Assembly: GCA_947627155.1 (NCBI GenBank)
Contig: CANQUX010000001.1
Location: 64,046 to 128,045, forward strand
Source of the DNA: an uncultured Alphaproteobacteria bacterium
GTDB taxonomy: Bacteria > Pseudomonadota > Alphaproteobacteria > CAAHEQ01 > UBA3637
Reading direction: 5' to 3'
Length of the DNA stretch: 64,000 nucleotides
Part shown: positions 1 through 64,000 of the stretch, one piece after another
Layout: every line of letters starts with the position of its first letter
Position numbering within the stretch: the stretch's first letter is position 1
Notes under the pieces: generated by a model
Database searches by the model: none
What the model saw: the letters and a program-made list of their open reading frames with translations, nothing else
Told to the model about the DNA's origin: nothing
Program-made: the position numbers and the translations under genes

Positions 1-671
1 CGCAATCGGCAGAACAAAAGCAATTGTTTGCTTATTCGATATACAGTTTACCCATCGCCGAACAAAATGCGTTAAAATGGTTAATGATTTTCCCGTTAGC
101 CATTTTAATTGTTGTTTTGTTGCGAAACGTTGTCGGATTGAAAACAATGGGTACTTTTACGCCCATGCTTATTTCAATGGCACTGATTGAAACGGGTTTT
201 TGGCCGGGTTTAACGGCTTTTGTGATTGTAACGGGTATCGGATTGATTATTCGTGCCGTGTTGTCGCGATTAAATTTGTTATTGGTGCCGAGAATTTCTG
301 CCGTTGTGATTTTTGTGATTTTCATTATTCAAATGTGCACGATTATCGGATATCGATTTGATTTTAAAGTGGCTTCCGCCGTTTTGTTTTTCCCGATTAT
401 CATTCTGGCGTGGATTATTGAACGCGCCTCGATTATTTGGGAGGAGGAGGGGTTAAAAAGTGCTTTAAATGAAGTTTTTTCCAGTGTTTTGGTTGCCGTT
501 ATCACTTATTTCGTGATTGTTAATCCCACCGTGCAACACATTATGTTTGCCTTTAATGAATTGAATTTGGTCATTTTATTTATTGTTATGTTGTTGGGAA
601 CTTATACCGGTTATCGATTAACGGAATTAAAGCGGTTTGCCCCGCTTGTCAGACATAAGGATAAAAAATGA
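1..671 (+). CDS. Polytopic membrane protein, 5'-truncated by the window edge. Likely the 7TM/transglutaminase-like partner of the downstream ATP-grasp gene.
   Basis: The ORF is open to position 3 with no in-frame stop upstream of the TTG at 24. It has at least 6 predicted TM helices. Its stop overlaps the next start (ATGA at 668), indicating translational coupling to a RimK-like ATP-grasp gene. Confidence 0.55.
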   Translation, partial: QSAEQKQLFAYSIYSLPIAEQNALKWLMIFPLAILIVVLLRNVVGLKTMGTFTPMLISMALIETGFWPGLTAFVIVTGIGLIIRAVLSRLNLLLVPRISAVVIFVIFIIQMCTIIGYRFDFKVASAVLFFPIIILAWIIERASIIWEEEGLKSALNEVFSSVLVAVITYFVIVNPTVQHIMFAFNELNLVILFIVMLLGTYTGYRLTELKRFAPLVRHKDKK

Positions 672-1615
672 GTTTTTTAGGATTCGTCAGCCCCGAAAAG
701 TTAAGAGAAGCCGGTGTTTTGAGTATGAATCGCCGCAATTACGAAGTGATTGCCCGACATAATCGCCGGCGCTTATATCCGTTGGTTGATGATAAGGTGA
801 AAACCAAACAATTGGCAAACGATATCGGTTTAACAACGCCGCATTTAATTGCTTCCGTCAGTGCGCAATATGAAGTGAAAAATTTTTTGAATCTTGTCAA
901 AAATTATAAAAGTTTTGTGATTAAACCGGCGCACGGCAGCGGCGGAAAAGGTGTTTTGGTTATTCAATCTTATACGCAAAATCATTTTCGATTGCCTTCC
1001 GGGCGGGTATTGAGATATCGCGAAGTTTATCAGCATATTTCCAATATTTTAAGCGGATTATACAGTTTGGGCGGGCGATATGATACCGCTTTGTTTGAAG
1101 AAATGGTTCATTTCAGTGATGTTTTTAAAAATTACAGTTATCAGGGTATTCCCGATGTGCGCCTTATTATTTATGAAGGGTACCCTGTTTTGGCAATGAT
1201 GCGTTTGGCCACAAAAGAATCGGCCGGTCGGGCTAATTTGCATCAGGGCGCCGTGGGTGTGGGCATTGATATCAAAACGGGCAGGGCAATCTCTGCCGTT
1301 CAACACAACAAACCTGTTCGGTTTCATCCGGATACGAAAGCTGATTTAATGCAACTGTCCGTTCCCTTTTGGAAAGAGCATTTGCTGATTGCCGCACAAG
1401 GATATGAAATGACGGGATTGGGATATTTGGGAGCCGATATTGTGTTGGATAAGAATAAAGGACCGATGGTGTTAGAATTAAATGCCCGTCCGGGACTGGC
1501 CATTCAAATAGCCAATCAGTGCGGATTGAGAAGCGTGTTAAAGCGTGTGGAAAAAGATTTTCCGCGCGGATTATCCTTTAAAGAAAGAGTTGAATATGTT
1601 TTATCAACCTATTGA
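668..1615 (+). CDS. Alpha-L-glutamate ligase-like (RimK-family) ATP-grasp protein.
   Basis: Carries ATP-grasp motifs (KPAHGSGGKGVLV, ELNARPGL). Paired with the upstream 7TM protein, as in the known 7TM-transglutaminase / RimK-like operon arrangement. Confidence 0.7.
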   Translation: MSFLGFVSPEKLREAGVLSMNRRNYEVIARHNRRRLYPLVDDKVKTKQLANDIGLTTPHLIASVSAQYEVKNFLNLVKNYKSFVIKPAHGSGGKGVLVIQSYTQNHFRLPSGRVLRYREVYQHISNILSGLYSLGGRYDTALFEEMVHFSDVFKNYSYQGIPDVRLIIYEGYPVLAMMRLATKESAGRANLHQGAVGVGIDIKTGRAISAVQHNKPVRFHPDTKADLMQLSVPFWKEHLLIAAQGYEMTGLGYLGADIVLDKNKGPMVLELNARPGLAIQIANQCGLRSVLKRVEKDFPRGLSFKERVEYVLSTY

Positions 1616-1958
1616 ATTTATTTTATAAAAATATATTTTTTTTAAATTCTTTATTATTGCCGTAAAAAAGCGTTATCGGGACTATCAATTGAAAACATAT
1701 ATTAAAAAAAACGGTACGCGCCGCATTGAATTATCCGACGAATGGTTTTTGAAAAAAAGATTGTTTGATTATTCAAAAAGGAGAGATTATTGAAATAAAA
1801 AAAGCCCGAAAAATCAGGCTTTTCAAAGGCGAAGGACACGACCTGCTTTAACGATAATCGGCTGCTTTCTTCCGAACCTGACCGGCTGTTAACGAAAAAC
1901 ACCCGCATCCTTCAAGAAAAGTATCTCATTCTTTTTTGCATCTGTCAACAAAAAAATC

Positions 1959-1988
1959 TTGCAATCAGTGATTTTTTAAGGCTATAAT
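1959..1988 (+). promoter_or_regulatory. Sigma70-like promoter for argS.
   Basis: TTGCAA-N18-TATAAT, followed by RBS GAGGAG and the ATG at 2018. Confidence 0.45.
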
Positions 1989-2017
1989 CAAATAAATTTT
2001 TTGATGAGGAGAAGAAA

Positions 2018-3778
2018 ATGAGTTTACTTGCGATTGTCGAGAAAAAAGTTCATAACGCCTTTAAAACTTGCGGATATGATAAAGCGCCCACTTTAACAGG
2101 GCTTTCCGATCGGCCGGATATCAGCGATTATCAATCAAACGGGGCATTGCAGCTGGCCAAAAAAGAAAAGAAAAATCCGCGTGAAATTGCCGCGCGAATT
2201 GCCGATGTTTTAAAGACGGATTCGTTTTTTTCCGCTGTGTCGGTTGACGGGCCCGGTTTTATTAACATGCGCTTGAGCGATGCGGCTTTAATTCAATCGT
2301 TTCGCTTGTTTCAAAAGGGTAAAAACGGTTATCAACGCTCAACAAAAGCGCAACGCATTGTTATTGATTACGGCGGGCCGAATGTTGCCAAAGCTTTGCA
2401 TGTGGGGCATTTGCGTCCGGCGGTTATCGGAGAGGCAATTAAGCGCATTCATCAATATGCCGATGATTTTATTGTCGGTGATATTCATTTGGGCGATTGG
2501 GGATTGCCGATCGGGCTTTTAATTGCCGAAATTCAAGAGCGTTATCCCGATTTACCTTTCTTTTCGGAAAATTATCACGCTGACAAAGCCGTTGTGCCGT
2601 TTACGGAAAAAGATTTGGAAGAAATGTATCCGATTGCCAGTCAAAAATCGAAAAATGATGAAGCGTATTTGGCGCGTGCCAAAGAAAATACCCGTTTGTT
2701 GCAAAACGGCCATAGGGGATATCGGGCATTGTGGCGTCAAATTCTGAAATTATCCGTGCGGGAAATTAAGAAAAATTATAAAAAACTTGATGTGCATTTT
2801 GATTTATGGTTGGGCGAAAGCAGTGTGAATAATCGCTTGCAGAAAATGATTAAACGGTTGAAAAAGCAAGGTGTTTTAAAATATGATAACGGGGCGGAGG
2901 TGATTAAACTCGGCACAAGCGTGACCACAAAAAACAAACTGCCGCCGTTAATTATGGTTAAATCCGACGGCGCCGTAATGTACGGTGCAACCGATTTAGC
3001 CACCATTGAGGCGCGTATGGAAGATTATCAACCGAGTCGCATTTTGTATGTGGTTGATGCGCGTCAGGCACTGCACTTTGAGCAGGTTTTTTCGGCCGCG
3101 CGTAAGCTGAAATTGGTTCCGAAAACAGAATTGTTGCATTTGGGCTTCGGAACCATTACAGGCCCGGATAACAAGCCTTTTAAAACAAGAGACGGCGGCG
3201 TGATGACATTGGAACGCTTGCTGAATGAGGCGGTGCAGGCTTCCATGAAGAAAGTGGAGCAAAGCAAAAATGCCGCCAAATTAAGTGCGCAAAAAAAAGA
3301 GGTCATTGCCCGAAAAATTGCCGTCAGCGCGGTTAAATATACCGATTTGATGAATGAACGTATGCGCAATTATGTGTTTGATATTGAGAAAATGACGGCG
3401 TTAGAGGGAAAAACGGCGCCTTATATTCTTTATGGCTTGGTGCGGATGAAATCGGTTTTGTCAAAAATGCCGAAAGCTGCCGTTTTTAAAGGCTGTCAAA
3501 TGGTTTTAACCGAACCGGCGGAGCGCGCGCTGTTCATGCGGCTTTATCAAATGCCCGAGTTTTTTCAAACAGCCTATCAAAATGAAGCACCGCATGTGAT
3601 TTGTGATTATCTGTATAAATTGATTCAAGATTTTAACGTGTTTTATCATGATTGCCCGATTCGCGGCGCCAAAGAACCGTCGATTCGGTTTACGCGGTTT
3701 TTGTTAACGGCAACGGCTTATCGCATTGCTTTCGATATGGCACGAATCATCGGTTTGGAAATTCCGGAAATTATGTAA
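2018..3778 (+). CDS. argS: Arginyl-tRNA synthetase.
   Basis: Class I HIGH-type motif (HVGHLR) and full-length ArgRS-like sequence of 586 aa. Confidence 0.9.
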   Translation: MSLLAIVEKKVHNAFKTCGYDKAPTLTGLSDRPDISDYQSNGALQLAKKEKKNPREIAARIADVLKTDSFFSAVSVDGPGFINMRLSDAALIQSFRLFQKGKNGYQRSTKAQRIVIDYGGPNVAKALHVGHLRPAVIGEAIKRIHQYADDFIVGDIHLGDWGLPIGLLIAEIQERYPDLPFFSENYHADKAVVPFTEKDLEEMYPIASQKSKNDEAYLARAKENTRLLQNGHRGYRALWRQILKLSVREIKKNYKKLDVHFDLWLGESSVNNRLQKMIKRLKKQGVLKYDNGAEVIKLGTSVTTKNKLPPLIMVKSDGAVMYGATDLATIEARMEDYQPSRILYVVDARQALHFEQVFSAARKLKLVPKTELLHLGFGTITGPDNKPFKTRDGGVMTLERLLNEAVQASMKKVEQSKNAAKLSAQKKEVIARKIAVSAVKYTDLMNERMRNYVFDIEKMTALEGKTAPYILYGLVRMKSVLSKMPKAAVFKGCQMVLTEPAERALFMRLYQMPEFFQTAYQNEAPHVICDYLYKLIQDFNVFYHDCPIRGAKEPSIRFTRFLLTATAYRIAFDMARIIGLEIPEIM

Positions 3779-3787
3779 GGAGAGGCC

Positions 3788-3994
3788 ATGAAAACAATCA
3801 GTGTTCTTTGTTCGGTGTGTTTAATGTTTTTTTGTGTCGGGTGCGGGCGTGTTTCGCCGCCGCAATCGCCGGAGGGTGCTTTTTATCCGCATGTTTATTA
3901 TGTGAAAGAAAAAACACCGATGCCGCAAGAGAAGCCCTCAAAAGAAGAAGCCGCGGAACAGGCCAAAGATTATGCCGACAGTATTTTTGATTAA
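3788..3994 (+). CDS. Small lipoprotein (hypothetical).
   Basis: Signal peptide with a lipobox-like FFCVGC motif. Begins 10 nt after the argS stop. Confidence 0.45.
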   Translation: MKTISVLCSVCLMFFCVGCGRVSPPQSPEGAFYPHVYYVKEKTPMPQEKPSKEEAAEQAKDYADSIFD

Positions 3995-4458
3995 ATTTTA
4001 TTGTTTTCGTTTTTATTTTTGTTGAGACGTTGTTTTATTTTCTGTTTACGCGCGTTTTGGTTGGCTTTTACCAAAACAGATTGCTGAATATCATTATCGG
4101 AAGGCTCAATGTTCGGCTGACACATTCCTTGCCCCGAACAATCCAATCCGGAATTAATGCCGCTTTCGTCTGCCGGTTTTTTCGACGGCATTTGATGATG
4201 TTTTTCAAAGGTTTTATCCAAATTTTTTCGGGCATTTGCCAAATGAGTGAATTTTTCCGCTTGAAAAGAAGAGGTTTTCTCTTCGGAGTCGCCCGAAAGA
4301 AGAACGGTTTTTTCCGTATGGCTGATTTTTAAAATTTCTTGATGCGTAATCACCAGTTGTTCGGTGCGCGAAATTTTCAAAAGTGGTTGAAAAGTAAGGT
4401 TTTTATTTTCCGTCTCCGATGAAGTTTCATCGGCCGGAGCAGAGGGTTGATGAGTCAT
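3991..4458 (-). CDS. Hypothetical low-complexity protein.
   Basis: ORF of 155 aa with a GGAG RBS 7 nt upstream. Polar, low-complexity composition. Confidence 0.35.
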   Translation of the reverse strand: MTHQPSAPADETSSETENKNLTFQPLLKISRTEQLVITHQEILKISHTEKTVLLSGDSEEKTSSFQAEKFTHLANARKNLDKTFEKHHQMPSKKPADESGINSGLDCSGQGMCQPNIEPSDNDIQQSVLVKANQNARKQKIKQRLNKNKNENNKI

Positions 4459-4561
4459 TTTTTTCTCCTTTTTCAGGTTATATAAGTTTTTCGATTAAGG
4501 GTTTCAAGCCGGTTGTTTTGTAAAAAAGAAGAAAAAAAATGCATTTTAGTGAAAAAAAAGA

Positions 4562-4590
4562 TTTACTGTTTCAATAAAAATTGTTATAAT
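4562..4590 (+). promoter_or_regulatory. Strong sigma70 promoter with extended -10, for the 4622-7910 operon.
   Basis: TTTACT-N17-(TGT)TATAAT, followed by RBS AGGAGG and the ATG at 4622. Confidence 0.55.
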
Positions 4591-4621
4591 ATAATATATA
4601 GCATAACAGGAGGATTTTTAA

Positions 4622-6226
4622 ATGATCTTTTGGGGAACGGTTCTTGCATTTATTCTCGGTATTATGTATTATATGCTTTATCCGTATGATACAAAAATTT
4701 CAACGGTTTATATGCCTTCGTCAGAGGCCTATGTTGCCGGTTTTGTGGCGCAACATCAGGCCGCCAAAGATTATGCCCGCGAAGCGGTGATTGCCATCAA
4801 TCGCATAACCGAGACTTTGCCGCATCATGATTCGACAACAACGGAAAACAGTCATTCCGTTTTGATTTTATCAGATGCCGAACAGGAAAAAAGTCCGATT
4901 GATTCGTTTTTGCCGAAAGGCATTTCTTCCGTTCAAACAAACAATTTTCAGCCGAATGTTAACAGTAGCGCGCAAAGCGACGATATTATTGATTTCAGTT
5001 CAGGTTTTGTCAGCCTTTTGGCGTGTTTTGATCAACCCGAGCGAAAATTAAACGATTCGAATAAATATACAGAGGCAAAATTAACCGATTGCAGAGCGGC
5101 TACAACAAAATATGTTATGACATACGGCCCCGTTCCCGATGAATTGGACAGACCTTATATGCGCGGGAAAATACTGTTGTGGGAGCCGTCATTGTTAAAA
5201 CGAACAAAAGGGAATCCCGATTGCGGATTCTTGTATTACGATTCGGCAAGAAGTCGCTATTTTATCAATAATTCTCGTCATTTAACGCGAACAATTCCTA
5301 CGGCGTTTATAAATTTGTTCATCGGTTATTTAAACGGTAATGATGAGGGGCGTGTTCTTGTCGGAACAGGTGAAAATTCACGGGAATTATTATTTTGTAT
5401 GACGCCGGTGAATGATCCGTATCCGCGGTTAGGGTTAAGAGTGTTGCTTGACGGCACAATCAATCAATTACTGAGTAATAATGCAATTGAGCATTCGTCG
5501 ACCATACCGAACGGCGGCTGGATCAATTTAGCCAAAGAAAACAGCAGTACGCCTCTTTCAATTACCGGTTCAGGAGCAAACAGTAAGTGGAATACTTATT
5601 GTTCGGCAACAAGCGAAACATGCCATGCCGACGGATTTTCATTCAGCAGAAACCACACAATCACCATTCCTTCGGGGTGGTTTGATTCGGAGCATCCGGA
5701 GGTTGTTCTCGGTGTTCCTTCCACCATTTCCTTTATGGCCTTATTCAAGAAAGGAACTTATCCCGTTTTTGAATCAACAAGCACAGCCGGTAATTATGGT
5801 ATAAAGGCAGAATATAAAGAGAATAAATTAACCGTTACGCTTTCTAAAAATTCAACGAAACATGAGGTATCAGCCACAATTCAACCCGAGGAAATGACTC
5901 AAGTTGATTATATTTTAAATGCGGGCGGTCATAAATTATATGTTAACGGAGAGTTGATCAAGCAAGAGAGTTTCGGCTCTTCTGATTTAATCAGTAGTGT
6001 GGGCGGAACTTCTTTCACGTTGGGCGGTAGTTTGGCAGATTACATTTTATATAACTTTTTAATTTATAATCGCTCACCCGAAGCCGGTGAAGCTTTGTCG
6101 CAATCTATTGATTTATACGGTTTGCCGCGTATTTATAAGTCGAATATGTTACGTTATATAAAGAAAACGGGAAAGATTCAATTGCCGGAGAAAAACAATT
6201 ATTTGCAAAGGAGGACAAATGAATAA
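4622..6226 (+). CDS. Membrane-anchored protein with a C-terminal concanavalin A-like/LamG lectin domain.
   Basis: N-terminal hydrophobic anchor. The C-terminal LYVNGELI...FTLGGSLADYILYNFLIYNRSPEAGEAL matches the LamG/ConA-like consensus (DEVRIYNRALSAEE-type). An in-frame TAA lies immediately upstream of the ATG. Confidence 0.55.
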   Translation: MIFWGTVLAFILGIMYYMLYPYDTKISTVYMPSSEAYVAGFVAQHQAAKDYAREAVIAINRITETLPHHDSTTTENSHSVLILSDAEQEKSPIDSFLPKGISSVQTNNFQPNVNSSAQSDDIIDFSSGFVSLLACFDQPERKLNDSNKYTEAKLTDCRAATTKYVMTYGPVPDELDRPYMRGKILLWEPSLLKRTKGNPDCGFLYYDSARSRYFINNSRHLTRTIPTAFINLFIGYLNGNDEGRVLVGTGENSRELLFCMTPVNDPYPRLGLRVLLDGTINQLLSNNAIEHSSTIPNGGWINLAKENSSTPLSITGSGANSKWNTYCSATSETCHADGFSFSRNHTITIPSGWFDSEHPEVVLGVPSTISFMALFKKGTYPVFESTSTAGNYGIKAEYKENKLTVTLSKNSTKHEVSATIQPEEMTQVDYILNAGGHKLYVNGELIKQESFGSSDLISSVGGTSFTLGGSLADYILYNFLIYNRSPEAGEALSQSIDLYGLPRIYKSNMLRYIKKTGKIQLPEKNNYLQRRTNE

Positions 6227-7910
6227 GTTTAATGAAAAACAAAACGAAAAAGGATCCGTTCTGGTTGAGGTGATTGCCGTTATTGCCTTATTGGGCGTGA
6301 TGGGGCCGTTATTGTTTCGTCAGGTGATGACACGAAACGAAGAAGTGGAAAATATTAACATTGCCTCCGAAATGAGAACTTTAAAAGAAGCTTTTTCGGC
6401 ATATATTTTAACGGATAAGGCGCGTTTGTTGAGAAATTGGTCCGGCGATTCACAGGACTGTAAAAGTGTTGTTGTTAGTGATATTGAATCCTTTTTGCCT
6501 TATGGAAATGAAGCTTACGGAGATTATAAGTTTTACCTTTGTAAAAATACCGATGATTTTTTGCAGGGCTACATTATCCCGGAAGCTTCCGCTATGCCGG
6601 AAACCGTGGGCTTAAAGCGTGCGGCGCGTATTGCCAATTTAATCGGGGCAGATGGTGCTATTTGTCAAAACGGTGATATTAACGGTGTTGCCGGCGGTTG
6701 GGGATTACAAGATCCCGGTGGTTGGTGTAATGCCGGTAGTGACATTACGGTTTATTTGGTAACAACCGGTATGGATACCTATGTGCCGGAAGTCACGTAT
6801 GAAGATTATTCCACGGGTGTGGTGAGTATTCCGAATGAACTTGCTTTGCAGAATTTACACGCATGGAATTATTTTTCAGTCGGGAACGGTCAAAATTGCT
6901 ATGAATTAAAGCACGATAAAACGGGAAATTATGATCCCGAAAAAGGCTTTGTTGCCAATAATGATATAATTTATGATGCAAATGAGCACAGTTGCGATCC
7001 TTTGTTTTGGGTTGGCACCAAGTCCAGTGGAACGGACGATAAAGCCAAGGGTGATGTTTATGTTAAAAACAATTTAATGGTCGGACGAGTCAACAGATCA
7101 AAGCAAGCCATCGGTTTATTCCATGCCGACACAGCTTCCGGAACGGCTGATACAACATATAGTGCCGAACGTTCCGAGGGTAATAAAATTGTTGTGTATG
7201 ATAATATGGGAAAAGAAAAAATTACCATCAACGGTAAAGGTGAAATTATTGCAAAAGGAGAAACAACAGGTACTTCCGGAACCGAAGAAACGATGAAAAT
7301 GACAAATCAAGGTTTGGAATCCAGCATAAAGGCTAAAAATGGGAATGAAAATTATAAAGTTGATCCGGCTTATACGTCGGTGATGAATGATATTAAACTT
7401 GATTCGCGGGGCGGGGCGCGGTTAAGTGATATTTTGCCGAATTATATCAGCCGCGGTGTCTATGAATTAGATAATTCTCACCAATCGGTTCATGTTCCGA
7501 CGTGTCCGAACGGCTATGCACCGGCTGTTATTGTAACGCCCACAATGTGGAAAGAGAAACCGAAAGTTGTAAAGACGGATATTGAAGGTAATTTAAAAAC
7601 GAAGGAATTTGAGATTCCGGCGCAAGGAAGCAGCAGCAGTAGTAAAGTCGGACCGATTGATATTACGGCGCAAAAAGATTTGGAAGTTCAGAATGCTGAT
7701 TTAAAAATAACTATTTCCAATACCGAAAAAGCGTCCGCAACAAGTGGTACTTCAAGTTGGACAATTAAGTTTTTAAGCGAAACCTCTTCTTCTGCTCGTA
7801 CAGACGTGAAAGGCTTGGCTCAAACGTTTTGTGTTTATGATACCGCATATAGCACCAGCGGGAAATGGTCAAACGGTAAAGAGCCGAAAAACCTGGATCG
7901 CTCAAATTAA
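6219..7910 (+). CDS. Large protein with a type IV pilin/pseudopilin-like N-terminus.
   Basis: Charged leader MNKFNEKQNEKG followed by SVLVEVIAVIALLGVMG (Glu at +5 after Gly, then about 20 hydrophobic residues). Overlaps the upstream ORF by 8 nt. Confidence 0.55.
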   Translation: MNKFNEKQNEKGSVLVEVIAVIALLGVMGPLLFRQVMTRNEEVENINIASEMRTLKEAFSAYILTDKARLLRNWSGDSQDCKSVVVSDIESFLPYGNEAYGDYKFYLCKNTDDFLQGYIIPEASAMPETVGLKRAARIANLIGADGAICQNGDINGVAGGWGLQDPGGWCNAGSDITVYLVTTGMDTYVPEVTYEDYSTGVVSIPNELALQNLHAWNYFSVGNGQNCYELKHDKTGNYDPEKGFVANNDIIYDANEHSCDPLFWVGTKSSGTDDKAKGDVYVKNNLMVGRVNRSKQAIGLFHADTASGTADTTYSAERSEGNKIVVYDNMGKEKITINGKGEIIAKGETTGTSGTEETMKMTNQGLESSIKAKNGNENYKVDPAYTSVMNDIKLDSRGGARLSDILPNYISRGVYELDNSHQSVHVPTCPNGYAPAVIVTPTMWKEKPKVVKTDIEGNLKTKEFEIPAQGSSSSSKVGPIDITAQKDLEVQNADLKITISNTEKASATSGTSSWTIKFLSETSSSARTDVKGLAQTFCVYDTAYSTSGKWSNGKEPKNLDRSN

Positions 7911-7947
7911 TATGGGAAATAAAACAGCATAACGTTAAAAAAAAATG

Positions 7948-7976
7948 TTGATTAAAAAATTTTTTTGTCATATATT
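7948..7976 (+). promoter_or_regulatory. Candidate promoter for the 8012 gene.
   Basis: TTGATT-N17-TATATT. RBS AAAGGA lies before the ATG at 8012. Confidence 0.3.
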
Positions 7977-8011
7977 GAATAAGCGCTTTAACATAATGAA
8001 AGGATAGTAAA

Positions 8012-9007
8012 ATGTGTCAGTGCAGTTTTAAAACAGGTTATTGCAACTATATCGCAGCCGGACGCGGCATTGGGATGAAGTTTGCGTTTTTATTTTCATT
8101 CTTGGCCGGTTTGGCGGTTGCCATTTTATCAGGGTTTATTCTGCGTATGCAGTTGAATACCAATGATGTTGATTCATTTATTGACACATTGCCTGTTGTT
8201 AAAATTCAAGACGGTCGTATTGTTGAACCGATTCTTGATAATGTTGTGTGGACCATTCCCGGCGAAGTTCCCGAAGATGATATTTATGTGGTTGCCAACA
8301 CAACGGTTGATAACGTTGATGCCATTCCGCCGCAAGTTGCCGTTTACATTACGGCTAAAAGAGTTTACACACAAGGTGAGGACGGTTTGCATGCTTATGA
8401 CATACCGGAAATGGAAAATACGGTGATTACGCATGATGTTGTTCGTAAATCCGTTATGTTCGTTTTGGCGATTGTCAGTGTGCTGTTCGGCTTTTTCTCT
8501 TTAATTTTCGGGCTTTTGTCTTTCCTGTTTGCTTATGTGATTACATTGCTGTTCGGCACGTTCTTTAATAAAAATATTACGAAATCGGGTTGGGGCAGAG
8601 CATTGGTGCTTCCGTGGGTTATTTTGTGGATTGCTTCAATTGTTTGCTCATGGTTCGGCTATATTTTATTTTTCCCGCATCCGTTGGTATGGGTTATTAT
8701 CTTACCGGCTGCCATTACGTTGATTTCGGGCAATCTTATGAAAAAATGCCTGAATTTTGAAGAAGCAAAAACGGAAGAAGAAATAATTGATGATATTTTG
8801 GCCGAAAATACCGTTACGGAAGAAAAAACGCCCGTTGTTGTGAAAACAAAACAGGCAAAACCGAAAAACGACAAAAAAGCTGAAAGTAAGGCTGTTGTTA
8901 AAAAAACGCCGGTTCAAACTTCACCGGTTCAGCGAAAAGCCGATAAGCCGACATCGTCAAAAAAAAGAAAGTCAGCTCAAAAACACACAAAGTCGGCTAA
9001 AAAATAA
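8012..9007 (+). CDS. Polytopic membrane protein with a Lys/Pro-rich, histone H1-like C-terminal tail.
   Basis: Four or more TM segments. C-terminal about 70 aa are KTKQAKPKNDKKAESKAVVKK... A good RBS precedes 8012 (alternative start at 8075). Confidence 0.5.
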   Translation: MCQCSFKTGYCNYIAAGRGIGMKFAFLFSFLAGLAVAILSGFILRMQLNTNDVDSFIDTLPVVKIQDGRIVEPILDNVVWTIPGEVPEDDIYVVANTTVDNVDAIPPQVAVYITAKRVYTQGEDGLHAYDIPEMENTVITHDVVRKSVMFVLAIVSVLFGFFSLIFGLLSFLFAYVITLLFGTFFNKNITKSGWGRALVLPWVILWIASIVCSWFGYILFFPHPLVWVIILPAAITLISGNLMKKCLNFEEAKTEEEIIDDILAENTVTEEKTPVVVKTKQAKPKNDKKAESKAVVKKTPVQTSPVQRKADKPTSSKKRKSAQKHTKSAKK

Positions 9008-9035
9008 GGCTGAATAAAAGTCGGTTATAAACCAA

Positions 9036-9071
9036 AAACGCCGTTTCATGAATTGAAGCGGCGTTTTTTTT
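9036..9071. terminator. Bidirectional rho-independent terminator.
   Basis: AAACGCCG-loop-CGGCGTTTTTTTT. A-run on the other side. Confidence 0.6.
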
Positions 9072-9107
9072 ACGGTAAAAAGGTGTTTGAGTTTAATTGA
9101 AATTGCT

Positions 9108-10046
9108 TTAACGCACCAAATTCAGCCAATAAAACAGTTTAATCTTTTTTGATAAAGACAGATACTTATATGATATTATTTTTTCCTGCCGTAAAGAACG
9201 TACAGCCGGAGCGCTTTGTAAAATAAAATTTTTATCTTTCGTTTTAAACGTGTTTTTAATCAGTGCTCCTAAAATGGCGGCAATAATGGTTTTTTGAAGC
9301 AATTTCCAGAGTTTCGGCCGATCTTTAAAATGATTGTAAATTAAAGTCATTCCGCTGATTAAGGAATTCTGTTTTTTACTTGTAAAGCGCGAATTCATAA
9401 TAGATGTACTTGTAATGCGATAAAAATAAAGCTTTTCGTTTAAGTAAGCAAAATGAACGGGTTGTTCAAAAACAAACAGATTAAAAAGCCAATCTTCATA
9501 TACCAAATCGGGAAAACGAATTTTGCCGATAACTTCCCGCTTAAAAAGTTTGTTCCATGCGGCAAAAGCAAATATATTATAGCTTTTTGCATAATCAATC
9601 AGTGCGTTATGAAAAACACGAGGTTCGCAGGTAAGCGTTGAGAAAGGCATACTTTTTTCGGCAGAAACAAAATTACAAATAACAATATCAGTTTTTGTTT
9701 TTTGCTGAACGGAAAGGAGGCGGCTTAAAAAGTCTGGAGAAATGCAGTCATCGCCGTCAATGAAAGAAATATATTGCCCCGAAGCCATATCAAGCCCGTT
9801 GTTTCGGGAAACGGGAAGTCCTTGATTTTCTTGGTTTAAAATTTTAAAACGATTGTCGTTTTTTGCAAATTTTTGTATAATTGACAAAGAGTTATCAGTT
9901 GAACCATCATTGACACAAATAACTTCAAAGTCTTCAAAAGTTTGATTTTGAATGCTTTTTAAACATTCTTCAAGATATTTTTCGCAATTGAATATCGGAA
10001 CAATAACAGATATAAGCGGTTTATTAGACATAATATAAATTCCCAA
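9108..10046 (-). CDS. Family 2 glycosyltransferase.
   Basis: GT2 signature ISVIVPIFNCEKYLEECLKSIQNQT...VICVNDGSTDNS. Confidence 0.8.
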   Translation of the reverse strand: MGIYIMSNKPLISVIVPIFNCEKYLEECLKSIQNQTFEDFEVICVNDGSTDNSLSIIQKFAKNDNRFKILNQENQGLPVSRNNGLDMASGQYISFIDGDDCISPDFLSRLLSVQQKTKTDIVICNFVSAEKSMPFSTLTCEPRVFHNALIDYAKSYNIFAFAAWNKLFKREVIGKIRFPDLVYEDWLFNLFVFEQPVHFAYLNEKLYFYRITSTSIMNSRFTSKKQNSLISGMTLIYNHFKDRPKLWKLLQKTIIAAILGALIKNTFKTKDKNFILQSAPAVRSLRQEKIISYKYLSLSKKIKLFYWLNLVR

Positions 10047-10157
10047 GCAGAAAAAGATAAATTTTCTTTAAAAACGATTTTATTTTAATGGAAAGCGAAG
10101 AAAAGTCAATTATAATTTAAGAAAATGAAAAATTTTTGAAAACGAGTCAAAAAACAC

Positions 10158-10186
10158 TTGACAAACTATTCGAAAATGATTACAAT
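10158..10186 (+). promoter_or_regulatory. Consensus sigma70 promoter of tRNA-fMet.
   Basis: TTGACA-N17-TACAAT, ending 12 nt before the mature tRNA 5' end. Confidence 0.6.
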
Positions 10187-10198
10187 ACACCCATCTGT

Positions 10199-10276
10199 CG
10201 CGGGGTAGAGCAGTCCGGTAGCTTGCCAGGCTCATAACCTGGAGGTCGTGAGGTTCAAATCCCACCCCCGCAACCA
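10199..10276 (+). tRNA. Initiator tRNA-fMet (CAU).
   Basis: Cloverleaf with anticodon CAT. C1·A72 mismatch at the top of the acceptor stem. Near-identical to E. coli tRNA-fMet. Encoded CCA. Confidence 0.9.
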
Positions 10277-10281
10277 TAAAT

Positions 10282-10310
10282 AAAACCGCCTTAAAGGGGC
10301 GGTTTTTTTA
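10282..10310 (+). terminator. Rho-independent terminator after tRNA-fMet.
   Basis: AAAACCGCC-ttaaagg-GGCGGTTTTTTT. Confidence 0.6.
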
Positions 10311-10565
10311 TGGAGCGGAATTCGAGTGGGAGTTGAACCTCACGAAGAAGTGAATGGATAAAAGGGATAGCGGGGTAATTTCTTGTCTAAAAACGATAAT
10401 TTAATGCAAAAAAATTAAAAAATTTTGAAAAATGTTAAAAAAGAGTAAATTTTTTATGTAAATATATGATTGAATTTCCACTATTTTTTATAAAAATGTA
10501 AAAAAAATTTAATTTTTTTTGAAAAAATAGTTTATTTTTAGTTAAAAATGTGTTAATATGTTATC

Positions 10566-10780
10566 AGATGTGAAAAGAAAGATATTTGTTTCGGTTTGAA
10601 AGTCAAATGAAAATCGAACAGAAGTTGAAAGGAATACGGAACGAGTTTGAGATGAGGAACTCTTGAAAAGCGATAAGATAAGTTTTATATAACTTCTCGA
10701 TTATCAGATTAAAATCGCTTTTGAGGTTAGGGGCGGGACGTTAAAAAGGAGCGGCTTTAAAACCGCTCCTTTCTCCGTTT
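10566..10780 (+). ncRNA. Candidate small RNA of about 215 nt. Unclassified.
   Basis: Extended -10 (TGtTAATAT at 10551-10559) upstream and an intrinsic terminator at 10744-10780. Internal long hairpins (AAAAGCGAT...ATCGCTTTT). No ORF above 60 aa. Confidence 0.25.
10744..10780. terminator. Bidirectional intrinsic terminator.
   Basis: AGGAGCGG-cttttaaaa-CCGCTCCT flanked by T-runs on both strands. Serves the minus-strand SIMPL gene. Confidence 0.55.
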
Positions 10781-10794
10781 TAAAAGGCTGATTT

Positions 10795-11514
10795 TTAATC
10801 TAAACGATATTCAACCGTTGAAACAACCCGAACCGTTTTATCAATTTGTTGCGCTTCATAGCTGCCGGATCCGCCTTCTGCCGGTAAAATGGAAAAAACA
10901 CCTTGATTGGCATAGCGAATTTTTCCGACTTGACTGCCGGCGTTTGCCGCAAATTCTGCTGCGGCTTTTTTGGCGTTAATGGTGGCTTCTTTCAGCATTT
11001 TCGGTTTAATATCATTCAGTTTCGTGAAAATGTAAGAAACCGGATCGGAATAGGAATTATCGAAAATAATGCCTTTCCCGATGAGTTGGTTTGTTTTGGG
11101 CAACGATTGCTCGACCAAGTCAACTTTTCCCGACTTAACCGTTATTGTTTGCGTTAAAATAAAACGTGTATTATCGGTAACGTTCCCGTTACGATAGGGA
11201 TTGGCCATTAAATCGTTTGTTTCGATTCGTTCGACGTTAATTTCCGTTTCATTAAAGCCTTGCTCTTTCAAAAAGGTCACAATTTGATTGGCTTGATCGG
11301 TAATGTTTTTTTGCGCTCCGGGTAATTCATTTCCCGTAGTGACAAATTTTAATTTCCATATAGCCAAATCGGCTTTAACGTTCATTTCCGCCAAGCCTTT
11401 TACAACAACCGTATTATTGTTGACTTTGGTTTGATAATAGTAATATCCGGGACAAAATCCGCCCAAAGCAACACCTGCTGCCAATATCAGGGAGGCCGGT
11501 AATAAGTTTTTCAT
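10795..11514 (-). CDS. SIMPL domain protein (BP26/Omp28-like periplasmic immunogenic protein).
   Basis: Signal peptide followed by SIMPL/DUF541-like sequence. Start chosen at MKNLL because RBS AAAGGAAAG precedes it. Confidence 0.6.
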   Translation of the reverse strand: MKNLLPASLILAAGVALGGFCPGYYYYQTKVNNNTVVVKGLAEMNVKADLAIWKLKFVTTGNELPGAQKNITDQANQIVTFLKEQGFNETEINVERIETNDLMANPYRNGNVTDNTRFILTQTITVKSGKVDLVEQSLPKTNQLIGKGIIFDNSYSDPVSYIFTKLNDIKPKMLKEATINAKKAAAEFAANAGSQVGKIRYANQGVFSILPAEGGSGSYEAQQIDKTVRVVSTVEYRLD

Positions 11515-11593
11515 TTTTTCTTTCCTTTCATTGAAGTTCATCATATAAAATATGTTTTATTATAAGTATAAAAAAGTTACTTGACAAGCAAAA

Positions 11594-12370
11594 TTATTCG
11601 CCTGGTTTCTTAAAATGTGAAAAATCTTTTAAATCAATCGGTTTTTCAAAATGAACGCGACGAATAAAATTGTTGTGACGTGCTAATTCCGTTCGGTATG
11701 TTTCTGCTTGCTTTGAATTGATTGTTTGTAAATAATCGGCATATTTTTGAAATAATCCGGTGTCCATTAATTCAACCGATATTTCAGAGACCTCACCCAA
11801 AACGGCTTGCAAAAGGCTTTTCGTGTGTTTATCATTATTGATTATCGGAAAAGAAAGCTGAGTTTCGGCTAAATGCGGCAACGAAATTTGAGCATTCACA
11901 ACAAGCGGCTTTGTTTGGGGATTAAAAATAAACACTGCTTCACCTTTTAAGTGATAAATTCCCATGAGACCTAATGACAGAAGCGGTTTTGAGAGCGCTT
12001 CTTCAAAAGGTTTATAATTTTCGGTTTCGGTAATAATTTGTTGCCCGTATAGGTGCCGTAACGTTTGTAAAACATCTATTTGAAGCCCTTGCATTTGAAA
12101 GCTGATATTTTCACCGTTTTGTCGAATAATCAATTTATCGATTCGATGAGATATTTTTAATTCGGGAAATGAAGCTTGATAAAAAATAAGTCCTTTTCCG
12201 CCGACAGACAGGCCTTTATGCGCATAATGAATGTCATTTTCCGAGAGATGATATTGCTTTAAAAATCGATGATAGCTTTTATTAACGGAAACATGCTGAT
12301 AAAGAATACCGGTTGCCAATAACAAAATAACACAAAAAGCAATCAGGTAAAACAGTTTATTCGTTTTCAT
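11594..12370 (-). CDS. Hypothetical membrane-anchored/secreted protein.
   Basis: N-terminal TM/signal segment. Overlaps the upstream gene (ATGA). Confidence 0.4.
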   Translation of the reverse strand: MKTNKLFYLIAFCVILLLATGILYQHVSVNKSYHRFLKQYHLSENDIHYAHKGLSVGGKGLIFYQASFPELKISHRIDKLIIRQNGENISFQMQGLQIDVLQTLRHLYGQQIITETENYKPFEEALSKPLLSLGLMGIYHLKGEAVFIFNPQTKPLVVNAQISLPHLAETQLSFPIINNDKHTKSLLQAVLGEVSEISVELMDTGLFQKYADYLQTINSKQAETYRTELARHNNFIRRVHFEKPIDLKDFSHFKKPGE

Positions 12371-13857
12371 TTTGCTTCCTCATCAGTACAAGTGGAAGTA
12401 TGGCACAATATCATTTCCGTCGGTTGCACAAAAATATCTTTATGTCCGTTTCCGGATTTTAACGAAAAGATACCGCGAACAAGATATCGACCGTTACCTT
12501 TTTTGCCGTTAATGTGAATGGTATTTTTTAAAACAGAAACTTTATTGTTTTGAATTTGTAAAACCGTTTGCGCTTTTATGGGTATATTTAACGTATGCAA
12601 TAACAATAAAATGCGGGCAGCTGATTGTTGTTCATCAGATATGTCCAATAAGCCGTTTTTAATAATATGTTTTTTCTTTTTTGTCGGCTGAAACGGCATT
12701 AAATATGATTTTTGCGGTGCCGGAATATCTGCTTTTTCTAAATCCGTTTCGCTTTCTTGGGGGCGGGCAGGGGTTGTTGTATCAAAATAAGCGGCTGCCG
12801 ATTGTTCTTTATTTGGGTTGTTTTCGGCGACAAGGGGTGTTTTATCTTCGGTAACAGGTGTTTTTTCCGGTTCTTTCTCATTTTGAGGCGGTATTTTTAA
12901 ATCAGCGGCAAATTCATCGGGTATTTTTTCTTTACTCGATTGATTTTCATCAGAGGAGGGGGATTCAGGGGGTGATAATTTGGCTTTGTTATCAATGGGA
13001 TCAGTTAACGAATCGACAGATGACATTTCTTCGTTGTCAAGAGAGAGGGCACGAAACAGCGCGGATTTGCGTTTTGCTTTTTTGATAACCGGCAAAAGTG
13101 TTTGATATAATTCATCTTCATCCCAATCAATATCCTCTGATTTACGGTGAGATTTTAATGATTGTCGGGAGGCTTTGGGGGAGCGCATAATTTTGTGATG
13201 ATGAGATTTTAAATCTAATTGCACATACATATAAACTTCTTCCGGTGCCGGATTATCCGTATCGCTTAAATAAAGCTGAACCTCTGATTCTGCCGGACAA
13301 AAACGACGTGTTTGCTTTTCAACCGTTTGAAAAACCGTTTGTAAAAAGTGCGGATTGTTTAAACGAGACGTATCGGCAATAATGCCTAACATGCGAAACG
13401 GTGCGCAAACCTTAAAAGCCGGATATGTTCCCGCTGCGGTTTTTTTGGAGGACATTTGCCCGATATAGAAAATATTATTGTCTAAATCACTATATACGGG
13501 AAAAGTGGCTTTTTGAACACCCAGTTCGTCGGAAAAGCGTTTTAAATCAATTTCCGGCAATAAAGAGTCTCCCGTCCAATAGCCGGCGGAAAAATAACCG
13601 TATAATTTTTCAACCGGTTTTGAAAAAGCATTATAAACCGTTATGTTATGATATCCGCGCAGTAATTTATCGGATTCGCATTCTTCTCTGTCGGTTTCAA
13701 TATGCCAAGCATGCGTGTTTTTTTCCGTTAAATAATAAATTTTGCATTTTTTATTTGGCGTTTCAAGAACCTGTTCCTCCAACAAATAAGCATTTGCCTG
13801 TGAAACAAGACCACAAGAAAGCAAGCAAGCAAATAAGATTTTACTGATTAAATGCAT
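12367..13857 (-). CDS. Hypothetical secreted protein with an acidic/Pro-rich central low-complexity region.
   Basis: Signal peptide (MHLISKILFACLLSCGLVSQANA). 496 aa with no recognisable catalytic motif. Confidence 0.4.
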   Translation of the reverse strand: MHLISKILFACLLSCGLVSQANAYLLEEQVLETPNKKCKIYYLTEKNTHAWHIETDREECESDKLLRGYHNITVYNAFSKPVEKLYGYFSAGYWTGDSLLPEIDLKRFSDELGVQKATFPVYSDLDNNIFYIGQMSSKKTAAGTYPAFKVCAPFRMLGIIADTSRLNNPHFLQTVFQTVEKQTRRFCPAESEVQLYLSDTDNPAPEEVYMYVQLDLKSHHHKIMRSPKASRQSLKSHRKSEDIDWDEDELYQTLLPVIKKAKRKSALFRALSLDNEEMSSVDSLTDPIDNKAKLSPPESPSSDENQSSKEKIPDEFAADLKIPPQNEKEPEKTPVTEDKTPLVAENNPNKEQSAAAYFDTTTPARPQESETDLEKADIPAPQKSYLMPFQPTKKKKHIIKNGLLDISDEQQSAARILLLLHTLNIPIKAQTVLQIQNNKVSVLKNTIHINGKKGNGRYLVRGIFSLKSGNGHKDIFVQPTEMILCHTSTCTDEEAK

Positions 13858-13929
13858 ACCTTTATTATACAGACGTTTTTTTCAAATGCAAGTGATAAAG
13901 TGTTTTTTCATTTTTTTTGCGTGCATTTT

Positions 13930-14826
13930 TTATATATCACGTTCATTTTTTTGTTTCATTTTTTGATACACTATTTTTTTAACGGAATTATTCGACTCTC
14001 TCTTTTTTAATAAACGTATGATTTCCTTGTTTTTAACCCGTATGGCTAATTGGAGGGGCGAATGAGAAAATTTATTGGAAATATTTATTTTCGCACCGTT
14101 TTTCAGTAATGTTTCCACGGATTCTTTCTGATTGGAAGCAATGGCATACATTAAAGCCGTATTTCCCTGCATATCTTTAATATTGACATCGGCATTGTTT
14201 TCGATAAGCCATTCCAATGTGCGTTGATTAAAACGATTAACGCTTAACATTAAAGGTGTTTGTTCGTTATTGTTGGGAATATCAATATCTGCACCCGATT
14301 TTTTTAATTGAGCCATCATCTCTATGGAACCGGAACCGGCCGCGCGAAAAAATGCTGTTTCGCCTTTTTTGTTTCTGGCATTGATATCTGCGCCCGCTTT
14401 TACAAATAATTCAATCATTTGCATAGCTTTATGCGTACAGGCTTCCATTAAAGGTGTTCTGCCCGTTTCATCACAGATGTTTAAATTAAGATGATGATCT
14501 ATCATTGATTCCATAATTGTCGTATAGTCTCGCTCCGATTGATATTTATGAATATTTTTAATAAATGTTATAATCGGCAGTTGATTATTTTTATCTTTTT
14601 CATTCAAGTTAATTCCTGTTTCAATCAGTTTAAGAGCATATAATTTTTGTGTGGGATTTTGTAATGCGTAATTTAAAGCCAGTTTTAAGCTTTCTTTATC
14701 TTTAAGAACTTCGGGATTATCAATGATATCTTCAAATTTATTGATATCGTTATCGTAAATAATTCTTATTAAATCAACAGGTTCTTTCATTTTTACAGCC
14801 TTATCGTAAATAAAATAATAATGCAA
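13930..14826 (-). CDS. Ankyrin repeat protein.
   Basis: Multiple 33-aa ANK repeats (G-TPLM-A..., ...GADIN/VN). Confidence 0.8.
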   Translation of the reverse strand: MHYYFIYDKAVKMKEPVDLIRIIYDNDINKFEDIIDNPEVLKDKESLKLALNYALQNPTQKLYALKLIETGINLNEKDKNNQLPIITFIKNIHKYQSERDYTTIMESMIDHHLNLNICDETGRTPLMEACTHKAMQMIELFVKAGADINARNKKGETAFFRAAGSGSIEMMAQLKKSGADIDIPNNNEQTPLMLSVNRFNQRTLEWLIENNADVNIKDMQGNTALMYAIASNQKESVETLLKNGAKINISNKFSHSPLQLAIRVKNKEIIRLLKKRESNNSVKKIVYQKMKQKNERDI

Positions 14827-14914
14827 TTATATGATTGAAGAATGATTCTGTCAATGGGAAATTATGCTAAAATGTAAATTTTAAGTAGCATATCTGAAAA
14901 TCTTTATTAATTCC

Positions 14915-14950
14915 CATAAAAAATACCCGTCTGAAATTTCAGACGGGCAT
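14915..14950 (-). terminator. Intrinsic terminator of the PFOR gene.
   Basis: CCCGTCTGA-aattt-TCAGACGGG followed by a U-run on the minus strand. Confidence 0.65.
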
Positions 14951-14969
14951 TTTATAACAAGGTTTATAA

Positions 14970-17900
14970 TTATTCCTCACCTTTGGCAAGTCTTTCATAG
15001 AGCTTGAAGCGTTGTTCAATTTGCGCTTGTGCTTTTTTGACCAATTCTTCATAATGCTCCGGATTACTTTGCTTGACGGCTTTAAACCGTGTTTCCGTTG
15101 CCATAAAGTCGGCAACCGGACGAGTCGGCTTGCTGTCTAACTGGAAGGGATTTAAGCCCTGTTCGGCACGCCGCGGATCAAAGCGATACAACGGCCATAA
15201 ACCGGTTTCAACTGCCATTTTCTGGTGTTCCAATCCCATTTTGCCGATATCGTATCCGTGAGAGATACAGTGACTGTATGCAATAATCAAAGACGGACCG
15301 TTAAAGCTTTCGGCTTCGTTCATGGCTTGCAAGGCATGCGAATCTTTTGCCCCCAATGAAATGCTGGCAACATAAACACCGCCCGATGACATGGCAATCA
15401 TACCCAAGTCTTTTCGCGGTAATTCACTGCCGGCAATGGCAAATTTGGCAGAAGCGCCGATCGGTGTGGCTTTGGAGCGTTGTCCGCCGGTGTTGGAATA
15501 AACTTCCGTATCCATAACCATAATATTGACGTTTTTGCCGGAATAGAGCACATGATCCAATCCGCCGTAGCCGATATCATAGGCCCAACCGTCGCCGCCC
15601 AAAATCCAAACGGATTTTTTCACGAAATAATCGGCATTATCAAGCAAAATTTTGGCTTGTTCACTCGAAAGCGCAGTCAATTTTTCTTTTAATGCTTGAA
15701 CGCGATTGCGTTGTTCGCTGATTCCTTGTTCCGTTGATTGATCGGCATTTAAAATGGCATTTACCAAGTCTTCACCGATTTCGGCTTTCAATTCGCCTAA
15801 TAATTGAATGGCAAATTCGGTTTTGGCGTTAATGCTGGTGCGCATACCCAAACCGAATTCGGCATTATCTTCAAACAAGGAGTTTGCCCAAGCCGGACCG
15901 CGCCCTTCGCTGTTTTTGGCATACGGCGTTGTCGGTAAGTTTCCGCTGTAAATGGAGGAACAACCGGTGGCGTTGGCAACAATTAAGCGATCGCCGAACA
16001 ACTGTGTCATCATTTTCACATAAGGTGTTTCACCGCAACCGGCACAAGCACCCGAAAATTCAAACAACGGCCGCATTAACGAGACAGATTTAATCATCTT
16101 CGGAGAGAGTTTTGTTCTGTCAACATCGGGCAAGGACATAAAGAAGTTAAAGTTTTGAATATCCTCTTCCAAATGTGTTTCAATCGGAACCATATTAACG
16201 GCTTTGCGTTCCGGATTCTCTTTATTTTTTGCCGGACAAACCTGCGTACACAATGAACAGCCCGTACAATCTTCGGGAGCCACTTGAACAACAAACTTGT
16301 CACCGGCAAACTCTTTGCCTTTATAGTCTGTATATTTGAATGAGGCAGGTGCTTTGTCCAAAGCACTCGGGCTGAATGTTTTTGCCCGAATGGCCGCATG
16401 CGGACAAACGGAAACGCATTTACCGCATTGAATACAAACCGACGGATCCCATTCCGGAATTTCCGTTGCAATCCGGCGTTTTTCATATTTCGCCGTATCT
16501 GTCGGCCAAGTACCGTCAGCCGTCCATTCGAAAGCGCTGACCGGCAATTGTTCGCCGCGACCTTCAATAATTTTACCCGTTACCTTTTGCAACAGTTCGG
16601 GAGCAGTTGTCGGAATACCCGGTTGCCGTTTGTGAACGGAGTTCGCTTTGCCGATTTTAATTTCATGCAAATGAGCCAAAGAGGCATCGACGGCTTTAAT
16701 GTTGGCATCAACAATTTCCTGACCTTTTCGGGCATAAGTTTTTTGAATGGCCTTTTTAATTTTATCAATGGCTTCATCGCGCGGCAAAACACCGGAAATG
16801 GCAAAGAAACACGTTTGCATAATGGTGTTAATGCGTCGTCCCATACCGGTTTTGCCGGCAACTTCAACCGCATTGATGGCATAGAGCTTAATGTTCTTGT
16901 CAATAATTTCCTGTTGCACTTCAATCGGCAAACTATCCCACACTTTGTCGCTCGGTTCGGTTGAGTTAATTAAAAACACGGCGTTTTTGCTGGCAAACGA
17001 CAAAACATCGGTTTTAAACAAGAACGGCATGTGGTGACAAGCAACAAAGCCCGCTTGATTGATTAAATACGGTGCTTTAATCGGATTCTTGGAAAAACGC
17101 AGGTGTGAAGTTGTCATACCGCCGGATTTCTTTGAGTCATATACGAAATAGGCTTGTCCGTAATAATCATCACCGTCGGCAATAATTTTAATTGAGTTTT
17201 TGTTGGCGCCGACCGTTCCGTCAGATCCCAGACCCACGAAAACACAACGGCTGACATCATTTCCTTCAATATCAAAAGAAGGATCGTAAGCCAATGATAA
17301 ATGTGTGACATCATCATCAATACCGACCGTAAAGTGCGCTTTTTCGGTGTTTTCCAAAACGGCTTTGGCCATTGCCGGCGTAAATTCTTTGGAGGATAAG
17401 CCGTAGCGTCCGCCCAAAACTTTCGGCATGGAGGACAACGATCCGTTTGAAACGCCTTCCGCCAACGTGGAAACAACATCCAAATAAAGCGGTTCGCCGA
17501 CGGAGCCCGATTCTTTTGTTCTGTCAAGAACGGAAACGTATTTAACGGTTTTCGGCATGGCTTTAATGAAGGCTTCTTTCGGGAACGGACGATACAAATG
17601 AATGCCGATAACACCGTATTTACCGCCTTTGGCATTTAAAGCTTTAATTGTTTCCTGCAACGTTTCAACACTGGAACCGATGGAAACGGCAATGTGTTCG
17701 GCATCAGCCGCACCGAAATATTCCACCAAATGATAAGCCCGACCCGTCACTTCTTCAAATTTACGCATGGCTTTTTCAACAATGGCCGGACAGGCATTGT
17801 AATATTTGTTGGCTGCTTCTTTAATTTGGAAGAAAACATCCGGATTTTGTGCCGTACCGCGTACTTTCGGATCCTCCGGCTTTAAAGCATGTTTCGTTGT

Positions 17901-18503
17901 AAAATCGGTCGGAATATCGGCCATTAAAGTTTTTAAATCTTCATCGGAAATGAGATTGATTTTGTTAATTTCATGCGAGGTTCTGAATCCGTCAAAGAAA
18001 TGAATGAACGGAATACGCGAGAGGAACGTGGACATTTGTGCAATCGCGGCAAAATCCTGCGCTTCCTGAACGGAATTTGAAGCAATCATGGCAAAACCCG
18101 TTTGACGGCAAGCCATCACGTCGGAATGATCGCCGAAAATGGAAAGCGCGTGTCCCGCAATGGTTCGCGCGGCAACGTGCATAACAAACGGTGTTAATTC
18201 GCCTGCAATTTTAAACATATTCGGAATCATCAGCAATAAGCCTTGTGAAGCCGTGTATGTGGTGGTGATTGAACCGGCTTGCAATGATCCGTGAACGGCA
18301 CCGATGGCACCGGCTTCCGATTGCATTTCCAAAACCTCCGGTACTTTACCCCAAATATTTTTGACACCGGCGGCCGACCATGTATCGGACCATTCGCCCA
18401 TGGGCGATGACGGTGTAATCGGGTAAATAATTGAAACTTCATTCAGTTTATGAGCGACCAAAGCAGCAGCTTCATTCGCATCGAGCATTTTCATTTTTGC
18501 CAT
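14970..18503 (-). CDS. nifJ: Pyruvate:ferredoxin (flavodoxin) oxidoreductase, single-polypeptide NifJ/PorA-type.
   Basis: 1177 aa. Two 4Fe-4S ferredoxin motifs (CIQCGKCVSVCP, CTGCSLCTQVCP) and TPP-binding GDG motifs. Full domain order typical of PFOR. Confidence 0.9.
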   Translation of the reverse strand: MAKMKMLDANEAAALVAHKLNEVSIIYPITPSSPMGEWSDTWSAAGVKNIWGKVPEVLEMQSEAGAIGAVHGSLQAGSITTTYTASQGLLLMIPNMFKIAGELTPFVMHVAARTIAGHALSIFGDHSDVMACRQTGFAMIASNSVQEAQDFAAIAQMSTFLSRIPFIHFFDGFRTSHEINKINLISDEDLKTLMADIPTDFTTKHALKPEDPKVRGTAQNPDVFFQIKEAANKYYNACPAIVEKAMRKFEEVTGRAYHLVEYFGAADAEHIAVSIGSSVETLQETIKALNAKGGKYGVIGIHLYRPFPKEAFIKAMPKTVKYVSVLDRTKESGSVGEPLYLDVVSTLAEGVSNGSLSSMPKVLGGRYGLSSKEFTPAMAKAVLENTEKAHFTVGIDDDVTHLSLAYDPSFDIEGNDVSRCVFVGLGSDGTVGANKNSIKIIADGDDYYGQAYFVYDSKKSGGMTTSHLRFSKNPIKAPYLINQAGFVACHHMPFLFKTDVLSFASKNAVFLINSTEPSDKVWDSLPIEVQQEIIDKNIKLYAINAVEVAGKTGMGRRINTIMQTCFFAISGVLPRDEAIDKIKKAIQKTYARKGQEIVDANIKAVDASLAHLHEIKIGKANSVHKRQPGIPTTAPELLQKVTGKIIEGRGEQLPVSAFEWTADGTWPTDTAKYEKRRIATEIPEWDPSVCIQCGKCVSVCPHAAIRAKTFSPSALDKAPASFKYTDYKGKEFAGDKFVVQVAPEDCTGCSLCTQVCPAKNKENPERKAVNMVPIETHLEEDIQNFNFFMSLPDVDRTKLSPKMIKSVSLMRPLFEFSGACAGCGETPYVKMMTQLFGDRLIVANATGCSSIYSGNLPTTPYAKNSEGRGPAWANSLFEDNAEFGLGMRTSINAKTEFAIQLLGELKAEIGEDLVNAILNADQSTEQGISEQRNRVQALKEKLTALSSEQAKILLDNADYFVKKSVWILGGDGWAYDIGYGGLDHVLYSGKNVNIMVMDTEVYSNTGGQRSKATPIGASAKFAIAGSELPRKDLGMIAMSSGGVYVASISLGAKDSHALQAMNEAESFNGPSLIIAYSHCISHGYDIGKMGLEHQKMAVETGLWPLYRFDPRRAEQGLNPFQLDSKPTRPVADFMATETRFKAVKQSNPEHYEELVKKAQAQIEQRFKLYERLAKGEE

Positions 18504-18668
18504 ATTTTCTTCCTTTCAGTTAATTAAAAAATATGTTATCCTCTTATACGCCCGAACAAAATAAATGTCAATTGAAAAAATGCATATTATTTTGTTAAAA
18601 AGTTTAGAATCAGTGATTCTCTTTATATTTAAAGATGTTTTGAAAATGATTTTTTTCCTTAATAAAAA

Positions 18669-18712
18669 AAACGGGCACTTTTGAAAGTAAACCCGTTTTT
18701 TTTTAAAGATAA
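18669..18712 (-). terminator. Putative terminator after the NUDIX gene.
   Basis: ACGGG/CCCGT stem with a long loop, followed by a 9-nt T/A run. Confidence 0.3.
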
Positions 18713-18713
18713 C

Positions 18714-19109
18714 TTATTTATTGAAAGCTTTTTGAATACCTTCAATGAAAGGCCCGTCTGCCGGACAAAATGAAAATTGATTGAGTTCTTCGGGTTTTAC
18801 CCAGCGGGCATCTTCATGTTCATATAAATGCGGAATGGTTTCGGAATTGCAGGAAGCCCAGAAGGCATTTAAATGAAAAGCACCTTTGTCGGGATATTCA
18901 TAGGTTTTGTCCATAAAGAATTCTCCGACGGTAATGGGCATTTCAAATTCTTCCATAAATTCACGGGCAACACATTCTTGTAATGTTTCGCCTTTTTCCA
19001 GTTTCCCGCCGGGAAATTCCCACATAAATTCCTGATGTTTCCCCTTTTTGCGTTGGGCAATTAAAATTTTGCCGTTATGAACGACAACAGCCATTGAAAT
19101 TTCAATCAT
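18714..19109 (-). CDS. NUDIX hydrolase (MutT-like).
   Basis: Nudix box GGKLEKGETLQECVAREFMEEFEM. Confidence 0.8.
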   Translation of the reverse strand: MIEISMAVVVHNGKILIAQRKKGKHQEFMWEFPGGKLEKGETLQECVAREFMEEFEMPITVGEFFMDKTYEYPDKGAFHLNAFWASCNSETIPHLYEHEDARWVKPEELNQFSFCPADGPFIEGIQKAFNK

Positions 19110-20197
19110 GAGCGCTCCTTTTGTTTTTTGTTTATTGAAAATTGCGAATAATGAAATGTATTTTGCCCGATCAAGACAGGCTTCATTAAACTCTTAAAAG
19201 AATAGGGACGTTTTACATTATCCAATGAAATAAATTCACAATTGTTGGAAGCAAAAACAGGTTCGATATCCCGCTTAAACAGAATTCTAAGCCCGTTTGT
19301 AATGTGATTCGAATGATTTTTAAATATATCTTTTTGAACTTTAAATATATCTTTTTGAACGGCTTTGGATAAAACAGCATTTAATTCCGTTTCCGTCAAT
19401 AAAGAAACTTCTTCAGCGCACATTTTTTCAAATGTAACGGGATAATTGCAATCAATTTTATAAATAATATCGTTTGTCAGATAAATAATTTTTTTATCAT
19501 CGCATAATTTTGGCGGCAGATAGTATATATCACTGTTTTCCAAGTGATGATAGAAGTTTTCGTAATAACGAATTCTGTGTTGTTGCCAAATGTATAATTC
19601 CGATAAAGAGGGTAATGTTTTCGGTTTTGCTTCAATTTCGTTTTTCTTGGCATATTTCTTATAAAGCGAATGCAATTTGGAAGTCAGCTTTTCATCGTTT
19701 GCCCACATATCAACAATTTCCGAAACTTTTTCCCACGGCATAACGTGTGTTTGTTTTTTATCTTTCAGATTTCTCATCACAAAATGAGGGCGAGCGGCAT
19801 TCAATGAAATTTCATAAATAAAGGGACTGTTTTCTTCTTTAAAGTATAAAATGTGATCTTTGCAGAGAATAGGATTAAAAGACAGAGAAACAGCATCTTC
19901 TTTATTATTGCAAAGTCGGTTGTTTAATTTAATGCGTTGTTGAAAACATTTCATTGAATAAAAGTAATTAAAATCAGGAAGTTGCGGAACTTCACCCAAA
20001 AAAGCGGTATTTTCGTTTTTTCTGCCTTTGGGGGGTAATTGCCATGTTTCCTGTTTCGGTAATGAATTGATATTAATTAATAAATTTGCTTCGTGTGAGG
20101 GGAAAAGCATATTCAGATATGGTAATAACTCTTTCTTTTCATCAAAATCATCCATTCGATTATTCAAAAAAGAAAAGCATTCTGTATTTAATAACAT
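19106..20197 (-). CDS. Hypothetical protein, 363 aa.
   Basis: Translationally coupled (ATGA) to the NUDIX gene. Contains an in-frame 21-bp tandem duplication (KDIFKVQ-KDIFK). Confidence 0.45.
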   Translation of the reverse strand: MLLNTECFSFLNNRMDDFDEKKELLPYLNMLFPSHEANLLININSLPKQETWQLPPKGRKNENTAFLGEVPQLPDFNYFYSMKCFQQRIKLNNRLCNNKEDAVSLSFNPILCKDHILYFKEENSPFIYEISLNAARPHFVMRNLKDKKQTHVMPWEKVSEIVDMWANDEKLTSKLHSLYKKYAKKNEIEAKPKTLPSLSELYIWQQHRIRYYENFYHHLENSDIYYLPPKLCDDKKIIYLTNDIIYKIDCNYPVTFEKMCAEEVSLLTETELNAVLSKAVQKDIFKVQKDIFKNHSNHITNGLRILFKRDIEPVFASNNCEFISLDNVKRPYSFKSLMKPVLIGQNTFHYSQFSINKKQKERS

Positions 20198-20201
20198 AAT
20201 A

Positions 20202-20705
20202 TTATCCTTTCTGTAATGTTTTTTGATTGAGTTTATTTTGATTAAAGCGTTTGTGATGCATGAGTGTTATTTTGTGCATCTTAAAATATGATACTTGCGG
20301 GCTTGACTTTTCTTTAAGACTTTCTTTGAAGGCTTGCCGAATACTGTTAATAATAGGTTTATGTTTTGGTGTAACTGTTTTCGATAACCAATTGATTAGA
20401 AATTCTATTTTATCATTATTCATAGGGATTGCTCCGTTGGGAGCCGGAAAATAAGAAGTTGATAAACAGTTACCTTGTTTTTTTTCGAAAAACTCAACGA
20501 CGAAGTCATTTGTTGCCAAGCGAGCGATTCGAATTTGATAGGGCGTGAGAGTTGTTGCCGTATCGGGATATAAACCGCTCACGGTTAACAAATTTCCCTG
20601 CCTGTGAAACCGGTAGCTTCCTTTTGATAATAAAGCTTTTTCGTTGCTTTTTACCGATGAATCTGATTTTTTATCGACTCGTGTATTCATTTTATTCCTT
20701 TTCAA
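20202..20705 (-). CDS. Hypothetical protein, 167 aa.
   Basis: First gene of the three-gene minus-strand operon that ends with NUDIX. Confidence 0.4.
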   Translation of the reverse strand: MKRNKMNTRVDKKSDSSVKSNEKALLSKGSYRFHRQGNLLTVSGLYPDTATTLTPYQIRIARLATNDFVVEFFEKKQGNCLSTSYFPAPNGAIPMNNDKIEFLINWLSKTVTPKHKPIINSIRQAFKESLKEKSSPQVSYFKMHKITLMHHKRFNQNKLNQKTLQKG

Positions 20706-20890
20706 CTTTATTTGATGGCAAGAATATCATATTACGGGTATTATGTCAATATTTTTTGTAAAAAAATTTTTTTATTTTATTTTCTGTCTTTTTTACAGCA
20801 TTTTTATTTTTAAAAAAGAAATTTTTTGTTAAAAGGTAAACAAAAGGTAAACGGAAATTGATAAAAAATATTGAAAACATTATGTTTCTG

Positions 20891-20918
20891 TTGACAAAGT
20901 TTTAAATTCGGGTATAGT
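20891..20918 (+). promoter_or_regulatory. Promoter for the ruvB-ybgC-tolQRAB operon.
   Basis: TTGACA-N16-TATAGT. Confidence 0.5.
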
Positions 20919-20948
20919 GAGATAAAAAAAAGGAACGGAAAAAATAAA

Positions 20949-21980
20949 ATGGCGGAAAATCGTTTAATCACCCCTCAAAAACTTGCCGGTGATGAAGAGC
21001 TTTATACCGGTTTAAGACCTCAATGCTTTGCCGATTTTGTCGGGCAAAAGGCAATTTGCGATAATTTGCGTGTTTTTGTCGATGCGGCCAGAAATCGGGC
21101 GGAAGCGCTTGATCATACGTTATTATTCGGCCCGCCGGGTCTGGGTAAAACAACCTTGGCGCAAATTATTGCCAAAGAATTGGGTGTCGGGTTTCGTCCG
21201 ACCTCGGGGCCGATGATTTCCAAAGCCGGTGATTTGGCTGCCATTTTAACGAATCTGGAACCGCGCGACGTGTTGTTTATTGATGAAATTCATCGATTGA
21301 ATCCAACGGTTGAAGAGGTTCTTTATTCGGCCATGGAAGATTTTCAACTCGATATTATTATCGGCGAAGGGCCGGCCGCTCGTTCGGTTCGCATTGATTT
21401 GCAACCCTTTACGTTGGTTGGTGCCACAACACGTTCGGGCTTGTTATCAAACCCGTTGAGGGATCGATTCGGTATTCCGTTACGCTTGCAATTTTATGAA
21501 ACGGAAGATTTAATGAAAATCGTGCATCGCGGTGCGAAACTGTTAAAAATGGATATGCATGAAGACGGCGCCCGCGAAATTGCCCGTCGATCACGGGGAA
21601 CGCCGCGTATTGCAGGACGATTATTGCGGCGTGTGCGTGATTTTGCGGGGGATAAACCGGTCGATAAAACGTTGGCAGATATGGCTTTAACGCGGCTGGA
21701 CGTTGATCAGTCCGGTTTGGATTTAATGGACAGACGTTATTTAACATGTATTGCTTTAAAATACGGCGGCGGGCCTGTCGGTGCCGATACATTATGTGCG
21801 GCATTATCCGAGGAACGCGATACCATTGAAGAAATTATCGAGCCGTATTTAATGCAACTGGGACTTGTGATGCGTACCCCGCGGGGGCGTGTGATTTCTG
21901 AGGCCGGTTGGAAGCATTTGGGCATGAAATGTCCGGCGGGACAGGCACAAGGTTCATTATTAGATACTTTACAGGAGTAG
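20949..21980 (+). CDS. ruvB: Holliday junction branch migration helicase RuvB.
   Basis: AAA+ Walker [10 protein letters not shown]. RuvB-specific N- and C-terminal domains. Confidence 0.9.
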
Positions 21981-21984
21981 AAAA

Positions 21985-22395
21985 ATGATTAGTCAAATTA
22001 CTTTGCGGGTCTATTATCAAGACACGGATGCGGGCGGTGTTGTTTACCATTCCAGATATTTGGATTTCGCCGAACGCGGACGGGCGGAAATGCTTGTTCA
22101 GGAAGGCGTTGACGTTAAATATTTTCTTGAAAAAGGCATTTCCTTTGTGTTAAGACATGCCGAAATAGATTATATAAAACCGGCCAAATTAGACGATGTT
22201 TTAACGATTCAAACGCGTGTTAAAGAAATAAAAAATGCCAGTATGACATTAGAACAAACCTGTTTGAGCGAAGACGGAACGGTTTTGGTTGTTATGCATA
22301 TTCAATTAGCGTTTATCAATCCGCAGACCTTACGTCCCGTTCGTATGGCACCCGATGTTAAAGAAATCTTTTTAAAATATATTGAAGGAGAATAA
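21985..22395 (+). CDS. ybgC: Tol-Pal-associated acyl-CoA thioesterase.
   Basis: 4HBT-fold motif YYQDTDAGGVVYHSRYL. Position immediately upstream of tolQ. Confidence 0.75.
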   Translation: MISQITLRVYYQDTDAGGVVYHSRYLDFAERGRAEMLVQEGVDVKYFLEKGISFVLRHAEIDYIKPAKLDDVLTIQTRVKEIKNASMTLEQTCLSEDGTVLVVMHIQLAFINPQTLRPVRMAPDVKEIFLKYIEGE

Positions 22396-22398
22396 GTT

Positions 22399-23097
22399 AT
22401 GCAACAAGAAGCATTGAGATCATCGTTGTCCATGTACACCATGTTTATGGATTCGGATATATTTATGAAACTGCTGATATTGGGGTTATTATTTGCATCG
22501 GTATGTTGTTGGGCAATTATTTTTGACAAAGCCTTTTTATTTAAGCGTATTCGTATGGGAATGAAGGCCTTTGAAGAACAATTTTGGTCCGGCGGCTCAT
22601 TGGAAGCCATTTACAATGCCAATGCGCAAAATCCGAGTAATCCCTTGGCACTTATTTTTGTAACGGCCATTAAAGAATTTCGGCGATCGCTGACCGAAAA
22701 GAAAAAAGCCGGTTCCAACATTAAAATTCAGGAACGCATTGATAAAGTAATGCAAATTGCCATTGATCGACAAGTCGATAAAATGGAAACCAAAATGATA
22801 TTTTTGGCTTCAACCGGTTCTGTGGCACCGCTTTTGGGCTTATTCGGAACGGTTTGGGGCATTATGGACAGTTTTAATGCCATCGGTTTAACGCAAAGCA
22901 CGAATATTGCGGCCGTTGCCCCGGGTGTGGCCGAGGCTTTGTTTACCACGGCTGTCGGATTGATAGCCGCCATTCCCGCCGTGATTGCCTATAACAAATT
23001 ATCGAATGACATTGATCGCATTTCACATCGAATGGAAACTTTTTCCGATGAATTAAGCGCCATTCTTTCGCGACAGATTGATCAGGTGGAAGGATAA
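22399..23097 (+). CDS. tolQ: TolQ.
   Basis: MotA/TolQ/ExbB three-TM architecture. Operon context. Confidence 0.85.
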   Translation: MQQEALRSSLSMYTMFMDSDIFMKLLILGLLFASVCCWAIIFDKAFLFKRIRMGMKAFEEQFWSGGSLEAIYNANAQNPSNPLALIFVTAIKEFRRSLTEKKKAGSNIKIQERIDKVMQIAIDRQVDKMETKMIFLASTGSVAPLLGLFGTVWGIMDSFNAIGLTQSTNIAAVAPGVAEALFTTAVGLIAAIPAVIAYNKLSNDIDRISHRMETFSDELSAILSRQIDQVEG

Positions 23098-23100
23098 GGT

Positions 23101-23514
23101 ATGGCGCGTTCAATCCGAAAAACAAAAATTCGTTCCGAAGTTAATTTAACGCCGTTGATTGACGTGATGACTTCGTTATTGGCCATTTTTATGATTACGG
23201 CACCGCTTTTAACATCGGGTATACCGCTGAATTTGCCCAAAGGCGACGGAAAGCAAATTGAGGGAGAAGATAAAACGTTAGATATCAGCGTTGATTCGCA
23301 AGGAAAAATTTATATCGGTACCGATGAAACGGCCTTAAAAGATTTAATTACCAAAGTTAAAGCCGTTGTGGCGGAAAATCCGGCCATCGGAATGGTGATC
23401 AGCGGTGATAAAGATGCCTCTTACGGCACGGTCATTGAAGTGATGGCTTTATTGAGAAGTGCCGGATTCACGCAGGTCGGTTTAAAAACCGATGCAAAAA
23501 TTATGATGCCTTAA
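23101..23514 (+). CDS. tolR: TolR.
   Basis: ExbD/TolR family: single TM, conserved Asp in TM. Confidence 0.85.
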   Translation: MARSIRKTKIRSEVNLTPLIDVMTSLLAIFMITAPLLTSGIPLNLPKGDGKQIEGEDKTLDISVDSQGKIYIGTDETALKDLITKVKAVVAENPAIGMVISGDKDASYGTVIEVMALLRSAGFTQVGLKTDAKIMMP

Positions 23515-23530
23515 ATGAGATAAAAACAAC

Positions 23531-24487
23531 ATGACCGGCTTAAATGAACTTTTTGAAACAACCACCAGGCAGTCTTATTCGTTAGGACTGTCGGTTGCGT
23601 TGCATGCCATGGTGTTGTTTTTAATGCTGTTTAATTTTTCATGGGCAACGAATGATACCGATAAAACGCCGCCTGCCATATTGATGGTTGATTTAACAAA
23701 AGTACAAATCAGCGATAAAACGAATTTACCGCCGAAAGCGGAAAAGAAAAAGGAAACACCCAAACCGGCAGTTCAACCGAAGGAAAAGCCTCAAACCAAA
23801 ACACCCGCCGTTAAGCAGGAAGCGCCGCAAAAGAAAGAGGAAGTCAAGCCGGCGGAAAAAGTGCCGCCCAAAGAGGCTGCCAAAGTTGTTGAGAAAAAAG
23901 AGCCGCCGAAACAAAAACCGAAACCGCAACCCAAAGAAAAGCCCAAACCGAAATCTCAGCCCAAGCCGCAACCGAAACCGCAAGCGAAGCCGAAGCCGAA
24001 ACAACAGCCGAAAAACGACTTGCAAAGTTTGTTGGCATCGGTTGAAAAAGTTAAAAAACCGGCCAATTCCGCACCGAAAGAGGTTGAAGAAGTTGATGAA
24101 AATTCAGTGCTTAATGATGGTATTGAAGGCGGAACAAGCGGCAGTCGGCTTGAAATTTTAAGCGTTTCGGAAAAAGATTTTATTGCAAATGTTATTCGTC
24201 AACATTGGAATGTGAATGCCGGTGTTGAAAATGCCGAAAATATGATTGTAGAGTTGAGTGTTCTTTTAAATAAAGACGGTGGTGTGAAAGAGGTAAAAAT
24301 ATTAAATCAAAAGAACAATCCGGCTTTTCAATCAATGGCGGAAAGTGCCCGCAGAGCTATATATATTTGTGACGGATTAGGGGAAGAATCGCCTTTTCGG
24401 ATACTGGCAAAAAAGCACACGAAGAATTATAATACTTGGAAGAAGATACATTTATACATGAACCCGATTAAAGGAGAAGTTTTTTAG
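23531..24487 (+). CDS. tolA: TolA.
   Basis: N-terminal TM anchor, long Pro/Lys/Glu-rich linker, C-terminal TolA domain. Operon context. Confidence 0.75.
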   Translation: MTGLNELFETTTRQSYSLGLSVALHAMVLFLMLFNFSWATNDTDKTPPAILMVDLTKVQISDKTNLPPKAEKKKETPKPAVQPKEKPQTKTPAVKQEAPQKKEEVKPAEKVPPKEAAKVVEKKEPPKQKPKPQPKEKPKPKSQPKPQPKPQAKPKPKQQPKNDLQSLLASVEKVKKPANSAPKEVEEVDENSVLNDGIEGGTSGSRLEILSVSEKDFIANVIRQHWNVNAGVENAENMIVELSVLLNKDGGVKEVKILNQKNNPAFQSMAESARRAIYICDGLGEESPFRILAKKHTKNYNTWKKIHLYMNPIKGEVF

Positions 24488-25819
24488 ATGAGAAAATCAG
24501 AAAAATTATTTTTAATTGTCTTGTCGGTCGTTATGTTTGTTTTTTTCGGACAAACGGCCCGAGCAGAGTTAAGCATTAACGTTACGGGATCACAGTCGGA
24601 GCCGTTGCCTTACGCCATGCCCGATTTAACGGGAACGAGTTATTCGGAAAACACGTTGGGAGAGGATATAACGGCTGTTGTAATCGCCGATTTGGAGCGT
24701 TCGGGTCTTTTTCGGCATATTAATCCCGATGCTTATATTCAAAAGTTAACCGATACGAATGTACGGCCGAATTTTGCCGATTGGCAAGCCATCAATGCGC
24801 AAGCGTTGATTTACGGTACCGTTCGGGAAACGGGTGATAAAATAACGGTTTCGTTTCGGATATGGGACGTGTTTGCGCAAACGCAAATGGAAGCAAAATC
24901 ATTTACGGCTTCTTCCGAATCGTGGCGGAAAGTGGCGCACATGATGGCCGATTATATTTATGAACGTTTAACGGGTGAAAAAGGTTATTTTGACACAAAA
25001 ATCGTGTTTGTTTCGGAGCGGGGCAATCAGCTGAATCGGGAAAAACGGTTGGCCGTTATGGATCAGGACGGTGAGAATTTTCAATTTTTAACCAACGGTA
25101 AAGATTTGGTGTTAACGCCGCGTTTTTCGCCGAATATGAAAGAAGTGGCTTATTTTTCGTATCAGGAGGGCAAGCCGAAGGTTTATTTAATGAATATTGC
25201 CGATCGGCGTTCATCGTTGGTGGGTAATTTCCCGGGTATGACATTTGCACCGCGCTTTTCGCCGGACGGCACACATTTAATTATGAGTCTCTCCAATCGC
25301 GGAAATGCCGATATTTATACATATAATTTGAAAACAAAAACAAAAATGCGTTTAACGGAACATCCGTCCATTAACACATCGCCGAGTTATTCGCCCGACG
25401 GGTCACAAATTGTGTTTAACTCCGACAGAGGCGGTAATCAGCAGCTTTATATTATGAATGCCGACGGTTCCAATGTGCATCGCATCAGTTTCGGCGAAGG
25501 AACGTATGCAACGCCGGTCTGGTCGCCGCGCGGTGATTATATTGCTTTTACGAAAGTTCGGCACGGCGAGTTTCATATCGGTGTCATTAAGCCGGACGGT
25601 TCGGGTGAAAGATTGATTACAAACGGCTTTTTAGTCGAATCGCCGAGCTGGGCTCCGAACGGGCGTGTGTTAATGTTTTATCGGCAAAACAAATCCGACA
25701 GAAACGGTAACGGCGGTACGGCAAAATTGTATACCATTGATATAACGGGTTATAACGAACGACAGGTTAAAACGCCTGCCGATGCCTCCGATCCGGCGTG
25801 GTCGCCCTTATTACATTGA
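24488..25819 (+). CDS. tolB: TolB.
   Basis: Signal peptide, N-terminal TolB domain and beta-propeller repeats (PRFSPDG..., YSPDGS...). Confidence 0.9.
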
Positions 25820-25888
25820 GAGATTGTTTTTTCAATAAAAAGCGGCTTTTCAGTCGCTTTTTTTAAAAAAAAGAGCCGTTTTTTTTAT

Positions 25889-25917
25889 TTGACAACCCCT
25901 TAAAAATGTGATAAAAT
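25889..25917 (+). promoter_or_regulatory. Strong promoter with extended -10, for the 25945 gene.
   Basis: TTGACA-N17-(TGa)TAAAAT. RBS AGGAGG lies before the ATG. Confidence 0.5.
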
Positions 25918-25944
25918 ACATACGAACAGCAAGGAGGTGTCCGC

Positions 25945-26853
25945 ATGGTTGAAAAAACGGAAGAAACAGAAAAACAATTTCGAAACGATTTAAATAACAT
26001 TGAATCGCTTATTTCATCCAGAACAGTTTCCGTTCAGCAAATTAACGATGCATTGAGAATGGCTTTTGCATCGGCTGCCTCTTTGCCGAATGCGGAAAAA
26101 GCGCGAATTGTTAAAGAATATAATGTGTTGGCAGGGTATATTAAAAACAGCATCAATACGGGAAAAAGCGGTAGCGGTGAGATGAGCAGCCGCGGAAACG
26201 CGTTACAAAATGATATCATTGATAAAGTCTATAATGATCAATATTGCCAGGCATTATTTGAAAAATCTTTAACGGATGTTACGGCTTTAAAAGACGCCAT
26301 GGAAAACGGATATGATGTGAATAAAGGCTTTTCCGATAAAGCTTTTGATTCTTTTCATCGGCACAGTCATAAATTTGCCGAAGGCGTTAAAAAAATGGTT
26401 GATTTCATTAAAACCGGCACGCCGGAACAATTTAATGAGGTTTTTAAGAAGGCGGCGGAAGATTATAAAAATACCATGGCTCATTTTGATGTGCTTGATC
26501 AAACCATTACGGGGATGAACACCGAAAATCTTCTGAAAGAAAAAGAGGGTATGAAAAAAGAGCATGAAAAATTAAAAGAGCTCGATATGATGATTAAAGG
26601 ACTGGAAGAAGCTGCCAAAACCGAAAAGGATCCCGCTAAAAGAGAACAAATCTTGAAAGGCATTGAATTGGCATCGGAAGCGCGTCAAAATTTAGGGGTA
26701 CGCGTAACACGAATTGATATACAAATCAATCAGCGCTTAAATCCGACAAATGAAAACGAACAGACGGGAAATTCTACGTTACGCAAATGTGGTCAAGAGG
26801 TAGAAGAGGAGCAAAATAATCAGGCTCATCAGGCCTCCGGTCGCGGATATTGA
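25945..26853 (+). CDS. Hypothetical coiled-coil protein, in the position where pal is expected.
   Basis: No signal peptide, lipobox or OmpA domain. Lys/Glu-rich coiled-coil. Has its own strong promoter. Confidence 0.45.
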   Translation: MVEKTEETEKQFRNDLNNIESLISSRTVSVQQINDALRMAFASAASLPNAEKARIVKEYNVLAGYIKNSINTGKSGSGEMSSRGNALQNDIIDKVYNDQYCQALFEKSLTDVTALKDAMENGYDVNKGFSDKAFDSFHRHSHKFAEGVKKMVDFIKTGTPEQFNEVFKKAAEDYKNTMAHFDVLDQTITGMNTENLLKEKEGMKKEHEKLKELDMMIKGLEEAAKTEKDPAKREQILKGIELASEARQNLGVRVTRIDIQINQRLNPTNENEQTGNSTLRKCGQEVEEEQNNQAHQASGRGY

Positions 26854-26939
26854 GTAAAATTAAAGGAAAATCAAGTTTAAAAATGCATTTATTTAAAACT
26901 TTAATTTATTAATTTAACTTATTAAAAAAATAAAGAAAA

Positions 26940-26980
26940 ATATAAAACAAAACCGCCTGATTTTTATCAGGCGGTTTAAA
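26940..26980. terminator. Bidirectional terminator (valS on minus, 25945 gene on plus).
   Basis: AACCGCCTGAT-tttt-ATCAGGCGGTT, with a U-run on the minus strand. Confidence 0.6.
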
Positions 26981-26995
26981 GCAGTGCTTGAACCC

Positions 26996-29596
26996 TCAGG
27001 CTTGCTTTTCATAAACGCCGAAAACACAAGTTTGAATGCTCATTTGCGCGCCGTCTTCAAATGTTAAAGCATTATTTTGAATGTTGGCGGCATTTAAAAT
27101 ATCTTCTCTTGCCTCATTGAAAAGCGTTGCTTCTTTTTGAGAACACATCAGCACCAATTTTTCAATCGGCGTTTTCACCGATTTCTTTTCCTCTGCTTTT
27201 TGCTTGCGGATGAGGTTAATGGCCTGAGCCGCTTGTTCATAAACGGCCGGATTTCCAGCTAAATGCGCCAGTTCGTTCACGCTCGGAAAGGCGGCTTTAT
27301 GAACGGATTGATTTCCTTTTCCCCACGGCCGACATTGCCACACTTCTTCCGTTGTAAAGCTTAAAAACGGCGCAAACAGCCGCATTAACACGTCAATGGC
27401 AAGCATCAGCGTTGAAACGGCAGAAGTCGGATTCTCGCCGTAAGCGCGACCTTTAACCAATTCCAAATAATTATCGCAAAAATCCCAGAAACATTTTTCC
27501 GTCACTTCCAAAGCAAAGGCATAATCGTTTGATTCAAAAGATTTTTCCGCCGTTTCAATCACTTCTTTCAATGAAGCGATATAAGCTTTATCCAGCGGGT
27601 TTGTAATATTTTTATGATAATCTGCGTTTAAATCAACACCCGATTTTTCCGTCATCATAAACACAAACTTGGCGGCATTAAATATTTTCATACTTAATTT
27701 GCGCCCTTGTTCCATAATTTGCTCTTCAAATGCCGTATCAATGCCGAGTTTTGCCCGCGAAGCCCAATAGCGAACGGCATCAGCCGAGTGCTTGACCAAC
27801 AAATCCATCGGCGTGACAACGTTTCCTTTCGATTTGCTCATTTTTTTGCGATCGGGATCTAAAATAAATCCGCTGATTAAGGCTTCTTTCCACGGTTCTT
27901 TTCCCTCATGCGCATAGGCTTTCATAATGGTATAAAAGGCCCATGTGCGAATAATATCGTGCGCTTGCGGACGAATATCAAACGGCAATGATAAGTGATG
28001 CCCTTCGGGCGCATGCGCCATGGCTATTTGCGGTGTGAGCGAACTGGTTGCCCATGTATCCATAATATCTTTATCACCCGTAAAACCGTTCGGTTGATTT
28101 CGCATGGCTTCCGTAAACCCGCTTGGCACATCAACCATGGGATCGACGGGCAGTTGCGATTCGCTCGGATAAATCGGCTGATCATAATCAATTACGCCTT
28201 TTTCGTTAATTTTATACCACACGGGGAAGGGAACACCGAAAAAGCGTTGTCGTGAAATGCACCAGTCTTGATTTAACCCTTCAACCCATGCTTCATAACG
28301 CGATTGCATATGCGCCGGTGTCCATTTGATTTTGCGACCCGTTTCCAATAATTCTTTTTTGAGATTTAAAATGGAAACAAACCATTGACGCGAGGAAACA
28401 AATTCCAACGGCACCGTTCCTTTTTCATAAAATTTAACCGGATGCGTCAGCGGTTTCGGATCGCCCAACAAATCACCGCTTTCACGCAAAAATTCAACGA
28501 TTTTCGCGCGTGCATCTTTTACTTTCAGTCCTTTGAGCTGATTATAATATCCGGCGGCTTTTTCCGCGTTTAACGAAACAAAATTACCCGTGCCGTAATC
28601 AATATCCATCAATCGGCCGTCCAAACCGACAATTTGCTTAATCGGCAAGCCGGATTGTTTCCACCACGCAACGTCTGCCGCGTCACCGAAAGTACACACC
28701 ATCATAATACCCGTTCCTTTATCCGGTTCGGCATGTTCGGAAGGAACAATCGGTACCGGAATATCAAACAAAGGCACAATGGCTTTTTTCCCGAAAAACG
28801 GTTGATAACGTTCATCATCGGGGTGGGCAACCACCGCAATGCAGGCGGGTAAAAACTCGGGACGCGTGGTCGCAATCGTAAAAGTTGTGTCCGAATCTTG
28901 CACTTTAAAAGAAATATCATGGAAAAAACCGGCCGTTTCGCGATCTTCAATTTCCGCCTGCGCAACGGCTGATTGAAAAGTAACATCCCACATGGTCGGT
29001 GCTTCCACCGATTTTGCCAATCCTTTTTTCACCAAATCCAAAAACGATTTTTGCGCTTCTTTTTGGGCTTTTTCGTCAATGGTGGCATATTTTAAACTCC
29101 AATCATAAGAATGCCCGATGTGATGAAAAATATCTTCAAAAACCTTTTCATCGTTGGCAACCAGCTCATCACAAGCTTCAATAAAATTGCGTCGCGACAC
29201 TTCTTTGCGAGCATGTTCGGCTTTCGGATTATGTTCCGGCTTAAAATCGGGATCATAAGGCAGAGCAGGGTTACAGGCAATGTTAAAATAATTTTGTACG
29301 CGTCTCTCCGTGGGCAAGCCGTTATCGTCCCACCCGATGGGATAAAAAATTGACTTTCCTTTCATACGGTTATAACGCACCATCACATCGGTTTGCGTAT
29401 AGGAAAAAATATGTCCGATATGCAATGACCCCGAAACCGTCGGCGGCGGTGTGTCAACAATAAACGTGTTTTCACGCGGTGCGGAAGCATCATATTGATA
29501 AACCTTGTTTTCTTCCCAAAAACGAATGCCGCGTTCCTCCATGGCTTCGGCATTAAACTTATCATCTAATTTTTTTTCTTCTTTATATTGTGACAT
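26996..29596 (-). CDS. valS: Valyl-tRNA synthetase (short, archaeal/rickettsial-type).
   Basis: PPPTVSGSLHIGH (ValRS-type HIGH context) and KMSKSKGN. 866 aa. Confidence 0.75.
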   Translation of the reverse strand: MSQYKEEKKLDDKFNAEAMEERGIRFWEENKVYQYDASAPRENTFIVDTPPPTVSGSLHIGHIFSYTQTDVMVRYNRMKGKSIFYPIGWDDNGLPTERRVQNYFNIACNPALPYDPDFKPEHNPKAEHARKEVSRRNFIEACDELVANDEKVFEDIFHHIGHSYDWSLKYATIDEKAQKEAQKSFLDLVKKGLAKSVEAPTMWDVTFQSAVAQAEIEDRETAGFFHDISFKVQDSDTTFTIATTRPEFLPACIAVVAHPDDERYQPFFGKKAIVPLFDIPVPIVPSEHAEPDKGTGIMMVCTFGDAADVAWWKQSGLPIKQIVGLDGRLMDIDYGTGNFVSLNAEKAAGYYNQLKGLKVKDARAKIVEFLRESGDLLGDPKPLTHPVKFYEKGTVPLEFVSSRQWFVSILNLKKELLETGRKIKWTPAHMQSRYEAWVEGLNQDWCISRQRFFGVPFPVWYKINEKGVIDYDQPIYPSESQLPVDPMVDVPSGFTEAMRNQPNGFTGDKDIMDTWATSSLTPQIAMAHAPEGHHLSLPFDIRPQAHDIIRTWAFYTIMKAYAHEGKEPWKEALISGFILDPDRKKMSKSKGNVVTPMDLLVKHSADAVRYWASRAKLGIDTAFEEQIMEQGRKLSMKIFNAAKFVFMMTEKSGVDLNADYHKNITNPLDKAYIASLKEVIETAEKSFESNDYAFALEVTEKCFWDFCDNYLELVKGRAYGENPTSAVSTLMLAIDVLMRLFAPFLSFTTEEVWQCRPWGKGNQSVHKAAFPSVNELAHLAGNPAVYEQAAQAINLIRKQKAEEKKSVKTPIEKLVLMCSQKEATLFNEAREDILNAANIQNNALTFEDGAQMSIQTCVFGVYEKQA

Positions 29597-29686
29597 TTTT
29601 TTCCTCTTGTTTTTAATATTGATAAAATCGGTTCATCATACAAAATAATCATTCGAAAATCAAGCGAATAAACAAAATTTTTTCAT

Positions 29687-30742
29687 TTATTTTTCAAATG
29701 ATGATTTTTCCGGCCATAAATATTTTAAAATACTTATTGTTGTTTCAATGGCATTTTGACTTTTCCCTTCAAAATCATTCAGACAGAAAAGACAAGGTTC
29801 AAAGGTGGCTAAATCATCAAAATTGTTGGAAACCAACAAAAACGGCCAATGACAAGTCGGCGGTAAATCAGAAGTATTGTTTTCGGAAATAAACGTGTTT
29901 CTTTTTTTCATGCGATCCGTTAAGTCAACGATAATTCGGTTCATATCATCGGCCTGCCTGAATTTTGAATAGGTTGTTTTATGAAATTCTTCCGGATATT
30001 CTTGAATTGTTTCCAAAAAATAGCTTTTGCGATAGGGCTGAATGTTATGAGAAGGCGTAACTGCAAAGTTCAACGGATATTTTTGTGCCACCAACTCATG
30101 TGCTTTTTTAATTTGAGCTAACCAAAGATTCGAATCATACGTTTTCTTTTTAAAGCGAACATATACTTTGGGATTTCCGTTTTGATCAAAAAAGTAACTT
30201 TTGGGCAATGGCGTTGAAACAAACGTATCGTCATTTGCAAATAAGAAATGTTCGGAAAGCGCGGGAATGTAAGGCAAGCGCGCTTCAATGGCGGCCGAGC
30301 TGAATACGGGCAGAGCATCATGCGGAAAAATATCTTCATGGGAAACAAATTCCAGTTTCGGGTGATTTAATTTCAGCCAAGAAGGAACCTGATGATCCGT
30401 AACCAGAAAAATTTTGTGAATCCACGGTAAATTTTGCTCAACGGAGCGCAACATATATTTTAATTCATCATTTTGCCGAAATCGCGACTCATCGATGGCA
30501 TTTAAGGGCAAATCCGTATATTGTTGTTGCCAAGCCGATTTTTTTATCAGCCATTCTTTATCGGCCGAATCCACCCAAGGTACAACCAAATCAACGGGAT
30601 AATTTTTGGTTTGATTGAAATATGACCAAGCGCAGCAAGCGGCATATAATGAAAGCATTATTGCGATAACATAATTAAAAATTTTAAAAGAGTTTGATTT
30701 TTTTTGCTTTTTACGTTTCATTTTCCGAACCTGTTTTCTCAT
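29687..30742 (-). CDS. Stealth-family hexose-1-phosphoryltransferase (capsule/glycan phosphotransferase, CR1-CR3 regions).
   Basis: N-terminal TM, then Stealth CR1 (VPWVDSAD) and CR2 (RQNDELKYMLRSVEQNLPWIHKIFLVTDHQVPSWL), then ANDDTF. Confidence 0.65.
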   Translation of the reverse strand: MRKQVRKMKRKKQKKSNSFKIFNYVIAIMLSLYAACCAWSYFNQTKNYPVDLVVPWVDSADKEWLIKKSAWQQQYTDLPLNAIDESRFRQNDELKYMLRSVEQNLPWIHKIFLVTDHQVPSWLKLNHPKLEFVSHEDIFPHDALPVFSSAAIEARLPYIPALSEHFLFANDDTFVSTPLPKSYFFDQNGNPKVYVRFKKKTYDSNLWLAQIKKAHELVAQKYPLNFAVTPSHNIQPYRKSYFLETIQEYPEEFHKTTYSKFRQADDMNRIIVDLTDRMKKRNTFISENNTSDLPPTCHWPFLLVSNNFDDLATFEPCLFCLNDFEGKSQNAIETTISILKYLWPEKSSFEK

Positions 30743-30803
30743 TCAAAAGTAGGTAATTTTAAAAGGAATGTCAAATAAAAAAGACATATCTCTCATTTTT
30801 TTA

Positions 30804-30832
30804 TTGACAAAAGAAAAAGAAACTGATATAAA
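30804..30832 (+). promoter_or_regulatory. Promoter of tRNA-Val.
   Basis: TTGACA-N17-TATAAA, ending 12 nt before the tRNA 5' end. Confidence 0.55.
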
Positions 30833-30844
30833 CACCTTCATATC

Positions 30845-30919
30845 GGGTGTGTAGCTCAGCGGGAGAGCATTACCTTCACACGGTAGGGGTCGCAGGTTCA
30901 ATCCCTGCCACACCCACCA
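30845..30919 (+). tRNA. tRNA-Val (CAC).
   Basis: Cloverleaf with anticodon loop TTCACAC. Acceptor GGGTGTG/CACACCC. Encoded CCA. Confidence 0.85.
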
Positions 30920-30947
30920 AAAAAGCGGCTTTAAAGCCGCTTTTTTA
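30920..30947 (+). terminator. Terminator after tRNA-Val.
   Basis: AAAAGCGGC-tttaaa-GCCGCTTTTTT. Confidence 0.65.
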
Positions 30948-30954
30948 TTACTTT

Positions 30955-31470
30955 TCAGATTGTTTTTTTTGTTCGTTTAGTCGGTTGCTTTCTTGTTTTC
31001 TTTTGTAGTGGTTTCGAATCAATTTCGGATAATTGTTTAATCAAATTTAAAACACCGTCAGCCAATGAGGGATTTTTAATCTGAACAAACGAATCAACCA
31101 ATTCTCTTAATGTAACCTGTTTATCATAGGGTTGCTGCATAATGTGATAACTGTCACAACCGTCAAAGAAGCAATCTTTGGCATATTCAACAACATTATC
31201 ATATCCGTTGGCTTCCAAATAAGTTTCAATACCATCAAAAAAATAGGTTACCGGAATGTTTAAAATACGGGAAATTTGCCAGATACGACTACCGGCAATA
31301 CGATTGCTGCCCCGTTCGTATTTTTGTATTTGTTGAAAAGATACATGCATTAAATCAGCCATTTCCAACTGACTGATTGCCAATAAAGTACGCCGAACTC
31401 GAAATCGGTTACCGATAAATTTATCAATGGCATCCATTGCTTCAATTTGTGAGTTTGTTTTTCTTTTCAT
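30955..31470 (-). CDS. XRE-family HTH transcriptional regulator.
   Basis: HTH_XRE motif (LLAISQLEMADLMHVSFQQIQKYERG). Confidence 0.7.
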   Translation of the reverse strand: MKRKTNSQIEAMDAIDKFIGNRFRVRRTLLAISQLEMADLMHVSFQQIQKYERGSNRIAGSRIWQISRILNIPVTYFFDGIETYLEANGYDNVVEYAKDCFFDGCDSYHIMQQPYDKQVTLRELVDSFVQIKNPSLADGVLNLIKQLSEIDSKPLQKKTRKQPTKRTKKTI

Positions 31471-31555
31471 TTCAATTCCTTTTTCTTATAATGAATAACA
31501 ATATATGTTTAAGTTACATATAATTGAATGTATTGTCAACATAAAAAAGCGATGA

Positions 31556-32539
31556 TCAGGATTCTTTTCTTAAAAGAATGAAAAGTTCAATATGATTTGT
31601 ATAAATAAATTGATCAACGGGAACGATTTTTTTTATTTCATATCCGCCGAATCGTAAAATGCGAACATCTCGGGCAGCTGTTTTCGGTGAGCAGGAAATC
31701 ATTAAAATATCAGACACTTGACTTTTGGCCAATTCCCGACATTGTGCTTCGGCACCGGCACGCGGCGGATCCATCACAATGCAGTCATATTCGTTTAATT
31801 CTTTCGCTGTTAACGGTACACGAAACAAATCGCGCTTTTCGGCGTTGTTTTTAATGACGGATAAACTTTCAACGGCAATGTCATAGCCTTTAACGGAAAT
31901 GCCGGCATTCAGAAGCGGTTTTGTGAATGTACCGGCACCGCAAAATAAATCGGCCGCTTTGCGGGGCGTTCCAATATGTGATAAAACCAAGTTAATAAGC
32001 AGTTGTTCGCCTTCAACGCTGGGTTGCAAAAAGGAATCGGCCGAAAAAGGCAGTTGCACCTGTTGAATAACGGGTTCCGTGCCGTAAGATAAACGAATCA
32101 GATTGTTTTGTAAGGCAAAAGCACTTAAAAGCTCTTGTTTTTCAAGAGTTAATTTCGGCTTATTTTCTTTTAAGCACATATCAATGCCAAACGGTGTTTT
32201 TAAAACCGATATATCGCCGCTGCCTTTTAATTTTAAGACCAGTTCTTGCAGTTTCGGCAATAAATCGGATAATTCGGGCAAGAGCGCCGGACAAGAGGTT
32301 AAATGATTGATTTGATTGCTTTTCGCTTTGTTAAAACCGATTTGACCGTTTTTGTAAGCAAACGTTGCCCGGCGACGACGGCCGAACGGAACGGATAAAA
32401 CAGGTTCCGGTTCCACGTGAATGCCTTGATTTAAAAAGGCACTTTGAATAAATAAGCGCTTTTTTTCAAGATAATCATTGAAATTCATATTCAAATACGA
32501 ACAACCGCCGCACGCGGGAAAAGAAGAACATTGTTCCAT
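31556..32539 (-). CDS. Class I SAM-dependent RNA (uracil-5)-methyltransferase, RlmD/TrmA-like.
   Basis: N-terminal Cys cluster (CGGCSY), SAM motif DLFCGAGTF, catalytic VMDPPRAG and C-terminal Cys. Confidence 0.65.
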   Translation of the reverse strand: MEQCSSFPACGGCSYLNMNFNDYLEKKRLFIQSAFLNQGIHVEPEPVLSVPFGRRRRATFAYKNGQIGFNKAKSNQINHLTSCPALLPELSDLLPKLQELVLKLKGSGDISVLKTPFGIDMCLKENKPKLTLEKQELLSAFALQNNLIRLSYGTEPVIQQVQLPFSADSFLQPSVEGEQLLINLVLSHIGTPRKAADLFCGAGTFTKPLLNAGISVKGYDIAVESLSVIKNNAEKRDLFRVPLTAKELNEYDCIVMDPPRAGAEAQCRELAKSQVSDILMISCSPKTAARDVRILRFGGYEIKKIVPVDQFIYTNHIELFILLRKES

Positions 32540-32684
32540 AAAGAAATCCCTTTAATCAGCTGATAAATATTGTTTTTTTGCTTCATATCATTTTTATGCG
32601 CTTTTGTCAATGAAATTGTTTGACTTTATCAAAAAAACAAAGTAAAGTAAAAAACGAATTTCAATTTTATTTTAAGGATTAAAA

Positions 32685-34163
32685 ATGGCAGAAAATCAAA
32701 ATTTGGGACATGAACAACGACAGGTCAGAGTGGCAAAATTAAAAGCACTGGAAGCCAAAGGAATAAATGCTTATCCGCAAATTTATCGACCGAGTGCCGA
32801 TTCGAAATTGTTGGCGGAAAAATATGCCGAACTTCCCAATGATACGCAAACGCAAGATGTTGTCTCGGTTGCAGGCAGAGTGCGGGCGATTCGCAATTCG
32901 GGTATGTTTATGGATATTTATGATGCAAACGGCAAAGTACAAATTTACACATCCAAAGAGCAGGGCGCGCCGGAATTGCTGGAAATGCTCGATTTTATTG
33001 ATATCGGCGATATTATCGGCGTTGAAGGAACGGTTAAAAGAACAAAACGAGGCGAATTATCGGTTAATTCTCAAAAAATAACCATGTTGGCCAAAGCCTT
33101 GTTGCCGTTACCCGAAAAATTTCACGGTTTAACCGATACGGATACAAAATATCGCCAACGGTATTTGGATATGATTATGAATCCCGATACCACCGAAACG
33201 TTAATTAAACGCTCAAAAATCATTACGGCGGTTCGTTCGTATTTGTTGAGTGAAGGCTTGTTGGAGGTTGAAACGCCGCTGTTGCATACCATTAAGGGTG
33301 GGGCAACGGCAAAACCGTTTATCACGCATCATAACGCGTTGGATATGGATTTGTTTTTGCGTGTGGCGCCGGAGCTTTATTTAAAACGCTTAATTGTCGG
33401 CGGTTTGCCGGGTGTGTTTGAAATCGGGCGTAATTTCAGAAATGAGGGAATTGATACGCGGCATAATCCGGAATTCACCATGATGGAAATTTATCGGCAA
33501 TATAATGATTATACCGATATGATGACATTATTTGAAAAAATTGTCGAAGCGGCGGCAATGGCGGTTAATCACACAACCGTGATTGAAATTGACGGGCATC
33601 AAATTGATTTGAAAGGACCCTATCCGCGTAAAACAATGGCCGAATTGGTTTTAGAATATGCCGGTGTTGACTTTATGGCCGCGCAAACCGATGAAGAAGC
33701 GCGGGCACTGTGTCAAAAAGTCGGCGTTGAAGTTGATGCGCATGCCGATTGGGGACATTGCATGGCTGCCGTGTTCGAAGAAAAATGCGAATCGCATCTT
33801 ATTCAGCCCGTTCATGTGATTGATCATCCGAAATCTATTTCACCGTTAACAAAAGAACATCGTTCCAATCCGCGCTTGGTTGAGCGGTTTGAGCCGTATA
33901 TTAACGGTTGGGAATTAGGAAATGCTTACAGCGAATTAACGAATCCGATTGATCAGCGGGAACGGTTTGAAGCGCAGGTAAAAGAACGGGAAGCCGGTGA
34001 TGATGAAGCCGAAATGATGGATGAAGATTTTGTGACGGCTTTGGAACACGGAATGCCCCCGACCGGCGGTTTAGGCATCGGATTAGACCGGTTAATTATG
34101 ATATTAACGGCCAACTTATCCATTCGAGATATTATCGCTTTTCCGACAATGCGTAAAAAATAA
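32685..34163 (+). CDS. lysS: Lysyl-tRNA synthetase (class II).
   Basis: OB-fold N-domain plus class II motifs (FRNEG, GGLGIGLDRL). Confidence 0.9.
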   Translation: MAENQNLGHEQRQVRVAKLKALEAKGINAYPQIYRPSADSKLLAEKYAELPNDTQTQDVVSVAGRVRAIRNSGMFMDIYDANGKVQIYTSKEQGAPELLEMLDFIDIGDIIGVEGTVKRTKRGELSVNSQKITMLAKALLPLPEKFHGLTDTDTKYRQRYLDMIMNPDTTETLIKRSKIITAVRSYLLSEGLLEVETPLLHTIKGGATAKPFITHHNALDMDLFLRVAPELYLKRLIVGGLPGVFEIGRNFRNEGIDTRHNPEFTMMEIYRQYNDYTDMMTLFEKIVEAAAMAVNHTTVIEIDGHQIDLKGPYPRKTMAELVLEYAGVDFMAAQTDEEARALCQKVGVEVDAHADWGHCMAAVFEEKCESHLIQPVHVIDHPKSISPLTKEHRSNPRLVERFEPYINGWELGNAYSELTNPIDQRERFEAQVKEREAGDDEAEMMDEDFVTALEHGMPPTGGLGIGLDRLIMILTANLSIRDIIAFPTMRKK

Positions 34164-34222
34164 CTTGCTATTTTCGGAAAAAGGGATATATTTATAATGT
34201 TAATTACAAAAAGGAGGAAATT

Positions 34223-34498
34223 ATGAATAAAGAAGAATTACGCGCAACGGCAAAAAAAATGTTGGAATTGAAAGAACCGGTTTTGGTTCCGCTTTTGGCA
34301 CCGAAATTGGCAAAACGCGTTCAGGTCATTTATATTGTTTGTTTGGTATTTTTGGCTTTAACGGTTTTATTTTCCATCGTTTCATTGTTTACATCATTCT
34401 CGGCGGCCATTATCGGCTTAATCTTTGTTGTGGTTGAAGCCGTTGTGTTGAGAATGTTTTGTGAATTCTTGCTTTCTTGCGAAGAAAAACAACAATAG
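34223..34498 (+). CDS. Small membrane protein (hypothetical).
   Basis: Strong RBS AAAGGAGGA. One or two TM helices. 91 aa. Confidence 0.4.
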   Translation: MNKEELRATAKKMLELKEPVLVPLLAPKLAKRVQVIYIVCLVFLALTVLFSIVSLFTSFSAAIIGLIFVVVEAVVLRMFCEFLLSCEEKQQ

Positions 34499-34506
34499 GG
34501 GCATCG

Positions 34507-34583
34507 GTTCCCGTAGCTCAGCAGGATAGAGCGTAGGATTCCTAATCCTGAGGCCGTGGGTTCGACTCCCTCCGGGAACGCCA
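34507..34583 (+). tRNA. tRNA-Arg (CCU).
   Basis: Cloverleaf with anticodon loop TTCCTAA. Acceptor GTTCCCG/CGGGAAC, discriminator G. Encoded CCA. Confidence 0.8.
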
Positions 34584-34595
34584 TATTGTGTTGAT

Positions 34596-35042
34596 ATGCG
34601 TGACTGTCAAAATATGGCTGCCGGATGTGTCAGCTTTCAAAATGTCGGCATTTTAATTGTCGGCAGAAGCGGAAGCGGTAAATCGGCATTAGCATTGTCG
34701 TTAATTGAAAAAGGAGCAGTGCTTGTCAGTGATGACAGAACGGATATTTATATTAAAAATAATCAGCTGACGGCAAAAGCGCCCGACTCGCTGCAAGGAT
34801 TGCTTGAAATTCGGGGAATCGGCATTGTAAAAGGCTTGCCCACATTTCAAGAAGCGCCGATTCGGGCAATTATTCACTTAACACCCGAAAAACCGGAGCG
34901 CTTACCGGAGGTTTGTCATGAAAAAATTGCCGGACGAGATGTTTTGTCTTTTTCTTTTTGGGAAAATGATTTTTTCTTGACAAATAAGGTGCTTATTGCT
35001 ATAAAGATTGTCATCGGAGAAGTTTCGATATGTACCTTTTAA
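34596..35042 (+). CDS. hprK: HPr kinase/phosphorylase, short alphaproteobacterial form (C-terminal domain only).
   Basis: Walker A GRSGSGKS followed by the HprK C-domain (GLLEIRGIGIV). Start uncertain (34596 or 34614), with no clear SD. Confidence 0.7.
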   Translation: MRDCQNMAAGCVSFQNVGILIVGRSGSGKSALALSLIEKGAVLVSDDRTDIYIKNNQLTAKAPDSLQGLLEIRGIGIVKGLPTFQEAPIRAIIHLTPEKPERLPEVCHEKIAGRDVLSFSFWENDFFLTNKVLIAIKIVIGEVSICTF

Positions 35043-35060
35043 AAAACGGAGGGAATAAAA

Positions 35061-35453
35061 ATGATTGGAATTGTTTTAGTCGGACATAATGAATTACCGC
35101 AAGCCATGTTAACGGTTGTTAAGCATGTTGTGGGAAATACCGACGGTATGACGTGTGTTTGCATTGATATGTCGGATGATATGGAAGAAAAACGGCATGA
35201 AATACTGGAAAAAACAATTTCCGTCGATACCGGTGACGGTGTGGTTGTTGTTACGGATATGTTTGGCGGTACGCCCTCTAATTTGGCCATTTCTTTAATG
35301 GAAGAAAGAAATATTGAAGTTATTTCCGGTATGAATGTTCCCATGTTGATTAAACTGGCGGAAGAGCGCTCGGAACCGATGCAGGTTGCCGTTCAAAAGG
35401 CGCAGGAAGCCGGTCGTAAATATATTAACGTTGCCTCAAACTTACTTGCTTAA
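35061..35453 (+). CDS. PTS EIIA, mannose family.
   Basis: MIGIVLVGHNELPQAM with the phosphorylatable His. EIIA-Man fold and length. Cluster with hprK/NPr. Confidence 0.8.
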   Translation: MIGIVLVGHNELPQAMLTVVKHVVGNTDGMTCVCIDMSDDMEEKRHEILEKTISVDTGDGVVVVTDMFGGTPSNLAISLMEERNIEVISGMNVPMLIKLAEERSEPMQVAVQKAQEAGRKYINVASNLLA

Positions 35454-35461
35454 ATCAACAA

Positions 35462-35740
35462 ATGGAAGAAAAGCTGACACAAAAAATTTGTATTCAAAAT
35501 TTAAAGGGATTGCATGCGCGGGCAACGGCAGCGTTCGTGAAAACGGCTTCTTCGTTTCAAAGTGATATTACCATTCAAAAAGAGGGCGGAATCCCTGTTT
35601 CGGGAAAGTCGATTATGGGTATTTTAATGCTGGGTATTCCCTTGGGCGAAGAAGTAACACTCACCGCGCAAGGAAATGATGCGCAAGAAGCCATGAAAGC
35701 GCTTGTTGACTTAATAAACGCCCGTTTTAATGAAGAATAA
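35462..35740 (+). CDS. HPr-like phosphocarrier (NPr).
   Basis: GLHARATAAFV with His15. 92 aa. Confidence 0.8.
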   Translation: MEEKLTQKICIQNLKGLHARATAAFVKTASSFQSDITIQKEGGIPVSGKSIMGILMLGIPLGEEVTLTAQGNDAQEAMKALVDLINARFNEE

Positions 35741-35761
35741 TTATTGATATAAAAATAATTC

Positions 35762-35789
35762 TTGACAAAAATAGAATTTAAGGTATAAT
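35762..35789 (+). promoter_or_regulatory. Promoter of the ankyrin gene.
   Basis: TTGACA-N16-TATAAT. It forces the CDS start to the downstream Met at 35827, which has RBS AAGGTG. Confidence 0.45.
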
Positions 35790-35826
35790 CGGTATGTATA
35801 GAATGCCAAAAAGTAAGGTGAACGAA

Positions 35827-36936
35827 ATGTTTTTTAATGCTTTGAATGAAAAAAAAGATCGCGAGGGAAATACGCAACTGATTGTTGCCTGCCAAAAAGG
35901 TCAGTTAAAAAAAGTTCAACGGTTGATTCGTCTGGGAGCTTATGTAAATGCGCAAAATAAGAGCGGGGTAACGGCGTTAATGAAAGCTCTTCAAAATAAG
36001 GATTCTAAAATTGTGTCTGCTTTATTAAAGACGCCGGATATTGATGTAAATATTAAAGATTTATCCGGAAAGCCGGCGTTAATGTATGCCCTGTCCGATT
36101 GTTATTTGATGAATCTTGATATGTTCTCTCAACTCTTAAAGACACCGAGACTTGATGTTAATATTAAAGATAACTTTGGCAACACGACATTGATTCATAC
36201 GGTCGTCACGCACAATGCGGACGCCTTGTCAGAATTGTTAAAAGCACCGGGAATTAACGTAAATGCTCAAAATCATACCGGAATGACGGCGCTAATGTTT
36301 GCAGTGATAGAAGATAAAAAAACTATGTCGACTTTATTAAATGAATCGAAAATTGATGTGAATATCAAAAATTATCATGGGGAAACAGCGCTTATAATCG
36401 GCGCGAAGTATGGAGTTACAGGGATGGTATCGGAACTGTTAAAAGCGCCGAATATTGATGTGAATGCACAAGATAATAACGGAGATACGGCATTGATTAT
36501 TGCCGCTCGAAGGGGGTATACGAGAATTGTATCTGAATTGTTACAAATGCCGGATATTGCCGTTTCGGCTAAAAATAAAAACGAGGAAACAGCGTTTATG
36601 TGTGCCAAAAGAGAGAAACACACCGAATGTATTCAACTGATAAAATCATGGCCGTTATTCTCAACACTCATTTCAAAACAGGGAAATAATCTGACGAAAG
36701 AGGAACAAGAAGCAATAGCGAAATTCACTTACGATGAAAAATTCCTCCATTCCGAAAACGGGGCTTTGCAGAGAAGAAAAATTTATCAAAAACTGGAATA
36801 TGCAAAATCTCTGGTGCTTTATAAAAGCCTTCAAACAAAATTACGTCCGGAAGAAAAAGAACCCGATCGAAAAATTTTGCATCAAAAACGTTATCAGGAA
36901 CACATGATATCTCAACAATCTGTTCATCAAAGATAA
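35827..36936 (+). CDS. Ankyrin repeat protein.
   Basis: At least 8 ANK repeats. Start adjusted from the ORF-track 35794 because the promoter -10 abuts it. Confidence 0.8.
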   Translation: MFFNALNEKKDREGNTQLIVACQKGQLKKVQRLIRLGAYVNAQNKSGVTALMKALQNKDSKIVSALLKTPDIDVNIKDLSGKPALMYALSDCYLMNLDMFSQLLKTPRLDVNIKDNFGNTTLIHTVVTHNADALSELLKAPGINVNAQNHTGMTALMFAVIEDKKTMSTLLNESKIDVNIKNYHGETALIIGAKYGVTGMVSELLKAPNIDVNAQDNNGDTALIIAARRGYTRIVSELLQMPDIAVSAKNKNEETAFMCAKREKHTECIQLIKSWPLFSTLISKQGNNLTKEEQEAIAKFTYDEKFLHSENGALQRRKIYQKLEYAKSLVLYKSLQTKLRPEEKEPDRKILHQKRYQEHMISQQSVHQR

Positions 36937-36970
36937 CAGGCAGAATAATCACAATGTTTGTTGATTAAAA

Positions 36971-37001
36971 AAAGCCTGCTTGAAAACAGCAGGCTTTTTT
37001 T
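36971..37001. terminator. Bidirectional terminator.
   Basis: AAAGCCTGCT-tgaaaac-AGCAGGCTTTTTTT. Serves the ank gene (+) and tRNA-Asn (-). Confidence 0.7.
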
Positions 37002-37004
37002 AAA

Positions 37005-37079
37005 TGGCTCCAGCGGTAGGGCTCGAACCTACGACCGATCGGTTAACAGCCGATTGCTCTACCACTGAGCTACGCTGGA
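37005..37079 (-). tRNA. tRNA-Asn (GUU).
   Basis: Reverse complement folds with anticodon loop CTGTTAA. U1-A72 as in E. coli tRNA-Asn. Encoded CCA. Confidence 0.85.
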
Positions 37080-37086
37080 ACACTTT

Positions 37087-37161
37087 TGGAGGCCGGTGCC
37101 GGAATCGAACCGACATAAAAGGATTTGCAGTCCTCTGCATAAGCCATTCTGCCAACCGGCC
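37087..37161 (-). tRNA. tRNA-Cys (GCA).
   Basis: Anticodon loop CTGCAAA and discriminator U73, characteristic of tRNA-Cys. G13·A22 D-stem mismatch as in E. coli. Encoded CCA. Confidence 0.85.
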
Positions 37162-37167
37162 TTGAAC

Positions 37168-37202
37168 ACTATACTTTTAAAAAAAAATAAAAAATATGTC
37201 AA
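37168..37202 (-). promoter_or_regulatory. Putative promoter of the tRNA-Cys/tRNA-Asn pair.
   Basis: TTGACA (37197-37202) and TATAGT (37168-37173), but the spacing is 23 nt. The -10 assignment is uncertain. Confidence 0.25.
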
Positions 37203-37280
37203 GAAAAAAATAAAAAATGTTGTAATTTTTTTCAATATAGTATATGATGGCAATATTCGTTAAACAAAATGAGGTGTTGA

Positions 37281-38642
37281 ATGTTTAAAAAAATTTCTTT
37301 ATTAGCTCTTGTTTTATCAACGGTTTCTTCCGTTGCTACGGCGGAAAATCTTTCCGATGTTCTTTCTTATACTTATGAAAACAGTTTAACCGTTAATGCC
37401 GAGCGGGCAGGGTTAAAAGCGGTTGATGAAAGCGTTGCCAAAGCAAAATCGGGATACAGACCCAGTGTTATCGGGCAAGGAAATATCGGGCGTAATCACA
37501 CGCAAAGTATTTATGACAATGCTTTTGGCGGCACAAAGCAAAAAATGTATCAAGATCCGAACGGCGTTTCCGTTAACTTTGTTCAACCGGTGTTTTCGGG
37601 GCTTTCAACTTATCATTCCGTTAAAGCTGCAAAATCGCAGGTTAAATCGGCGCGTGCCAATTTATATAATACCGAACAAGCCACTTTGTTGGATGCCGTT
37701 GCCGTTTATATGGATGTGATTCGCGATAAAGCCGTTCTTGATTTACAAATCAGCAACGAAAAAGTGTTGGCGCGTCATTTGGATTCTTATCAAAAGCGCT
37801 TTAAAGCCGGTGAGTTAACAAGAACAGATGTTGCCCAATCCGAAGCACGTTTATCGGGCGCCAAAGCGGCAAAAATAGCGGCGGAAGGGGCTTTGCAGGT
37901 TTCAAATGCCAATTATTTGAGCGTTGTGGGATTAGAACCGGCTTCCAAAATGGATGATGTGAGCGATCAAGTGAAATTGCCGCTTCCGAAAACGCTTGAT
38001 GCAGCCATTGATGCGGCTTTAACCAATAATCCGCAAATTAAAGCCGCCGAATATGCATTACAGGCTGCCGGTTATACCGTCAATGCCAAGAAGGGCGTGT
38101 TGGCGCCCTCGGTTGATGTGTCAGCCGGTGCCGGAAAACAGCACGATGTGAGTATGTTTAAACGCAATGATACATGGGAAGTCATGGCAAACGTTTCCGT
38201 TCCGCTTTATCAGTCCGGTGCCGAATATGCCGATATTCGGGCAGCCAAACAAACCGAAAATCAATATCGCATTTTGCTTTCAAAAATCAAACAAGATGTT
38301 CGGGCGCAAACCATTACCGCCTGGGAAAATTACACCTCAAACAAAGCGCAAATTAACTCGATTAAAGCGCAAATTAAAGCCTCTAAAATTGCTTTGGACG
38401 GTGTGATTCGGGAAGCCAAAGTCGGTTCGCGAACCGTTCTTGATGTGTTAGATGCCGAACAGGAACATTTAGATAACCAAGTCGCTTTGGTGCGTGTTCA
38501 CCGCGATGAAATTGTTTCGGCATATGCGTTAATGTCGGCCGTCGGTTCTTTAAATCCGGAAGGATTAAAGTTAAACGTGCCGTCTTATGACCCGAAAGTT
38601 TATTATGAAGAAGTTAAAAACAAATGGTTCGGAATGAATTAA
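37281..38642 (+). CDS. tolC: TolC-family outer membrane efflux protein.
   Basis: Signal peptide plus two OEP repeats. 453 aa. Confidence 0.8.
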   Translation: MFKKISLLALVLSTVSSVATAENLSDVLSYTYENSLTVNAERAGLKAVDESVAKAKSGYRPSVIGQGNIGRNHTQSIYDNAFGGTKQKMYQDPNGVSVNFVQPVFSGLSTYHSVKAAKSQVKSARANLYNTEQATLLDAVAVYMDVIRDKAVLDLQISNEKVLARHLDSYQKRFKAGELTRTDVAQSEARLSGAKAAKIAAEGALQVSNANYLSVVGLEPASKMDDVSDQVKLPLPKTLDAAIDAALTNNPQIKAAEYALQAAGYTVNAKKGVLAPSVDVSAGAGKQHDVSMFKRNDTWEVMANVSVPLYQSGAEYADIRAAKQTENQYRILLSKIKQDVRAQTITAWENYTSNKAQINSIKAQIKASKIALDGVIREAKVGSRTVLDVLDAEQEHLDNQVALVRVHRDEIVSAYALMSAVGSLNPEGLKLNVPSYDPKVYYEEVKNKWFGMN

Positions 38643-38652
38643 AGGGGGAAAA

Positions 38653-39003
38653 ATGCAGGAAGAACAAACAATTGCCGATATTTTAACTTCCATTCGACAA
38701 GTGCTTTCCAAAGAAGCGGAAAGTTTAAATACACAAGCACCCGTTCAAAAGAAAATACAGGAGGATGTGTTTGAATTAACACCGCAAATGCAACTGTCGC
38801 AAGGAGAGCTGGTAACGCCGCAAACGGCAATTAAAGCGCAGGCTTCGTTGGAAAAATTGGATATTTATAAAGATTCAAGTGAAAAAACAATCATTAAAAA
38901 AGAATTAAAACCTTTATTGCAAGCGTGGTTAAACGAGCATTTGCCAAGCATTGTGGAAGATGTTGTAACGCGTGAAGTTCGCCGAATAATTAACAGAAAT
39001 TAA
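38653..39003 (+). CDS. DUF2497-like protein (conserved alphaproteobacterial gene downstream of tolC).
   Basis: C-terminal LLQAWLNEHLPSIVEDVVTREVRRI matches the DUF2497 C-terminal consensus. Synteny with tolC. Confidence 0.5.
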   Translation: MQEEQTIADILTSIRQVLSKEAESLNTQAPVQKKIQEDVFELTPQMQLSQGELVTPQTAIKAQASLEKLDIYKDSSEKTIIKKELKPLLQAWLNEHLPSIVEDVVTREVRRIINRN

Positions 39004-39013
39004 AGTGTTTTTT

Positions 39014-39766
39014 TTATTTTTTAACGGAACGCGCCATTGTGAGAACATAAACAGCTTTGGCGCCGTTTTTCTTTAACACTTTTGCGCAAGATTCGGCTGT
39101 TGCGCCGGTTGTTAAAACATCATCAATCAATAAAATACGTTTTCCTTGAATCAATTCGGCATTGCGAACCTGAAAGGCATCTTTTAAGTTTTGTTTTCTC
39201 TCTTTTGCCGTTTTATGTGTTTGCGATTCGGTATGATGCGTGCGATATAAAACGGAACAGTTATATTCTTTATGAAGTTTGTGTGCCAGTAATTCGGCTA
39301 AAACAGCCGATTGATTATATTGTCTTTTCAATCGTCTGAGCCAATACATCGGAACGGGCATCACCAGATCCGTTTTATCAAACAAATCAACGCCCGCTTT
39401 TAAAAGATAATGAACCAAAACATGCCTTAAATCGGTTCGATCATAATATTTAAATTTTAAAATCAATTGGCGGGAAAAAATATCGTAAACAAACGCCGAT
39501 CGCGCCATATCATAAAGCGGACGCTTGGATAAACATTTCGCGCAAAGCATTTTTTCACCCGTATCCGTTTCAATCGGCAGCGGAACGGAACACCAGTAAC
39601 ATTTCGGTGCATGGATAAAATGAATTTTATGAAAACATTCGTCACATAAAATTTGTTCGGAATCAATGATTTTCTCACAATACGGACATTGCGGCGGAAA
39701 CAGATAAACAATAACATTCCTAAACAAAGTTTTAAAAATATTTTTGAAATCTCTTGTTTTTTTCAT
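39014..39766 (-). CDS. comF: ComF-family phosphoribosyltransferase-domain protein.
   Basis: N-terminal Cys4 zinc ribbon. PRTase motif ILLIDDVLTTGAT. Confidence 0.75.
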   Translation of the reverse strand: MKKTRDFKNIFKTLFRNVIVYLFPPQCPYCEKIIDSEQILCDECFHKIHFIHAPKCYWCSVPLPIETDTGEKMLCAKCLSKRPLYDMARSAFVYDIFSRQLILKFKYYDRTDLRHVLVHYLLKAGVDLFDKTDLVMPVPMYWLRRLKRQYNQSAVLAELLAHKLHKEYNCSVLYRTHHTESQTHKTAKERKQNLKDAFQVRNAELIQGKRILLIDDVLTTGATAESCAKVLKKNGAKAVYVLTMARSVKK

Positions 39767-39812
39767 AAAAATAAACTACTGTATCGGTTGTGAAATTGCA
39801 AGGATAAAATAA

Positions 39813-40574
39813 ATGAGCGTTCAAAAAATTTTAAATCGTGAAAACAGAATCATTGTCTATGAATATGAGCCGAAACCGCAAAGAGCCTGTATCGTTTATT
39901 TACACGGGTTGAATTCTTCCCGTCAAAGCGAAAAGGGAAAACGATTATTAAAGTTTGCAAAAGAAAAAAATTATGCCTTTTTATCCGTTGATTACACGGC
40001 ACACGGCGAATCGGAGGGAACACCTGCCGATTTTCGCGTTGCGCGGTGTTTAAATGATGTTCTTGATGTTATGGACAAAGAAAAAATCATCAATCCTCTT
40101 TATTTGGTCGGCAGCTCGTTGGGGGGGTGGATAGCCTTCTTATTGGCCGAAAAAATACCTCAACAGGTTCATGGAATTCTTACCTGTGCGGCAGGGGTTG
40201 ATTTTCTGGAACGAGTATGGCGAAAAATGTTACCGCAAAGCATTAAACTGTTGTTAAAAAGCGGGCATATCATCGGGCCGAATGCCGAGACAAAAGGATA
40301 TTGTTTTTCCTATGCCATGTTTCAAGAGGCTAAACCTTATTTGTTACTGCACCGAAAAATTAACTATACGGGACCGGTGATTTTGGCGCATGGCGATGCC
40401 GATACGGTTATTTTACCGGATAATTCGTTTAAAATTAAAGAGGCCCTCTTGTCTCAAGATGTTCAAGTTCATATTATAAAGGGGGAAGGGCATGCGTTAA
40501 GCGGTTATCCCTTGGAACAGGAAGTGGAACGGTTGATTTGGAAAGGAGAAAAAAATGACAACGCAAAAAAATGA
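39813..40574 (+). CDS. Alpha/beta hydrolase.
   Basis: Nucleophile elbow GSSLGG, plus downstream Asp and His. Confidence 0.65.
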   Translation: MSVQKILNRENRIIVYEYEPKPQRACIVYLHGLNSSRQSEKGKRLLKFAKEKNYAFLSVDYTAHGESEGTPADFRVARCLNDVLDVMDKEKIINPLYLVGSSLGGWIAFLLAEKIPQQVHGILTCAAGVDFLERVWRKMLPQSIKLLLKSGHIIGPNAETKGYCFSYAMFQEAKPYLLLHRKINYTGPVILAHGDADTVILPDNSFKIKEALLSQDVQVHIIKGEGHALSGYPLEQEVERLIWKGEKNDNAKK

Positions 40575-41025
40575 CTCGATTTATGTAAAAGCAGGACGAC
40601 TGTTTTTTATTTTGTTATTTGTTTATGCCGTTTGTTTTGTCAGTTCTCTTTTTATCACGACGGACAGGTTAAACTGGTATCGATCTTTACCGCTTTCCTC
40701 TTTAACGCCGCCCGATTATTTATTCGGTGTTGCATGGAGCATTTTATATCTGTTAATGGGAATATCCGCGTTTTTGGTCTGGAATAAAGCTTCGCCGCGT
40801 TATTTTGCCTTACAACTCATTTGCGCCGGATTATGGCCGTTTGTTTTTTTCTTTTTGCACAGCATTATCGGCGGCTTAATTATTATCGGCTTCATGATTG
40901 TTTTTTTGGCCTTAACCGTCAAAACCTTTTATCCTGTTTCGAAAACGGCAGCTTTTTTATTGATTCCGCAACTTGTATGGGCCGTTTTTGCTTTTTATTT
41001 AAATGCTTCTTTGCTCATCGGTTAA
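40555..41025 (+). CDS. tspO: TspO/MBR tryptophan-rich sensory protein.
   Basis: Five TM helices. Trp-rich TspO signature (WYRSL..P...PP...F..VW..LY). Confidence 0.75.
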   Translation: MTTQKNDSIYVKAGRLFFILLFVYAVCFVSSLFITTDRLNWYRSLPLSSLTPPDYLFGVAWSILYLLMGISAFLVWNKASPRYFALQLICAGLWPFVFFFLHSIIGGLIIIGFMIVFLALTVKTFYPVSKTAAFLLIPQLVWAVFAFYLNASLLIG

Positions 41026-41852
41026 CCGTAATTGGCCCGCAACAAAGCTATTTCGGCTTTATAGCCTTCAAACACATTGGGTGTTTCCAAAATGAACGGT
41101 AAATCTTTTAAAAGAGGGTGATTGATCAAGCGAATGATTGCCTCCGTTCCGATGGAACCGGCACCGATTTTGGCATGCCTGTCTTTGTGACTGTTAAACG
41201 GTGTTAAGCTGTCATTTAAATGAATCATTTTCAATCGTTTTAAACCGATTTTTTGATCGAATTCCTCCAAAACATCGTCTAATCGATGAACAATATCGTA
41301 TCCGGCGGAATAAATATGACATGTATCCATACAAACGCCTAATTTTTCGGTATCATTGCTTTGATTGATAATCGCGGCAATTTCATCAAAGGTTGAACCG
41401 ATTTCCGAACCTTTACCCGACATGGTTTCCAATAAAACGGTTGTATTTGTTTGTGTGCTTAAAAGATGATTGATTAAAGACACGATTTGCATGAGGCCGG
41501 TTTCAATTCCTTGTCCGACATGACAGCCCGGATGAAAATTATAATATTGACCGTTTAACGCCGTTAAACGGTTTAAATCATCTGCCATGGTTTCAAGGGC
41601 AAAAATTCGCGTTTCTTCTTTATCGGAGCAGGGGTTAATGGTGTAAGAGGCATGCGCTAAAATTTTTTCAACGGCATTTTCTTTCATTAAATTTAAAAAA
41701 GCTTCAATATCATTTAAATTGAGTTCTTTGGCTTGTCCGCCGCGCGGGTTCCGCGTGAAGAATTGACAGGTATTGGCATTCATGGCCAACATTTCCTGTC
41801 CCATTTCATAGAATCCTTTTGCACAAGAAAGATGCGCACCAATGGTTAACAT
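41022..41852 (-). CDS. nfo: Endonuclease IV.
   Basis: AP endonuclease family 2 TIM-barrel (HASY, HLND motifs). Start set at MLTIGAH to avoid overlapping the upstream gene. Confidence 0.8.
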   Translation of the reverse strand: MLTIGAHLSCAKGFYEMGQEMLAMNANTCQFFTRNPRGGQAKELNLNDIEAFLNLMKENAVEKILAHASYTINPCSDKEETRIFALETMADDLNRLTALNGQYYNFHPGCHVGQGIETGLMQIVSLINHLLSTQTNTTVLLETMSGKGSEIGSTFDEIAAIINQSNDTEKLGVCMDTCHIYSAGYDIVHRLDDVLEEFDQKIGLKRLKMIHLNDSLTPFNSHKDRHAKIGAGSIGTEAIIRLINHPLLKDLPFILETPNVFEGYKAEIALLRANYG

Positions 41853-41859
41853 AGAGCTG

Positions 41860-42624
41860 TTATTCCTCCCATAAATGAGCCAAAATACAAGCATTTTTGG
41901 TGATTTGATTTTCCGAATGCTGTAATTTTTCAATTCGAGCTGTGCGCTTGCATTCCCAAGGGGTAACGGGATATTTTTCTGCCCATTTTTTCATCAATTG
42001 TCTTTGGACGGCACTTAATCGGAAACGCGGGGCATAAGCTGCTTCAAAATAAAGCGTGGTACGCGCGATAACACCTTTGGCTTCATCGGGCGGATCAGCC
42101 TTTTTATCGGCAATTTTAAACTTGCAGCCGCCGAAAGTGCTGGGTATGTTTTCGGGCAATTCCGTAAAATTATAATTGGATCGCGCCGCGTTAACCGAAC
42201 CGATAGCCGGATATAAATTATACATATCCGCTTCCATAAAGGCAAAAACAATGTTTGTTTTTTCGGCACATTTTCGTCCTTGATAAGGTTTATTGTTTTT
42301 ATTGACACAAGCCGGTGCTCCTTCACGCCATTCCTTAAAGAAACGCCCGAAGTTTTCGGCAGGTACAATATGTTCGAATTCTATTCGTTGCGCGCGTTTT
42401 GCCATAACCGTTTGGTTAAAATTCGGCGGATAATGAACGATTTGCTTTGTTTCGGGTAAATAGGTGGCTTGACAATAAACGGTTTGAAAATAATCGGTAT
42501 AAACGTTATTTAATAACAGTTTTTTCGCTTTGGAAAAAGAAGAAATGGTGTAATTTTGCGCATTTGCCGATGACAAAGGCATAATTAACAAAAAGGCAAG
42601 GCATAGAAGATATAAAAAACGCAA
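41860..42624 (-). CDS. endA: Periplasmic/extracellular endonuclease I (EndA/Vvn family).
   Basis: Signal peptide plus the FEHIVPAENFGR active-site region of Endonuclease-1. Confidence 0.7.
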   Translation of the reverse strand: MRFLYLLCLAFLLIMPLSSANAQNYTISSFSKAKKLLLNNVYTDYFQTVYCQATYLPETKQIVHYPPNFNQTVMAKRAQRIEFEHIVPAENFGRFFKEWREGAPACVNKNNKPYQGRKCAEKTNIVFAFMEADMYNLYPAIGSVNAARSNYNFTELPENIPSTFGGCKFKIADKKADPPDEAKGVIARTTLYFEAAYAPRFRLSAVQRQLMKKWAEKYPVTPWECKRTARIEKLQHSENQITKNACILAHLWEE

Positions 42625-42692
42625 TTTTTTGATCCTTTTTAAAAACGCTATTCAGAATAAAGGATTTTCTGCCTCTTGTCAATCATAAAAGA

Positions 42693-43526
42693 TTATATTT
42701 CGCTTTGATAAAAACAATTAATCGGACGCATACCGTTTAAAAATTTATATATTTCAACCCGATTAAGCGTTGCTTGCTCTCCGACATTCGTGTAACACAC
42801 ATTGGAAACAATTTGTCCGTTATTAAGTTCGATAACGGCCAGAGGCGCCGAATCAAAGTAAAACAATCGCGCGGTTTGATTCATCACCCCGTTTGAAAAA
42901 AAGATTTCCGATTGAACGGTTACGCCGTCTTCATAAAACTGCATTTGAAGTCCTTGAATTTTGCCGTTTTGATAGTTTTGCGTCAATTGTAAATTTCCGT
43001 TGTCGTAATACATTTCACCCCTACCGACAGGAACGTTGTTTTCATAGGTTTGACGCATTTGCATATTGCTGTTCTTGTAATAGGTTATCAATGACCCGTT
43101 AATCATGTCATTTGTATAAGGAACGCTTGCCATTAAAACACCGTTCGCATAATAGAGCTTTAAAGAACCGTTTTTTTGACCGTTTTCATAAGGAATTGAG
43201 GCCATTAAGTTACCGTTTTCATAAAAAATGTTTTGTGTGCCGCTTATCGGTGTTCCGTTTGATTGAAAAGAAACCATAACGTCGCCGTTCGGGTATAAAA
43301 CATTATTTTGTGTTGTTTTGAATAAATCAAAAGAAGGAATATTGCCCAAAAGATTTGACATTTTTAAGTCATTATCCAATAATGCCAAAATTGGTTGGTG
43401 ATTTAAATCATAGAGAATGTTATCACCATATAAAGCCGAGTAGGGCGGACAACTGCCGAACGGTTCGGCAAATGCCGGATAAGTTAAAATACAAATTCCT
43501 AAAATAAAAAGCGATTTCATTTTCAT
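42693..43526 (-). CDS. MORN-repeat protein, secreted.
   Basis: Signal peptide. At least 6 repeats of YxNGxLxxxxxYxNGxxxG (MORN variant 2). Confidence 0.7.
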   Translation of the reverse strand: MKMKSLFILGICILTYPAFAEPFGSCPPYSALYGDNILYDLNHQPILALLDNDLKMSNLLGNIPSFDLFKTTQNNVLYPNGDVMVSFQSNGTPISGTQNIFYENGNLMASIPYENGQKNGSLKLYYANGVLMASVPYTNDMINGSLITYYKNSNMQMRQTYENNVPVGRGEMYYDNGNLQLTQNYQNGKIQGLQMQFYEDGVTVQSEIFFSNGVMNQTARLFYFDSAPLAVIELNNGQIVSNVCYTNVGEQATLNRVEIYKFLNGMRPINCFYQSEI

Positions 43527-43632
43527 ATTCTATTAATAAGCTATTTTTGACCATATATCAAGAAGAAAATAAAGTAAAAAATTATATTTCTGTGACAAAC
43601 AAACAAAAATGATTTAAATTTTAAATAATAAC

Positions 43633-43661
43633 TTGAATTTTTTATTTAAGTATGTTATAAA
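43633..43661 (+). promoter_or_regulatory. Promoter of hfq, with extended -10.
   Basis: TTGAAT-N17-(TGt)TATAAA. Confidence 0.45.
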
Positions 43662-43689
43662 GCAAGTGTGTTTAACAAAAGGAGTTCAA

Positions 43690-43896
43690 ATGTCTTTTAC
43701 GGAAGAAGCATTTTTGAAAAAAATCATTGAGGAAGAAATACCTGTTACTGTTTTTTTAATCGGCGGAATAAAATTGCAGGGAATTATTGCGGCTTTTGAC
43801 GCAAAAACAATTTTTCTCCGGCGTGACGGTCATACACAAATGATTTATAAAGAAGCTGTTTCAACAGTGATGCCCTCATCCCCTGTTTTTATATAA
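43690..43896 (+). CDS. hfq: RNA chaperone Hfq.
   Basis: Sm motifs (IPVTVFLIGGIKLQG...MIYKEAVSTV). Start at MSFTEE with RBS AAAGGAG. The ORF-track upstream extension was rejected. Confidence 0.9.
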   Translation: MSFTEEAFLKKIIEEEIPVTVFLIGGIKLQGIIAAFDAKTIFLRRDGHTQMIYKEAVSTVMPSSPVFI

Positions 43897-43913
43897 GTAA
43901 CGGATAAATTTCA

Positions 43914-45194
43914 TTGAGTAACGCACTGGTTTTATTTCCGTTTTTAAAAAATGAAAAATTTTATCGGCAACCTCAGGCAATGCTGGAAGAGGCCACTGCT
44001 TTGGTGAAAGCCATTTCTCTAAACGTATTGAAAAGTGATTTGATTCCTCTTCGAACAATTAAAGCTGCAACATTTTTGGGAAAAGGCGTGATTGATTCTT
44101 ATCAATCATTTATTCAAGAGCATCAAATCAGTGTTGTTATCTTATCTTGTCGCCTATCACCGTTGCAGCAACGAAATCTTGAAAAAATATGGCAAACAAA
44201 AGTTATTGATAAAACAGCTTTGATTCTGGAAATTTTCGGGCAACGAGCCAGAACAAAGGAAGGGTCTTTACAAGTTGAATTGGCACATTTAATGTATGCA
44301 CGTTCACGGTTGGTGCGATCATGGACTCACCTTGAACGGCAACGCGGCGGATCGGGCTTTTTGGGGGGGCCGGGCGAAACACAGATTGAATTGGATAAAC
44401 GACTCATTGATGAAGATATTGTTAAAATTAAAAAAGAATTGGAGGAAGTTAAAAAGACGCGTGCACTTCATCGGCAGTCACGAAGGAGGGTTCCTTTTCC
44501 GATTGTGGCTTTGGTCGGTTATACAAATGCCGGAAAATCAACACTTTTTAATTATTTAACGCGCGCCAACGTTTTTGCAAAAGATATGTTGTTTGCCACA
44601 TTGGATCCGACAATGCGTCAAATGAAGCTGCCCGGCGGACAGATTGTTATTTTATCCGATACAGTCGGTTTTATTTCCGATTTACCGACAGAGCTGATTA
44701 TGGCTTTTCGGGCAACATTAGAGGAGGTTTTGGAAGCAGACGTTATTGTTCATGTGCGAGATTATCATCATCCGGATACATTGGCTCAAAAAAAAGATGT
44801 TGAAGCCGTTTTATGCGATTTGGGTTTAAAAGAAACCGTTGACGGAGAATTATTGGAAGCATTGAATAAAATTGATCTTTTTGATGAAGCCAAACAACAA
44901 ATGATTATCAATCAAAAGAAGAAACGATCCAATGAGTGGCCGATTTCCGCCAAAACAGGAGAAGGCGTTTTTTCTCTTTTAAAAGCTATTGAAAACGGCT
45001 TGAATAAAGACAGAAAAACGTTTAAACTGATGATTCCGGTTTCAGACGGCAAAACATTGGCAACACTTTATCGAAAAGGACAAATTTTAAGTCGTAAAGA
45101 TCACGAAAAAACAATAACACTGATGGTTCGGTTAAGATCGGAAGATGAAGCGTTATTTAAACCATATATATGTTTTGGGAAGAAAAATGACTAA
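43914..45194 (+). CDS. hflX: GTPase HflX.
   Basis: HflX N-domain plus G1-G4 motifs (GYTNAGKST, DTVGF, NKID). Confidence 0.9.
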   Translation: MSNALVLFPFLKNEKFYRQPQAMLEEATALVKAISLNVLKSDLIPLRTIKAATFLGKGVIDSYQSFIQEHQISVVILSCRLSPLQQRNLEKIWQTKVIDKTALILEIFGQRARTKEGSLQVELAHLMYARSRLVRSWTHLERQRGGSGFLGGPGETQIELDKRLIDEDIVKIKKELEEVKKTRALHRQSRRRVPFPIVALVGYTNAGKSTLFNYLTRANVFAKDMLFATLDPTMRQMKLPGGQIVILSDTVGFISDLPTELIMAFRATLEEVLEADVIVHVRDYHHPDTLAQKKDVEAVLCDLGLKETVDGELLEALNKIDLFDEAKQQMIINQKKKRSNEWPISAKTGEGVFSLLKAIENGLNKDRKTFKLMIPVSDGKTLATLYRKGQILSRKDHEKTITLMVRLRSEDEALFKPYICFGKKND

Positions 45195-45504
45195 AAAATT
45201 TACGAAAACGCGTGAAAATTTTACCTGTATTGTCTGTGGTTTCCATGTCAAAGGAAACGGCTATACAAATCATTGTCCTCATTGTCTTTCCTCTCTTCAT
45301 GTAGATGTTTTACCCGGTGACAGAGCGTGTTCCTGTCACGGAATTATGGATGCCGTCGGTTTCGAAATTCGAAACGGGAATGAATACATTTTGCATCGGT
45401 GTCGGGAATGTGGTTTTGAACGTAAAAATCGTGTTTCGACTGATGATAACCGACAAATGCTTTATGCCTTATCCGGTTCATTAATGATTAAGAAACAATT
45501 ATGA
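45187..45504 (+). CDS. RNHCP-domain zinc-ribbon protein.
   Basis: Two CxxC...HC clusters (CIVCG...HCPHC; RCRECG). Overlaps the hflX stop. Confidence 0.5.
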   Translation: MTKKFTKTRENFTCIVCGFHVKGNGYTNHCPHCLSSLHVDVLPGDRACSCHGIMDAVGFEIRNGNEYILHRCRECGFERKNRVSTDDNRQMLYALSGSLMIKKQL

Positions 45505-45971
45505 ATGAAAGAAAAAGAGAAATGTTTAATATTACATATCGTCTTATAACAACCGCTCATCCGTTTTATCGCAAATGTATTAAACTGCGTCGAAAACGAA
45601 TATGGGAACCGTTTCATTTACTGACATCTGAAAAATTTGATACAGAAGAAGAAAAGTATTTTACTTTTGTGGCTATTTTAAATTCAAGACGTGTTATCGG
45701 ATGTGTTATGTTGATACCGGAACATCAAAATAAATGGATGCGCGTTTGTCAGCTGGCTGTGGATGAAGCTTATTGCGGAATGGGTATCGGTTCAAAACTG
45801 ATGAATAAAGTAGAGGAATATGTCATAAAGGAAAAATATAAACGTATGGCATTATATGCCTATTCTGATATCTTACCTTTTTTTGAAAAGTTAGATTTTC
45901 ACACATACGGCGGATGGTATTCTCACTCCAACCGGATGCGTTCAATTTTAATGATAAAAGAATTGCGTTAA
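45501..45971 (+). CDS. GNAT-family N-acetyltransferase.
   Basis: Acetyl-CoA binding motif QLAVDEAYCGMGIGSKLM. Confidence 0.65.
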   Translation: MNERKREMFNITYRLITTAHPFYRKCIKLRRKRIWEPFHLLTSEKFDTEEEKYFTFVAILNSRRVIGCVMLIPEHQNKWMRVCQLAVDEAYCGMGIGSKLMNKVEEYVIKEKYKRMALYAYSDILPFFEKLDFHTYGGWYSHSNRMRSILMIKELR

Positions 45972-45976
45972 AAAAG

Positions 45977-46627
45977 TTATTGATTTTTTAAATTAACTTC
46001 AAAATCAGCATCTGTGGTCGAACGAATATCTTCCAGAGAAGATAAAGGACTGATTTCAATAAGCGTTAATCCGTTTTCATCGAGTTGAAAAACACCTTTT
46101 TCCGTAATAATCATATCAACTTCGTGTGCCGCTGTTAAGGGCAGGGTACATTTTTTGAGAATTTTAGGTTGTCCGTTGTTTGTATGTTCCATAGCAACAA
46201 TTACTTTTTGAGCTCCGACAACCAAATCCATGGCACCGCCCATACCGGGAACAAGTTTCCCCGGAACAACCCAATTTGCCAAATTGCCTTCCTGATCAAC
46301 CTGTAACGCGCCCAACACCGTTGCATTGATGTGTCCGCCGCGGATCATATTAAAAGAAATAAAACTGTCAAAATAACAGCCGCCTTCAATCAACGAAATT
46401 AATTTACCGCCGGCATTTGTTATTTGTTCATCACAAGCTTCGGGACTCGGTGTTTTCCCAACGCCCAACACACCGTTTTCGGATTGTAACGTTACATGCT
46501 TTTCCGGCGGAAGATAATCGGCAACCAATGTCGGTAACCCTATGCCTAACGTGACAATATCACCGTCTTGAAATTCTTTGGCCACCCGTTTGGCAATAAA
46601 ATGACGGATTTCTTCTTTACTCGGCAT
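45977..46627 (-). CDS. scoB: 3-oxoacid CoA-transferase subunit B.
   Basis: CoA-transferase family I beta subunit, with the catalytic-Glu region. Overlaps scoA. Confidence 0.85.
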   Translation of the reverse strand: MPSKEEIRHFIAKRVAKEFQDGDIVTLGIGLPTLVADYLPPEKHVTLQSENGVLGVGKTPSPEACDEQITNAGGKLISLIEGGCYFDSFISFNMIRGGHINATVLGALQVDQEGNLANWVVPGKLVPGMGGAMDLVVGAQKVIVAMEHTNNGQPKILKKCTLPLTAAHEVDMIITEKGVFQLDENGLTLIEISPLSSLEDIRSTTDADFEVNLKNQ

Positions 46628-47291
46628 TTTTTTGATCCTTTTTCAAAACAAGGTAATGAACAAATAATCCCGGAACGATAATTTCATTCGGTGGCAGAGG
46701 CGTTTCGGAAAGTTCATCAACTTCAACAATCACGCATTTGGCAGCTGTTGCCATAACCGTATTAAAGTTACGCGTTGTTCCTTTATAAGAGAGATTGCCG
46801 TATTTATCGGCTTTGGAAGCATAAATTAAAGCGATATCGGCTTTCAGGGCTTTTTCAAGCAAATAAGTTTGTCCGTCGACATTTATTTTTTCCTTGCCTT
46901 TTTCGACAACGGTTCCCAAACCGGTCGGCGTTAATACACCCCCTAAGCCGGCGCCACCCGCCCGAATGCGCTCGGCAAGTGTTCCTTGCGGTACCAATTC
47001 GACTTGAAGTGTTCCTTCATGCATTTGTTTACCCGTTTCGGGATTCATTCCGATGTGTGTGACAATTGCTTTATCAATCAAGCCAGCCGCGATTAAACGT
47101 CCTTTATCGGAATCGGCAAAAGACGTGTCATTTGCAATCAAGGTTAAATGATTTGTCTTGTTTTTTAATAAATAAGAAATAACCAACGTCGGTGAACCGC
47201 ATTTTAAAAAACCGCCAATCATAACCGATGCCCCGATTGGTATTAAATCGGCAGCTTCTTGAGCGGATATTATTTTCTTTTCTTTAAACAT
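46617..47291 (-). CDS. scoA: 3-oxoacid CoA-transferase subunit A.
   Basis: CoA-transferase family I alpha subunit. Confidence 0.85.
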   Translation of the reverse strand: MFKEKKIISAQEAADLIPIGASVMIGGFLKCGSPTLVISYLLKNKTNHLTLIANDTSFADSDKGRLIAAGLIDKAIVTHIGMNPETGKQMHEGTLQVELVPQGTLAERIRAGGAGLGGVLTPTGLGTVVEKGKEKINVDGQTYLLEKALKADIALIYASKADKYGNLSYKGTTRNFNTVMATAAKCVIVEVDELSETPLPPNEIIVPGLFVHYLVLKKDQKNAE

Positions 47292-47354
47292 ACTATACTT
47301 GTAACAAAAGTTTACGCATTCGTCAACCTTAAAATCGCATCTGATGATTTCTTA

Positions 47355-48572
47355 TTAACGAAACCACGGTTTCGGATCAATCGGTTGACCGTTTTTGCGA
47401 ATTTCCAAATAAAGCTCACCGTTTTTATTTAATCGTCCGACAGGTTCACCGGCCAATATTTCCTGCCCTTCCGATACGTTCATTTCTTCCAAGCCGGTTA
47501 AAAGCGTTAAATAATCATCACCGTTATCAACAATCAAAAGTTGCCCGTAACTTTTGAACGGGCCGGAAAACAAAACGGTTCCGTAAAAAATGTTTGTCAC
47601 AATACTGCCACCCGTTCCGGCCAAACGCATACCCTTTGAATGAAGTCCCGCACTGTTAATATCATTAAAGCTTTCAACAATTCGCCCGTTAATCGGATAA
47701 CTCAATGATCCTTTTGCTTTTTTAAAGGAGCCTTTGGGAATGGAAAGCGATTGCGGCGGTTCATTTTGCGCTTGAACGATGCTTTGTCTTTCAGTTCTTT
47801 GTTCTGCTTCCCGTTTTGCTTTTTCGGCTTCCTGCCGTTGTTTTTCAGCTTCCAATCTTTCTAATAATTCCTTTAAATCTTTGGCTTGATTGGCAAGAGA
47901 AACAATCCGTTGCCGTGATTTTTTATGGGTGGCATCATATTGCGCTTGAAGCAGCTCTTTTTGTTTAATCAATTTATTCATTTGCGAAGCGCGTTCATTG
48001 AGTTGCGCTTGTGTGGTTTTGGCGCGTTTTGCCTGATTTTCGATTTGTTTTTTGGTTAAAGCCAATTGCGATAAATCATGCAAGAATCCTTCATTCATAC
48101 TTTTTACCTGCGGCAAAGCAAAATTAAACAACATTTTACTGCGCAAATGTTCTAACGGACTTTGGGGTTCCAACAAAACAACCTCCGGCGGACGTAACGC
48201 TAAAGTTTGTAATCCCGTTGAAACCTCCACCATTTGTTTATCGGATAAAGCCAGTTTTTGATTTAAATCGGCTTCTTTTTTTTGTAAATCGGCCAGTTTT
48301 CTTTTTAAATCATTCAATAAATCTTCTTTTTCGCGGACTGCCTTGGCCGAACGTACCATTTGCTTTTGAACGGTTTTAATTTCATCGGCAATTTCGGCGG
48401 ATTTTTTTTCGGCTTCTTTTTGCGTTTTGCGCTCTTGCCGCAATTCCGCTTCAATGCGTTGTAAATCATCTTGCGTTGGTTCGGCCTGAGCCGTACTGAT
48501 TAGCAAAAAAGGCAATCCGATTGAAAAAAGAAATAACTTAAACAATTTAAAGCCCTTAATCTTTGTAAACAA
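47355..48572 (-). CDS. M23 peptidase-domain murein hydrolase activator (EnvC-like).
   Basis: Signal peptide, long coiled-coil, C-terminal LytM/M23 domain. Syntenic with gpmI. Confidence 0.75.
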   Translation of the reverse strand: MFTKIKGFKLFKLFLFSIGLPFLLISTAQAEPTQDDLQRIEAELRQERKTQKEAEKKSAEIADEIKTVQKQMVRSAKAVREKEDLLNDLKRKLADLQKKEADLNQKLALSDKQMVEVSTGLQTLALRPPEVVLLEPQSPLEHLRSKMLFNFALPQVKSMNEGFLHDLSQLALTKKQIENQAKRAKTTQAQLNERASQMNKLIKQKELLQAQYDATHKKSRQRIVSLANQAKDLKELLERLEAEKQRQEAEKAKREAEQRTERQSIVQAQNEPPQSLSIPKGSFKKAKGSLSYPINGRIVESFNDINSAGLHSKGMRLAGTGGSIVTNIFYGTVLFSGPFKSYGQLLIVDNGDDYLTLLTGLEEMNVSEGQEILAGEPVGRLNKNGELYLEIRKNGQPIDPKPWFR

Positions 48573-50112
48573 GCAATGATTTTCCCGTCATTTCAGACGG
48601 TTGCGGCAAATGCATCAATTCAAGTAAAGTGGGTGCCACATCACATAAACGACCTTCTTTCAATCCGATGATATTTTTCGGTGCATTTACCAAAACGGCT
48701 TTAACCGGCGTGTTTGTATGGGCGGTATAAGGCGTATGTGTTGTTTCGTCCATCATTCGTTCGGCATTACCGTGATCAGCGGTAATAAACATCACGCCGC
48801 CTTTTTCTTGTACGGCCTTAACAACACGTTCCAAACAAGAATCAACGGCTTCAACGGCTTTTACGGCTGCTTCCATAACGCCTGTATGTCCGACCATATC
48901 ACCGTTGGCATAATTAACGATAATCACGTCAAACGTGTCATTTTGAATAGCCTCGACTAATTTGTCCGTTACTTCGTAAGCCGACATTTCCGGCTTTAAA
49001 TCATAAGTGGCAACTTTCGGCGAGGGAATGAGAATTCGTTCTTCGCCTTGAAACAATGTTTCTTTTCCGCCGTTAAAGAAAAAAGTCACATGGGCATATT
49101 TTTCCGTTTCGGCAATGCGCAATTGCTTTAAGCCGGCATTTGCAATCACTTCACCGAAAATTTGTTGTAAATCTTCGGGCGGGAACAAAACATGCATCCA
49201 TTGATTATGTTCCGTTGAATATTCCGTCATGGCAACGGCATCGGCAAAATGAATAACTTTTGAGCGCTCGCTAAACGTAAAATCGGGTTGCAATAAAATG
49301 CGGGTGATTTCACGCGCCCGATCGGTTCGATAGTTTGCCATAATTAAGCCATCCTGATCTTTCATGCCCTGATAATCACCGATAACGGCCGGCACAATAA
49401 ATTCATCGAACACTTTGTTATTATAAGAAGCTTCTATGGCTTCCTCTGCCGTTTTAAAACGCGGCCCTTCGGCATTGACAATCGCCTCATAGGCTAATTT
49501 AATTCTTTCCCAACGATTATCTCTGTCCATGGCATAATATCGACCCGAAACGGTTGCTACTTTCACAAAAGGCATTTGTTGACAGGCTTTTTCCAAATCA
49601 CGCAGAAATCCGAGAGCGGAATCGGGCGGTGTATCGCGTCCGTCCGTAAAAGCATGCAGGGCAACGGGAATTTCGGCTTCATTTAAAATACGCGCCAGAG
49701 CAATCACATGAGATTGTTGTGCATGAACGCCGCCTGTACCGATTAACCCCATTAAATGACACGTTCCCTTTGTGGCTTTTAATTTATCAATCAACGTGCG
49801 CAAAACGGGATTTTTATCCAGTTTGTGTGATTGAATGGCTTGATCGATGCGCGGTAAATCCTGCATAACAATTCGCCCGGCACCCAAATTGGTGTGTCCC
49901 ACTTCGGAGTTGCCCATCTGTCCGTCGGGTAAACCCACATCCAGACCCGAAGTTTTAAGCATTGTTGTGGGATATTCTTGAATTAACGTATGCCAAAACG
50001 GTGTTTTTCCCGTTTCAATGGCGTTAAATTCTTTTTGATCGCGATAACCCCAACCGTCCAATATGCACAGAACGACGGGTTTTTGTCTTGTATTCATTTT
50101 TAATCCTTTCAT
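48556..50112 (-). CDS. gpmI: 2,3-bisphosphoglycerate-independent phosphoglycerate mutase.
   Basis: iPGM signatures (CILDGWG, metalloenzyme domain). Confidence 0.9.
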   Translation of the reverse strand: MKGLKMNTRQKPVVLCILDGWGYRDQKEFNAIETGKTPFWHTLIQEYPTTMLKTSGLDVGLPDGQMGNSEVGHTNLGAGRIVMQDLPRIDQAIQSHKLDKNPVLRTLIDKLKATKGTCHLMGLIGTGGVHAQQSHVIALARILNEAEIPVALHAFTDGRDTPPDSALGFLRDLEKACQQMPFVKVATVSGRYYAMDRDNRWERIKLAYEAIVNAEGPRFKTAEEAIEASYNNKVFDEFIVPAVIGDYQGMKDQDGLIMANYRTDRAREITRILLQPDFTFSERSKVIHFADAVAMTEYSTEHNQWMHVLFPPEDLQQIFGEVIANAGLKQLRIAETEKYAHVTFFFNGGKETLFQGEERILIPSPKVATYDLKPEMSAYEVTDKLVEAIQNDTFDVIIVNYANGDMVGHTGVMEAAVKAVEAVDSCLERVVKAVQEKGGVMFITADHGNAERMMDETTHTPYTAHTNTPVKAVLVNAPKNIIGLKEGRLCDVAPTLLELMHLPQPSEMTGKSLLVYKD

Positions 50113-50333
50113 AAAAAAATAATAAATGAGTTCTTAAAACAGATAGGTGCATTATAAAATAATTTTTAGAAAAAGTGTATATTTTTTTTAAAATTTTGTA
50201 AAAAAAGATGAAAACAAAGCAAATTCAATCCGTTAAAATTTATTTTTTTCGGAAAATATTTGAAATCAAGCGATTCAATTCTTAACTTTTTGTTAAAATG
50301 GCTGATAAAACATGTAAAAAGGGAGATAATTGA

Positions 50334-51686
50334 ATGAAAAAGAATAAAAAAATGCCTCATCAGAGAATATCCTTACTGTCCGATAAAATTTTATCGAATA
50401 AAATTAAAGAAACCGTCAACGAGCTGTCGAGATATGAAAATAATGAGGAAATCAATGCTTTATCAGCATTAAATACGGTTTTGGGTACGTTGGAATCGGA
50501 AGAAAACCCGCAAACGAATCAAGATGACAAACCCTTAAAACTGATTCGTTCAAAGAAAAAAATGAAAAATAAACAAGAGGTGTTGAACGATATTATCAAT
50601 CAATTGCCGGAAGGAAGGCCGGAAGAGAAAGCAAATAAAAATAATTATAAAAATAATCGTAAAAACAATATGTTAAAAAACATAATTTATGTTTTAAATG
50701 AAACAAAAAAGAAGAAAGAAACACCTTCCGAAACGCTTACGAATGATTTAAAAAAGAAAGGCATTATTCCTCTTTGGGAACAGTTGGCGGTACAACAAAA
50801 GACAAATCAATATTCAAACATTGATAAAACGCTGTTGCTTTTTGATATTCGCCGCGCCTTGGAGGAACGTGAATTTTTTTACTTTTATCAACCGCAATGG
50901 AACATCAATACCGGTGAAATTGTTTGTTTGGAAAGTTGTTTACGGTGGCGTCATCCGACAAAAGGCATTTTAGGACCCGATTTTTTTCTCACGCTTTTTG
51001 AAGGAACCAATATGTTGTTGGATTTAATGAATATTTTGTTTGAGCAAATTTTTACCGATTTAAATCAAATGAAACTCAACGGTTTAGATTCTTTTAAAAT
51101 CTCAATTCATTTAACGCCCGAACAGCTGGAATTGGAATATTTGGGTGAAAGTTTGATAATGCTGCTGGAGAGAATGAATATTCAATTATCGCAAATCGAA
51201 TGCGCCGTAACGGAACGCCTTTTTCCGAAATATCCGCCTCTTTTAAGGGAAAACATAACGGTTTTAAAGGAAAACGGAATCACGCTTTGTTTAAATAATT
51301 TTGCCTCGGGCTATTCGGCATATCCTTATTTGCAGGAATTTCATTTTGATAAAATCAAGCTGGATAAAACTTATACGATGCATTTATTTGAAAATCCGCG
51401 CGAAAAGCTGATTGTGCAATCCGTGATTGATCAGGCGCGTTTATTTGACTCCCAAGCCGTGATTGACGGCATCAATTCGCCGCAAATGCTGCATTGGCTT
51501 CAACAACATAATTGCACGCTCGGGCAGGGCTGTTTGCTCGGAAAAGCGCGTCCTTTGGAAGAAATGATTGACTTTTTAAAAGAATATAATACAATAAAAT
51601 CCTACGGTATTGACTCGATTGAAGCGTTTTGGCGACGCAATGCGCATTTAACGCCGATAAATACCGGTTCATGTGTTGAAGAATAA
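50334..51686 (+). CDS. EAL-domain protein with a long Asn/Lys-rich N-terminal extension. The EAL motif is replaced by ESC.
   Basis: EAL-domain landmarks (FYFYQPQW..., LRWRHP, ECAVTE) but no GGDEF or sensor domain. Confidence 0.6.
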   Translation: MKKNKKMPHQRISLLSDKILSNKIKETVNELSRYENNEEINALSALNTVLGTLESEENPQTNQDDKPLKLIRSKKKMKNKQEVLNDIINQLPEGRPEEKANKNNYKNNRKNNMLKNIIYVLNETKKKKETPSETLTNDLKKKGIIPLWEQLAVQQKTNQYSNIDKTLLLFDIRRALEEREFFYFYQPQWNINTGEIVCLESCLRWRHPTKGILGPDFFLTLFEGTNMLLDLMNILFEQIFTDLNQMKLNGLDSFKISIHLTPEQLELEYLGESLIMLLERMNIQLSQIECAVTERLFPKYPPLLRENITVLKENGITLCLNNFASGYSAYPYLQEFHFDKIKLDKTYTMHLFENPREKLIVQSVIDQARLFDSQAVIDGINSPQMLHWLQQHNCTLGQGCLLGKARPLEEMIDFLKEYNTIKSYGIDSIEAFWRRNAHLTPINTGSCVEE

Positions 51687-51696
51687 AGGATAAAAA

Positions 51697-52992
51697 ATGG
51701 AGACAGTTAAAAAGCCGGAATTATTATTGCCGGCGGGGTCGTTGGAACGGTTGAAAACGGCGTTTTTGTATGGCGCCGATGCCGTTTATGCCGGTATGCC
51801 GGGCGTGTGTTTAAGAAATAAAATTGCTTTCAGTTACGAAGAATTGCAAGAAGGAATTACCTTTGCGCATTCTTTAAAGAAAAAAGTTTATTTAACCGTT
51901 AATTTGTTTACGCATAATCATGATATTGCACGCGTCAAAGATTTTACGGCGCATTTAAAAGCTTTAAACCCCGACGGCGTAATTGTGGCCGATCCGGGCG
52001 TGTTCGGGCTTATTCGGCAAGAACTTCCCGATTTGCCGCTTCATATTTCAACACAAGCCAATATATGTTCCTATTTAACCGTTCGTTTTTGGCAAGAGCA
52101 GGGCGCGGCCTTATGCGTGTTGGGGCGGGAAGTGCCGTTGACGGAAATGAAAGAAATTCGCGAGAAATGCCCGGATATTCGCTTGGAAGCCTTTGTTCAC
52201 GGGGCGTTATGCGTCAGCTATTCGGGGCGGTGTTTGCTTTCAAATTTTATGACAGGACGCAGTGCCAATAAAGGCAATTGTGCACATGCGTGTCGGTGGC
52301 GTTATAAAGTATATAAAGCCGAAGAGCAGGCGGAAAACAGAGAAGATTCAACTTATTATATTGAAGAAGAAACGCGGCCGTTATCATTGATGCGCATTGA
52401 TGAAGATGAAAACGGCACATATATTATGAACTCGCGCGATTTATGCTGGTTGCCGCGGTTGCCCGATATATTGCCGATCGGGCTGGATTCGTTTAAAATT
52501 GAAGGGCGCAACAAATCGCAATATTATGCGGCGGTAACGGCGCGAACGTATCGAAAAGCCATTGACGATTGGTTTCAAAACCCGAACAATTGGCAGCCGG
52601 ATAAATATATGGATGAAATATTATCTTTGCAATCGCGCGGCTATACGCTCGGATTTTTAGACGGCAATGCCGGCCCCGAAGCGCATAATTATGATGTTTC
52701 GGCCAGTAACGGGGCTTATCGTTTTGCGGGGGTGGTGCGAACAGTTGAAAACGGACTGTTAACGCTTGAAATTAAGCATAAAATCATAAAAGGAATGACG
52801 CTTGAATTTTTATCGCCGTATCAGTTTGAGCCGATTAAAATAGCGGTTGAACGTTTTTATAACGCCGAAAACGCGGCCGAATGTCAAGAGCTTTCTGCGG
52901 GGCATTTAGGGCAGGCGGTTCAAATCCCGGTATCAGCCGAAACCGCGCGCTTATTACCGGCATTAACCGTTTGTCGCACAAAAATAAGTTAA
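51697..52992 (+). CDS. U32-family peptidase (RlhA/TrhP-like).
   Basis: U32 signature, including the conserved Cys-rich segment (CVSYSGRCLLSNF...GNCAHACRW). Confidence 0.8.
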   Translation: METVKKPELLLPAGSLERLKTAFLYGADAVYAGMPGVCLRNKIAFSYEELQEGITFAHSLKKKVYLTVNLFTHNHDIARVKDFTAHLKALNPDGVIVADPGVFGLIRQELPDLPLHISTQANICSYLTVRFWQEQGAALCVLGREVPLTEMKEIREKCPDIRLEAFVHGALCVSYSGRCLLSNFMTGRSANKGNCAHACRWRYKVYKAEEQAENREDSTYYIEEETRPLSLMRIDEDENGTYIMNSRDLCWLPRLPDILPIGLDSFKIEGRNKSQYYAAVTARTYRKAIDDWFQNPNNWQPDKYMDEILSLQSRGYTLGFLDGNAGPEAHNYDVSASNGAYRFAGVVRTVENGLLTLEIKHKIIKGMTLEFLSPYQFEPIKIAVERFYNAENAAECQELSAGHLGQAVQIPVSAETARLLPALTVCRTKIS

Positions 52993-53003
52993 GCGTTGGT
53001 TTA

Positions 53004-53039
53004 AAGCGTGGGCGTGAAAGAATGCGACACGCTTTTTTT
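53004..53039 (+). terminator. Intrinsic terminator of the U32 gene.
   Basis: AAGCGTG...CACGCTT stem followed by 7 T. Confidence 0.55.
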
Positions 53040-53070
53040 CCTTTATCGGTGCGGGTGAAGTAATAAGATA

Positions 53071-53154
53071 CTCTCTTTTTCCCCTCTATCGGCGGGTGTG
53101 ATGCGCTCAAGAAAGGAGCGCATCGCTATGGGCCGATAGAGGAGAAGAGGGAGG
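53071..53154. repeat. Repeat unit A.
   Basis: Outer stem 53083-53093/53132-53142, extendable with G·U pairs. Inner hairpin ATGCGCTC-aagaaag-GAGCGCAT at 53101-53123. Internal loops GGGTGTG / CGCTATGG. Confidence 0.7.
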
Positions 53155-53229
53155 GCAGGCTGTCATTTTGGCAGAAGTGGTAAAGACAAACGATATTTTT
53201 CCCTTCTTTGTTTATAAGTGGTACTTTTT

Positions 53230-53293
53230 CTTATTTTCGGCGGGAAGTGCCGGCGCGTGGAACGTGCGCCGGCGCGGTGTGCCGAAAATGAAG
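53230..53293. repeat. Repeat unit B.
   Basis: Outer stem 53233-53241/53281-53289. Inner hairpin CCGGCGC...GCGCCGG at 53250-53272. Internal loops GGGAAGTG / CGCGGTGT. Confidence 0.65.
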
Positions 53294-53342
53294 CGATTCG
53301 GTAAGTTAAAAGGGGAGTTGGGAAGTAGCAGTTGTGACACTA

Positions 53343-53405
53343 TCTCTCATTCTCGGCGGATGTGGGACGTCGCGGACGTCCCGCTAATGTGCCGAGAATG
53401 AGAAA
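53343..53405. repeat. Repeat unit C.
   Basis: Outer stem 53348-53357/53391-53400. Inner hairpin GGACGTC-gcg-GACGTCC at 53365-53381. Internal loops GGATGTG / CGCTAATGT. Confidence 0.65.
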
Positions 53406-53440
53406 ATGGCAGGGAAACTTATACTTTTTAAGGTTGGCAC

Positions 53441-53520
53441 CGATATTTTCCCTCTATCGGCGGGTGTGGAGCGGCGCAACTGTGCCGCTCCGCTATGGGC
53501 CGATAAGAGAAAAGGGAGAG
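53441..53520. repeat. Repeat unit D.
   Basis: Outer stem 53451-53461/53499-53509. Inner hairpin GAGCGGC...GCCGCTC at 53469-53490. Internal loops GGGTGTG / CGCTATGG, identical to unit A. Confidence 0.7.
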
Positions 53521-53594
53521 GTGCCCCGCTGAATGGAAGCCGTAAAGGCGGGGCATCGGGGGGGCGATGGCTCACGCCATCGAAAAAGCTGGCC

Positions 53595-55007
53595 TCACTC
53601 ACATAAGGCGTAGTTGCCGTTGCGGTTGCGACCGTATTTGTCGACGATACCGCCCATGAGGTTAACGCGGTACGCGTTGCAGGAAGAATCGTACATATCG
53701 TACATCCATACCCAACAATTACCAAAATCATCGTACAAATCCTTTCTTATCTGACATATGCCTCCGGACGACACCTCGCCACACCCGATGCTTGCCCGCG
53801 TTGCTTGTTTCATTCCTAATGCCTCACAGAACCGCCCGGCGCTCCACCATGTCATATAACCATTATTCACACTCGGCTCGCCAAAAATAAATCCGCTTTT
53901 TGCACCTGCTTTTCCATCCTTTATATCTTTGCTCGCATTCCGGCATTCACTCTTACGAGTGTTATATCCTCCAAATTTATTAGGGTCAAATTCTTGGTCG
54001 TCACCACAATCCTTCCCATAATACATGTAGCAATACTCTCCCAGGCCGCAATCAGAATTTTTCTCGCATTCACCGACGCGCTCCTTATCACATCCGCCGT
54101 TTTCAAGTGATGCTTTCCATTCTTTGCTTGTGTCACTGCTACAAACGCATTTCCCATTCTCCGGTTTACTGCCTTCCGGACAGGTTGTGCATTTAGTGCC
54201 GTCCCAATATGGTGTAGCAGTACTGCATACACATTTTTCGCCATCTTCACTAAGCTCTGCCCCGGCCGGACAAGCGCACTTTTTGCCGGTCCATACTTTT
54301 CCGCCCGAACAACCCGCGCAACAGCCGCCGTTACATGTTTTCTCGTCTTCCGCACAGGTGCATTCGTTCCCATCGTCACTCCGCGTTGTGCCTTTCGGAC
54401 ATTCTTCCGGCACGGGGTCATCATCTTGCGGCTCATCGCCTTGTTCTTCCGGCGGCTCCGGATTATCGCTTCCGCCGCTCACACCGCCTATATCTTTGGT
54501 TGAAAAGGCGACCATTACTTCATTTTCTGTCTCAGAACAGAGATTTTCTGTTGTAGTATAGTCACCACCGTTAATCTCTAATGCGGCTGTATCATCCATG
54601 CTGTCTAATAACGTGGCTAACGGTTTGCAAACCCCGGCCGGTATACCCGATAATGTAAATGAATAGCCCTCTTCTCCCCCTTCTTCATCCGATATTATAA
54701 CCGGATAAGCTATCTCAACGGCATAACTTTCATTAAATTTTAAGTGCCCCTCCTCACCGTCATACGGCTCGCCCAACAATAATTCCACGCCACGCGCAAC
54801 TTTCATTTTCGCATCGGTGCGCATGAGATTGATTTCATTCGCAATTTGATTCGCCTGATATCGATTCATTGCCATTCTGTATCCGGCAATCCCGCCAATC
54901 GATATAACACCGATTATGGCCAAAACGCCCAGCATTTCAACCATACTACGCCCTTCTTGCGCTTGATTTTGAACTTGTTTTAATTGCTTTTTCTGTTGTT
55001 TTTTCAT
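53595..55007 (-). CDS. Pilin-like N-terminus fused to eukaryote-like cysteine-rich repeats. Possible C-type-lectin-like C-terminus.
   Basis: Charged leader then G-RSMVE-MLGVLAIIGVISIGGIAGY. A run of C-x-C-P-x-G...KC-x-C repeats (furin/EGF-like). The protein ends ...NCWVWMYD...YALCE. The gene is GC-rich relative to its surroundings. RBS GGAGG. Confidence 0.6.
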   Translation of the reverse strand: MKKQQKKQLKQVQNQAQEGRSMVEMLGVLAIIGVISIGGIAGYRMAMNRYQANQIANEINLMRTDAKMKVARGVELLLGEPYDGEEGHLKFNESYAVEIAYPVIISDEEGGEEGYSFTLSGIPAGVCKPLATLLDSMDDTAALEINGGDYTTTENLCSETENEVMVAFSTKDIGGVSGGSDNPEPPEEQGDEPQDDDPVPEECPKGTTRSDDGNECTCAEDEKTCNGGCCAGCSGGKVWTGKKCACPAGAELSEDGEKCVCSTATPYWDGTKCTTCPEGSKPENGKCVCSSDTSKEWKASLENGGCDKERVGECEKNSDCGLGEYCYMYYGKDCGDDQEFDPNKFGGYNTRKSECRNASKDIKDGKAGAKSGFIFGEPSVNNGYMTWWSAGRFCEALGMKQATRASIGCGEVSSGGICQIRKDLYDDFGNCWVWMYDMYDSSCNAYRVNLMGGIVDKYGRNRNGNYALCE

Positions 55008-55243
55008 GAACTTTCCTCCCGTGTTCTATCTTTCAATTGTATAAATTAAACGTACCTTTAATGCAACGCGGATTCAGGGGCAAAATTACCCTCAAAAATT
55101 GGTGAAACAGCCTTTTTATAACCGTTTGATATTGCATTAAATTTACCTCCAAATAAATTTTTTTTGAAAAAATGCAAAAAAAGTGTTGCAAAAATCGTAC
55201 GTTTTTTTGATGCATATTCAAAAAAAATCGCCTTGATGAGAGG

Positions 55244-55335
55244 CGACCGGAAGTTGGAAACTACTTATACGAGATAGTGCGGTATATTGACCAAAAGGCT
55301 ATTTTACCGCCTTCCGGTCGTTCGACCATTTTCCC
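55244..55335. repeat. Divergent nested-hairpin element related to the 53.0-53.5 kb array.
   Basis: Outer stem CGACCGGAAG/CTTCCGGTCG (55244-55253/55311-55320). Inner hairpin GCGGTA...TACCGC. It shares the flanking CGAYCATTTTCCC motif with array units (53192, 53441). Confidence 0.45.
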
Positions 55336-55567
55336 TTATAAATAAGGGAAATTTATCCTTTTTCAAGGACACGTATAATGAGGTTTCCATACCTCGGGGC
55401 ACACATCACTTGCCTTGTCTTCAAGTATAAAGGCACTCAAAACCAATGTCAAGCAGAAAAAACAGGTTTGTTTTATTTTCTCATCATCAAGATTTATTTA
55501 AAAATAACGCCATGATTAAAAAATTATTGTGTTTTTATAAAATAGAGTGTATAATTTAAATTAAGTT

Positions 55568-56344
55568 ATGGAGAAAATGAAAATGTCGAATGAAATAGTA
55601 ACTGCCGTTCAACGAAATAATTTAGAAGCCGTTCAAAAGTTAATTAAACAAGGCGCTTCCGTTAATTTGGTGAATAAAGATGTTTCCTTGTTGCTTTTTG
55701 CTGTCGGAACAAAGAAAAATCCGCAAATTATACAAGAACTAATAAACGGCGGTGCCAATGTTAATCGCGCCAATGACAAGGGCTTGTCACCGTTAATTAT
55801 TGCTTCGGCAAGTCAGCAACCGAAAGTTGTTGAAATGTTATTAAATGCCGGTGCAAATGTTAATCAACCGGATATTCAGGGAACTACGCCCGTTATGTAT
55901 TCCGCCATGTGGGGTGATATTGTAACGACTCGTTTGTTAATCGGGGCCGGAGCTGATGTTAATCAAACGAATCATGAGGGACTGACGGCGCTTATGCGAA
56001 CCGTAGCGGAGGGACAAAAAGAAGTTGCCGAAACGCTTATTAAATCCGGCGCCGATGTGAATAAAGTTACCAATAACGGTTATTCCGCATTGATGTTTGC
56101 GGCATCGGAAGGACATACCGATACCGTTAAAGTGCTTCTGTCAGCCGGAGCTGATGTAAAACAGAAAAATAAAGAAGGTAAAACGGCTCTGGATATGGTT
56201 AATGATGCCATTAAAGAAAATCCTCAAGCCAAAGAAAAATTTATTGAAATTCAAAAGCTTTTAAACGGCGGATTGTGTAAAACATTATCCAATGCCCAAG
56301 AACCGACACAAACATCGGTGAGGAATAATTCAAACGAACGGTAA
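55568..56344 (+). CDS. Ankyrin repeat protein.
   Basis: Seven ANK repeats (GADVN/GANVN periodicity). Confidence 0.85.
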   Translation: MEKMKMSNEIVTAVQRNNLEAVQKLIKQGASVNLVNKDVSLLLFAVGTKKNPQIIQELINGGANVNRANDKGLSPLIIASASQQPKVVEMLLNAGANVNQPDIQGTTPVMYSAMWGDIVTTRLLIGAGADVNQTNHEGLTALMRTVAEGQKEVAETLIKSGADVNKVTNNGYSALMFAASEGHTDTVKVLLSAGADVKQKNKEGKTALDMVNDAIKENPQAKEKFIEIQKLLNGGLCKTLSNAQEPTQTSVRNNSNER

Positions 56345-56371
56345 TTGATTGCCTTGTAATTAAAAAACAAA

Positions 56372-56400
56372 AAACCCTTCAAAATGAAGGGTTTATTTTT
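56372..56400. terminator. Bidirectional terminator (ank gene on plus, tRNA-Leu on minus).
   Basis: AAACCCTTC-aaaat-GAAGGGTTT with T/A runs on both sides. Confidence 0.65.
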
Positions 56401-56486
56401 GGTACCTCTAGCCGGACTTGAACCAGCATGACCTTGCGGTCAACAGATTTTGAGTCTGTCGCGTCTACCAGTTTCGCCATAGAGGC
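56400..56486 (-). tRNA. tRNA-Leu (CAA).
   Basis: 87 nt with a long variable arm. Anticodon loop CTCAAAA. Acceptor GCCTCTA/TAGAGGT, discriminator A. Encoded CCA. Confidence 0.85.
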
Positions 56487-56495
56487 ATTTTTTAG

Positions 56496-56524
56496 TGGAC
56501 AAACCCATTATGCACAGTTATAAT
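56496..56524 (+). promoter_or_regulatory. Promoter of the SDR gene. Overlaps the divergent tRNA-Leu promoter face-to-face.
   Basis: TGGACA-N17-TATAAT on the plus strand. Confidence 0.45.
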
Positions 56525-56534
56525 CACTTGTCAA
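56507..56534 (-). promoter_or_regulatory. Promoter of tRNA-Leu.
   Basis: Minus strand TTGACA-N16-CATAAT, about 20 nt upstream of the tRNA 5' end. Confidence 0.5.
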
Positions 56535-56564
56535 GAACTTTTTTTCAAAAGAAAGGGATTTTTT

Positions 56565-57344
56565 ATGAATTTTAAAAATTTTGAGGGAAAAAGCGTTTTA
56601 ATTACCGGCGCATCAAGCGGAATCGGGGCGGCTTTGGCCGAAAGATTTTCAAAAATAAGCGCTATTCATCTTATTTTATGCGGCCGTAATCAAAAACGGT
56701 TGGAAAATACGGCAAAAATCTGTCGAAACCAAGGCGCTGCCGTTGAAACGCTCATTTTTGACGTGACAGATGAAGTTGCAACGAATGAAGCCATTCAAAA
56801 AGCCGCAAAATCCTTTAAAATTGATATTTTAATTGCCAATGCCGGTGTTTCATCGGGCTCGCTTCATATCAATCAAGACACAAAATCAACGCCCGATATT
56901 ATTCGCACCAATGTGTTCGGGGTGGTCAATACCGTTTTGCCCGTGATTGAATTGATGAAAAAACAAGGGCAGGGGCAAATTGCCCTGATGAGCTCAATGG
57001 CCGGTTACAGAGGATTAAGAAATTGTCCGGCTTATTCGGCTTCAAAAAGCTTTGTCAAAGCTTGGGGGGAAGCTTTACGCGGCTATTTAATGAAAGATAA
57101 TATTAAAGTCAATGTTATTTGTCCGGGATTCGTTAAAACGCCTTTAACCGATACAAATACCTTTAAAATGCCGCTTCTCATGCCGGCTCATAAAGCTGCC
57201 GAGATTATTATTAAAGGATTATATCAAAATAAATCGGTGATTGCTTTTCCGGCACCTTTGGCCTTTGCCGCTTGGACGGGAAGCATTTTGCCGGCCGGTC
57301 TTTTAAGCCTGATTTTAAAATGCTTACCGCAAAAAGAGAAATAA
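56565..57344 (+). CDS. Short-chain dehydrogenase/reductase.
   Basis: TGASSGIG cofactor motif and YxxxK (YSASK). Confidence 0.8.
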   Translation: MNFKNFEGKSVLITGASSGIGAALAERFSKISAIHLILCGRNQKRLENTAKICRNQGAAVETLIFDVTDEVATNEAIQKAAKSFKIDILIANAGVSSGSLHINQDTKSTPDIIRTNVFGVVNTVLPVIELMKKQGQGQIALMSSMAGYRGLRNCPAYSASKSFVKAWGEALRGYLMKDNIKVNVICPGFVKTPLTDTNTFKMPLLMPAHKAAEIIIKGLYQNKSVIAFPAPLAFAAWTGSILPAGLLSLILKCLPQKEK

Positions 57345-57407
57345 CCGTTGCATTTTATAATAAATTTTGCTATATACAAAATATTAAATAATTAAAGAGA
57401 GGTTAAA

Positions 57408-58091
57408 ATGATTAAAGAAAATCCCATTGATGAAGCCGAACGCATTCAACAAGCTGTTTTAATGCGCGAGGTGGAAGAAGAAATTCAAAAAGAAAAGTTA
57501 TTGAATTTTTGGAAAAAATATCGTTTCTTAATTATCGGCGGCATTATCGGTGTTGTTGCTTTCACCTGCGGAAACGAAGTTTATCGCATGTGGTATGAAA
57601 AAACACGCTTATCCGAATCGAATCGCTTTGAACAGGCGGTTATTTTAAATTATACCGGTAATTCCGAAGAAGCTGCAAAAATTTATACTGATTTGGCGCA
57701 AAATGCCCATACGGGTTATAAAGAATTGGCATTGTTAAGATTGGCCGCCATTGCGCATGAAAGCGGTGATGATAAAAATGCAGGCATTTATTTAAAACAA
57801 GTTATCGAATCAGGCGAATCGCCCGAGTTAAAAGATGCGGCGCGCGTGACTTATGTCGGCTATCAAATTGATCAAAATCCGAATGAAGCGTTATTAACGT
57901 TTTTACAACCCGTTTTAAATCAACCTGCAAATGCTTTGTATGCGTCCGCCGTTGAATTGCAGGCGGCATTGCTGGTTAAATTAAAAAAGAATCAGGAAGC
58001 TAAGCAAGCCATTCAAAATGCTTTAAGCAATCAATTCTTAACGCCTGTTTCAAAAGACAGATTAAATGCTTTGTCGGCAGTTATTAAATAA
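57408..58091 (+). CDS. YfgM-like TPR membrane protein (conserved upstream of bamB).
   Basis: Single TM after a charged N-terminus, then a TPR-like helical domain. Synteny with bamB and der. Confidence 0.55.
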   Translation: MIKENPIDEAERIQQAVLMREVEEEIQKEKLLNFWKKYRFLIIGGIIGVVAFTCGNEVYRMWYEKTRLSESNRFEQAVILNYTGNSEEAAKIYTDLAQNAHTGYKELALLRLAAIAHESGDDKNAGIYLKQVIESGESPELKDAARVTYVGYQIDQNPNEALLTFLQPVLNQPANALYASAVELQAALLVKLKKNQEAKQAIQNALSNQFLTPVSKDRLNALSAVIK

Positions 58092-58104
58092 AAAAGGGGG
58101 AAAA

Positions 58105-59373
58105 ATGAAAAAACTGTTATCGGTTTTTGTGATTTGTGCTTTATTAGCCGCTTGTACCAATTCAAAACGCCCCGTTCCGCCCGGTGAACGATTGGCGGTT
58201 AAAAATACGGCTGCTGCGGAAATACAAAAAGCCTCAACGCAGGTAGAAGTCGGAAAAACAATTTCCGATTTTAATTGGTCGCAAAATAACGGAAATGCTA
58301 AGAACTTAATGCCGCACGGACAATTAAGCGATTCGCCGCAAGTTGTTTGGAAGCAATCCGTCGGTAAGGGAATTAGCGATGATAATTTGCTTTTGCCTGA
58401 ACCTGTTGTTCATTACGGCATTGTTTATGCGTTGGATTCGGCTTTTCGGCTATCTGCCGTTCGCGCAAAAGACGGTCAATTGATGTGGCAAACCGCACTG
58501 CCGGTACCCGAAGATTTGGGATTGGCCAGCATCGGCTTGGCGGCCGATTCGAATGCCGTTTATGCCGTTGGCGGTAACGGTATGATTTATGCTGTTGATT
58601 TTGAAGGTAAAATCTTATGGCAAAAAAACACAAACTCTATTTTGCGTTCGGCACCGACCATTGAAAAAGGCGTTTTATATGTGTTATCCGGTAATAATGA
58701 ATTATTTGCGTTGGATTCTTTAAACGGTGAAGAAATTTGGCGGTATCAAAATTTATCGACCATGACAAACTTGTTGGGCATGGGGCAACCGGCCGTTTCA
58801 AACGGTGTGTTGGTTGTTCCGTTTTCAAGCGGCGAGATTATTGCATTCGATGCCAAAACCGGCGTTATGCTTTGGTCTGATGCCTTGCTTTCCGCGCGCA
58901 CCTTTAATAAAATTCAAGACATTTCTCATGTTTTAGCGGCGCCCGTAATTGAAGGAAATACGGTTTATTTGGTCGGAAATGCTCAAAAAACGGGAGCATA
59001 CGATTTACGCACGGGTACTTCAAAATATGTGCAAAATATCGGCGGAACATCAACGCCGGTTGTGAGCGGCAATGCCTTGTTTTTAATTACAAGCCGTAAT
59101 ACATTGGCAGCTTTGGAAAAATCAACGGGGCGTTTACTCTGGGAAATGCCGCTCGAATCGAAAGAGATGAAAAATATTGTTTGGAACGGACCCGTATTAG
59201 CCGGCCATCGCTTGATTGTTGTTTCCAATAAGGGTGATGTTGTTTTATTTGATGCCGAAAACGGTGAAATCAAACAAACTCTTCAAAGAGACGGCTTTTC
59301 CAATAAGCCCGTTTTAGGCGACGGAAAAGTGATTTTGTTCTCCAATAATGCCGAATTGGTTGCTTATCAATAA
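58105..59373 (+). CDS. bamB: Outer membrane protein assembly factor BamB.
   Basis: Lipobox LLAAC. PQQ-like beta-propeller repeats. Start at MKKLL with RBS GGGGGA. Confidence 0.85.
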   Translation: MKKLLSVFVICALLAACTNSKRPVPPGERLAVKNTAAAEIQKASTQVEVGKTISDFNWSQNNGNAKNLMPHGQLSDSPQVVWKQSVGKGISDDNLLLPEPVVHYGIVYALDSAFRLSAVRAKDGQLMWQTALPVPEDLGLASIGLAADSNAVYAVGGNGMIYAVDFEGKILWQKNTNSILRSAPTIEKGVLYVLSGNNELFALDSLNGEEIWRYQNLSTMTNLLGMGQPAVSNGVLVVPFSSGEIIAFDAKTGVMLWSDALLSARTFNKIQDISHVLAAPVIEGNTVYLVGNAQKTGAYDLRTGTSKYVQNIGGTSTPVVSGNALFLITSRNTLAALEKSTGRLLWEMPLESKEMKNIVWNGPVLAGHRLIVVSNKGDVVLFDAENGEIKQTLQRDGFSNKPVLGDGKVILFSNNAELVAYQ

Positions 59374-59385
59374 CAGAGGAGTCAC

Positions 59386-60780
59386 ATGAAAACGGTTGCA
59401 ATCGTCGGACGGACAAATGTCGGAAAATCAACATTATTTAACCGCTTGTGCGGCCGTCGTTTAGCCATTGTTCATGATGAAGCGGGTGTAACACGAGACA
59501 GAAAAGAAGCCGAAGCGCATTTAATGGATCTTTCTTTTCGTTTGGTTGATACGGCAGGACTTGAAGAAACAACAGAATTGGCAGAAGCCATGTGGCAACA
59601 AACGCAAACCGCCGTTGCACAGGCCGATGTTGTTTTGGCTGTTGTTGACGGGCGTGATGATGTGATGCCGCTAGATGTTAAAATGGCACAAGTTTTGCGT
59701 AAATCAGGTAAAAAAATTATTTTACTTGCGAATAAATGTGAAGGAAAAATTGCCCATTTGGCCGGATCATTTTACCGCTTGGGATTAGGAGATCCCATTC
59801 CCGTTTCTGCCGAACACGGGTTAGGATTAGCTGATTTACATGAGGCTCTCAAAAAAGTATTGCCCAAAGAAGAAAGGAAGCCGATCGAACAACAACCGAT
59901 AATTGATGATGAAAATATATTGCATGATAAAGAAAAAGAACGGCTGATTCGTCAAAGTAAACCCTTAAAATTGGCCATTGTCGGTCGGCCGAATGTGGGA
60001 AAATCAACTTTGATTAACACGCTTCTCGGAAAAGAGCGGTTATTGACCGGTCCTGTGGCAGGAGTCACGCGCGATGCCGTTACCATTCCTTGGGAATGGC
60101 GCGGACGGCAAATTTTATTAACGGATACGGCCGGTTTAAGAAAACAAGGAAAAATAGAACACGAATTAGAAAAAATTTCGGTTGCCGATACTTTAAATGC
60201 CATTGATTTTGCCGAAGTTGTTATTTTGGTGTTAGATGCTGCTCAACCGATGGAAAAACAAGATTTATTGATTGCTTCAAAAGTTTTAAATGAAGGGCGT
60301 TGTTTATTGATTGCCCTTAATAAATGGGATACGATTGAACGGCAAAAACAGGTGTTAAATGCCCTCAAAGAAAAATTAGCCGTTTCCTTGCAACAGGTGA
60401 AAGGTTTACCCGTTCATACCGTTTCTGCAAAAACAGGGTATGGATTGGACAGAATGATGAGCGATGTGTTTAAGCTTTATGAATTATGGAACAAACGGGT
60501 GCCAACCCATAAATTAAATGACTTTTTAGCACGTATGACTCAAGCGCATCCGACACCGGTTGCTTCGAACGGGAAACGAATTCCCATGAAATATATGACG
60601 CAGGTCAGTACGCGTCCGCCGGCATTTGTTATTTTTTCAAGCAATCCCGATTCCCTACCGGAATCTTATTTACGCTATTTGTCAAACGGTTTAAGAAGTG
60701 CCTACGGTTTAGAAGGCGTTCCTATTCGAATTACAATGCGAAAACGAGCGAATCCCTATGAAAAAAAACGCATTAAATAA
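59386..60780 (+). CDS. der: Ribosome biogenesis GTPase Der (EngA).
   Basis: Two tandem G domains (GRTNVGKST; GRPNVGKST) plus a KH-like C-terminal domain. Confidence 0.9.
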   Translation: MKTVAIVGRTNVGKSTLFNRLCGRRLAIVHDEAGVTRDRKEAEAHLMDLSFRLVDTAGLEETTELAEAMWQQTQTAVAQADVVLAVVDGRDDVMPLDVKMAQVLRKSGKKIILLANKCEGKIAHLAGSFYRLGLGDPIPVSAEHGLGLADLHEALKKVLPKEERKPIEQQPIIDDENILHDKEKERLIRQSKPLKLAIVGRPNVGKSTLINTLLGKERLLTGPVAGVTRDAVTIPWEWRGRQILLTDTAGLRKQGKIEHELEKISVADTLNAIDFAEVVILVLDAAQPMEKQDLLIASKVLNEGRCLLIALNKWDTIERQKQVLNALKEKLAVSLQQVKGLPVHTVSAKTGYGLDRMMSDVFKLYELWNKRVPTHKLNDFLARMTQAHPTPVASNGKRIPMKYMTQVSTRPPAFVIFSSNPDSLPESYLRYLSNGLRSAYGLEGVPIRITMRKRANPYEKKRIK

Positions 60781-60810
60781 TAAAGTCATTTGCCTGAAAA
60801 AGGGGAAAAA

Positions 60811-61251
60811 ATGAAAAAAACATTCCTTTGTTATCTGATTGTTTGCGGTATTATCGGCCCGGCAAATGCTAAATATTTAGGACAGTTATCGGCAAATCCT
60901 TATGCCGTCAATTCCACCTCAAATCCTGTCGGTCGCTATGGCAGTCCGTATTCGGCTGACAGTATCAACAATCCTTTCGGAGAATTCGGCAGTGAATATT
61001 CATCTTCATCGGCACATAATTCCTATTCTTACGGAAATGCCTCACTCAAACTTTATGATGCCGAAGGGAATTTCCGAGGTAATTTAAATGATAATCCGTA
61101 TGATCCGGATTCCATTGCTAATCCTTACGGTCGCTACGGCAGCCCTTATTCGGCTGACAGCATCAATAATCCCTACGGTGCCGGAAGTCCTTATCGCTAT
61201 GACAGTCCGAATAATCCGTACGGAGACGGCTGGGAAATTCGTTACGAATAA
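60811..61251 (+). CDS. Secreted repeat protein (NPYG / SPYSADSINNPYG repeats).
   Basis: Signal peptide. Four or more degenerate repeats. An imperfect 60-bp DNA repeat lies at 60921-60980 and 61121-61180. Confidence 0.5.
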   Translation: MKKTFLCYLIVCGIIGPANAKYLGQLSANPYAVNSTSNPVGRYGSPYSADSINNPFGEFGSEYSSSSAHNSYSYGNASLKLYDAEGNFRGNLNDNPYDPDSIANPYGRYGSPYSADSINNPYGAGSPYRYDSPNNPYGDGWEIRYE

Positions 61252-61273
61252 TTGTTATTTAAATAAGGTGATT

Positions 61274-62554
61274 TTATAATTCAACGCTTTTTTGAACGGC
61301 CAGCAGAAAATCTTTTCCGCGTTCTTCAAAGTTTTTATATAAATTATAGCTCGGTGCGGCCGGTGATAATAACACAATACCGGTTTCGGGTGTAACGGCA
61401 AAAGCCTTTTGCACGGCATTTAACATATTTTCTTCATATGAAGCCGATAATCCGGCTTTTCGGGCTTCTTGATAAAGGCGTTTTCCGGTATCGGGCAGGG
61501 CAATAATAAACAGCTTTTCTTTTAATGGCAGGATATAACGAATCAATGTTTCATAATTTTGCCCGCGATCGAATCCGCCAGCAATAAGAGTGATATAAGG
61601 AAAATTTTCAAACGTTTTTAAGGCGGCAATCGTTGATTCGGGTGTTGTTGAAATACTGTCATCGATAAATTGAATATGACGATATGTTCCAAGATTCTGC
61701 AATCGATGGGGCAGTGGCCGAACATTTTGAAATCCTTGCCTTATTTTTTCCGGTTCGATTGATAAATTCAGAAGAGACAACAAACTTAATGCCGCACAGG
61801 CATTGACGGCATTATGTAATCCCGAAAGCGGTAAGGAATGAACAGGAATCACTTTTTTTGACGCATTATAAAAATAATTATCTTTGATATGCCATGTGGT
61901 GTTTGTGTTAAAATAGCGAATATTTGATAAATTTTTCAAATGTTTCATTATTTCTTCATTCGATCCGTTAACCGCCGCCTGATCGGAAAGTTTTATCAAT
62001 CGGCATTTATCATTGTAATAATTTTCATGCGTTTGGTGCCATTGCAAATGTTCGGGATATAAATTAAGTAAAACCGCAGCATTGCAACCGTATTGAAGTG
62101 AGGCACATTGATAGCTTGATAATTCCGCCACCACAAAATGTAAGTCATCGGAAAGTAAATCCAGTAACGGTTTACCGATATTTCCGCCCAAAGCGGTACA
62201 CGCATCATATTGTGAAAGAAGATGATAAATAATTGAAGAAGTTGTACTTTTCCCTTTGGTTCCCGTTACGCCGATAACTGTTGTCATCGGCTTTTTATTG
62301 GCTAAAAATAAATTGGTACCGGTCGTAAAAAGAATGCCTTGTTGTTTTGCTTTTTCAATTTCCGGCCGATAAATGCTGACGCCCGGGGAAGTAATAACAA
62401 CCTCACAATCGAAAAGGCAATTTAAACTTGAATCATCAAACAAAACAATTTTTGCATTCGGCACAAACCGTTGCAGGGCTTTTTGAGCAGACAAACCTTC
62501 ACGTCCTTGTCCCCAAATGCCGATTGTTTTATGTTGCAATGCTTCCCACTTCAT
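61274..62554 (-). CDS. murD: UDP-N-acetylmuramoylalanine--glutamate ligase (MurD family), located outside any dcw cluster.
   Basis: Mur ligase P-loop GVTGTKGKST and MurD-like N-terminus (IGIWGQGREG). 426 aa. Confidence 0.8.
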   Translation of the reverse strand: MKWEALQHKTIGIWGQGREGLSAQKALQRFVPNAKIVLFDDSSLNCLFDCEVVITSPGVSIYRPEIEKAKQQGILFTTGTNLFLANKKPMTTVIGVTGTKGKSTTSSIIYHLLSQYDACTALGGNIGKPLLDLLSDDLHFVVAELSSYQCASLQYGCNAAVLLNLYPEHLQWHQTHENYYNDKCRLIKLSDQAAVNGSNEEIMKHLKNLSNIRYFNTNTTWHIKDNYFYNASKKVIPVHSLPLSGLHNAVNACAALSLLSLLNLSIEPEKIRQGFQNVRPLPHRLQNLGTYRHIQFIDDSISTTPESTIAALKTFENFPYITLIAGGFDRGQNYETLIRYILPLKEKLFIIALPDTGKRLYQEARKAGLSASYEENMLNAVQKAFAVTPETGIVLLSPAAPSYNLYKNFEERGKDFLLAVQKSVEL

Positions 62555-63900
62555 ATTTTCAGACCCTCATGAAAAATATTCAACACAAGTGAAGCTGTTT
62601 CATCTGGTATTAAGTGAAAGGGGAGGGGTGTGAGATATTTTCTCAACAAATCTTCTTGTAATGATTTAATTTTTTCAGATAACTCTTTAACAATCAAATC
62701 ATTTTTCCACTCATCTTTTTGGGATAATATTTGAAGAGCCGTTCTTGATTCATCAATTTCCCCCACACATTCGAACGGTTTATGCCCTTGTAACCCCAGT
62801 AATTCTTCATAGCCGCCAAGCTGTGTTTCCTCATTTAAAAGATTGCTGCCGATAGAAGAAATTAAAGTTTCTTTCGGGATAAAGGGAGCTAATATCAAAA
62901 AAACAAAGCGACATTTATCACATGCCCCGCACCAAGCGGTTAATCTTTTCTTTTCATTTAAGCGAAAAGCTTTGTTGCAGCTGGTAAATACCAAAAAGTA
63001 GGGTTGGCAATAGTGAGCGAACAATTTAGCAATGGCCAATTCGCTTAACGGACGCAGCAATGAAAAATAACGAAAATCAGGCGTTACGGATTGTGTTAAC
63101 CGATAAAAATTTTCTTCAAACTCAAAAGATTTGCTGTATTGATGGTTAATCATCAATTTCCCTTGCATTAAATTACCGCTGTTTGCCGATCGTTCGCATG
63201 ATAAAGCAACATATCGATAGTCATATAAAACAGCAGCCCCCCAAAGCAGAAAAGCCAACATGCCCGTAATCGGCACATGTCCGTTGGTAACACCCGATTG
63301 ATTAAGCTCAATTAACTGCCGGTCAATTTGCCTGGTTATATTATATGAAGGCAAACCTGATATGTGCATACAATCGAGAATAGGGCGGGCATTTCCGACG
63401 GCGATTGTGGTTGCAGTTTCTTTTATTTTTTTCATTATTTCAATTGTTAAGCACGAATCTTTTCCGCCACCGACCGGCACAAGATATCTTTTTTGAAGTG
63501 TTACAAAAACGGGCTTTTCTTCTTTTTCCTCAAACGGGAAGCTGATTAAACCTTGTAAATTCAAATGATTGCGAACGGCAAATTCACCCAATCCGCTTTC
63601 ATAGAAACGATTGAAAAACAATGCTTCTGCTTTTGAAAGTGTTCCCGATTCAATGATGATTTCACACGGACAAAATGCTTTATAATAACTGATTCCGAAA
63701 GCAATGTGTGCCAAGAAAAAAATATGATTTAACGCTTGATTTTGAAGCTCATTTAATTGAAACGGCGCTTGCGGAAAAACAATTCTTTCCGTAAATGAGA
63801 GCCTTTTTTCCGGCAGATTCATTTCGTAGCAAAATGTTAATTCCCCTGTTTTTGAATTAAAAAAGTAATTTTTATAATAAAATCTCTTGCACAAAATCAT
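62551..63900 (-). CDS. PP-loop/QueC-like ATP pyrophosphatase-family protein, translationally coupled to murD. Candidate MurL-like epimerase.
   Basis: PP-loop-like GGGKDS and C-terminal CGACDKCR (CGxCxxC-R) zinc-motif as in QueC. About 140-aa N-terminal extension. ATGA overlap with murD. Confidence 0.45.
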   Translation of the reverse strand: MILCKRFYYKNYFFNSKTGELTFCYEMNLPEKRLSFTERIVFPQAPFQLNELQNQALNHIFFLAHIAFGISYYKAFCPCEIIIESGTLSKAEALFFNRFYESGLGEFAVRNHLNLQGLISFPFEEKEEKPVFVTLQKRYLVPVGGGKDSCLTIEIMKKIKETATTIAVGNARPILDCMHISGLPSYNITRQIDRQLIELNQSGVTNGHVPITGMLAFLLWGAAVLYDYRYVALSCERSANSGNLMQGKLMINHQYSKSFEFEENFYRLTQSVTPDFRYFSLLRPLSELAIAKLFAHYCQPYFLVFTSCNKAFRLNEKKRLTAWCGACDKCRFVFLILAPFIPKETLISSIGSNLLNEETQLGGYEELLGLQGHKPFECVGEIDESRTALQILSQKDEWKNDLIVKELSEKIKSLQEDLLRKYLTPLPFHLIPDETASLVLNIFHEGLKI

Positions 63901-63970
63901 TTTTCCTTTTACAATACATTTAAGTTTTGTTATACATTAAACCGAGAAAAAAGCAAGAGGATTTTTAAAA

Positions 63971-64000
63971 TGGCATCTAAAAAAAGAAAATCAATCGCGG
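63971..64000 (+). CDS. Start of an unidentified CDS, truncated at the window end.
   Basis: RBS AAGAGGA then ATG GCA TCT AAA AAA AGA..., running to the end of the window. Confidence 0.2.

Follow-up and report, generated by a model that had tools for sequence, protein, structure and literature searches.

We propose, with a probability of roughly 55%, that the two-gene operon described here encodes a two-protein accessory module, most likely the tip complex, of a type IVb pilus. The genes, called gene 1 and gene 2 below along with their products, lie in a 64-kb stretch of DNA that was analysed at its full length (the window). They form a conserved, previously unannotated cassette of uncultured gut Alphaproteobacteria. 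By its sequence, gene 2 is a large prepilin-type protein, and gene 1 carries a lectin-like domain behind a hydrophobic N-terminus without a leader peptide. The features on which this reading is built are collected in table 1.

Table 1. Features of the gene 1–gene 2 operon and of a second prepilin-like gene, with window coordinates.
Feature	Position	Strand	Basis
Sigma-70-type promoter: A-tract, −35, extended −10	4547..4590	+	Promoter scan and footprinting in 7 species
Ribosome-binding site of gene 1, AGGAGG	4608..4613	+	Read directly in sequence
Gene 1, 534 aa: hydrophobic helix, Cys-containing β core, C-terminal ConA/LamG jelly roll; no leader	4622..6226	+	ORF
Gene 1 aa 1–57: hydrophobic N-terminus running into long helix, MIFWGTVLAFILGIMYYMLYP...QHQAAKDY	4622..4792	+	58 homologue N-termini, AlphaFold
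Gene 1 aa 339–483: predicted ConA-like/LamG β-sandwich	5636..6070	+	Pfam PF13385 (below cut-off), Foldseek
Ribosome-binding site of gene 2, AGGAGG, within the 3′ end of gene 1	6209..6214	+	Read directly in sequence
Gene 2, 563 aa: prepilin-type, large modular minor pilin (predicted)	6219..7910	+	ORF, homologues
Gene 2 aa 1–65: class III signal and α1 helix	6219..6413	+	Conservation, weak pilin matches, AlphaFold
Gene 2 aa 66–185: predicted β-sheet head packed on α1, pilin-like lollipop	6414..6773	+	AlphaFold, fold search
Gene 2 aa 334–443: conserved module, ...NDIKLDSRGGARLSDILPNY...PTCPNGYAP	7218..7547	+	tblastn, hhalign, block conservation
Gene 2 aa 444–563: most variable, indel-rich C-terminal β domain	7548..7907	+	Block conservation
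Second large prepilin-like protein, 470 aa: EG then RSMVEMLGVLAIIGV (RSMVEML...), Cys-rich C-terminus	53595..55007	−	ORF

Reading of the ORFs confirmed both genes of the operon set out in the preliminary description, together with their 8-nt overlap. The extended −10 promoter that it placed before gene 1 also held up. This promoter comprises TTTACT (−35, 4562–4567), a 17-nt spacer and TGT-TATAAT (extended −10, 4582–4590); in a promoter scan of the region it was the best of 17 sites (10/12 matches) and the only one with a TG extension. The number of promoter-like sites in the region (17) was not above that in shuffles (14.5 ± 2.9), and we take the promoter as real because of its footprint across diverged species rather than because of the site count: an alignment of seven species whose proteins are just 45–65% identical shows no change in the A-tract, ATTTAC or TTGnTATAAT, while the flanking intergenic bases vary. 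Both in the window and in most relatives the pair is isolated among housekeeping genes, with gene 2 placed neither inside a pilus operon, nor beside a major pilin, nor as a last gene.

Relatives of gene 2 occur in about 280 species-level genomes, and none of its homologues, of which there are at least 287, bears a functional annotation. Across 81 loci from uncultured gut and rumen Alphaproteobacteria, gene 1 lies immediately upstream of gene 2 in 59, with a spacing of −41 to +68 nt (57 loci, this window included); an adjacent gene 1 is missing in L016, L025, L028, L030, L031, L036 and L040.

The N-terminus of gene 2 reads MNKFNEKQNEKG/SVLVEVIAVIALLGVMG, the slash marking the predicted cut after Gly12. 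The 12-aa leader thus ends in Gly12 and is followed by Ser at +1, Glu at +5 (Glu17) and the hydrophobic stretch SVLVEVIAVIALLGVMGPLLF. G12, E17 and G26 (Gly14 of the mature protein) are invariant in 64 of 64 homologues that are 35–70% identical, in agreement with the earlier suggestion of a large class III protein with an atypical +1 residue. Residue +1 is mostly Ser (44 of 79 loci) or Ala (31), with Gly in three loci and Thr in one, and leaders across gene 2 loci are mostly 8–16 aa long. Neither Pfam N_methyl (PF07963) nor TIGR02532 matched gene 2; both models centre on a GFxxxE motif, while gene 2 has Ser or Ala at +1. Below threshold, gene 2 resembled the GspG N-terminus (E 2e-3) and, in register, Geobacter PilA-N (E 0.025). 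AlphaFold predicted an α1 helix of 57 residues (9–65, pLDDT about 90) and strands between residues 81 and 183 (pLDDT 80–95), giving the lollipop layout of a pilin in a model with an overall pTM of 0.38. The top four PDB fold matches were all to TcpB, albeit weak ones (E 1.4e-3, probability about 0.5, TM ≤0.2). Four Cys are invariant in gene 2, as are four in gene 1 (C135, C157, C201 and C259), which we interpret as pointing to disulphide bonds and hence to an extracytoplasmic location. Judged from its sequence, gene 2 is a prepilin-type protein. A motif search for an A24-like prepilin peptidase found none in the window or in approximately 1.5 Mb of relatives' loci.

Further along gene 2, conservation outside α1 peaks in the 20-residue block 381–400 (0.77 identity). 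A tblastn search with gene 2 matched the surrounding module on Pseudomonas megaplasmids, and hhalign with the gene 2 family alignment matched it to the 336-aa pilin of pJBCL41 over 104 columns (95.8%, E 7.7e-9). The pJBCL41 protein passes N_methyl and TIGR02532 and is encoded by the final gene of its pilus cluster, and at the level of profile alignment the gene 2 module is homologous to this true minor pilin. In distant relatives the whole gene 2 protein reaches 1000–1450 aa.

The gene 1 family comprises 174 cluster representatives, nearly all of whose matches start at residue 1, and its block of highest conservation is aa 1–57, modelled by AlphaFold as helices 2–19 and 23–57 (pLDDT 73 and pTM 0.72 for the full model). 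Among the N-termini of 58 homologues, which open with M-(I/V/Y)-(F/I)-W, a hydrophilic leader and Gly-1 are both lacking, and the fifth residue varies between Gly, Ala, Ser, Val, Thr and Leu but is in no case Glu. Phe10, Gly13 and Pro21 are invariant in the LamG-bearing subfamily, and only Phe10 stays near-invariant once the short forms are added. Because the class III signal is absent, we keep gene 1 out of the pilin class: its sequence is not that of a prepilin, and the protein is pilin-like in layout only. No pilin similarity was detected against Pfam, PDB sequences, gene 2 or the Pseudomonas small pilin, and an NCBIfam search yielded no match. The conserved part of gene 1 is a core of approximately 200 aa without known relatives. 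Fold-search matches were dominated by the LamG domain, so the pilin-like head is only a predicted layout.

That gene 1 is a membrane-anchored LamG/ConA protein, as previously described, was supported by several comparisons. Pfam Laminin_G_3 (PF13385) matched aa 383–470 (E 1e-4, 22.8 bits, under the 27.6-bit cut-off), AlphaFold modelled the β-sandwich (339–483) at a pLDDT of about 90, and Foldseek with the gene 1 model yielded 822 PDB matches at E ≤1e-3 (best 5.5e-10), the best of them to botulinum-toxin Hc and trans-sialidase lectin domains. PF13385 also appears in the precomputed annotation of three gene 1 homologues (P0124, P0137 and P0138) and on the L001 gene that precedes gene 2. Of the two domains named in the preliminary description as worth a search, PF13385 was therefore recovered, below cut-off, on gene 1, and PF07963 was not found on gene 2. 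LamG is restricted to longer family members; it is absent from the short homologues (208–330 aa) and appears dispensable in many species. On the strength of these models, the gene 1 C-terminus is a genuine ConA/LamG jelly roll, and it may bind glycans. The proposed analogy with MshQ, or a LamG-fused pseudopilin, does not hold in its original form, as LamG sits on the leaderless partner and not on the prepilin.

The pair had also been thought to be orphaned from any assembly genes. This is correct for the window, where five machinery proteins from relatives matched no ORF at E ≤1e-4, but not for relatives, which carry machinery adjoining the pair or on the same contig. The clade has an R64-type type IVb cluster consisting of TcpQ, a PilN-family secretin, PilO, PilP, an ATPase and a platform protein (TcpQ, PAP_PilO, T2SSE and T2SSF were found in relatives' clusters). 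This cluster adjoins the pair in L050 and L067, shares a contig with gene 2 in GCA_045613285.1 and occurs with the pair within one assembly in GCA_017559525.1; in three relatives, TrbC/VirB2 or VirB4 genes lie beside it. The relatives' secretin passes TIGR02520, the PilN type IVB family (300.6 > 287.65 bits), and scores 106.7 bits with the MshL model, far under the 250.2-bit cut-off. We thus rejected an MSHA or T2SS identity, and with it the earlier MSHA-type comparison, in favour of a type IVb system of the R64 PilN family with TcpQ and PAP_PilO. This particular genome probably possesses such a machine as well.

Two suggestions about giant pilins were borne out. Prepilin-like ORFs in relatives range from 133 to 1015 aa, consistent with a lineage that has a set of unusually large pilins, and the window does contain a second large pilin-like protein. 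The latter, encoded outside the gene 1–gene 2 operon, matched two pilin-like ORFs in L050, one of 133 aa (phmmer E 6e-15) and one of 472 aa after the platform gene (phmmer E 2.6e-7), and is probably a further subunit of the same pilus system.

Taken as a tip complex, the pair would work as follows. Gene 2 would be made as a prepilin and cut after Gly12 by a peptidase encoded elsewhere. The α1 helix of the mature protein (Ser1...Glu5...Gly14) would then seed or enter the pilus core, leaving the conserved mid-module and the variable C-terminal β domain exposed. TcpB, CofB and PilV are large type IVb minor pilins that use α1 in this way. Gene 1, its translation coupled to that of gene 2, would have the same lollipop layout, with a hydrophobic helix and a disulphide-bonded β head. 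Without a leader or Glu5 it would form the outermost subunit; the absence of Glu5 is expected there, since such a subunit has no partner above it. By pairing with gene 2, gene 1 would contribute glycan binding, whose targets in the gut could be mucus or the surfaces of host or partner cells. Assembly would fall to the R64-type machine of relatives (PilL-like, TcpQ/PilM, PilN secretin, PilO, PilP, ATPase and platform). Processing of gene 2, its incorporation at the tip and its complex with gene 1 are what we infer from these features taken together. A bolder and rather doubtful extension is that gene 1 typifies a 'born-mature' subunit class, a pilin-shaped type IVb cap with swappable adhesin modules and no prepilin-peptidase step, and that the clade displays many giant modular pilins (133–1450 aa) by a single R64-type machine, possibly making contact with eukaryotic cells in combination with a neighbouring type IV secretion system and ankyrin-repeat proteins.

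The placement of gene 1 is the point most open to another explanation. Gene 2 could be a minor pilin while gene 1 never enters the filament, acting instead as an inner-membrane-anchored periplasmic accessory or chaperone that stabilizes or primes gene 2, with LamG binding a periplasmic glycan such as peptidoglycan. The lack of a leader, of Glu5 and of pilin sequence similarity in gene 1 would fit this role, as would a conserved core of approximately 200 aa on which LamG is dispensable in many species; there is also a precedent in Streptococcus sanguinis, where PilA strongly stabilizes PilC (PMC9934059). However, the gene 1 helix is conserved like a pilin α1 (Phe10, Gly13 and Pro21 in the LamG-bearing subfamily), beyond what a plain anchor needs, its variable, domain-swapping C-terminus fits surface-exposed adhesins, and it is the tip-most subunit that is able to dispense with Glu5 (PMC5207764). 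We consider the chaperone role unlikely, if still worth keeping in mind.

The machinery could be read differently too, as the part of a chromosomal conjugation apparatus or type IV secretion system that makes the thin pilus, like that of IncI plasmid R64, with the pair as a mating-pilus adhesin that recognizes recipients and gene 2 picking partner cells in the manner of PilV. The R64 gene order of the cluster with its PilN-family secretin (order from PMC6232867), the neighbouring TrbC/VirB2 or VirB4 genes in three relatives and the fact that, beyond the clade, the gene 2 module has its sole homologue on MPF_I-typed Pseudomonas megaplasmids are all consistent with this. Yet pair and cluster are embedded among housekeeping genes and widely conserved in the clade with no evident mobile element, the locus has neither shufflon nor recombinase, and equivalents of PilS, PilT and PilU are missing from the cluster, making a mating function improbable. 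By far the least credible reading, which we regard as highly improbable, is that both are surface proteins of an ordinary kind, anchored in the membrane or exported by Sec, with no link to a pilus and a coincidental G....E pattern. The missing N_methyl and TIGR02532 matches for gene 2 and a window free of assembly genes and peptidase would suit it, but chance is hard to reconcile with a Gly-1 and Glu+5 that are invariant in 64 sequences just 35–70% identical, with homology of gene 2 to a true prepilin encoded at the end of a pilus cluster, or with the type IVb machine linked to the pair in relatives. By inspection, moreover, neither N-terminus is Sec-like: gene 1 lacks a charged n-region and there is no AxA-type site in either protein.

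Pfam has no model for either protein family, bar the accessory LamG on gene 1, and database names, where there are any, are 'hypothetical'. Human, ruminant and rabbit samples are the source of the uncultured gut and rumen Alphaproteobacteria that bear gene 2. With the pair tied to an R64-type type IVb pilus, there is a first functional handle on how these common bacteria may adhere to mucus, to the host or to partner cells, with gene 1 as a candidate lectin adhesin. If gene 1 is truly part of the filament, it would bear on what a tip subunit needs and on whether leader cleavage is obligatory.

TcpB of the Vibrio cholerae TCP and CofB of ETEC CFA/III are among the known systems closest to gene 2, with a short-leader class III signal and Glu5, a multi-domain build far larger than the major pilin, and a pilin domain followed by β domains. 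TcpB, a minor pilin of 423 aa whose leader is 7 aa long, starts assembly without needing its own Glu5 and occurs in roughly one copy on each pilus (PMC5207764). Gene 2 shares no sequence similarity with TcpB, which is not among the PDB-sequence matches of the gene 2 family profile. Unlike TcpB and CofB, gene 2 lies outside the machinery operon and away from the major pilin, has a dedicated upstream partner gene and carries Ser or Ala at +1.

PilV is the tip adhesin of the R64/IncI thin pilus. The gene order L-M-N-O-P-Q-R and a PilN-family secretin are common to R64 and the clade's machinery (PMC6232867), whereas a plasmid search detected no similarity of gene 2 to PilV and there is no shufflon at the pair. 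On pJBCL41 the terminal 336-aa pilin is likewise preceded by an overlapping gene for a small pilin, but the small pilin has the canonical GFTLIE prepilin motif and shows no similarity to gene 1. The jelly-roll fold of the gene 1 C-terminus is common to botulinum neurotoxin Hc-N and the trans-sialidase lectin domain; in contrast to other ConA-like/LamG domains, that of gene 1 sits on an orphan membrane-anchored core.

The pilus of S. sanguinis, a monoderm, is type IVa-like and unrelated in sequence to gene 1 and gene 2. Its lectin is on PilC, a canonical Glu5 pilin, whereas here the lectin is on the leaderless, Glu5-less gene 1, and its Glu5-less subunit, PilA, keeps a cleaved 8-aa leader where gene 1 has none. 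Nevertheless, the organization is reminiscent of the complex predicted for gene 1 and gene 2: PilA and PilC are two interacting minor subunits, one with a degenerate signal and no Glu5, for which a tip complex has been proposed, and the ConA-like lectin module of PilC binds host glycans (PMC9934059).

The downstream gene of the pair (gene 2) encodes a prepilin-type protein that begins MNKFNEKQNEKG and continues, after the cleavage point, as SVLVEVIAVIALLGVMGPLLF. Its family comprises at least 287 proteins; none carries a Pfam domain, and those few that have a name are labelled 'hypothetical'. In an alignment of 64 sequences (35–70% identity), Gly12 (position −1), Glu17 (+5) and Gly26 (Gly14 of the mature protein) are invariant; most leaders at 79 loci have 8–16 residues, and position +1 is occupied by Ser (44), Ala (31), Gly (3) or Thr (1) but at no locus by Phe or Met. 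This bears out the class III prepilin N-terminus with Ser at +1 proposed in the preliminary description. The expected N_methyl similarity did not materialize: the N_methyl and TIGR02532 models are silent on gene 2, and the sole match among curated models, to the GspG N-terminus, is sub-threshold (E 2e-3). The family profile, searched against PDB sequences, aligned Geobacter PilA-N in register (E 0.025). The AlphaFold model (pLDDT 72, pTM 0.38) consists of a 57-residue helix (residues 9–65), a β head (81–183, pLDDT 80–95) and then less confident β domains. Its best four fold matches in the PDB were all TcpB, the type IVb minor pilin of Vibrio cholerae; because these are weak (E 1.4e-3, TM ≤ 0.2), we take them as a lead only. 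A phage origin was considered and rejected, with no BFVD match to gene 2 at E ≤ 1e-3.

Searching plasmids with gene 2 by tblastn matched only prepilin genes on Pseudomonas megaplasmids, and only through residues 360–443 (12 records, 11 from Pseudomonas and one from Aliivibrio). On pJBCL41, an MPF_I plasmid, the target is a 336-residue protein that passes N_methyl and TIGR02532 and is the final gene of a pilus cluster ordered secretin, GspE-type ATPase, prepilin, platform protein, 174-residue pilin and 336-residue pilin; the cluster prepilin has a leader of approximately 40 residues, with N_methyl starting at residue 39. Profile comparison of gene 2 residues 334–442 with residues 177–280 of the 336-residue pilin gave 95.8% probability (E 7.7e-9, 104 columns), and both share the motif NDI(K/R)L-(S/T)R-x2-A-x-LSD(I/L)LPNY...KPTC. 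The 20-residue block 381–400 of gene 2 is as conserved as the N-terminal pilin helix, despite which pLDDT is below 50 for residues 384–406; residues 381–407 may serve in an interaction or fold upon binding. Variability is highest in the C-terminal 120 residues. Homologues in distant relatives reach 1000–1450 residues, and a Pfam search for extra domains in these long forms gave no match.

The upstream gene (gene 1) does carry the LamG/ConA domain first described for it. The Pfam Laminin_G_3 match is sub-threshold, and the modelled β-sandwich (residues 339–483, pLDDT about 90) has 822 fold matches among PDB chains at E ≤ 1e-3, headed by the lectin domains of botulinum toxin (Hc) and trans-sialidase. 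With 174 representatives among 1.84 billion, the family is small; nearly all matches begin at residue 1, and the N-termini have a common pattern, M-(I/V/Y)-(F/I)-W-x-x-(V/L)-(L/A)-x-F...P-R-x-D...QH-x-AA. Members range from 208 to 595 residues and the short ones lack LamG, which is an add-on module of the family. Outside LamG, gene 1 is an orphan: 32 family members and five short forms had no match in Pfam, the profile found only spurious phosphatase matches among PDB sequences, and tblastn found no match on plasmids. Its modelled layout is pilin-like, with a predicted helix of approximately 56 residues, kinked at Pro21 (invariant within the LamG-bearing subfamily), leading into a β domain (129–277) with four invariant cysteines, which we read as probable disulphides. 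With neither a hydrophilic leader nor Glu5 at its N-terminus, the protein that bears LamG is no prepilin. The reading of gene 1 as a diverged pilin was also rejected: hhalign of its N-terminus gave only 3% against that of gene 2 and less than 2% against the 174- and 336-residue Pseudomonas pilins.

The two-gene overlapping operon is as first described: both ORFs are present on the same strand, overlap by 8 nt and are each preceded by AGGAGG. The extended −10 site upstream of gene 1 scored highest among the promoter sites scanned and was the only one with a TG extension. Such sites are no more numerous in the region than in shuffles, so the pattern by itself is little proof. Unlike the bare pattern, comparison with relatives does support a genuine promoter, as the preliminary description had predicted from the sequence: in an alignment of upstream regions from seven species with proteins 45–65% identical, no change is seen in the A-tract, ATTTAC and TTGnTATAAT, in contrast to the bases beside them, which vary. 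A second intergenic element is conserved as well: (T)ATATAAG, found approximately 80 nt ahead of the −35 box and close to where a divergent ORF starts. It aligns in five relatives (loci L004–L007 and L013) and may be the promoter of that ORF or a regulatory site. No terminator was found 3' of gene 2 (fold z-score +1.3). The DUF1189-like gene downstream is not kept beside the pair in relatives, and the GC content of the pair region equals that of its surroundings.

Features of the gene pair and of the surrounding window
Feature	Position	Strand	Detail
7TM_transglut membrane protein	24..671	+	Strong Pfam match; overlaps next ORF
ATPgrasp_ST ligase	668..1615	+	Strong Pfam match
Divergent ORF	3991..4458	-	155 aa
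(T)ATATAAG element	4480..4490		Conserved, intergenic
−35 box	4562-4567		TTTACT; 17-nt spacer follows
Extended −10 box	4582-4590		TGT-TATAAT
AGGAGG	4608-4613		Before gene 1 ATG
Gene 1	4622..6226	+	ORF, 534 aa
AGGAGG	6209-6214		Before gene 2 ATG
Gene 2	6219..7910	+	ORF, 563 aa
Gene 2 motif	7359..7439		VDPAYTSVMNDIKLDSRGGARLSDILPNY, aa 381-407; common to Pseudomonas plasmid minor pilins
Ankyrin-like repeat ORF	13930..14826	-	By eye
Ankyrin-like repeat ORF	35794..36936	+	By eye
MORN-repeat protein	42693..43526	-	
Second prepilin-like protein	53595..55007	-	470 aa, ...EG/RSMVEMLGVLAIIGV (slash, cleavage point), Cys-rich C-terminus
Ankyrin-like repeat ORF	55568..56344	+	By eye
Repeat-motif protein	60790..61251	+	153 aa; signal-like N-terminus

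A scan of species-representative genomes yielded 280 relatives of gene 2, the closest only 65% identical, so the species of the window has no representative genome in that set. The 78 loci retained are from gut or rumen MAGs of uncultured bacteria, sampled from rabbits, ruminants and humans. Almost all bear the label Alphaproteobacteria or Proteobacteria, two the label Lactobacillales. Two MAGs titled 'uncultured Lactobacillales bacterium' (L022 and L067), each with the pair or the type IVb cluster, have genes that match the alphaproteobacterial family and are probably mislabelled or mis-binned. Of 81 loci, 59 have a gene 1 homologue directly upstream of gene 2 and in the same orientation, with a spacing of −41 to +68 nt (57 loci measured, window included), while the flanking genes vary from locus to locus; gene 2 occurs without an adjacent gene 1 in seven loci.

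The pair had been called an orphan from any assembly genes, which holds locally (phmmer with five machinery proteins found no match in the window) but fails in relatives. In two of these, L050 and L067, the pair abuts a cluster of TcpQ, secretin, PAP_PilO, a protein of approximately 300 residues, T2SSE ATPase and T2SSF platform, followed in L050 by a 472-residue prepilin-like gene. The same seven-gene cluster shares a contig with gene 2 in GCA_045613285.1 (approximately 17 kb away by contig coordinates), occurs in GCA_017559525.1, where the pair is on contig 7, and is found on two more metagenomic contigs of the clade. The secretin passes TIGR02520, 'PilN family type IVB pilus formation outer membrane protein' (300.6 against a cut-off of 287.65 bits), and the protein after PilO has a weak PilP match. 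Because of this secretin and the presence of TcpQ and PAP_PilO, we reject a T2SS or MSHA affiliation: the system is type IVb. Its gene order is that of PilL-M-N-O-P-Q-R in the R64-type pil operon, in which PilR is followed by PilS (prepilin), PilT, PilU (peptidase) and PilV (tip adhesin) (PMC6232867). No prepilin peptidase, the chief missing piece, was found by motif and TM-count filters over all ORFs of the fetched DNA, nor in four machinery neighbourhoods (10 kb either side). The ATPase family is large and highly conserved (more than 3197 proteins at E ≤ 1e-50, the top 120 at least 64% identical). A literature search on pili in this clade returned nothing relevant. In three loci, the cluster adjoins TrbC/VirB2 or VirB4/TrbE genes (L082, 3440..3799; L085, 3409..3795; L086, 283..2715, the last with a phage-like region downstream), an arrangement that, by analogy, recalls the pairing of the R64 thin pilus with a conjugation system.

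The suggestion of an unusual set of giant pilins holds for the lineage. The 470-residue protein of the window is a member of a class whose N-terminus reads G/R(S/T)M(V/I)EMLGVLAI(I/M)GVLS (first slash, cleavage point; Arg at +1, Glu at +5). Proteins of this class, of 133–1015 residues, are scattered through relatives; in L050, the 133-residue ORF lies at 1085..1486, and another member, with EGF-like matches, directly follows the pilus platform gene. Elsewhere in the window, ankyrin-like and MORN-repeat proteins suggest, in a gut alphaproteobacterium, interaction with eukaryotic cells; another relative (L001) has an ankyrin protein close to the pair. The 153-residue protein has repeated NPYG and SPYSADSINNP motifs and no Pfam family match.

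Taken as a whole the finding is real and its first reading essentially right; the aspects that merit pursuit are the leaderless partner protein and the repertoire of giant pilins. The best reading of gene 2 is as a minor pilin of the TcpB/CofB/PilV type, large and modular, in a type IVb pilus. TcpB (423 residues, 7-residue leader) initiates assembly at about one copy per pilus, without need for Glu5 since nothing lies above the first subunit (PMC5207764). Gene 1 would be a capping or partner subunit of gene 2, supplying adhesion, a role it fits by its tight coupling to gene 2, its pilin shape, the lack of Glu5, the conserved cysteines and the exchangeable C-terminal modules. The chief rival to this reading holds gene 1 to be an accessory factor that stays membrane-anchored. 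A further rival, on function, is a mating pilus, which the R64 ancestry of the cluster and its TrbC/VirB2 and VirB4 neighbours would suit.

In the pair the lectin sits on the leaderless protein, an arrangement for which, if gene 1 is a pilus subunit, we know of no precedent. In Streptococcus sanguinis, PilA, which lacks Glu5, stabilizes PilC, a pilin that binds host glycans through a ConA-like lectin module; the authors of that work propose that the two form a tip complex (PMC9934059). PilA–PilC is the nearest precedent of the pair, with the difference that the lectin is carried in S. sanguinis by PilC, the partner of the Glu5-less PilA, and in the window by the Glu5-less, leaderless candidate subunit itself.

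Follow-up and report, generated by a model that had tools for sequence, protein, structure and literature searches.

A mosaic repeat of nested hairpins beside a family of pilin-like protein genes in uncultured gut Alphaproteobacteria

REP, BIME, BOX and Correia sequences are usually viewed as scattered, largely selfish DNA. REPs are defined by a conserved tetranucleotide, usually GTAG, ahead of a palindrome of 20-50 nt, Correia RNA is a substrate of RNase III, and the folded attC site consists of a stem, an unpaired spacer, a second stem and a variable loop, with strand-specific features. The y, z1 and z2 REPs of E. coli are joined into BIMEs with the same mosaic build as the repeats described here; a bulge in the stem is required, and recognition is limited to one strand (PMC8266576). 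In REPINs, compensatory changes occur frequently (PMC3116915). BOX elements have a modular, structured build, are transcribed, and are thought to affect co-transcribed genes (PMC3049150). The phage T7 signal R1.1, which RNase III cleaves, is a hairpin of 60 nt whose internal loop is asymmetric (4/5 nt) (PMC6121014).

The repeat locus

The window, i.e., the whole stretch of 64,000 nt that was analysed, comes from an uncultured alphaproteobacterium and displays at positions 53041-53520 one half copy and four full copies of a hairpin repeat, all on the + strand (Table 1). Thus the 4.5 nested-hairpin units of the original prediction were located, as four complete units and one 5′ half unit. The locus is very probably one copy of a lineage-specific mosaic repeat built from nested hairpins of ~82 nt, and the repeat family is a previously undescribed one, from a group of uncultured gut Alphaproteobacteria. 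The four full units score 65-83 bits with model R1 (E <= 5e-14), and their free energies are -41 to -54 kcal/mol (z-scores -4.7 to -9). A covariance model made from 38 copies finds no further match in the 64-kb window, and the pattern CGGCGG-N2-3-GTG...TGNGCCG has four matches in the 64 kb, all at the locus, and none in 100 shuffles.

Table 1. Features of the repeat locus and its flanking genes, in positions of the window.
Feature	Position	Strand	Details
U32 peptidase gene	51697-52992	+	
Plausible intrinsic terminator of the U32 peptidase gene	53003-53039	+	stem AAAGCGUG/CACGCUUU, then U run; fold -17.5 kcal/mol, z = -3.6
Half unit, D-type, 5′ arm only	53041-53062	+	68% identical to 5′ part of unit A
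Unit A (D-type)	53072-53153	+	83.0 bits; -54.2 kcal/mol, z = -7.5; lower stem CTCTATCGGC/GCCGATAGAG; internal loop GGGU/UAUGG; upper stem GUGAUGCGCUC/GAGCGCAUCGC
D-to-B spacer	53154-53219	+	AGGCTGTCATTTTGGCAGAAGTGGTAAAGACAAACGATATTTTT...
Unit B (B-type)	53220-53302	+	73.9 bits; -40.9 kcal/mol, z = -4.75; lower stem ATTTTCGGC/GCCGAAAAT; loop GGGAA/GGUGU; 13-bp upper stem, GAA triloop
Unit C (C-type)	53336-53412	+	65.5 bits; -45.2 kcal/mol, z = -9.0; lower stem CTCATTCTCGGC/GCCGAGAATGAG; loop GGAU/UAAUGU; upper stem GUGGGACGUC/GACGUCCCGC
Unit D (D-type), closest to pilin-like gene	53440-53520	+	80.7 bits; -44.3 kcal/mol
Hairpin GCCCCGC...GCGGGGC 3′ of pilin-like gene, presumed terminator	53523-53554	-	followed by pyrimidine/U-rich tract on - strand
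Gene of 470-aa Cys-rich protein, prepilin-like N-terminus	53595-55007	-	N-terminus GRSMVEMLGVLAIIGVISIGGIAGY

The terminator that had been predicted upstream of the repeats is a plausible one, and the repeat module begins immediately 3′ of it. At the other end, the purine-rich 3′ flank of unit D merges into the presumed terminator hairpin of the pilin-like gene. The U32 peptidase gene and the 470-aa gene are as originally described, but the “pilin-like” label of the latter is taken solely from its N-terminal motif: N_methyl reaches 12.3 bits, against a cut-off of 21.2, and no significant family was found for the protein in PDB, Pfam or NCBIfam.

A tandem array had been proposed, and this is not the arrangement found. 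Tandem Repeats Finder reports no array at the locus, which excludes a classical tandem repeat; the units are not head-to-tail, their starts are unevenly spaced (distances of 148, 116 and 104 bp; 27-66 nt separate consecutive model matches), and the locus is instead a mosaic of three subtypes, B, C and D.

The locus was also scanned for known elements. As predicted, it is neither CRISPR nor attC and belongs to no known Rfam family. An Rfam scan of the region gave no match at the gathering threshold, the best sub-threshold matches being microRNA-type hairpin models and PtaRNA1 (15-23 bits, E >= 0.05). Blastn searches of plasmid and phage collections gave no match, and scans of JGI metagenomes and of IMG/VR returned only chance matches in G+C-rich coding sequence. 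A CRISPR array was rejected on a mean column identity of 64% between units, spacers that are conserved between loci, and the lack of cas genes in the window ORFs examined. Integron attC sites were rejected as well: the conserved core of the units, TCGGCGG...GCCGA, is not R″/R′ (RYYYAAC ... GTTRRRY), no ORFs lie between units, and no integrase was found in the window (54 of its 57 ORFs) or in the other loci.

Unit structure, covariation and strand bias

The building block is a nested hairpin of about 82 nt, with copies that range from 55 to 82 nt. A lower stem of 10-20 bp leads to an asymmetric internal loop (4-5 nt / 5-6 nt), then to an upper stem (11-13 bp) whose first pairs are the conserved G-C, U·G and G-C, and to a variable terminal loop. 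The internal loop is conserved in sequence (5′ GGRW(A), 3′ KR(A)UGK), and the interrupted duplex totals 25-33 bp. Subtypes B, C and D each have their own lower stem and their own conserved spacer, and are joined into modules with the typical order leader-B-C-D. Spacers are conserved between loci; for example, the D-to-B spacer of the window recurs 3′ of another pilin-like gene, in locus L124, where it separates the units at 11805 and 11664. Junctions recur too: the half D followed by a full D is also present in L050 (about 7160-7050, - strand) and L126, and the junction of D with GAGAGGTGCCCCGC in L077 and L123.

Module composition differs strongly between paralogues, and comparison of loci displays hybrid units, half units and one tandem duplication of about 155 bp. 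Compared with L122, L126 and the window, L124 has one additional unit inserted between C-runs; the C-runs themselves may or may not be a duplication. Degenerate copies are present, e.g., L050 3891-3968 and L077, and a limited set of upper-stem alleles is common to several unit types and loci.

Covariation was assessed on 38 copies with 27 pairs in a fixed structure. Paired cells make up 90.9% of these, compared with 74.6% in shuffles and 41-53% when partner columns are slid. Changes on both sides are found in 18 of the 27 pairs, and there are 200 double-change cells where 77 are expected, a number that none of 500 shuffles reaches. The upper stem displays 32 distinct arm pairs, compensated transversions included. 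The covariation originally proposed is thus real in the 38 copies from other loci, but the stem differences within the window are those between three diverged subtypes. With its compensatory changes and conserved internal loop the unit structure is clearly under selection, as had been claimed; the function suggested for it below is worded conditionally.

The original prediction also saw a hint of a function as plus-strand RNA, and folding of one strand is supported by the conserved G·U/T wobbles: U·G at columns 29-58 is kept in 33 of the 38 copies and G·U at columns 38-49 in 30. The sense strand folds better in 38/38 units, and the conservation of the asymmetric internal loop and the two wobbles likewise indicates that one strand folds. 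With model R1, the sense strand of the units scores 55-91 bits, and the reverse strand of these same units 20-48 bits. There are 42 G·T versus 11 A·C pairs in the core helices; over all 27 pairs minus the two conserved wobbles the numbers are only 61 versus 46, thus the strand bias stems from the core helices and the conserved positions. A G·U count based on MFE structures (171 versus 41) overstated the bias and was replaced by the fixed-structure count. It should be noted that recognition of the hairpin as single-stranded DNA would predict G·T wobbles and conserved mismatches just as well.

Modules beside pilin-like genes

A search for further copies had been suggested, and the same modules were found in rabbit-gut alphaproteobacterial MAGs and in ENA metagenome contigs. 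A gene-blind pattern scan of GTDB has at least five real loci among the 115 listed (L013, L050, L077, L111 and their genomes), the other matches listed being mostly chance ones in high-G+C genomes; since real copies are known only among the listed matches, the taxonomic range found is a lower bound. L050, L077 and L111 each adjoin a pilin-like gene, and at L013 the contig ends within repeats. Loci L122-L129 were reached starting from pilin-like proteins. In about 150 kb scanned with model R1, every significant match lies within about 1.3 kb of a pilin-like gene, L013 aside, and a unit is present within 300 bp of all ten pilin-like genes examined. R1 detected no copies away from these genes in the 64 kb of the window, nor in L124 and L126, loci of roughly 20 kb each. 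The modules are seen only beside one family of pilin-like, Cys-rich protein genes in these Alphaproteobacteria. A generic dispersed family of REP or MITE type is not supported, as the copies are not scattered in the roughly 150 kb searched. The link to pilin-like genes, the three subtypes with type-specific spacers and the inverted bracketing modules are points absent from the original prediction.

The 470-aa protein belongs to a family of 587 homologues (E <= 1e-5). Several paralogues are present per contig set, in unrelated core-genome contexts, and they display conserved 5′ and 3′ ends and a variable middle; further ones lie on the 192-kb contig to which the window belongs.

The modules have a fixed polarity around the genes. 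Two inverted modules bracket the gene at four loci (L050, L111, L124 and L126), with one module only on one side in the window copy and in L129. Upstream modules have the same orientation as the gene and finish with “D + pilin promoter”; those downstream are inverted and run up to the terminator hairpin of the gene, which is their inner edge in most compared loci and is kept in the window, L122, L123, L124, L126 and L077. Where modules lie on both sides, the sense strand of the units thus points toward the gene from either one. Units of one module mostly have the same orientation, and inverted units are found inside the downstream modules of L122 (2300-2380), L124 (11870-11951) and L127 (1796-1877). 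In the window, L050, L124, L126 and L077, modules follow the good intrinsic terminator of a co-directional upstream gene; no gene reads into the downstream modules of L124 and L126, which adjoin only an AT-rich region. Outer module edges were compared, and no common terminal sequence or target duplication was found. Metagenome assemblies break inside modules, and as a result of the repeats pilin-like genes are found on broken contigs of 1.5-3 kb.

Promoter-like sequences were also looked for. No element is conserved at the module edge or ahead of units, where the flank holds little information beyond the stem (38 units). A recurring CTGATGATAATTT-T7 motif at module edges was rejected as a promoter, as it has no usable -35 element or TGn, and a sigma-54 reading of a TGGCAGG motif was rejected since there is no -12 element.

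Possible roles of the repeats

Of the three options originally named, a REP/BIME-like mosaic fits best. The reading that we put forward tentatively, at somewhat less than even chances, is that of a BIME/BOX-like mosaic repeat tied to one gene family; transcripts heading for the gene would contain it as hairpin RNA, which would serve as an insulator or an RNase III-type signal. Similar to BIME, BOX and Correia elements, the repeat DNA would spread and rearrange along with the gene family, through duplication and unequal recombination and now and then by insertion. It would act once transcribed, the sense hairpins being part of RNA that enters from the gene next door. For the window, this RNA would come from transcription continuing past the U32 peptidase gene, in antisense direction relative to the pilin-like mRNA. 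Such hairpins may stop, trim or destabilise the incoming transcripts, possibly through RNase III or exonucleases, leaving the pilin-like gene under its own promoter and structured leader alone.

The geometry of the hairpins (interrupted duplex, 4/5-nt internal loop) is that of the phage T7 early RNase III signals R0.3-R1.3, in which two stems are likewise parted by an asymmetric 4/5-nt internal loop and related signals stand in series between genes, with loops conserved and stems different. The analogy is a working one; the T7 signals are part of an established polycistronic transcript and have been shown to be cut, whereas for the units transcription and cleavage are predictions, and they lie outside annotated transcription units. 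The boxA-boxB(n)-boxC elements of Streptococcus pneumoniae and the Correia elements of Neisseria resemble the repeats in being assembled from variable numbers of three kinds of subunit, in their strong secondary structure and restriction to one lineage, and in an action thought to proceed via the RNA of co-transcribed genes. They have no sequence similarity to the repeats and are chromosome-wide, at a hundred or more sites, whereas the repeats are tied to one gene family; another difference is that Correia elements are bounded by terminal inverted repeats and duplicate a TA target. Counting against a role as RNA, modules with a co-directional upstream gene sit after its good intrinsic terminator, so little read-through RNA may reach them. 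The downstream modules of L124 and L126 that lack an incoming gene, the absence of a conserved promoter-like element and the presence of some inverted units also speak against it.

The main rival is a REP-like mobile element acting as single-stranded DNA. Here the units would be non-autonomous, their strand-specific hairpins recognised through the conserved internal loop and mismatches by an HUH/Y1 transposase encoded elsewhere in the genome (REP/RAYT-type), and the modules would be the equivalents of BIMEs; we consider this unlikely, though to be taken seriously. Like REPs, the units are extragenic imperfect palindromes with a conserved stem mismatch or bulge and one distinguished strand (30-33/38 copies, with conserved G·T), with compensatory changes in the variable part, as are common in REPINs too (PMC3116915). 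They form ordered mosaics of several unit types with characteristic linkers, and clusters between convergent genes, outside transcription units and after terminators. The single-unit insertion of L124, the hybrid and half units and the assembly breaks within modules would also fit mobility. A generic dispersed REP is not supported. GTAG is found within 30 nt of only 6/38 units, at varying positions, and no other flanking tetranucleotide is conserved; the units are twice as long as REPs (55-82 nt versus 20-50 nt) and nested, with two helices; and they are mostly in direct orientation, where REPs and inverted REPs alternate in hundreds of dispersed copies, compared with one locus here in 64 kb. 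Furthermore, no Y1_Tnp or other transposase domain was detected in 54 of the window's 57 ORFs or in the Pfam lists for L124, L126 and L129, and no parent IS was seen for the repeats. Somewhat more doubtful still is a dedicated cis-acting device of a variable adhesin family, in the form of either folded-strand recombination sites or RNase III-type RNA “insulators”. As the former it would move or exchange whole pilin-like cassettes, by an integron-like logic without an integron; as the latter it would shield each family member from neighbouring and antisense transcription. If true, either form would represent a novel type of repeat system, specific to one gene family, and not a selfish interspersed repeat.

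Taken by itself, the idea of structure-specific recombination sites, attC-like in principle, is improbable. An unknown recombinase or the homologous recombination machinery would exchange cassettes of promoter, leader, gene and terminator between loci, giving a variable adhesin repertoire. The inverted modules that bracket a complete cassette at four loci, the large family with paralogues in unrelated contexts, their conserved ends and variable middle, and hybrid units that show crossing-over within units would all fit this. So would the shape and strand-specific features of the units, which match folded attC in stem, spacer, second stem and variable loop and in low sequence but high structural conservation; function would reside in a folded single strand, as it does in attC. 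Against it, the units lack the GTTRRRY/RYYYAAC core and stand side by side rather than in a promoterless cassette array, no integrase or recombinase was found in the window (54/57 ORFs) or in any locus read, the outer module edges share no sequence or target duplication, the window copy and L129 have a one-sided module, and several units per side would be superfluous. Equally improbable is a lack of any own function, with flanking sequence co-amplified with the genes and homogenised by gene conversion, and arms kept complementary by hairpin-templated repair (quasi-palindrome correction) instead of by selection. Co-duplication would account for the strict link to one gene family, and the upper-stem alleles shared between unit types and loci and the degenerate copies agree with it; but template-switch correction should erase asymmetries, and the 4/5-nt loop and two wobbles are kept in nearly all 38 copies while pairs next to them do turn over, and module composition varies far beyond simple co-duplication. 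Least probable are independent sRNA genes, one per unit, as originally offered in tandem form, or 3′ stabilisers or terminators of the pilin-like mRNA on the opposite strand. The hairpins are very stable on both strands, downstream modules are directly 3′ of the gene, and weak sigma-70-like matches occur at 53168-53197 and 53398-53425. These matches are at chance level (6 versus 4.9 in shuffles), with no promoter-like position conserved upstream of units, and the hairpins are not followed by a U-tract on either strand, nor the units by a terminator; modules upstream of the gene cannot act at its 3′ end, and the wobble bias of downstream modules favours the strand antisense to the gene.

The repeats thus form a family in which structural selection is as clear as in small palindromic repeats, yet which is tied to surface-protein genes. 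With units of about 82 nt, three subtypes and natural hybrids, it is a compact test case for asking whether such repeats work at the level of RNA or of single-stranded DNA. It also draws attention to the pilin-like adhesins of uncultured gut Alphaproteobacteria, a large, unannotated family that has a structured leader RNA of its own, and the link to this one gene family and the fixed polarity around its members point to a job connected with those genes.

Repeat units between the U32 peptidase and pilin-like genes

The repeat region fills the gap between two convergent genes, one for a U32 peptidase and one for a 470-aa Cys-rich protein with a prepilin-like N-terminus (GRSMVEMLGVLAIIGV...), here termed the pilin-like gene. 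The pattern CGGCGG-N2-3-GTG...TGNGCCG has four matches in the 64-kb window, all in this region and on the + strand, and none in 100 shuffles. Each of the four units forms two stems, lower and upper, separated by an asymmetric internal loop and closed by a loop, with free energies of -41 to -54 kcal/mol (z -4.7 to -9 against dinucleotide shuffles), and a 5′ half unit lies ahead of unit A. Thus the original prediction of four units and a half unit between these genes holds, and the terminator it placed upstream is plausible. It had also described a tandem array, which was not borne out: Tandem Repeats Finder detects no array at this region, and the units start 148, 116 and 104 bp apart with genuine spacers in between.

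Across all copies the units fall into three types, B (5′ side ATTTTCGGCGGRAAGTG, 3′ side CGCGGTGKGCCGAAAAT), C (CATTCTCGGCGGRTGTG and CGCTATGTGCCGAGAATG) and D (CTCTATCGGCGGRTGTG and CGCTATGGGCCGATAGRG); the order in the window is half-D, D (unit A), B, C, D. Conserved type-specific spacers join B to C, C to D and D to B, and there is a conserved "half-D to D" junction. Also found are truncated half units, hybrids, e.g., a 5′ arm of type C joined to a 3′ arm of type D, and, within some modules (runs of units beside a gene), C units in opposite orientation. A near-identical direct duplication of ~155 bp in the upstream module of locus L126 (a degenerate B-type unit plus spacer, read by eye) shows module growth by tandem duplication. 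In locus L124, a lone C unit with ~30 nt is situated between two C-runs and is absent at that point in L122, L126 and the window, which is suggestive, though not proof, of insertion. The short stretch between stop codon and terminator hairpin (GCCATCGCCCCCCC, then GATGCCCCGCC) is an insertion hot spot, and its C-run differs in length between loci.

An Rfam scan of the repeats gave no match at gathering thresholds, as had been expected, and only generic hairpin models below them; plasmid and phage collections showed no similarity. The data rule out attC sites and CRISPR arrays, and classical REPs, when compared by GTAG, size and dispersal (PMC8266576), are ruled out by the lack of GTAG, the wrong size and copies that are not dispersed in the ~150 kb searched. 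The feature most resembles BIME and BOX-type mosaic repeats but belongs to no named family. Its linkage to a single family of pilin-like genes, around which it is polarised, is unusual. It is real and structurally constrained, and the repeat family is not previously described.

Covariation and strand preference

Stem covariation, claimed from the window, is not demonstrable from its four units alone but is seen in an alignment of 38 units with a fixed structure (lower helix columns 8-22/66-80, upper helix 28-39/48-59). Standard pairs occupy 90.9% of pair cells, against 74.6% in column shuffles and 41-53% with partner columns slid. Changes on both sides occur in 18 of 27 pairs (shuffles 15.6, slid 10-14) and in 200 double-change cells (shuffles 77, with 0 of 500 reaching 200), counts that do not represent independent events because the copies are paralogues with common alleles. 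The slid-partner control retains this relatedness, yet falls far below the observed pairing. Of the 12 upper-helix pairs, 10 covary, with at most four pair types per position, and 32 distinct arm pairs are present; compensated transversions include GCTGTCCC/GGGACAGC versus GCTATCCC/GGGATAGC and GCCGGCTT/AAGCCGGC versus GCCGTCTT/AAGACGGC.

The internal loop has the consensus GGRW(A) / KR(A)TGK, and two sense-strand wobbles are conserved, U·G in 33 and G·U in 30 of the 38 copies. Strand bias needs caution, since an MFE-based count gives 171 G·U versus 41, whereas the fixed structure, leaving out the two conserved wobbles, gives G·T versus A·C as 61 to 46; the A·C cases are mostly in type-specific distal mismatches, and the core helices show 42 to 11. 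Thus, from the conserved wobbles and the core-helix ratio, one strand is favoured. This upholds the earlier hint of plus-strand folding, but not RNA specifically: action as RNA and action as single-stranded DNA fit the strand evidence alike.

Association with a pilin-like gene family

When one genome per GTDB species was scanned with a degenerate pattern, most of the matches listed were chance ones in genomes rich in G+C, and at least three MAGs of uncultured Alphaproteobacteria from rabbit gut ("Lapin"; L050, L013/L111, L077) carried clear copies. JGI metagenome and IMG/VR scans gave chance matches only. Of the four loci identified purely by the DNA pattern, L050, L077 and L111 have a pilin-like gene adjoining the repeats; the contig of the fourth, L013, stops within repeats. 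Repeats are also present at loci reached through five more family members (L122, L123, L124/L125, L126, L127/L128), while L129, with a distant member, has none downstream and begins within a D unit just upstream. A covariance model from the 38 units, searched against ~150 kb, finds only the four units in the window (65-83 bits), recovers L111 upstream units missed by the pattern scan, and has no matches in the remainder of the ~20-kb loci L124 and L126. Outside the window, with the exception of L013, a pilin-like gene lies within ~1.3 kb of every site. Further copies, as anticipated, exist in MAGs and metagenome contigs, but in the ~150 kb searched none, L013 excepted, was found away from pilin-like genes.

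ENA metagenome contigs carrying the window's genes stop inside the array, L001 at ~53441 and L002 at ~53387, with a 55-nt overlap (about 53387-53441), a signature of a repeat breaking the assembly graph. Contigs L013, L077 and L129 likewise terminate within modules. The 470-aa protein has 587 homologues at E <= 1e-5, many of them on 1.5-3 kb contigs because metagenome contigs end in modules. Gene callers set spurious ORFs across modules.

At four loci (L050, L111, L124, L126) modules bracket the gene. The upstream module has the orientation of the gene and ends in "D unit + GGGGAAAAAATAAATGATGCAA...TTGACA", in which TTGACA is part of the gene's promoter; the downstream module is inverted and stops at a conserved hairpin, GCCCCGC...GCGGGGC, right behind the stop codon. 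Therefore, on either side, the unit sense strand points to the gene. In the window a module is present on the downstream side only, immediately after the U32 terminator.

A strong promoter (TTGACA-17-TATACT, 11/12 matches) precedes each full-length pilin-like gene and drives a structured leader RNA of ~200 nt with an intrinsic terminator at its end (GGUCGCCUCUCAUCAAGGCGAUUUUUU); ~215 nt more of conserved leader separate this terminator from the ATG. RNAalifold of five copies gives 53 pairs, 12 with compensatory double changes. As a candidate new RNA family, the leader might act as a riboswitch or in the manner of an attenuator, or might instead be an sRNA gene. Inside it, the Rfam model sRNA-Xcc1 (RF02221) matches below its gathering cut-off, at 39.8 bits versus 53 (E = 1.3e-5 when 491 nt were searched); a search of 62 kb from five other loci did not recover this match at E <= 1e-3.

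Coordinates of features in the window and in compared loci (L numbers)
Feature	Location	Strand
U32 peptidase gene (Pfam PF01136, E = 3e-84)	window 51697-52992	+
Plausible U32 terminator	window 53003-53039	
Repeat region	window 53041-53530	+
C-run at hot spot	window 53558-53566	-
Pilin-like gene, 470-aa protein	window 53595-55007	-
Leader RNA	window 55452-55222	-
sRNA-Xcc1 sub-threshold match	window 55237-55319	-
Leader homologue	L050 6790-7024	-
Leader homologue	L111 5606-5849	+
Leader homologue	L124 9543-9780	+
Leader homologue	L126 9552-9791	+
Pilin-like family member	L050 4656-6581	-
Pilin-like family member	L111 6071-7732	+
Pilin-like family member	L077 691-1962	+
Pilin-like family members, homologous proteins P0001-P0120		
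C unit + ~30 nt at hot spot	L124 11460-11570	
Unrelated insert, ~270 nt, at hot spot	L077 about 2000-2270	
Duplication of ~155 bp	L126 about 9020-9350	+
Spurious ORF across module	L127 1604-2310	
CCGAAA / 12-nt / 24-nt repeat (within ORF 23531-24487)	window 23906-24013	+
RNase P RNA	L050 1597-1976	+
Eukaryote-like/host-interaction gene	window 13930-14826	-
Eukaryote-like/host-interaction gene	window 35794-36936	+
Eukaryote-like/host-interaction gene	window 55568-56344	+
Eukaryote-like/host-interaction genes	L050 490-1440, 1933-3552	
Eukaryote-like/host-interaction genes	L124 6624-8804, 12741-21329	

Possible roles of the units and of the genes they flank

Two readings are serious, one at the RNA level and one at the level of single-stranded DNA, and the former ranks higher. 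Tentatively, sense hairpins may insulate the pilin-like gene: they would be carried on transcripts arriving from outside and then be cut or blocked. With 25-33 bp and an internal loop of 4-5/5-6 nt, they share the geometry of the T7 R1.1 RNase III signal (PMC6121014). In favour are the constant outside-in polarity and the restriction to a single gene family; against it, the modules, whose transcription is presumed, sit after good terminators. Recognition of REP-like units as single-stranded DNA by an HUH enzyme encoded elsewhere is the less likely of the two. Conserved mismatches, mosaics of units, hybrid units, the L124 insertion and compensatory changes, as in REPINs (PMC3116915), favour it, but the copies are not dispersed in the ~150 kb searched and Pfam scans of 54 of 57 window ORFs show ordinary core genes, with no transposase, integrase or Y1 transposase.

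An attC-like role in cassette recombination is improbable, and equally so are repeats without function; hairpin-templated correction, as a neutral origin without selection, does not fit because it should remove the conserved asymmetric loop and wobbles, which persist. Slightly less probable still are sRNA or 3′-end readings, and the tandem sRNA genes of the original prediction are discounted as independent genes, since promoter positions are not conserved and terminators are absent.

In L050, the mechanically listed ORF 1933-3552 overlaps at its start with a class A RNase P RNA (287 bits). The imperfect repeat in window ORF 23531-24487, which is flanked by ExbD/TolR-like and TolB-like genes, is probably a repetitive linker of a TolA-like protein.

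The pilin-like family is large and unannotated, with several paralogues per contig; the 470-aa protein has no significant PDB, Pfam or NCBIfam family (Pfam N_methyl scores 12.3 bits, below its cut-off of 21.2). The N-terminal 45 residues are near-identical and prepilin-like, a C-terminal "...ALCE" is conserved, and the central part is highly variable, Cys-rich and EGF-like, with teneurin/laminin EGF Pfam matches in L050. The family looks like a variable adhesin repertoire. Many eukaryote-like or host-interaction proteins are also encoded by the organism (several with ankyrin repeats, others with Sel1 or EGF-like domains, and one of 2862 aa with polymorphic-outer-membrane-protein repeats), which suggests that the lifestyle is host- or protist-associated.

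What the first reader, a model, noticed from the sequence alone, without database searches (positions are those of the whole stretch)
61274..63900. Stand-alone murD translationally coupled to a PP-loop/QueC-like ATPase: candidate MurD2/MurL-type D-Glu pathway
A MurD-family ligase (426 aa) is encoded away from any mraY/ftsW/murG (dcw) context. Its start overlaps (ATGA) the stop of a 449-aa protein carrying a PP-loop-like GGGKDS and a QueC-like CGxCxxC-R zinc motif.

An ATP-dependent, adenylating epimerase, MurL (EC 5.1.1.23), is known to be co-encoded with a MurD paralogue (MurD2). In that pathway MurD2 adds L-Glu, and MurL then epimerises UDP-MurNAc-L-Ala-L-Glu to the D-Glu form, bypassing glutamate racemase.

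The gene pairing, the sizes and the adenylation-type fold fit that scheme. I cannot confirm from memory that MurL belongs to the PP-loop/QueC-like superfamily, so this remains a hypothesis.
Basis: inference. Interest (0 to 1): 0.6.

Follow-up and report, generated by a model that had tools for sequence, protein, structure and literature searches.

The report
MurL–MurD2 alternative D-glutamate cell-wall operon
These two overlapping genes are a new example, in an uncultured gut alphaproteobacterium, of the known MurD2/MurL route, which adds L-glutamate to the cell-wall precursor and then flips it to D-glutamate using ATP; the flipping enzyme is predicted to have a QueC-like ATP-using core.

Summary

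**Genes.** Window 62551-63900(-) encodes a 449-aa protein. Window 61274-62554(-) encodes a 426-aa Mur ligase. They overlap by ATGA.

**The 449-aa protein is a MurL homologue.**
- It matches NCBIfam NF041275 (MurL) over its full length at E 9e-128. The score is below the Xanthomonadales-specific cutoff.
- It carries Pfam MurL_N and MurL_epimerase_C.
- It is 40.6% identical to the annotated Xanthomonas sacchari murL.

**The ligase is of MurD2 type, not canonical MurD.**
- At the published stereospecificity positions it has E168, R330, P401 and Y403, plus I301 at the E. coli K319 position.
- Nearly all of 74 MurL-linked MurDs share this pattern. None of 13 canonical MurDs does.
- It scores 448 bits against a MurL-linked profile and 284 bits against a canonical profile.

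**Linkage.** In 73 of 80 genomes a MurD-type ligase gene lies immediately downstream of murL. Fused proteins also exist.

**Fold.** A confident AlphaFold model of MurL (pLDDT 93.8) matches QueC, QatC, Cap9 and TtuA. The core is therefore a PP-loop fold. It carries QueC's CGxCxxC cysteine motif, which fits the published ATP-to-AMP chemistry.

**Limits.** No murI or dcw genes lie in about 84 kb. Whether the genome lacks murI cannot be tested with these tools.

**Verdict.** New member of a known system.

The parts
62551..63900 (-). [quoted passage not shown] It has an N-terminal MurL_N domain (~1-125), a QueC-like PP-loop core (~136-340) and a C-terminal helical region.
   Evidence: ORF. NF041275, E 9e-128. 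Pfam MurL_N and MurL_epimerase_C. AF2 model pLDDT 93.8 and Foldseek hits to QueC/QatC/Cap9/TtuA. 40.6% identity to X. sacchari murL.
61274..62554 (-). [quoted passage not shown]
   Evidence: ORF. TIGR01087 and Mur_ligase_M/C. MurD2 determinants. Profile score 448 bits (MurL-linked) vs 284 bits (canonical).
62551..62554 (-). ATGA overlap of the murL stop and the murD2 start (translational coupling). A GAGGG SD-like element lies at 62564-62568.
   Evidence: Sequence read. The median projected overlap in 73 related loci is -14 nt.
63454..63471 (-). PP-loop-type motif GGGKDS (MurL residues 144-149), the predicted pyrophosphate-binding loop for ATP.
   Evidence: Invariant in 56 of 56 diverse homologues. 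It is the only stretch that hhalign aligns to the E. coli QueC SGGQDS motif. The SxGxDS role in QueC-family enzymes is described in 10.1101/2025.04.06.647259.
62911..62979 (-). Cys4 motif C308-x15-C324-G-A-C327-D-K-C330, the predicted structural metal (Zn) site.
   Evidence: Conserved in 55-56 of 56 sequences. Same CGxCxxC pattern as E. coli QueC C197-G-H-C200-A-A-C203, preceded by C188. A structural Zn site in QueC-like Cap9 is reported.
62758..62781 (-). MurL-specific motif KPFECVGE (residues 374-381) with invariant C378, a candidate acid/base for alpha-proton exchange (inferred).
   Evidence: P375 and C378 are invariant; K374, E377 and G380 are conserved in at least 90%. The region lies beyond the ~220-240 columns aligned to QueC in the fold search; E. 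coli QueC is only 231 aa.
62051..62053 (-). MurD2 determinant E168 (E. coli MurD D182; X. oryzae MurD2 E197).
   Evidence: Alignments. E in 72 of 74 MurL-linked MurDs and in 0 of 13 canonical ones. Mutagenesis reported in PMC8788868.
61565..61567 (-). MurD2 determinant R330 (E. coli K348; X. oryzae R358).
   Evidence: R in 72 of 74 MurL-linked MurDs; canonical K in 11 of 13. PMC8788868.
61652..61654 (-). I301 at the E. coli MurD K319 position.
   Evidence: I in 74 of 74 MurL-linked MurDs; K in 12 of 13 canonical ones. The K319T mutation lets E. coli MurD accept L-Glu (PMC8788868).
61346..61354 (-). P401-S402-Y403 (E. coli A414-S415-L416; X. oryzae P433/F435).
   Evidence: P in 72 of 74 MurL-linked MurDs and never in 13 canonical ones. 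The third position is F (45) or Y (28) in linked MurDs.

Best explanation
The two genes form a self-contained bicistronic operon for the alternative early step of peptidoglycan synthesis that was discovered in Xanthomonas oryzae.

1. **MurD2** (61274-62554) ligates L-glutamate, not D-glutamate, to UDP-MurNAc-L-Ala at the cost of ATP.

My inference from the fold is that MurL does this with a QueC-like PP-loop active site. The GGGKDS loop holds the pyrophosphate of ATP, and the alpha-carboxylate of the terminal Glu attacks the alpha-phosphate to give an acyl-adenylate. This acidifies the C-alpha proton, possibly through a transient oxazolone formed with the Ala carbonyl. A MurL-specific conserved residue then exchanges the proton on the opposite face; the candidates are C378, H208 and H253. 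Hydrolysis releases the D-product and AMP.

The four cysteines C308, C324, C327 and C330 probably hold a structural zinc ion, as in QueC.

**Shown here:** gene anatomy, family membership, the MurD2 residue signature, conserved linkage and fusion, and the predicted fold.
**Taken from the literature:** the reactions themselves.
**Inferred:** the roles of individual residues, the oxazolone intermediate, and the idea that this organism depends on the pathway.
For: - **Anatomy.** ORFs and the ATGA overlap.
- **MurL homology.** NF041275, E 9e-128, full length. Pfam MurL_N and MurL_epimerase_C. 40.6% identity to the annotated X. sacchari murL, which has the same gene order.
- **Conserved residues.** All family-invariant residues are present.
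- **MurD2 signature.** E168, I301, R330, P401 and Y403 against canonical D, K, K, A. X. oryzae E197 and R358, which correspond to window E168 and R330, are the experimentally specificity-switching positions (PMC8788868).
- **Profile test.** 448 bits against the MurL-linked profile versus 284 bits against the canonical one. Leave-one-out controls separate cleanly.
- **Tree.** The neighbour-joining tree places all MurL-linked MurDs apart from 12 canonical ones.
- **Linkage.** MurD lies immediately downstream in 73 of 80 loci and is fused in 2. 14 of the best 150 cluster representatives are MurL-MurD fusions, in both orders.
- **Fold.** AF2 pLDDT 93.8, pTM 0.93. Foldseek returns QatC, QueC, TtuA, Cap9, MnmA, GMP synthetase and argininosuccinate synthase.
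- **Chemistry.** QueC-family enzymes activate a carboxylate at the ATP alpha-phosphate, and have a PPi-binding SxGxDS motif and a structural Zn. MurL is reported to make AMP.
Against: - No biochemical data exist for this protein or any close relative.
- The MurL score (426 bits) is below the NCBIfam equivalog cutoff of 700. That cutoff is tuned to Xanthomonadales.
- By its NCBIfam score the ligase passes as an ordinary murD (290 bits, cutoff 212).
- R at the 348 position also occurs in some true D-Glu ligases (Bacillus and Listeria; Streptococcus).
- Bootstrap support for the MurD2/MurD split is only 52 of 100 in a simple neighbour-joining tree.
- Absence of murI or dat, and of a dcw murD, from the genome is unknown.
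- QueC homology is visible only at the fold level: hhalign probability is 2.9% and there is no PF06508 hit.
- The metal site and the catalytic base are predictions. The model coordinates could not be inspected.
Confidence: 0.88

Rival explanations
1. The pair is a genuine MurD2/MurL module but is auxiliary. On this reading the genome also encodes glutamate racemase (or a D-amino-acid aminotransferase) and a canonical murD in the dcw cluster, so the operon is redundant or conditionally used.
For: Only about 84 kb of the genome could be examined. Nothing shown here excludes murI elsewhere.
Against: The published survey says MurD2/MurL carriers lack D-Glu-forming genes (PMC8788868). The pair is conserved in the closest relatives, which are gut alphaproteobacterial MAGs at 47-78% identity, suggesting a core function.
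Confidence: 0.12
2. The MurL homologue uses its QueC-like adenylating site for different chemistry on the muropeptide. For example, it could amidate the Glu alpha-carboxylate to iso-glutamine (or form a nitrile) rather than epimerise it, and the ligase could be a normal D-Glu MurD.
For: QueC-family enzymes normally turn an adenylated carboxylate into an amide or nitrile, or conjugate it to an amine. The fold match is to these enzymes.
Against: The protein shares full-length homology and every invariant residue with the lineage whose members were shown to epimerise (PMC8788868). The partner ligase carries the L-Glu-type E/R/P/I signature rather than the D-Glu type. That makes sense only if an epimerase follows.
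Confidence: 0.04
3. The adjacency is coincidental: an ordinary MurD next to an unrelated PP-loop enzyme such as QueC, TtcA or another tRNA-modifying ATPase.
For: There is a weak TtcA hit confined to the PP-loop (E 0.0037). TIGR01087 murD scores above its cutoff.
Against: There is no QueC or TtcA family-level match. The match to MurL is full-length. Linkage is conserved in 78 of 80 loci, and fusions exist.
Confidence: 0.01

Closest known systems
MurL / MurD2 of Xanthomonas oryzae (XOO_1319/XOO_1320; Feng et al. 2017, reviewed in PMC8788868 and PMC5808125). EC 5.1.1.23 and EC 6.3.2.53 are quoted from my own knowledge.
   Same: - Same two-gene module and the same order (murL then murD2), with overlapping reading frames. 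This is also seen in the annotated X. sacchari locus.
- Full-length homology of both proteins.
- The same E/R/P/aromatic determinants in the ligase.
   Different: - The host is an uncultured, low-GC (~40%) gut alphaproteobacterium, not one of the listed genera.
- Identity is only 40.6% (MurL) and 31% (MurD2).
- MurL scores below the NCBIfam equivalog cutoff.
- Y replaces F at the 416/435 position.
- MurD2 is about 50 aa shorter than in Xanthomonas.
[quoted passage not shown]
   Same: - Predicted Rossmann-like PP-loop fold (TM 0.62-0.68 to QueC structures).
- A pyrophosphate-loop motif (GGGKDS against SGGQDS).
- An identical CGxCxxC cysteine pattern preceded by a fourth Cys.
- ATP-to-AMP carboxylate-activation chemistry.
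   Different: - No sequence-family membership.
- MurL has an extra ~130-aa N-terminal domain and a ~110-aa C-terminal region with its own invariant Cys378.
- The substrate is a UDP-muramoyl dipeptide and the outcome is stereoinversion, not amide or nitrile formation.
[quoted passage not shown]
   Same: - Three-domain Mur ligase.
- All catalytic residues are conserved: K115, N138, E157, H183, K198, R302, D317, T321, S415 and F422 in E. coli numbering.
- It scores above the TIGR01087 cutoff.
   Different: - D182E, K319I, K348R and A414P substitutions.
- Not in a dcw cluster.
- Coupled to murL.
- 164 bits better on the MurL-linked profile.
Glutamate racemase MurI
   Same: Both supply the D-Glu stereocentre of peptidoglycan.
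   Different: MurI is a cofactor-independent, reversible two-cysteine racemase acting on free glutamate (own knowledge). MurL acts on the nucleotide-dipeptide, consumes ATP and is unidirectional. The two are unrelated in sequence. No MurI homologue is found in the window or in L001 by tblastn, and no Asp/Glu racemase family is listed among the genes of the 10 kb upstream.

Membership tests
[quoted passage not shown] | Full-length sequence homology to the characterised MurL lineage | tested here: met
   NF041275, E 9e-128, 426.5 bits, residues 5-436 against model positions 8-440 of 447. 40.6% identity over 409 aa to the PGAP-annotated X. sacchari murL.
[quoted passage not shown] | Score at or above the curated NCBIfam equivalog cutoff (700 bits) | tested here: not met
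   426.5 bits is below 700. The model is named for and tuned to Xanthomonadales. Relatives from other classes are left as 'hypothetical' or 'endonuclease domain-containing'.
[quoted passage not shown] | Pfam architecture MurL_N (PF26299) plus MurL_epimerase_C (PF26298) | tested here: met
   Precomputed hits for this exact protein and for all 120 listed homologues. The local Pfam copy lacks these models.
[quoted passage not shown] | Family-invariant residues present (GGGKDS, H208, E236, NHQ 252-254, K257, C308/C324/C327/C330, C378, E384) | tested here: met
   Alignment A3 of 56 diverse members.
[quoted passage not shown] | Encoded next to, and co-oriented with, a MurD2-type ligase | tested here: met
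   ATGA overlap in the window. The same arrangement occurs in 73 of 80 loci, and the genes are fused in 2.
[quoted passage not shown] | ATP/Mg-dependent, unidirectional L-to-D epimerisation with AMP release | not testable with these tools
   Biochemistry is known only for the X. oryzae, Micromonospora and Salinispora enzymes.
MurL/MurD2 pathway | Genome lacks murI and D-amino-acid aminotransferase, and has no other murD | not testable with these tools
   Partial evidence only. tblastn finds no murI or dcw homologue in the window or in L001, and no Mur ligase, MraY, FtsW or racemase family is listed for the genes of the 10 kb upstream in L103.
[quoted passage not shown] | Mur ligase fold with the catalytic residues intact | tested here: met
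   Mur_ligase_M/C and TIGR01087. K102, N125, E144, H169, K183, R284, D299, T303, S402 and F409 align to the E. coli catalytic set.
[quoted passage not shown] | Glu at X. oryzae position 197 and Arg at 358 (the residues whose double mutation converts MurD2 to a D-Glu ligase) | tested here: met
   E168 and R330. The mapping was validated on X. sacchari MurD2, which has E206 and R367. Literature.
[quoted passage not shown] | Pro433 and Phe435 equivalents | tested here: met
   P401 is present. Y403 replaces F; Y occurs in 28 of 74 MurL-linked MurDs.
[quoted passage not shown] | Groups with MurL-linked ligases rather than canonical MurD | tested here: met
   448.2 against 284.1 bits on independent profiles. 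The neighbour-joining split is present with bootstrap 52 of 100. 189 bits to X. sacchari MurD2 against 117 bits to E. coli MurD.
[quoted passage not shown] | Prefers L-Glu over D-Glu in vitro | not testable with these tools
   An enzyme assay is needed.
QueC family (PF06508) | Sequence match to the family model | tested here: not met
   No Pfam hit at E <= 0.1. hhalign against E. coli QueC aligns only 34 columns, with probability 2.9%.
QueC family (PF06508) | PP-loop Rossmann-like fold with a C-terminal Cys4 (CGxCxxC) site | tested here: met
   Foldseek probability 1.0 and TMt 0.62-0.68 to 2pg3 and 3bl5. Motif comparison. The result is that MurL works like QueC but is not a family member.
Canonical MurD (TIGR01087) | Asp182, Lys319, Lys348 and Ala414 (E. 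coli numbering) around the D-Glu site | tested here: not met
   The window has E, I, R and P, although the TIGR01087 score exceeds its cutoff.

The most novel reading that the evidence does not exclude
MurL has been described in the literature as lacking any known domain and as mechanistically unexplained. The novel reading is that it is a repurposed QueC-type PP-loop adenylating enzyme with three features:
- a QueC-like Cys4 metal site;
- a MurL-specific invariant cysteine (C378) that could serve as the stereoinverting acid/base;
- an added N-terminal domain.

On the same reading, the MurD2/MurL route is not confined to 'relatively few genera'. It is widespread: at least 592 GTDB species, about 2,600 clusters at 50% identity, gut Alphaproteobacteria, Candidate Phyla Radiation lineages and Sericytochromatia. 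Natural MurL-MurD2 fusions exist, and Ile at the MurD K319 position is a universal marker of the L-Glu ligases.
Probability: 0.55. Interest if true: 0.5.

Novelty: new member of a known kind. Interest (0 to 1): 0.35.

Why it matters
**Annotation.** Standard pipelines would name the ligase a D-glutamate ligase and leave the epimerase as hypothetical. Close homologues are labelled 'hypothetical' or 'endonuclease domain-containing'. As a result, the D-Glu supply of this gut alphaproteobacterial lineage would be misread.

**Distribution.** The MurD2/MurL route has been promoted as a narrow-spectrum antibiotic target on the basis that few genera use it (PMC8788868). The homologue counts and taxonomic spread found here suggest the target range is much wider. 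It includes commensal gut Alphaproteobacteria and CPR bacteria.

**Mechanism.** The QueC-like fold, the conserved Cys4 site and invariant Cys378 give concrete, testable residues for the only known ATP-consuming amino-acid epimerase.

Tried and rejected
- **Local Pfam scan of MurL.** No hit. The MurL models are newer than the local copy.
- **PDB sequence search with MurL.** Nothing significant.
- **hhalign of the MurL alignment against E. coli QueC.** Only the PP-loop aligns, with probability 2.9%. Homology is therefore claimed at the fold level only.
- **Separate model of the N-terminal domain** (pLDDT 92.8). It gave only weak RNase H-, NurA- and RuvC-like matches (E >= 0.016, TM ~0.35-0.42). 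No fold assignment is made. This may explain NCBI's 'endonuclease domain' label.
- **Promoter and terminator scan.** Counts equal the shuffled expectation, so it is uninformative.
- **Search for murI and dcw genes.** tblastn found none in the window or L001, and no such family is listed for the upstream 10 kb. This cannot be extended to the genome.
- **Neighbour-joining tree.** The expected split is present, but bootstrap support is only 52 of 100. The stand-alone Pusillibacter murD behaves as a rogue taxon. The profile test and the residue signature are therefore given more weight.
- **'Stand-alone location' as evidence.** Rejected as diagnostic, because the canonical murD genes of Leptospira and Pusillibacter are also outside dcw.
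- **Literature searches linking MurL with QueC or PP-loop.** No paper was found in the held library. Subscription journals are not covered.
Full report
**1. Observation**

The region holds two ORFs on the minus strand: 62551..63900 (449 aa) and 61274..62554 (426 aa). The junction reads ...ggtctgaaaatATGAagtgg. The downstream ATG (62554-62552) therefore overlaps the upstream TGA (62553-62551). A GAGGG element lies 9 nt upstream of that ATG.

The pair is bounded on both sides. The upstream neighbour is a divergent Sel1-repeat gene, 69 bp away. The downstream neighbour is a convergent small secreted-protein gene, 22 bp away. It is thus a self-contained two-gene unit. GC content is about 0.37-0.40, like the rest of the window, so there is no sign of recent import.

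**2. What the 449-aa protein is**

- NCBIfam gives one strong hit, NF041275 'MurL_Xanthmoales'. This is UDP-N-acetyl-alpha-D-muramoyl-L-alanyl-L-glutamate epimerase. The hit has E 9e-128 and 426.5 bits, aligning residues 5-436 to model positions 8-440 of 447. It is below the curated equivalog cutoff of 700 bits.
- The local Pfam copy gives nothing. The precomputed Pfam annotation of exactly this protein lists PF26299 MurL_N and PF26298 MurL_epimerase_C, and so do all 120 listed homologues.
- An annotated reference turned up in the plasmid collection. In Xanthomonas sacchari, PGAP names the homologue murL. The next gene, overlapping by 20 nt, is 'murD'. The window protein is 40.6% identical to that MurL over 409 residues.
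- The family is large. There were 7,850 hits at E <= 1e-5 among the 8,000 scored candidates. There are 2,606 representatives of 50%-identity clusters at E <= 1e-3, of which 1,152 are at E <= 1e-30.

**3. What the 426-aa protein is**

It is a Mur ligase of the MurD family (TIGR01087 290 bits; Mur_ligase_M and Mur_ligase_C). Aligned to E. coli MurD, the catalytic residues are all conserved: K115, N138, E157, H183, K198, R302, D317, T321, S415 and F422.

The review of the Dairi group's work (PMC8788868) reports four positions that differ between the two enzymes. X. oryzae MurD2 has E197, R358, P433 and F435 where E. coli MurD has D182, K348, A414 and L416. The MurD2 double mutant E197D/R358K switches fully to D-Glu. 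The E. coli mutant K319T begins to accept L-Glu.

The window protein has E168, R330, P401 and Y403 at those positions, and I301 at the K319 position. The mapping was checked on X. sacchari MurD2, which has E206, I339, R367, P443 and F445. That is offset by 9-10 residues from the X. oryzae numbering.

To test whether this pattern is diagnostic, I compared two sets:
- 74 MurD ORFs that lie next to murL in genome loci;
- 13 canonical MurDs: E. coli plus 12 diverse bacteria, several shown to lie in mraY-murD-ftsW context.

| E. coli position | MurL-linked MurD (n=74) | Canonical MurD (n=13) |
|---|---|---|
| 182 | E 72 | D 10, A 2, N 1 |
| 319 | I 74 | K 12, I 1 |
| 348 | R 72 | K 11, R 2 |
| 414 | P 72 | A 10, T 1, V 1, S 1 |

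Three further tests agree.
- **Profile test.** The MurL-linked profile was built without the window protein or its ten closest relatives. It scores the window protein at 448.2 bits, against 284.1 bits for the canonical profile. Leave-one-out controls from both classes each prefer their own class by 71-389 bits.
- **Tree.** A neighbour-joining tree contains the split between 12 canonical MurDs and everything MurL-linked. Bootstrap support is only 52 of 100, and the Pusillibacter sequence floats.
- **Pairwise scores.** The window protein scores 189 bits against X. sacchari MurD2 and 117 bits against E. coli MurD. X. sacchari MurD2 scores 218 bits against the window protein but only 118 bits against E. 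coli MurD, although both are Gammaproteobacteria.

**4. Linkage**

Among the best 80:
- a MurD-type ORF begins within -56 to +135 nt of the murL stop, on the same strand, in 73 (median -14 nt);
- the gap is larger in 3 (193, 485 and 1,277 nt);
- the two genes are one fused ORF in 2, both Candidatus Peribacteria;
- the contig ends too soon in 2.

Fourteen of the best 150 cluster representatives are MurL-MurD fusions of 799-914 aa. Thirteen have MurL at the N-terminus and one has the reverse order. This is strong evidence, of the 'Rosetta stone' gene-fusion kind, that the two proteins act together.

**5. Context and host**

The exact protein is found on a 97,972-bp ENA metagenome contig and on contigs from three sequencing runs. 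The nearest genome relatives are uncultured Alphaproteobacteria MAGs whose isolate names suggest rabbit, horse, rumen and human-gut samples, at 47-78% identity.

More distant hits include:
- Emcibacter, Stellaceae and Acetobacteraceae;
- the expected Lysobacterales (Rhodanobacter, Stenotrophomonas, Dyella, Pseudoxanthomonas, Lysobacter);
- Micavibrio and Sericytochromatia;
- CPR lineages (Peribacteria, Gracilibacteria, Patescibacteria).

The window itself is ordinary chromosome. It encodes pyruvate:ferredoxin oxidoreductase, tRNA synthetases, iPGM, HflX, TolC, Der and BamB. tblastn with E. coli MraZ, RsmH, FtsL, FtsI, MurE, MurF, MraY, MurD, FtsW, MurG, MurC, DdlB, FtsQ, FtsA, FtsZ and MurI finds only this murD in the window and in L001, which adds 10 kb beyond the window end. 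The precomputed Pfam families of the genes in the 10 kb before the window start include no Mur ligase, MraY, FtsW or racemase. Whether murI is absent from the whole genome cannot be decided here.

**6. How MurL probably works**

The literature states that MurL needs ATP and Mg, makes AMP, runs only from L to D, and 'lacks known conserved domains'.

An AlphaFold2 model built on 59 homologues is confident (pLDDT 93.8, pTM 0.93). Foldseek against the PDB returns these matches:
- QatC of the QatABCD defence system (E 5e-5);
- QueC (2pg3 and 3bl5; probability 1.0, TM 0.62-0.68 normalised to QueC);
- TtuA and Cap9;
- MnmA, GMP synthetase, argininosuccinate synthase and NMN synthetase.

All of these except QatC, whose entry title does not say so, are PP-loop ATP pyrophosphatases (own knowledge). 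At the sequence level only the PP-loop aligns to E. coli QueC, so this is fold-level homology.

The motif comparison is striking. E. coli QueC has SGGQDS and C188...C197-G-H-C200-A-A-C203. MurL has GGGKDS and C308...C324-G-A-C327-D-K-C330. All of these MurL positions are conserved in 55-56 of 56 sequences.

QueC-family enzymes activate a carboxylate on the alpha-phosphate of ATP, bind pyrophosphate with the SxGxDS loop, and carry a structural zinc (10.1101/2025.04.06.647259).

From this I infer the following mechanism. MurL adenylates the alpha-carboxylate of the terminal L-Glu and releases PPi. Activation acidifies the C-alpha proton. An N-acyl amino-acyl adenylate could also cyclise to an oxazolone, which is the classic racemisation route of activated peptides (own knowledge). 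A MurL-specific residue then exchanges the proton. Hydrolysis gives the D-product and AMP. Stereoselective adenylation of the L-form alone would explain why the reaction is unidirectional.

Candidate catalytic residues are the invariant C378 in KPFECVGE (which lies beyond the region that aligns to QueC in the fold search), H208, N252-H253-Q254, K257, E236 and E384.

The ~130-residue N-terminal domain was modelled separately (pLDDT 92.8). It gives only weak RNase H-like matches. Its role is unknown; binding of the UDP-MurNAc moiety is a guess.

**7. Comparison with what is known, and novelty**

This is the MurD2/MurL system of Feng et al. 2017, as reviewed. NCBIfam and Pfam already hold models for MurL. 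The window adds a new member from an uncultured gut alphaproteobacterium.

Its MurL would fall below NCBI's naming cutoff. Its MurD2 would be named a D-glutamate ligase, as PGAP does even for X. sacchari.

Four family-level observations made on the way may be new. None was found in the searchable literature:
- the QueC-like fold with its Cys4 motif;
- Ile at the K319 position as a universal mark of MurL-linked ligases;
- natural fusions of the two proteins;
- a taxonomic spread far beyond the 'relatively few genera' stated in PMC8788868.

**8. Verdict**

Confidence that this is a functional MurD2/MurL pair is 0.88. The novelty class is a new member of a known kind. Interest is 0.35.

Noticed in passing
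L102 3959-5359 (Pseudonocardia alni plasmid pPaSha1); also hits H33 and H34: Three Pseudonocardia plasmids carry a lone MurL-like gene (32-34% identity, annotated hypothetical). L102, the only one fetched, shows no adjacent Mur ligase; its neighbours are a WD40 protein and an HTH protein. It may be a MurL paralogue acting on a different substrate.
   Followed up: partly
P0121, P0125, P0137, P0154, P0162, P0166, P0194, P0207, P0231, P0232, P0236, P0241, P0261, P0244; L039 7971-10076; L079 7983-10364: Natural single-chain MurL-MurD fusions occur in both domain orders, including in Candidatus Peribacteria genomes. They suggest physical coupling or channelling between the two enzymes.
   Followed up: partly
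L097 2471-3847 (Pusillibacter faecalis pMM59_01): A stand-alone murD, not in a dcw cluster, has Ile at the E. coli K319 position, with N182, K348 and T414. It scores as canonical (360 against 315 bits) but sits on the MurD2 side of the neighbour-joining tree. No MurL was found on that replicon.
   Followed up: partly
window 53595-55007 (-): A 470-aa Cys-rich, acidic protein has a pilin-like hydrophobic N-terminus (…GRSMVEMLGVLAIIGVISIGG…) and no Pfam match.
   Followed up: no
window 60790-61251 (+): A 153-aa predicted secreted protein is built of NPYG / GSPYSADSINNP-type repeats and has no Pfam match. It lies convergent to murD2 with only 22 bp between the stop codons.
   Followed up: no
window 24-1615 and the upstream flank, L103 7858-10948: A three-gene set: a RimB-like protein, a 7TM inactive-transglutaminase protein and an ATP-grasp_ST ligase. 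This looks like a peptide-modification triad.
   Followed up: no
P0066, P0082 (homologues); MurL residues 1-130 = window 63511-63900 (-): NCBI names some MurL homologues 'endonuclease domain-containing protein'. The separately modelled N-terminal domain gives only weak RNase H-, NurA- and RuvC-like fold matches (E >= 0.016).
   Followed up: yes
L014 (CAVDQP010000029.1, labelled Holdemanella biformis): A contig assigned to a Firmicute carries an alphaproteobacterial-type murL-murD2 pair (51% and 42% identity to the window). This is probably bin contamination.
   Followed up: no
window 55568-56344 (+); L001 3373-5853 and 9230-9931: Ankyrin-repeat and Sel1-repeat proteins flank the operon. Such eukaryote-like repeat proteins are typical of host-associated bacteria (own knowledge).
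   Followed up: no
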